Source of the DNA: an uncultured archaeon
Lineage (GTDB): Archaea; Asgardarchaeota; Thorarchaeia; Thorarchaeales; Thorarchaeaceae
Assembly: GCA_964473825.1 (NCBI GenBank)
Contig: CAYYQL010000018.1
Location: forward strand, 1 to 14,521
Reading direction: 5' to 3'
Length of the DNA: 14,521 nt
Shown here piece by piece: positions 1 through 14,521 of this stretch. The notes under the pieces are model-generated. The model did not search any database. It worked only from the letters and a program-made list of their open reading frames with translations, and was not told where the DNA came from. Every line of letters begins with the position of its first letter. The first letter of the stretch is position 1. A program made the position numbers and the translations under genes.

Positions 1-115
1 ACGGATAGGCTTGAAATCGTCGTAGTTTCTGTAGTGGAGCTTGACTCTATCGGCCAGAACATTCAAAACAGCAACAGATGTTTTTTGCCCTAGACCCGTT
101 TGAGGTAGAGCACTG

Positions 116-1663
116 ATGTCCCATGATGAATTTGATTTTCTCAGAGAGAAACGAGAGGAAGCCAAGCTTGGAGGTGGCGAGAAGCGCATTCAGCGTGAAC
201 ATGAACGCGGCCGCCTGACCGCACGAGAACGGATTGACCGTCTCTTCGACGCAGATTCATTTGTTGAGATTGATGAGTTTGTGGTCCATCGGGAATCCAA
301 CTTCGGCATGGAAGACAAGAAAATCCTTGGAGAGGGCGTGATAACTGGTTACGGGAAAATCAACGGACGGAAAGTCTTCATCTTCAGCCAGGACTTCACG
401 GTCTTTGGTGGCTCTCTCTCCGAGATGTACGGTGCAAAGATTGTGAAGATAATGGACTTGGCAATGGAGGCAGGTGCTCCTGTCATTGGTCTGAATTCGG
501 GCGCAGGTGCCCGAGTACAAGAGGGAATCAAAAGCCTCGTGGCCTATTGTGACATTTTCAGACGCAATACCCATGCTAGTGGAGTAATACCTCAGATTTC
601 AGCCATCATGGGTCCGTGTGCGGGAGGAGCGGTCTACAGCCCGGCTGTCACCGATTTCACACTCATGGTGAAGGAGACCTCACACATGTTCATCACCGGT
701 CCTGATGTAATCGAAACCGTGACTGGTGAGAAGGTGACTTTTGAAGAGCTCGGAGGCGCCATGACCCATGCCTCGCGCAGCGGCGTGGCACACTTTGCGT
801 CCGAAGATGAAGACCACTGCTTCGAACAGGTCAAACGTTTGCTCAGCTACATTCCAGACAACAACATGTCGGACCCTCCACGAGTGGATACGGGGCATCT
901 TCCAGATGACTATGACGAAGCAATCGATGAGGTTGTACCCAGCGACCCAAACAGACCGTATGATATGCGTGATGTCGTGACCAAGCTCGCTGACAACGGT
1001 GAGTTCTTCGAGGTTCATGAGCACTGGGCAAGGAATATGCTGGTGGGATTCGCTCGGTTCGATGGACGCTCGGTGGGCATCGTAGGGAACAACCCCGCCC
1101 ATCTTGCCGGAACCTTGGACATCAATGCCTCCGACAAATGCGCACGATTTGTTCGCTTCTGTGATGCGTTCAACATTCCCATCCTCACATTCATGGATGT
1201 ACCTGGGTATCTTCCTGGTTCAGAACAAGAATGGGGCGGCATCATACGTCATGGAGCAAAGATTCTGTATGCCTATGCTGAAGCGACTGTCCCTCTGATC
1301 ACCATCATCACTCGGAAAGGTTATGGTGGCGCCTACGACGTCATGTCTTCTCGCCATATCGGCGCAGATCTTGTTTTCGCTTGGCCGGGTGCCGAAATTG
1401 CTGTGATGGGGCCTCAGGGAGCCTGCAATATCATATTCAGGAAGGAGATTGCTGCGGCAGACGACCCCGAGGCTAAGCGTGCTGAACTTGTTGAGGAATA
1501 CCGAGAAAAATTCGCAAATCCCTATGTGGCTGCAGGTCTCGGGTACATAGACAAAGTCATCTTCCCACATGAGACTCGTCTAATGATATGCAAGGGCTTG
1601 GACGTATTGGCTACAAAGCGGCAGAGTCGTCCAGCAAAGAAGCATGGAAACATTCCACTTTAG
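116..1663 (+). CDS. pccB: Acyl-CoA carboxyltransferase (propionyl-CoA carboxylase beta / methylmalonyl-CoA carboxyltransferase 12S / MmdA family), 515 aa
   Basis: Family motifs GRLTARERI, QDFTVFGGS, GARVQEG, GPCAGGAVYSPA, FVRFCDAFNIP, DVPGYLPG, GGAYDVM and C-terminal KKHGNIPL. SD-like GAGGT at 102-106. Confidence 0.95.
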   Translation: MSHDEFDFLREKREEAKLGGGEKRIQREHERGRLTARERIDRLFDADSFVEIDEFVVHRESNFGMEDKKILGEGVITGYGKINGRKVFIFSQDFTVFGGSLSEMYGAKIVKIMDLAMEAGAPVIGLNSGAGARVQEGIKSLVAYCDIFRRNTHASGVIPQISAIMGPCAGGAVYSPAVTDFTLMVKETSHMFITGPDVIETVTGEKVTFEELGGAMTHASRSGVAHFASEDEDHCFEQVKRLLSYIPDNNMSDPPRVDTGHLPDDYDEAIDEVVPSDPNRPYDMRDVVTKLADNGEFFEVHEHWARNMLVGFARFDGRSVGIVGNNPAHLAGTLDINASDKCARFVRFCDAFNIPILTFMDVPGYLPGSEQEWGGIIRHGAKILYAYAEATVPLITIITRKGYGGAYDVMSSRHIGADLVFAWPGAEIAVMGPQGACNIIFRKEIAAADDPEAKRAELVEEYREKFANPYVAAGLGYIDKVIFPHETRLMICKGLDVLATKRQSRPAKKHGNIPL

Positions 1664-1915
1664 AGACCGCTCAGTGCAGATTGAACGACCCATGACACTA
1701 GTTGTGGTACGTTATTACAACGGCAGCTAAGTGACTCTCTAAGCCCTAGAAACTATCAGATTGATGGTTCTTTCTGAAGGCATTAGATTGTCAGATGCTT
1801 AGAACACGTGTTCCAATCTAACCGATTGGTCATCTGAATGTTTGCAAGATGACAAGAATCCAGCAGAAACTAGGCTCTGAGGCTTAACTAGGCTATGGAT
1901 TCATCATACATTCAT

Positions 1916-1923
1916 CTTAAAAG
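1916..1923 (+). promoter_or_regulatory. Putative archaeal TATA box for the 1956 gene
   Basis: CTTAAAAG about 33 nt upstream of ATG 1956. Positional inference only. Confidence 0.35.
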
Positions 1924-1955
1924 GCTCAGAACTGATTTTAACTATAGTGATAGCT

Positions 1956-3305
1956 ATGCGCGCCAAGAAAATGCAACTCATGGCCCTATGGGCCGCTCTG
2001 ATGCTCGTGATGCCTTTCGCGTACCTCCCTCTGGGCACTGCCTATGAGCCAGGTGACGAGGCTGAGGTATTCGGGCACACATTTGCTGAGGAATACTGGA
2101 CTAACGACTCCATCAATGTACAGACAGGTAATGGAAATGCAAGTTTCACCGCTTCGTATGTACACGTTGATGAGTTCTCTGCATTCCTCATCGCTTTCAA
2201 CAGAATAGTGACAAACGACAGCACTGAGATCATTCTGCCCTACCAGCTCTTCGGCATGAACTACAAGACCCCTCAGAACAAGGAGGTCTTCATCGGCTCG
2301 ATCTTTGCTTTCTTCCTGGTCCACAACGAGACCTTCGGGGACAACAATCTTCCGGATGTAGGAAATGAGGATGCCTGGTATATCGTGCCGATGTCGACGG
2401 GCAATCCATGGGGAGATGTAACTCCAGACGTTGAAGCAATACCCGTTGAGAAGATGGGTGAGGGTCACTACAGATTCGGGATGCGATACACCAACATGAG
2501 CGCAAGGGTTGTGTCTGCCCAGGGTGGCTTCTGGCTCAGCCTTCTGCTCCCGTTCATGACTGTGCTGTTCAGCGAGATAGTAATTGAATATGACATCCAG
2601 ATAGATCAGACAACGGGCGAAGTACATGCTGAGACCGTCTACACCATAGGGCAGGTCGAGCGAGTTCGGATGGGCTTTCAGGACAAAGATCCGTCGGAGG
2701 TCATCACCGAGACCATGGCGATAAGCGCGGTTCATTATCTCTCAACCTTTGAGAGCAACTACAACGTGACCCGCAGCTCCAATGGGAACAAGATTACTCC
2801 TCCGACTAGTACACAATTGCTGGATGACAACCTGACCATAACGATTGGTGATGATCAGGAGCGGGCATTTGATATCGGTCTGGGCCGAGAATACGATCTC
2901 ATAAACGAAACAAGCGGAATCACAGTCTTAGAGGGTGTTAATGCTCTGAACGCTCTGCTGGCTATGAATCCCGGAGACTTCCTCCTCATAGCATGGCAAG
3001 CACCCCTGTCTGCATTCCTCTTTGCTCACATGGCCTATGGACTATCTGCTCAGGTCAGGAATACGTACAATAGTCCACAGCATCTTGTGAACAACGCACA
3101 GACCGCATTTCATAGTAGTCAATGGTGGTACTCGGTGAGCTTTCCGGAGTGGAATGGTCTGAGAATTCAACAGGATCCTGTGTACGTCGCGTACACCAAT
3201 CTGGCAGAAGGTGCTCCAGTTCCTAGCGACGGCGGTGGACTTCTGTTGCTCGCAATCGGCATTGTGGCGGTTGTGGCAATCTTCTGGGTCATCAAGCGTA
3301 GATAG
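1956..3305 (+). CDS. Secreted, C-terminally membrane-anchored surface glycoprotein of unknown function (about 449 aa; alternative GTG start at 1947)
   Basis: N-terminal signal peptide (RAKK followed by a hydrophobic stretch). Eight N-X-S/T sequons. Beta-rich acidic body. C-terminal TM helix LLLLAIGIVAVVAIFWVI followed by KRR. Confidence 0.85.
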   Translation: MRAKKMQLMALWAALMLVMPFAYLPLGTAYEPGDEAEVFGHTFAEEYWTNDSINVQTGNGNASFTASYVHVDEFSAFLIAFNRIVTNDSTEIILPYQLFGMNYKTPQNKEVFIGSIFAFFLVHNETFGDNNLPDVGNEDAWYIVPMSTGNPWGDVTPDVEAIPVEKMGEGHYRFGMRYTNMSARVVSAQGGFWLSLLLPFMTVLFSEIVIEYDIQIDQTTGEVHAETVYTIGQVERVRMGFQDKDPSEVITETMAISAVHYLSTFESNYNVTRSSNGNKITPPTSTQLLDDNLTITIGDDQERAFDIGLGREYDLINETSGITVLEGVNALNALLAMNPGDFLLIAWQAPLSAFLFAHMAYGLSAQVRNTYNSPQHLVNNAQTAFHSSQWWYSVSFPEWNGLRIQQDPVYVAYTNLAEGAPVPSDGGGLLLLAIGIVAVVAIFWVIKRR

Positions 3306-3319
3306 ACTCAAACTCTGTG

Positions 3320-3369
3320 CTCGAGCCCCATATCAGGGGTTCGAGACCCCCCCTCTTCTTTTTTTCTTT
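3320..3369 (+). terminator. Hairpin plus pyrimidine/T-tract terminator
   Basis: CTCGAGCCCC (3320-3329) pairs with GGGGTTCGAG (3336-3345), 10 bp with one G-U. A CCCTCTTCTTTTTTTCTTT tract follows. The stem starts 15 nt after the stop at 3305. Confidence 0.7.
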
Positions 3370-3550
3370 GCAACCAGAGCTTGCGAATCTTGCGCCAGCG
3401 GTTGCTGGAAGAATACACCCTCTTACACCAGGTGCTCACACGAGAAGGCGGCACAAGGGCCTGCTATGGTGGCGCTGTTTCAATGCTTCTGAGAGTTCAT
3501 CGTAGTAGACTCCAAATACTGAAGATACAAAATGCGAGTAGGTGTTCGCG

Positions 3551-3814
3551 ATGGTGAAATACGAGGGACGTGGGCTATCAACAGACGACCCCATAGTCAT
3601 ATCTAATGTAATCGGTCACACAGAAGCCATCGAGGCAGAATATTCGTATCTCTCCCGTAAGTATGGAGTGAAGGGCACTGACTGGAATCTCGTGCGTCAG
3701 GCACTGCTGAGTATCGATGATCGCTGGATCGACCAGATGGACATCAGTCTTGCAGATGGAACGGAGGTCGTGCTCTATTTCGACATCACCAAGTACTGGG
3801 GAAAGTTCGAATAG
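3551..3814 (+). CDS. Small hypothetical protein (87 aa; GTG 3542 is an alternative start)
   Basis: Protein-like pattern G-x-S-x-D-D-P-I-V-I...AEY-x-YL...YG...W...Q-x-L...D...YFDIT-x-YWGK, which resembles a widespread uncharacterised small domain (from recall). SD-like AGGTG at 3540-3544. Confidence 0.75.
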   Translation: MVKYEGRGLSTDDPIVISNVIGHTEAIEAEYSYLSRKYGVKGTDWNLVRQALLSIDDRWIDQMDISLADGTEVVLYFDITKYWGKFE

Positions 3815-3861
3815 GGGTCTCGCCATGTTAGGAGGGATGCTTCTGCATCATAGACAGATGC

Positions 3862-3897
3862 TATTATATTGCAAGATGTGACATGACCCGCGGGTCA
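3862..3897 (+). promoter_or_regulatory. TATA box plus perfect 14-bp palindrome (candidate operator) for the carboxyltransferase-BCCP-thiolase operon
   Basis: TATTATATT at 3862-3870. TGACCCGCGGGTCA at 3884-3897, ending 2 nt before ATG 3900. No clear SD, consistent with a short-leader or leaderless transcript. Confidence 0.55.
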
Positions 3898-3899
3898 CA

Positions 3900-5417
3900 A
3901 TGACAAGGCTGCAGATTACAGACACAGTCCTCAGAGATGCACATCAGTCCCTTCTCGCGACAAGAATGAAGACAGAACATATGCTGCCAATCTGTGAGAA
4001 GCTTGACCAGGTTGGTTACTGGTCCCTCGAGATGTTCGGAGGCGCCACCTTCGATTCCATGATGCGCTTTCTGGATGAGAACCCTTGGGAGCGGCTTGAG
4101 GTTCTGCGCGAAGCCCTTCCAAACACCCGTCTACAGATGCTTCTTCGGGCACAGAATGTCGTGGGCTACCGTCACTATGCCGATGATGTTGTTGAGGCCT
4201 TTGTTCATCATGCTGCAGATGGGGGTATTGATGTCTTCCGGATCTTTGACGCTTTGAATGACATCAGGAACATGAAACATGCAATCAAGTGTGTGAAGAA
4301 TGAGAGTGCTCATGTCCAAGCCAGTATCAGTTATACACTCAGTCCAGTACACACACTTGAGAAGTTTGTTGAGAAGTCTGCTGAACTGGCGTCATTGGGA
4401 GCAGACTCAATCTGCATCAAAGACATGGCGGGTTTGATTTCTCCGAGTGCGGCATATGATCTCGTGAAGATGCTGAAGGACGACATTGGACTTCCAGTGC
4501 AGCTCCATTCTCACTACACCAGTGGGATGGCGTCGATGGCCTACATGAAGGCGGCCGAGGCTGGTGTAGATGTTGTGGACTGCGCAATCTCCTCACTCTC
4601 ACTTGCTACTTCCCAACCTGCAACTGAGTCTATTGTTGAGGCCTTGAGAAACACGCCGCGAGATACAGGTCTGGATATGGCTCTGCTTGCTGAGATTGCA
4701 GACTACTTCCGGGAGATTCGTGGTAAGTACGCCGGTTTTGAAGGAAGCCTCAAGGGCGTGAATCCTCAGGTTCTGCGATTCCAGATTCCAGGAGGTATGC
4801 TCTCGAATCTAGACAACCAATTGAGGGAACAAGGTGCACTCGACAAATATGATGAGGTACTGAAGGAGGTTCCCAGAGTCCGTGCAGAACTCGGCTATCC
4901 TCCACTGGTGACCCCGTCAAGCCAGATTGTGGGAACTCAAGCCACTCTCAATGTCATCACTGGAGAACGCTATCAGATGATTCCGCACGAGGTCAAGCAG
5001 TACATCAGAGGCCACTACGGTCGCCCGCCAGCTGAGATTGACCCCGAAGTCAAGAAGAAGGCAATTGGCGATGAGGAACCGCTCGATTGCAGACCTGCTG
5101 ATTTACTAGAGCCAGAACTCCCCAAGGCAAGGGAGGCTCTGAAGGACATCCCTCATGAAGAACGCGACCTTGTGAGCTATGCACTGTTTCCCCAATACGC
5201 ACTTGATTTCTTGAAACGCAAGGCGGAGAAGAAGCTCAGAGGAGAAATGACTCTGGAACATGAGGTGGCCATCATCTCAGCTGTACTTCATATGAAACAC
5301 CAGGTTGCTTCTGCAGGCATTCATGACCAGCAAGGCTACAGCGTTGGACGCTGGGGTCGTAGTAGTTCAGCATGGACCATGGCTGGGCGAATGGAGCTCA
5401 TGCGAGGCGGAATATAG
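3900..5417 (+). CDS. oadA: Pyruvate/oxaloacetate carboxyltransferase (OadA / PycB / transcarboxylase 5S family), 505 aa, no fused biotinyl domain
   Basis: RDAHQS, GGATFD, FRIFDALND, IKDMAG (carbamylated Lys), HSH metal ligands, IPGGMLSNL and GYPPLVTPSSQIVG. No EAMKM motif. Confidence 0.93.
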   Translation: MTRLQITDTVLRDAHQSLLATRMKTEHMLPICEKLDQVGYWSLEMFGGATFDSMMRFLDENPWERLEVLREALPNTRLQMLLRAQNVVGYRHYADDVVEAFVHHAADGGIDVFRIFDALNDIRNMKHAIKCVKNESAHVQASISYTLSPVHTLEKFVEKSAELASLGADSICIKDMAGLISPSAAYDLVKMLKDDIGLPVQLHSHYTSGMASMAYMKAAEAGVDVVDCAISSLSLATSQPATESIVEALRNTPRDTGLDMALLAEIADYFREIRGKYAGFEGSLKGVNPQVLRFQIPGGMLSNLDNQLREQGALDKYDEVLKEVPRVRAELGYPPLVTPSSQIVGTQATLNVITGERYQMIPHEVKQYIRGHYGRPPAEIDPEVKKKAIGDEEPLDCRPADLLEPELPKAREALKDIPHEERDLVSYALFPQYALDFLKRKAEKKLRGEMTLEHEVAIISAVLHMKHQVASAGIHDQQGYSVGRWGRSSSAWTMAGRMELMRGGI

Positions 5418-5430
5418 GAGGCACAAGGAG

Positions 5431-5964
5431 ATGTCACAGCAGTACAACGTAAGCATCGACGGCAAGAACCTTGAAGTAAGTATTCAGAGACTCGATGAGG
5501 GAGGTGTCTTGGTCGTCAAGGTCGGAGATCAGAGCTTCACAGTCACCACTCAACCACCCGATGAAGATGAGGCATGGACAGTCAACGAACGCGACTCGAA
5601 ACATCAGGTCAGACTCTTGAACCGTTCGGGACACACCTACGATCTCGAGTTTGATGGGACAAAACGAGCAGTTGAATTCACTCGCGTGAGAAAGGCAACT
5701 ACCCCCACGGCTGATGCACCATCCACAAGCGGTAACGGAGCAGATCGACTACCTGGCGGAGTTTATCCACCTATGCCGGGGAAGATCACTGAGGTTCATG
5801 TTTCGGTGGGCGACAATGTGAGTAGTGGCGACACACTGTGCATCCTTGAGGCCATGAAGATGTTCAACGAGCTCAAGGCCACCAAAGATGGCGTAGTAAA
5901 GGACGTGAACGTACAAGAGGGTTCATCTGTCACTCCCAGTGACCTAGTCATATTGATTGAGTGA
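5431..5964 (+). CDS. Stand-alone biotin carboxyl carrier protein (177 aa)
   Basis: PMPGKI...LEAMKM with the biotinylated Lys (codon 5857-5859) 35 residues from the C-terminus. A Thr/Pro/Ala/Ser linker precedes the domain. GGAGG at 5417-5421 supports ATG 5431 over the track's 5305 start, which overlaps the upstream gene. Confidence 0.93.
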   Translation: MSQQYNVSIDGKNLEVSIQRLDEGGVLVVKVGDQSFTVTTQPPDEDEAWTVNERDSKHQVRLLNRSGHTYDLEFDGTKRAVEFTRVRKATTPTADAPSTSGNGADRLPGGVYPPMPGKITEVHVSVGDNVSSGDTLCILEAMKMFNELKATKDGVVKDVNVQEGSSVTPSDLVILIE

Positions 5965-5979
5965 CGGAGGTATCTCCTG

Positions 5980-7146
5980 ATGGAACCGGTCTACGTGATT
6001 GGGGTCGGCATGACTCCATTTGGAGTTCTGAAGGAGTCGATCCTTGAGCTTGCGGTCTCGGCCGCAGTGGAGGCCGTCAAAGATGCTAGAGCAGAGGATG
6101 TACCTTTTGACAGGTTGTTTGTGGGAACCCAGAATCCTGATGAGTTCACACAGATTGGCCATCTATCCACTCTTCTTGCGGACCATATCGGCATCGTACC
6201 TGCTGCAGCAACACGTGTTGAGAGCGGCCCCTCCTCTGGGTCCAGCGCCTTCGAGGCAGGTTTCGCATCGATTTCTTCTGGGATGTCTGAGTCAGCCGTT
6301 ATCATTGGCGTCGAGAAGATGTCTCAGGTTGGTCGAGCAGAGGCATCAGGCATACTTGCCAAGATGATGTCCTACGAGAATGAAATTCGATACGGCGGGA
6401 CACCTGCAGCATTAGCCGCTCTTGTTGCCAGAAGGTACATGCACGACTATCGTCTAAAACGGGAGGAACTCTCTCTTGTCCCGGTCAAGGCACATAGGAA
6501 CGGTGCGAAGAATCCTCTCGCTCACTTTCAGAAGGAGGTCTCGGTGGAGAAGGTGAACAGTGCCCGACTCGTTGCTGATCCACTAACGCTATACGACTGC
6601 TGCCCGACAAGTGATGGATCAGCTGCTGTCGTGTTGGCCTCTGAGCGGCTTGTCAAACAGCTTGACCTCAAGGACCTAGCAGTGAGAATACTGGGTATCG
6701 GACATGCCACGGACTACCACTCGATCCAGCACAGGCTTTCCTTGACTTCAATGAACGCTACGGTGGTAGCCGCGCAACGCGCATTTGCCATGGCAGGTCT
6801 GGAGCCTGCTTCCATAGATGTCTGTGAGTTGCATGATGCCTTCTCTATACTAGAACTCATTGATATGGAGGACATAGGGATAGTGCACCCGGGGCATGCT
6901 ATCGAGGCTGTCAAGGATGGCAAGACTGAGGTTTCAGGTGACATGCCTGTGAATCCTACTGGAGGTCTCAAGGCACGGGGGCATCCCACGGGCGCAACTG
7001 GCGTGGCCCAGATTCGAGATATCGTTCTGCAACTGCAGGATAGGGCTCCCAAGGGTCTCCAAGTAGAGTCCCCCACTGCGGGTCTAACGCACAACATCGG
7101 CGGATTTGGAAACAATATGGTGGTGTGTATTCTGCAGGCCCCCTAG
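5980..7146 (+). CDS. Thiolase-family (SCP2/archaeal-type) protein lacking the nucleophilic Cys, 388 aa
   Basis: VIGVGMTPFG, GVEKM, NPLAHF, DCCPTSDGSAA, ELHDAF, VNPTGGLKARGHPTGATG and HNIGG. ESGPSSG sits where E-x-x-C-A-S-G is expected. SD GGAGGT at 5966-5971. Confidence 0.92.
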   Translation: MEPVYVIGVGMTPFGVLKESILELAVSAAVEAVKDARAEDVPFDRLFVGTQNPDEFTQIGHLSTLLADHIGIVPAAATRVESGPSSGSSAFEAGFASISSGMSESAVIIGVEKMSQVGRAEASGILAKMMSYENEIRYGGTPAALAALVARRYMHDYRLKREELSLVPVKAHRNGAKNPLAHFQKEVSVEKVNSARLVADPLTLYDCCPTSDGSAAVVLASERLVKQLDLKDLAVRILGIGHATDYHSIQHRLSLTSMNATVVAAQRAFAMAGLEPASIDVCELHDAFSILELIDMEDIGIVHPGHAIEAVKDGKTEVSGDMPVNPTGGLKARGHPTGATGVAQIRDIVLQLQDRAPKGLQVESPTAGLTHNIGGFGNNMVVCILQAP

Positions 7147-7148
7147 GA

Positions 7149-7200
7149 TCCTGACAGTATTAGTTTTGTGTCAATACACAATATTGATAGGTTCTCAGGA
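7149..7200. promoter_or_regulatory. Nested inverted repeats between thiolase and radical SAM genes (terminator or operator)
   Basis: TTGTGT-caat-ACACAA (7166-7181) lies inside an outer TCCTGA (7149-7154)/TCAGGA (7195-7200) pair. Confidence 0.4.
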
Positions 7201-7228
7201 ACATATCATAGTTGGATGATGGTCATCC

Positions 7229-8185
7229 ATGATTGCTTACGGTCCTGTTCCTTCAAGGCGTCTGGGAAGAAGCCTTGGGATAAACAACATCAGCGCGAAG
7301 TCTTGTTCTTACTCATGCACCTACTGCCAGTTGGGGCGAACCACTGATCTGACAGTACAGCAGAGGTCGTTCTACTCTCCTGAGCGGATTTTGGATGAAG
7401 TGACACAGCAGGTCAGCAATGCCAAGCACAACAATGAGAGAATTGACTATCTCACATTCGTCCCTGATGGTGAGCCAACCCTCGATCTGAATCTGGGAGA
7501 TACTGCTGCTTTGCTGAAGGATTTCGAGATACCCATTGCAATTCTGACTAATGCATCACTTCTCTGGGATGCCGATGTGCGAACTCGTCTAGATCATATG
7601 GATCTTGTTTCGATCAAAGTTGACGCTGTGAGTTCCAAACTCTGGCATCATGTTAACAGGCCTCATGGCTCTTTGGCCCTTGAAAGAGTAATGGACGGAA
7701 TCCGCAGGTTCTGCGAAGAGTACGAAGGTAAGATACTCTCAGAGACAATGCTGGTCAATACGGCTAATTACGAGGGTGAGTTCGGAAGGATTGCATGTTT
7801 CTTGAGCGAGCTGGGCATCGAAAAGGCGTTTATCGGGATTCCCACAAGACCTCCCGCCGAAGACGGAGTGTGTCCTCCCACGGAGTCGGTGATAAACAGG
7901 GCCTTCCAGAGTTTCGTTGATGAGCTTGGAAGCGACCGTGTAGAATACCTTATCGGCTACGAAGGAAATGAGTTTGCCTCAACTGGAAACCCCAGAGCGG
8001 ACTTGCTCAGTATCACCTCAGTCCATCCGATGCGTGAAGATGCAGTTCGAGAACTGCTGGCCAACTCCGAGTCCGATTGGACCATTGTTCATCGTCTGAT
8101 TGATGATAGACAGCTTGTGGAACTTGAATATGGGGGATCATCATATTACATGCGTGCATTGCCGGGTAGGGTTACTGGGCTCTGA
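7229..8185 (+). CDS. Radical SAM protein (COG0731/TYW1-related uncharacterised family), 318 aa
   Basis: CSYSCTYC (CxxxCxxC), N-terminal YGPVPSRRLGRSLGIN, GEPTL, LTNASL and a C-terminal HPMREDAV small helical domain. Confidence 0.9.
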   Translation: MIAYGPVPSRRLGRSLGINNISAKSCSYSCTYCQLGRTTDLTVQQRSFYSPERILDEVTQQVSNAKHNNERIDYLTFVPDGEPTLDLNLGDTAALLKDFEIPIAILTNASLLWDADVRTRLDHMDLVSIKVDAVSSKLWHHVNRPHGSLALERVMDGIRRFCEEYEGKILSETMLVNTANYEGEFGRIACFLSELGIEKAFIGIPTRPPAEDGVCPPTESVINRAFQSFVDELGSDRVEYLIGYEGNEFASTGNPRADLLSITSVHPMREDAVRELLANSESDWTIVHRLIDDRQLVELEYGGSSYYMRALPGRVTGL

Positions 8186-8216
8186 GTTCATGTATCGGAT
8201 AGGACGTGCGCCGTTT

Positions 8217-8609
8217 CTACCTCACCCATCCGATGGCTCCTTGAGGGCATACTTGCGCGCATGAACCGCAGCCAGAGCACTTGGATTGATTAACATGCGC
8301 TTTTCCTTCCGAGATATCTATCGCGTCTTGTGGACAGGCATCAATACAAGCTCCACATCCTACACAGAGTACTGCGTCAACCCTTACCATCTTGGATCTC
8401 GGGAATCTACGGTGCTGGGGCGTCAGACTGCTGTCAGGTATTCTCTGGGTGCCTATCTTCTCTATACTAGGAGAAAACACACTCGGACTGCATGTTTCTC
8501 TTGCTCTCCAATTCTGTTGCAGACATCCGCGTGGTGAATGTTTCCCTTTACCTCGTCTGCTCCTCTTTCTTCTCGTTGTGGACAACTCACGGACAGATGT
8601 TGTAATCAT
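8217..8609 (-). CDS. 2[4Fe-4S] dicluster ferredoxin. Core domain is 8217-8390 (57 aa); the start could be 8390, 8585 (TTG) or 8609.
   Basis: Two CxxCxxCxxxCP motifs: CVGCGACIDACP and CSGCGSCAQVCP. Confidence 0.85.
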   Translation of the reverse strand: MITTSVRELSTTRRKRSRRGKGKHSPRGCLQQNWRARETCSPSVFSPSIEKIGTQRIPDSSLTPQHRRFPRSKMVRVDAVLCVGCGACIDACPQDAIDISEGKAHVNQSKCSGCGSCAQVCPQGAIGWVR

Positions 8610-8694
8610 TCATTCGAGGTTTCCACTGATTAGCATTGTCCTATGTTCGATGCATCACAGATTGCAGTGATTGCTGACAATCTTTGGCAACTTC

Positions 8695-8737
8695 TATAAG
8701 CCAAGTTGTACATGCACAAGCATCGCTATATGGAGGT
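8695..8737 (+). promoter_or_regulatory. TATA-like box, imperfect palindrome and SD upstream of the 8744 gene
   Basis: TATAAG 8695-8700. TTGTACATGCACAA 8706-8719 (12/14 symmetric). GGAGGT 8732-8737. Confidence 0.45.
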
Positions 8738-8743
8738 AGTTGA

Positions 8744-9700
8744 TTGGTAGAAATAGGAAATGATTCTGGGCAGGCACCAGAAGAACGCTTCGAGAGAGAT
8801 TATTCCGTTGGGGTGGCAGGTCTGGTGTCGCGCACATTCAGTCTTTGGAAAAGGAGATTGGGAAGTTATGTGCTCATCGTTGGTGTCTTGTCGGCACTGA
8901 TGGCCGCGGTCTCCCTTGTCGTTCTCTTTGCGTTCTACGGTTATGCCGCTTTTGACCTCGTTGGTCTCGTATTCTCAGATCCTCTTGGTCTGATTCTTCA
9001 GTTATACAACTACACCGGATTAGGGGACATCCTACTCCTTGGTATCCTGATGGTCCTATCGATCGTCACCATGCTGGTGGCGGCCATCGTGGGAGGTGGC
9101 GCAATTAAGTTCGCTCTTCAGGACTATGGAAACCCGGGAACGGGAGACGTCAACTCAGCCCTCTCATATGGGGCAAGCCGGGCAGTGACCTTGATTGTCG
9201 CCCAGCTGCTTCAGGGGTTGATTATCGCAATACCCATCCTTCCGGGTCTGGTGATTCTTGTACCTGTTGTTATGTCGATAGACCCGCTGGGCCCAATTGA
9301 CACATCCGTCGTCATGGCGGTCTTTACAGGAGGCATTGTTTTCTTGGTGGGCGGATTGATTACCCTGTACCTACTTGTTAGACTCATGCCAACGATTGCA
9401 GTTGTTGTGGCTGAGGAGGAAAGGTCTGCTCTTGGTGCCGTAAGACGAGCTTATCAAATCACAGGCGGGGCATTCTGGCACACGCTGGGAGGCGTCATTA
9501 TCTTCGGCATTGCGGTCTTTCTAGTCACCTTCGTCCTCTCGCTGATAGCCATTGCATTGGGTCTTATCACTCCGGCTCTAGGCATCTTGGGAAGTTTATT
9601 TGTTTCCCTGTTGACCAGTCCTCTTTACTACATCTTCCAGGCAGTTCTCTACAGGGATCTCGAATCCCAGGCAAAGCAAGAATCAGCTGATTGGTGGTAA
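8744..9700 (+). CDS. Polytopic membrane protein (GDPD-membrane-domain / YciC-like family), 318 aa
   Basis: TTG start with GGAGGT 6 nt upstream. About 6-7 hydrophobic helices alternating with amphipathic segments (SRTFSLWKRR, SALSYGASR, AVRRAYQITGGAFW). LYRDL near the C-terminus. Confidence 0.85.
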   Translation: MVEIGNDSGQAPEERFERDYSVGVAGLVSRTFSLWKRRLGSYVLIVGVLSALMAAVSLVVLFAFYGYAAFDLVGLVFSDPLGLILQLYNYTGLGDILLLGILMVLSIVTMLVAAIVGGGAIKFALQDYGNPGTGDVNSALSYGASRAVTLIVAQLLQGLIIAIPILPGLVILVPVVMSIDPLGPIDTSVVMAVFTGGIVFLVGGLITLYLLVRLMPTIAVVVAEEERSALGAVRRAYQITGGAFWHTLGGVIIFGIAVFLVTFVLSLIAIALGLITPALGILGSLFVSLLTSPLYYIFQAVLYRDLESQAKQESADWW

Positions 9701-9705
9701 TCCGT

Positions 9706-9738
9706 ACATGGGCCTCGTGCCCATGTTTCCCTCTTTTT
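9706..9738 (+). terminator. Hairpin plus T-tract terminator
   Basis: Perfect 8-bp stem ACATGGGC (9706-9713)/GCCCATGT (9719-9726), then TTCCCTCTTTTT, starting 5 nt after stop 9700. Confidence 0.75.
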
Positions 9739-10113
9739 CACAGTTTTGAGTTTCATGGATTATCTACACCTCTTGAACCCATGGTCATGGCCTATCTCTG
9801 CGTCACACCGATGTGCTGGTTTACAGTATTAGCGGTAGAATAAGAGGGCTCACAGGGAATATGATGGCATTCTTGCCTGTCTGATAGATATCTTCGCCTT
9901 CTTTGTAGAGTATGTCTGAGGTTTTCTTATTAGAAACTGAATGCGAAAAGAACAGAGTGAGTTCAGATAGACCCGGGACTAGACGAGTGTCGCATCACGT
10001 GCAGCAGGACCGGGCACTCAATCTCGAGGCCCTGGGACCAATCAGAAACTTTGGTTACTGAATGGAATACATGGTTCTGGTATCTGGACAATCGAGCAAG
10101 GAGACGATTATTG

Positions 10114-11277
10114 ATGCCCGAAGGATTGGCCGTACTGAAATGGGATGACGAGCTCGGGCCCGTTGTGACTTCTAAGACACCCAAAAGTCTACAGCTGGGG
10201 CTCGACCCGACTACAAGCATGCGTATCTACGGGATTGCGACGCTGGGAGAAACCGAGGAGTCACAGAAACCAGGCTTCACCTCTCTATCTTTTGATGAGT
10301 TCAAACTGGCCGTGTACTACGGGGGACTAAACATGCATCTGAAAGGAAAACCCTCTATGGTATTCCTAGTACTGGCCCCTGAAGAGGACCCTGATGTATA
10401 CAAGGATGCACTCCCTGAGATCGCCACGCAGATTTTCTTGAACACCGATGATGACGCATATCAGAAGCTTGTTCCGAAGTTCTATGGACAGATAGCACGA
10501 TACACTCAGATGACCCCTGAGCAGAGGCAGGCATCTGTTCTCAGCGACACCGTGAGGCGGTCTATTCTGCAGACATTGATGAGGAATGGAACCATCGAGT
10601 CATCTGATTTAGAACAGATAATCTTCGAGGAAGTAGGGAAGAAGATCGATGTAGACATAGTTCTGCGCCCGCTTGTGAAGATGGGAATCATTGCTACTGG
10701 TTGGGTTGAGGGTCTCGCGACCGAAGTCATCTATCTCACCCGTGCCCTGTTTCTTCTGCGAACCATATCGCAGGACACTATACGCGCTGTGAAGGCGGGA
10801 CAGCTGCCCAAGGATGTCGCAGAGCAGTATCTCGACTCTGCAAAGAGATACCATAAGAATTACCTCGGGACGCTTCGAAAGGATCTCTCAGAGGCACTAT
10901 GGGACGATGCAGAACAACTCACGGAGTACTTGTTAGATTTCGATGCTTATGATATCCTCGAGATTCTGCGTGAAGGCCCGCAGCAGACAGAACACCTGCC
11001 GAGTCTCCTTGATGTGACCAAGTCACAGCTAAGAAAGCAGGTGAAAAAGCTGGAGAAGGCCAATATCGTCATGCGCATCAACGACGAAGAGGGCCGAGAG
11101 CACTTACTTCTGAAGTCAAACCCCGAGGTAATGACCGTGTATCCCGAATGGCTCATTCAGAGAACGGTCGAGCTCTACAACGATGAAGAGATACCAAGCC
11201 GACAGGCCATGCACTATCTTGAGGTGCTGAAGAGATTTCATCCAAGCGGTGTGGCCGCAACAATGGAGGTGCAGTGA
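10114..11277 (+). CDS. Cytosolic protein: N-terminal uDENN/longin-like domain plus two winged-helix domains (387 aa; TTG 10111 is an alternative start)
   Basis: AAGGAG at 10098-10103 favours 10111/10114 over 10051. LAVLKWDDELGPVV hairpin motif with a longin-like secondary-structure pattern. wHTH-like segments DTVRRSILQTL...VLRPLVKMGII and DAYDILEILREGP...QLRKQVKKLEKANIV. Confidence 0.8.
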   Translation: MPEGLAVLKWDDELGPVVTSKTPKSLQLGLDPTTSMRIYGIATLGETEESQKPGFTSLSFDEFKLAVYYGGLNMHLKGKPSMVFLVLAPEEDPDVYKDALPEIATQIFLNTDDDAYQKLVPKFYGQIARYTQMTPEQRQASVLSDTVRRSILQTLMRNGTIESSDLEQIIFEEVGKKIDVDIVLRPLVKMGIIATGWVEGLATEVIYLTRALFLLRTISQDTIRAVKAGQLPKDVAEQYLDSAKRYHKNYLGTLRKDLSEALWDDAEQLTEYLLDFDAYDILEILREGPQQTEHLPSLLDVTKSQLRKQVKKLEKANIVMRINDEEGREHLLLKSNPEVMTVYPEWLIQRTVELYNDEEIPSRQAMHYLEVLKRFHPSGVAATMEVQ

Positions 11278-14200
11278 TTGAATAAGACACGATATGCGCT
11301 ACTACTAGCATTTGGAATACTCATGATACTTCCGATGATTGCCGCTGCTCCGAATACTCGAGATATCTACTCTGATTCGCTATTTGAGAATGACTTCATG
11401 CAGATAGGCGGAGGTCAGTCCGAACTTGCGGGCATTCAGGATCAGGCAGAGTGGTGGAATTCATCTTTCATTTACCGGAGATACCTCAATTTCACCGAAC
11501 CCGATGTTTCAGATAGAACCCTAGTTCCTGTACATCTCTATCTCACATTCACATCAGGCCATTGCTATCGCGACTCAATCAGAGTTGAATACTACAACAA
11601 CCCCGGCTGGACCGACCTACCATTCCAGACATGGAATACGACGTACGATGGGGATTTTGTTCTCTCTACAACTGTCAGTTTCATGGTGAATGTTAGCCGA
11701 AATGACAAGGAAATGAACTACTACCTCTATTACGCGAAGGAGGATGTCGGGTCAGTCAGCTATCCTGACTTCTATCCGTTCGTCTACAAGTCGTACACAT
11801 TCTCCCTACTGAATCTGGTATCCTTCTACGACAACAACAACTACCTTGTCGAGATGTGGGATAGCTCGTCCCAGACATGGAAGGACCCTCGTGACGTAGA
11901 TTCTTATTGGGCGGATGGTAAGATGACCCCTGATAATGTCCCAAATGGGACTCTCAATAGAATGCAGAATGTACGTTATGAGGCTAACCCTTACAGCCAC
12001 ACCGACTGGCATGGCTTCTATGCTGTGTACTCCAACTATCCTCTTGCTCTTAGCGTAGGCCAAGGCGACAAGGGCTCAAATACTGCCATCAACGACTGGT
12101 TCCCGGCTGTGAGCCAGATAGGTACTGGAACCGATACCGAGTTCATACTCGGCGGTGTCGAAGGATTCGAGGACAAGAACGAGGGCAAGTACTGGATTCA
12201 AGCTCAAGCTAATGACACAGAGGTCTACGTCTGGACTTCCGATGGCAGCGCGGAAACAGCAAGCAACTGGCAGTTTTACAATGGTTCGAGCCTCTCTGGA
12301 TGGCCCGCGAAGCTCTCTGCCGGAGAGTATATCTCACGTCGTGATGTTGTCTATACAGTCTATCTCTATGCCAATGCGACGAAGCCTGTATCGGCCCGGT
12401 TTGGGGACTCGGACAGTTCATATGCCCGAGACATTCTGGGTCTATACCCCGCGATTGATGGCAAGCTGAGCGGCGAGGAGTTCTACACCATAGATATGGG
12501 GCACTCTTACGATTACACTCGGATCACCAATCTCGGCGATTCAGCCGTAGATGTTGATTACTGGCGCAACACCGGTTCGGGATGGGGCTCCAAGACCACA
12601 GAACGGATTGGTGCCAATAGCTCAGTCGACATCCTACATGGTTCGGCCGGTTCTGGTGATCAAGAGGATATTCTCCATATCAAGGGAGAGTCTGGAGCCA
12701 ATCTGATGGTCTATGGAGTATACAGACCTGACACTCCCGGAGATGCTGGCGATTGGGTTCCTTCCTTGTCAGGCGACCGATACGGATCGAGCTTCAAGAT
12801 GTGGGGCAACAATGGATGGAAGTTCATGGTTATCGCCACTGAGAATGCCAGAGTCGAGGTCAGCGGCTACAACAGCGGAACGCTGAGTATTCCCGCAGGC
12901 GGGGTGGCCACTTTTCGCCCCCTCTCCTCATCCGCTACCCTTTACCACATCAACTCAAATGCATCAGTTTCAGTAGTGCTGGTCGGCAAATTTTCGACCT
13001 CTTCACCATACAACCCGACAGGAGACACTGGGTATGGATGGATGGTTCCGACCTTCAACAATGATGCCGATGAGAACGCTCTTGCCATATCCATCAGCGA
13101 TGAGATCCATCTGTTCGAGTTCGACATAACTGTAGAGGACCTTGACGGTCTCCCTGTTGAGGGAGCAGCAGTCACCCTCTACAACGCAAGTGATGGAACC
13201 GTCTGGGAAGACGATAACGGCCTGAACAGGACAGGAGTTACCGACGCCAACGGACTCGTTGTCTTTGAGGGTCTCAGTGACGGTGATTACACGATTCGCA
13301 CAGAAATTGACACAAAGAGTTGGCTCACCACATCCTATGCTGAGCTCTGGGTGCGGACAAGCCCTACAGAATCTATCACCGGGCCAGTGACACCTGTCAC
13401 TGTCACACTTCCTATGGGTAGCTTCTCCATCTATATGGAGGACCTCATGGGTGATGCAATGGCTCAGACTGCCGATGAGACCACAACTCTGAGAGTTTCC
13501 AACGAGAGCAGTTCCGGCGTCTTCTCTGCACAGGCGTCAACAAACTCAAGTGGCTGGGCGAACTTCTATAGAGTTCCGCAAGACAACTACGATGTCTTTG
13601 CCAGCTATGATGGCAATGTAACATCTTACTCTTATGATCGCATCGCGGACTTCGGGAGATGGTCGATAGCGTCTTCCGAGTTTGACACTGGTCCGTTCCA
13701 GCATACCTGGTTGATGCCACTTGTGACAATCAGACTCAATGTCATGAGCTGGGATGACCAACCAGTTGAGAATGCATATGTGAAGATTAACAACACTATT
13801 GACGAAGATATCTACCAAGAGATTCAGAACACAGATGCCGAGGGTAATTTCAACTTCTATCGCGTTGTGAATGGAACTTGGAAGGTCAACGTCTGGAAAG
13901 TCGATGACTATCCCAGCACACCTACCGTTCGGAACAACACTGTCACACTGACCGATGTTCAGGGTGAAATCAGTGAAACTATTCTGCTTCCGATTGCGCG
14001 TCTCAACATAGAGGTGAGAATCAAGGACACCACAAGCGTTGTTCAAGGAGCGCAGATCAATGTGACCTATGTGGAGAGCGGTACAGTTGTTGCCCAAGGT
14101 TCAACGAACTCAACAGGACAAATTACTTTCCTCAATATCCATGGGAACATCACAGGAACGACCACAGTAAGCTATACGGTATCCGTATACTCGGGAGACT

Positions 14201-14521
14201 CGAAGAATGAGACGTGGACCGTCAAGGCCGACTTCGACTGGACCTATATCAACGTGATCTTTCTCACTTCAGACAATTACCCAGACGGATATACAGAGCT
14301 AAATGCCTCAGCCTTCTTCAAGACTGTATATTGGGGTGAAGATGCTAACTTCACTGTGGGCTACTACGATAGAGACGGAACAACAGAGATTCCTACAGAT
14401 AGCCTTGTTTTATTGGACGGAAGCTCTTGGTTGAACTACACGGTGTACTACGACGATATTCCGATCGGATGGGGCACTTGGAACTGGACGAATGCAGTAC
14501 ATGTCTACAATGAAAGCGATG
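11278..14521 (+). CDS. Very large secreted/cell-surface multidomain glycoprotein, 3'-truncated by the window (at least 1081 aa)
   Basis: Manual translation shows no stop from TTG 11278 to the window end. SD GGAGGT at 11265-11270. Signal peptide MNKTRYALLLAFGILMILPMIAAA. DUF2341-like start WWNSSFIYRRYL. Four carboxypeptidase-regulatory-like repeats (TDANG, TNSSG, TDAEG, TNSTG). About 27 N-glycosylation sequons. Confidence 0.92.
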   Translation, partial: MNKTRYALLLAFGILMILPMIAAAPNTRDIYSDSLFENDFMQIGGGQSELAGIQDQAEWWNSSFIYRRYLNFTEPDVSDRTLVPVHLYLTFTSGHCYRDSIRVEYYNNPGWTDLPFQTWNTTYDGDFVLSTTVSFMVNVSRNDKEMNYYLYYAKEDVGSVSYPDFYPFVYKSYTFSLLNLVSFYDNNNYLVEMWDSSSQTWKDPRDVDSYWADGKMTPDNVPNGTLNRMQNVRYEANPYSHTDWHGFYAVYSNYPLALSVGQGDKGSNTAINDWFPAVSQIGTGTDTEFILGGVEGFEDKNEGKYWIQAQANDTEVYVWTSDGSAETASNWQFYNGSSLSGWPAKLSAGEYISRRDVVYTVYLYANATKPVSARFGDSDSSYARDILGLYPAIDGKLSGEEFYTIDMGHSYDYTRITNLGDSAVDVDYWRNTGSGWGSKTTERIGANSSVDILHGSAGSGDQEDILHIKGESGANLMVYGVYRPDTPGDAGDWVPSLSGDRYGSSFKMWGNNGWKFMVIATENARVEVSGYNSGTLSIPAGGVATFRPLSSSATLYHINSNASVSVVLVGKFSTSSPYNPTGDTGYGWMVPTFNNDADENALAISISDEIHLFEFDITVEDLDGLPVEGAAVTLYNASDGTVWEDDNGLNRTGVTDANGLVVFEGLSDGDYTIRTEIDTKSWLTTSYAELWVRTSPTESITGPVTPVTVTLPMGSFSIYMEDLMGDAMAQTADETTTLRVSNESSSGVFSAQASTNSSGWANFYRVPQDNYDVFASYDGNVTSYSYDRIADFGRWSIASSEFDTGPFQHTWLMPLVTIRLNVMSWDDQPVENAYVKINNTIDEDIYQEIQNTDAEGNFNFYRVVNGTWKVNVWKVDDYPSTPTVRNNTVTLTDVQGEISETILLPIARLNIEVRIKDTTSVVQGAQINVTYVESGTVVAQGSTNSTGQITFLNIHGNITGTTTVSYTVSVYSGDSKNETWTVKADFDWTYINVIFLTSDNYPDGYTELNASAFFKTVYWGEDANFTVGYYDRDGTTEIPTDSLVLLDGSSWLNYTVYYDDIPIGWGTWNWTNAVHVYNESD

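Follow-up and report, generated by a model that had tools for sequence, protein, structure and literature searches.

Three proteins encoded by an uncultured Thorarchaeaceae archaeon, namely an acyl-CoA carboxyltransferase (CT), a keto-acid carboxyltransferase and a separate biotin carrier, probably constitute a soluble, ATP-independent, biotin-dependent transcarboxylase acting between methylmalonyl-CoA and pyruvate. Gene content supports this reading, as the genome is without biotin carboxylase and OadB, and encodes a sole biotin carrier, BirA and a methylmalonyl-CoA mutase/MeaB/epimerase set. An earlier note on this DNA had proposed such an ATP-free carboxyl shuttle, and the gene content speaks for it. 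The archaeon has a single biotin enzyme, in which two different carboxyl-transferases share one biotin carrier. The transcarboxylase idea is not new: Imachi et al. (2020, Nature 577:519, PMC7015854) had inferred such an enzyme in Asgard archaea, calling propionate metabolism from an ‘MmdA’-type CT, a BCCP and a ‘pyruvate carboxylase’ subunit and naming BirA and BCCP as transcarboxylase-associated. While in their account the trait is conserved among the Asgard lineages, the gene for the keto-acid (5S-like) subunit was found here in just 4 of 23 families (151 genomes).

The window analysed is a 14,521-nt stretch of contig CAYYQL010000018.1 from assembly GCA_964473825.1 (genome 95.7% complete), with the following features:

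116 to 1663, plus strand: acyl-CoA carboxyltransferase (CT; 12S/PccB/MmdA family), 515 aa, PF01039
1337 to 1339, plus strand: codon for D408 in the GGAYDVM motif of the CT, equivalent to D422 of Streptomyces coelicolor PccB (ungapped alignment)
1947 to 3305: surface-anchored protein of 452 aa, no Pfam family
3542 to 3814: ORF of 90 aa between the CT and the 5S-like gene
3863 to 3899, plus strand: putative promoter/operator of the 5S-BCCP-thiolase-like operon, read from sequence
3900 to 5417, plus strand: keto-acid (pyruvate/oxaloacetate) carboxyltransferase of the OadA/PycB/5S type, 505 aa, HMGL-like and PYC_OADA
5247 to 5417, plus strand: C-terminal tail of the 5S-like subunit, from conservation across homologues
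5431 to 5964, plus strand: biotin carboxyl carrier (BCCP), 177 aa, Biotin_lipoyl and PCC_BT
5437 to 5691, plus strand: BT-like beta domain of the carrier, residues about 3-87
5857 to 5859, plus strand: biotinylation site K143 of the carrier (EAMKM)
5980 to 7146, plus strand: thiolase-fold protein without nucleophilic Cys, Thiolase_N/C_1, with Pro84 at 6229 to 6231

The CT gene and the 5S operon are non-contiguous in this genome, lying 2.2 kb apart with the unrelated genes for the surface-anchored protein and the 90-aa ORF in between. The 5S-like, carrier and thiolase-like genes are closely spaced (13 nt from 5S to BCCP, 15 nt from BCCP to the thiolase-like gene, with GGAGG motifs). The putative promoter/operator upstream of them contains a TATA-like ATTATATT at 3863-3870 and an apparent palindrome, TGTGAC-N11-GTCACA, the end of which abuts the 5S-like start codon. 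Most genomes have CT, 5S and BCCP side by side or on one contig; the three are directly adjacent in one genus, and the CT is on a separate contig in one congener.

The assignment of a PccB/12S-type CT at 116-1663 by the earlier note holds: the protein matches PF01039 (665.9 bits, E 4e-200), is returned exactly by a gene call of 515 aa and is the product of the sole, single-copy Carboxyl_trans gene of the genome. Its best PDB match is S. coelicolor PccB (1xnv, 704 bits), with a lower score for 12S (1on3, 594 bits), and its score with the mmdA model TIGR01117 (833.7 bits) is under the cut-off of 998.8. As in PccB, the oxyanion glycines are kept (G170/G171 and G404/G405, invariant in the alignment columns) together with the specificity Asp, as D408 falls on D422 in an ungapped alignment (query 1-79 to PccB 382-460). 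In PccB, the equivalent Asp is reportedly the propionyl-CoA-favouring residue (Diacovich et al., 2004). The position is occupied by Asp in Asgard families f1, f13 and f16, and by Ile or Leu in clostridial MmdA-type CTs, the Thermotoga maritima homologue 1vrg (Ile) and the 12S of P. shermanii (Leu). Judged from these alignments, the Asp is a PCC-beta signature and no 12S feature; the residue at 1337-1339 had thus been placed correctly with respect to PccB, but is not found in 12S.

A keto-acid carboxyltransferase devoid of a biotinyl domain had also been proposed, at 3900-5417, and is borne out by the domain search, which detects HMGL-like and PYC_OADA domains and no Biotin_lipoyl domain in the 505-aa protein, encoded by the one PYC_OADA gene of the genome. 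The metal and catalytic set (R12, D13, Q16, R83, K174, H203, H205 and T338) is invariant; judged by sequence motif, D13, K174, H203 and H205 are presumably the 5S/PC metal ligands and carbamylated Lys. The protein is over the cut-off of the domain-level model NF006761 (757.6 bits against 402), below those of oadA (TIGR01108) and PRK12331, and below that of the 5S equivalog NF008984 (581.5 bits, cut-off 827). Its PDB ranking places PycB of Methylobacillus flagellatus first (5ks8, 579 bits), ahead of OadA (2nx9, 523) and 5S (1rqb, 484). The C-terminal tail consists of a helix (E..AAI.AA.L) and a conserved S.W..AGR..(L/M)M motif, and has no match in Pfam or PDB. It is kept in families f1, f12, f13 and f16 and in bacterial CT-5S-BCCP operons, and is missing from OadB-linked Chloroflexota and Mahella homologues; a similar tail occurs in 5S-like genes of Methanomassiliicoccales (seen in the gene sequences themselves). 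The tail may act as an assembly element.

The carrier sits in ORF 5305-5964, and its true start is placed at ATG 5431 (177 aa), in agreement with both the orthologues and a gene call that matches exactly. A BT-like beta domain at the N terminus of the carrier (residues about 3-87) is joined through a linker to its biotinyl domain (Biotin_lipoyl, 68.5 bits) bearing the EAMKM motif, which is invariant among orthologues (K143). The free biotin carrier of the earlier note is therefore present, but it is no minimal 1.3S, as residues 3-87 match PCC_BT (26.7 bits, Pfam cut-off 23.5). In an AF2 model, the biotinyl domain has pLDDT >90 and the N-terminal domain is all-beta at low confidence. The carrier is the sole biotinyl protein of the genome; the only other Biotin_lipoyl matches, a 427-aa and a 141-aa ORF, are presumably lipoyl proteins (E2-like and GcvH-like by size only).

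These three parts reproduce the composition of the Propionibacterium freudenreichii subsp. shermanii transcarboxylase (EC 2.1.3.1, 12S/5S/1.3S): one CT is of the acyl-CoA type, the other is a biotin-free, metal-dependent TIM-barrel CT of the keto-acid type, and the carrier is a protein of its own, with no biotin carboxylase or membrane subunit and with a mutase/epimerase pathway alongside. The likeness proposed earlier stands for composition and fails for orthology, as 12S and 5S rank under PccB, PycB and OadA, and NF008984 was failed. Furthermore, Leu of 12S is replaced by Asp in the CT of this genome, the 5S-like subunit bears a conserved tail without known relative, and the carrier has a BT-like domain of ~95 aa in place of the short N-terminal peptide of 1.3S (a subunit of 123 aa). 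Other systems share single elements. The Na+-translocating OadABG/MmdABCD decarboxylases have homologous alpha-type carboxyltransferases and a carrier, and in the split Oad form of Chloroflexota the CT domain is likewise apart from a BT-containing biotin protein; unlike these pumps, the Thorarchaeal system is without OadB/MmdB in the genome and, credibly, in the class, and the OadB-linked homologues are without the extended tail. Two-subunit pyruvate carboxylase (PycA/PycB, as in M. flagellatus and methanogens) supplies the best match of the keto-acid subunit, and the 5S-like protein and carrier jointly span PycB positions 1-463 and 533-613. In PycB, a BT-like domain reportedly separates the CT domain from the BCCP domain (Choi et al., 2016). 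Here, PycA is missing, the chain is split in two genes and an acyl-CoA carboxyltransferase is present instead. Propionyl-CoA carboxylase differs in that its biotin carboxylase/BCCP alpha subunit is not found, only BT-like and BCCP parts as a 177-aa protein, and in that the partner of the CT is a keto-acid carboxyltransferase.

The missing subunits were sought at three levels. In the window, no other ORF matches biotin carboxylase or OAD_beta, in agreement with the earlier note. The genome search it had called for revealed no biotin carboxylase by the two domains specific to that enzyme, PF02785 (Biotin_carb_C) and PF00289 (Biotin_carb_N), as distinct from the shared ATP-grasp domain, and no OadB by PF03977 (OAD_beta). 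In the class (81 Thorarchaeia genomes, 24 of them high-quality), Biotin_carb_C occurs in 0/81, including single-contig records and genomes with a completeness as high as 99%, and no OadB is credible, the 2/81 weak matches being one 61-aa fragment and one sub-threshold match (0/24 high-quality). The lack of biotin carboxylase and OadB is therefore class-wide and no assembly gap, and the consistent co-occurrence that would have spoken against a transcarboxylase was not seen. The 5S-like gene is present in 67/81 genomes (23/24 high-quality) and the CT gene in 70/81 (22/24). The same biotin carboxylase search was positive in 13/14 control genomes and in 43 of the 151 Asgard genomes, all in other families; thus, the method can detect the enzyme in this phylum. 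The four families with a 5S-like gene are almost exactly those without biotin carboxylase (f1 0/37, f12 0/7, f13 0/3), and the gene is missing from all biotin-carboxylase-bearing families but f16.

Several genes would connect a transcarboxylase to the methylmalonyl-CoA pathway. The genome search for mutase and epimerase recovered an operon of B12 subunit, MeaB, methylmalonyl-CoA mutase and epimerase with CoA-transferase genes close by, as well as a second methylmalonyl-CoA mutase, SucCD, FrdA/SdhA-type flavoproteins and BirA. In the proposed mechanism, BirA would biotinylate K143 of the carrier, the PccB-like CT would transfer the carboxyl group of (S)-methylmalonyl-CoA to the carrier biotin, yielding propionyl-CoA, and the OadA/PycB-type subunit would pass it from carboxybiotin to pyruvate, yielding oxaloacetate, with the reverse also possible. 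The BT-like domain and the 5S-like tail may together replace the 1.3S N-terminal peptide in assembly of the complex. A methylmalonyl-CoA pathway would then result in which the transcarboxylase links up the products of the mutase/MeaB/epimerase operon with succinyl-CoA synthetase, the fumarate-reductase-type flavoprotein and CoA-transferases. As to direction, a Wood-Werkman-type, propionate-forming electron sink is slightly preferred, just ahead of the reverse, disposal of propionyl-CoA from amino-acid or odd-chain fatty-acid breakdown; genes alone do not fix flux. GTP-PEPCK and malic enzyme are present and also link C3 and C4 compounds, and the transcarboxylase would therefore not be the sole route to oxaloacetate. 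This redundancy counts against the transcarboxylase reading, along with the higher structure scores of PccB, PycB and OadA than of 12S and 5S, the failed 5S, oadA and mmdA equivalog cut-offs, the distant CT, the lack of the Asp in 12S and the neighbours of the protein in 5S trees.

Among the alternatives, a transcarboxylase with another main substrate pair, for instance one in which pyruvate is paired with malonyl-CoA/acetyl-CoA, or in which 2-oxoglutarate or a further 2-oxoacid takes the place of pyruvate, fares best, and is still unlikely. The Propionibacterium enzyme also takes acetyl-CoA/malonyl-CoA, and the 2-oxoglutarate carboxylase of Hydrogenobacter uses PycB-like subunits. Val replaces Asp at the specificity position in family f12, and conservation of the Cys-less thiolase-fold protein next door may point to different acyl-CoA chemistry. 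However, D408 corresponds to the reported propionyl-CoA-favouring residue of PccB, a complete mutase/MeaB/epimerase set is at hand to supply or consume methylmalonyl-CoA, and the pyruvate-site residues are invariant.

Less probable still is a decarboxylase of methylmalonyl-CoA and/or oxaloacetate, either with an unrecognised membrane subunit or soluble and without energy conservation. Two Chloroflexota proteins from OadA-BCCP-OadB operons share a weakly supported set with the Thorarchaeal 5S in unrooted trees (SH-aLRT 88), many Clostridia have CT-BCCP-OadB-5S operons, and IMG lists the cluster representative as ‘oxaloacetate decarboxylase alpha subunit’. The membrane-anchored protein between CT and 5S could be taken for the missing subunit, but it has no OadB similarity and, among the loci compared, is limited to two congeners and truncated in one; moreover, the synteny comparison found no membrane protein conserved in the cluster across genera. 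Carboxybiotin decarboxylation in Oad/Mmd-type enzymes is the reaction of the beta subunit, and OAD_beta is represented in the class by just the fragment and the sub-threshold match. Finally, an ATP-dependent propionyl-/acetyl-CoA carboxylase or two-subunit pyruvate carboxylase, with its biotin carboxylase elsewhere or missed, would suit the PCC-beta-like CT with its PccB Asp, the nearest bacterial CT homologues (mostly in CT-BC-BCCP operons) and the PycB-like 5S protein, but is close to refuted by the searches for Biotin_carb_N and Biotin_carb_C.

The adjacent thiolase-fold enzyme, which the earlier note had included in the pathway, does have Thiolase_N/C_1 domains; its identity as a thiolase was rejected, as the E-x-x-C-A-S-G loop is without its nucleophilic Cys (ESGPSSG here, EAACASG in 7yvy and 6esq). 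Pro takes the place of the catalytic Cys in 8/8 Thorarchaeal copies compared (the window copy and seven orthologues), and the protein therefore cannot act as a thiolase. By synteny, it is a conserved fourth operon gene in Thorarchaeia only, and is not in the clusters of f12 and f13, the two other Asgard families mapped in full.

The CT-5S(tail)-BCCP order also occurs in Anaerolineae and Dehalococcoidia (Chloroflexota) and in one Deltaproteobacteria-labelled MAG, and the module is present in other Asgard families. We tentatively suggest, while holding it rather doubtful, that CT-5S(tail)-BCCP(BT) is a distinct mobile transcarboxylase architecture, independent of that of Propionibacterium, made of a split OadA/PycB and a PCC-type beta subunit with the tail and BT-like domain as glue, and with the Cys-less thiolase-fold protein as a Thorarchaeal fourth component. 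If so, the module, found in Chloroflexota as well as in Asgard archaea, would be laterally mobile (in Methanomassiliicoccales just the tail was seen), and the thiolase-fold protein may be an enzyme of, say, the aldolase or decarboxylase type that feeds or drains propionyl-/methylmalonyl-CoA.

The earlier note had proposed an ATP-independent transcarboxylase in an archaeon, and domain matches bear out the trio of window genes on which it rested: an acyl-CoA carboxyltransferase of the 12S/PccB/MmdA family (CT), a keto-acid carboxyltransferase of the OadA/PycB/5S type lacking a biotinyl domain (5S-like) and a free biotin carrier (BCCP). Judged from the genes, the observation is real and this first reading is probably correct. 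The window is the opening 14.5 kb of a 45.5-kb contig (C18) in a genome of 3.27 Mb (103 contigs, rated 95.7% complete). The closest public records are Thorarchaeota MAGs, with 5S-like identities of 95% (TEKIR_12S) and 97% (a congener). The window encodes:

116-1663, + strand: acyl-CoA carboxyltransferase (CT), 515 aa; PF01039, 665.9 bits
1947-3305, + strand: surface-type protein, 452 aa; signal-like N-terminus, one C-terminal TM anchor, many N-x-S/T sequons, no Pfam family
3542-3814, + strand: small ORF, 90 aa
3900-5417, + strand: keto-acid carboxyltransferase (5S-like), 505 aa; HMGL-like and PYC_OADA domains, no biotinyl domain
5431-5964 (start ATG 5431; ORF opens 5305), + strand: biotin carrier (BCCP), 177 aa
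5980-7146, + strand: thiolase-fold protein
7229-8185, + strand: radical-SAM protein; best NCBIfam match viperin-family, weak (40.9 bits; cut-off 180)
8217-8609, minus strand: ferredoxin
10051-11277, + strand: protein with C-terminal ArsR/HTH_20 domain, 408 aa
Further genes, + strand: a membrane protein and a large surface protein

Window products of 515, 505, 177 and 388 aa match called genes exactly, and the carrier start is placed at ATG 5431 because orthologue alignment and these exact matches agree on it. Since the 5S-like, carrier and thiolase-like genes are spaced by 13 nt and 15 nt, with GGAGG motifs ahead of the internal starts and a TATA-like sequence (ATTATATT) about 30 nt 5' of the 5S start (within 3863-3899), they constitute one operon, from which CT stands apart by 2.2 kb. 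The same short interval holds a perfect palindrome (TGTGAC-N11-GTCACA) that abuts the 5S start codon and is a candidate operator. An orthologue of the 408-aa HTH protein was detected at four loci in other Thorarchaeal genera (L094, L102, L103 and L105), each time directly 3' of the thiolase-like gene; in the window the radical-SAM gene, the ferredoxin and the membrane protein are inserted between the two. The HTH protein may regulate the 5S operon. The radical-SAM gene follows the thiolase-like gene in the window and at the single congener locus spanning that region (L004).

Domain searches of the genome gave no match to Biotin_carb_N or Biotin_carb_C (biotin carboxylase) or to OAD_beta (OadB). 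The genome has one Carboxyl_trans gene and three Biotin_lipoyl matches: a single biotin carrier, the one in the window, and two ORFs (427 aa and 141 aa) that are presumably lipoyl proteins, judged by size. Class-wide, Biotin_carb_C is found in 0 of 81 Thorarchaeia genomes, and OAD_beta is represented by one 61-aa fragment and one sub-threshold match (0/24 high-quality genomes), while PYC_OADA (5S-like) is present in 67 of the 81 (23/24 high-quality) and Carboxyl_trans (CT) in 70 (22/24 high-quality). The whole-genome check that the earlier note had called for thus found neither biotin carboxylase nor OadB, and the class tallies agree with it. As the same method detects biotin carboxylase in 43 of the 151 Asgard genomes sampled, these class and phylum tallies show that an assembly gap cannot explain its absence. 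Across the 23 Asgard families sampled, biotin carboxylase and the 5S-like gene almost never coincide. The 5S-like gene occurs in families f1, f12, f13 and f16, and biotin carboxylase in 11 other families (mainly f5, f19 and f14) and f16. No biotin carboxylase was found in f1 (0/37), f12 (0/7) or f13 (0/3), f16 having both genes, and the 5S-like gene is absent from all the families rich in biotin carboxylase. Without biotin carboxylase, carboxybiotin can come only from the two transferase half-reactions; with OadB absent as well, we know of no catalyst for its decarboxylation.

The mutase and epimerase sought by the earlier note are both present on contig C9, where a minus-strand operon encodes a B12-binding subunit, MeaB, methylmalonyl-CoA mutase and methylmalonyl-CoA epimerase; two CoA-transferase subunits lie near it and BirA a few kb off. 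SucCD, three FrdA/SdhA-type flavoproteins, GTP-PEPCK and malic enzyme are encoded elsewhere in the genome, in which a search for archaeal PEP carboxylase found none. The gene set fits a transcarboxylase that would close a succinate/methylmalonyl-CoA/propionyl-CoA route. The genes leave the direction of flux unfixed; we slightly prefer a propionate-forming electron sink, the direction likewise read by Imachi et al. 2020 (PMC7015854). A second methylmalonyl-CoA mutase lies about 15 kb beyond the mutase operon on the same contig (large subunit 571 aa; G000:C9:20001-31606, locus L090), with an FAD_binding_4 oxidoreductase and a CCG/Fer4 (HdrD-like) protein close by; its substrate may be isobutyryl-CoA or another acyl-CoA.

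The catalytic equipment of the three proteins is predicted to be intact. In alignments, the 5S-like subunit has invariant R12, D13, Q16, R83, K174, H203, H205 and T338, residues which we take to occupy metal, carbamyl-Lys and catalytic positions from the motifs RDAHQS, KDMAG, HxH and VTPxSQ; CT has invariant glycine pairs (G170/G171 and G404/G405) and the carrier an invariant EAMKM. The scores against PDB sequences indicate, nevertheless, that the window subunits are distinct from those of Propionibacterium: CT reaches 704 bits with PccB but 594 bits with Propionibacterium 12S, and the keto-acid subunit 579 bits with Methylobacillus PycB, 523 with Vibrio OadA and 484 with Propionibacterium 5S. 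The cut-offs of the NCBIfam equivalogs 5S, oadA and mmdA are passed by none. The earlier note's propionyl-CoA-favouring Asp (1337-1339) holds up, D408 of the window CT aligning without gaps with D422 of Streptomyces coelicolor PccB. This Asp is a PCC-beta signature; the residue is Leu in Propionibacterium 12S, and Ile or Leu in the clostridial MmdA-type CTs and the T. maritima homologue (1vrg).

The carrier equates to the C-terminal portion of a PycB/OadA chain, with a PCC_BT match above cut-off at residues 3-87 and an alignment of residues 95-175 with positions 533-613 of 5ks8. In its AlphaFold2 model the biotinyl domain is confident, while the N-terminal domain is all-beta with eight strands at low confidence (pLDDT 40-55). 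At its C-terminal end the 5S-like subunit carries a helix and then S.W..AGR..(L/M)M, a tail kept in four Asgard families and lacking in OadB-linked homologues. An epsilon- or OadG-like identity of this tail was considered; although the motif is conserved, profile searches (Pfam E<=10 and PDB E<=10) matched neither ACC_epsilon nor OAD_gamma nor anything else meaningful and lend it no support. The tail helix and the carrier's barrel may form a split BT-like domain that would tether the two transferases. Relative to the textbook enzyme, the differences are a BT-domain carrier, a tailed 5S-like subunit and a PCC-type CT. To our knowledge, no archaeal transcarboxylase has been characterised so far.

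The gene order in Thorarchaeia is CT-[0 to 26 kb]-5S-BCCP-thiolase-like, and in f12 and f13 it is CT-5S-BCCP without the thiolase-like gene. The CT-5S-BCCP order and the tail also occur in Anaerolineae, a Dehalococcoidia bacterium and a Deltaproteobacteria-labelled MAG, and the tail is further found in Methanomassiliicoccales. Other arrangements are 5S-BCCP-OadB in Chloroflexota, CT-BCCP-OadB-5S or CT-BCCP-5S in Clostridia and fused PycB with biotin carboxylase in other bacteria; the nearest bacterial CT homologues are mostly in CT-BC-BCCP operons. In trees of the 5S catalytic domain, the Thorarchaeal clade is fully supported and joins f12, f16 and tail-bearing Anaerolineae (SH-aLRT 88), while f13 is placed apart with Methanomassiliicoccales and PycB-type proteins (95). 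Both trees are unrooted and weak at deep nodes, and the characterised 12S, 5S, OadA and PycB references, which they lack, were compared by PDB bit scores instead. Only this is concluded: Asgard archaea share the CT-5S-BCCP module with Chloroflexota, and there is no support for its having arisen once in Asgard; no claim on donor or transfer direction is made from the trees. The spread of biotin carboxylase and the 5S-like gene over the Asgard families conflicts with a simple reading as ancestral to all Asgard, and its patchy, near-mirroring pattern, together with the interleaving of Asgard and Chloroflexota sequences in a tree weak at depth, calls for caution with that term.

The 452-aa protein and the 90-aa ORF (1947-3305 and 3542-3814) are unrelated cargo lying between CT and 5S; among the loci compared, they are seen only in the two congeners. 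An OadB identity for the former is rejected on its signal-like N-terminus, single C-terminal TM anchor, lack of a Pfam match and restriction, within the loci compared, to the two congeners. Replacement of the CT allele, suggested by identities to TEKIR_12S of 83% for CT against 95% for 5S, gives way to ordinary divergence, as the nearer congener shows 92% and 97%. The CT-5S distance ranges from 0 to 26 kb in Thorarchaeal genomes, and many carry partial 3' CT copies downstream of the full gene (G014:C10 (L100/L101), G015:C209, G066:C100, G044:C63, G072:C36, G012:C67, L115, L118, L123 and L131); in G014, AbiEi/AbiEii and Fic genes occupy the intervening DNA. The CT 3' end resembles a hot spot for integration or rearrangement. 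No integrase was identified, and direct repeats of the attachment-site type from the CT 3' end to the 5S gene in the window are at chance level only. In a congener (L004, G055:C14), a 719-aa ORF with a Cas12f1-like TNB (TnpB-type) domain (4440-6599) precedes the 5S operon, a truncated surface-protein gene retains only residues 182-452 and CT is on a different contig, a layout that suggests IS-associated rearrangement.

The thiolase-fold gene, always 3' of BCCP, is conserved as a fourth gene of the operon among Thorarchaeia alone. Its product has ESGPSSG where solved archaeal thiolases have EAACASG, and Pro84 replaces the nucleophilic Cys in 8/8 Thorarchaeal copies compared (window and seven orthologues), making thiolysis via an acyl-enzyme impossible. 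HDAF and GHP are retained, and the protein may serve as a scaffold or catalyse a reaction other than thiolysis. PDB matches include the thiolase-fold aldolase Ltp2 (6ok1); a possible aldolase-type role is a lead rather than a finding.

The basic claim of an Asgard transcarboxylase is already in the literature: propionate metabolism was called from the same three gene families, with a "transcarboxylase biotin carboxyl carrier protein" and a "transcarboxylase-associated biotin ligase" being named (Imachi et al. 2020, PMC7015854). For the default names "oxaloacetate decarboxylase alpha" and "methylmalonyl-CoA decarboxylase alpha", a correction is all that is needed. New here are the class- and phylum-wide tallies of CT, 5S-like, biotin carboxylase and OadB genes, the finding that biotin carboxylase and 5S-like genes nearly complement each other in their spread, the tail/BT architecture common to Asgard and bacterial operons and the conserved loss of the thiolase cysteine. 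Since the build differs from that of the textbook enzyme, a structure would reveal a second mode of assembly for such a complex. If the reading is true, the sole biotin-dependent reaction of Thorarchaeia would cost no ATP and would tie pyruvate/oxaloacetate to the B12-dependent methylmalonyl-CoA pathway, touching the making or use of propionate and the disposal of reducing equivalents in these sediment archaea as well as the metabolic models behind eukaryogenesis scenarios.
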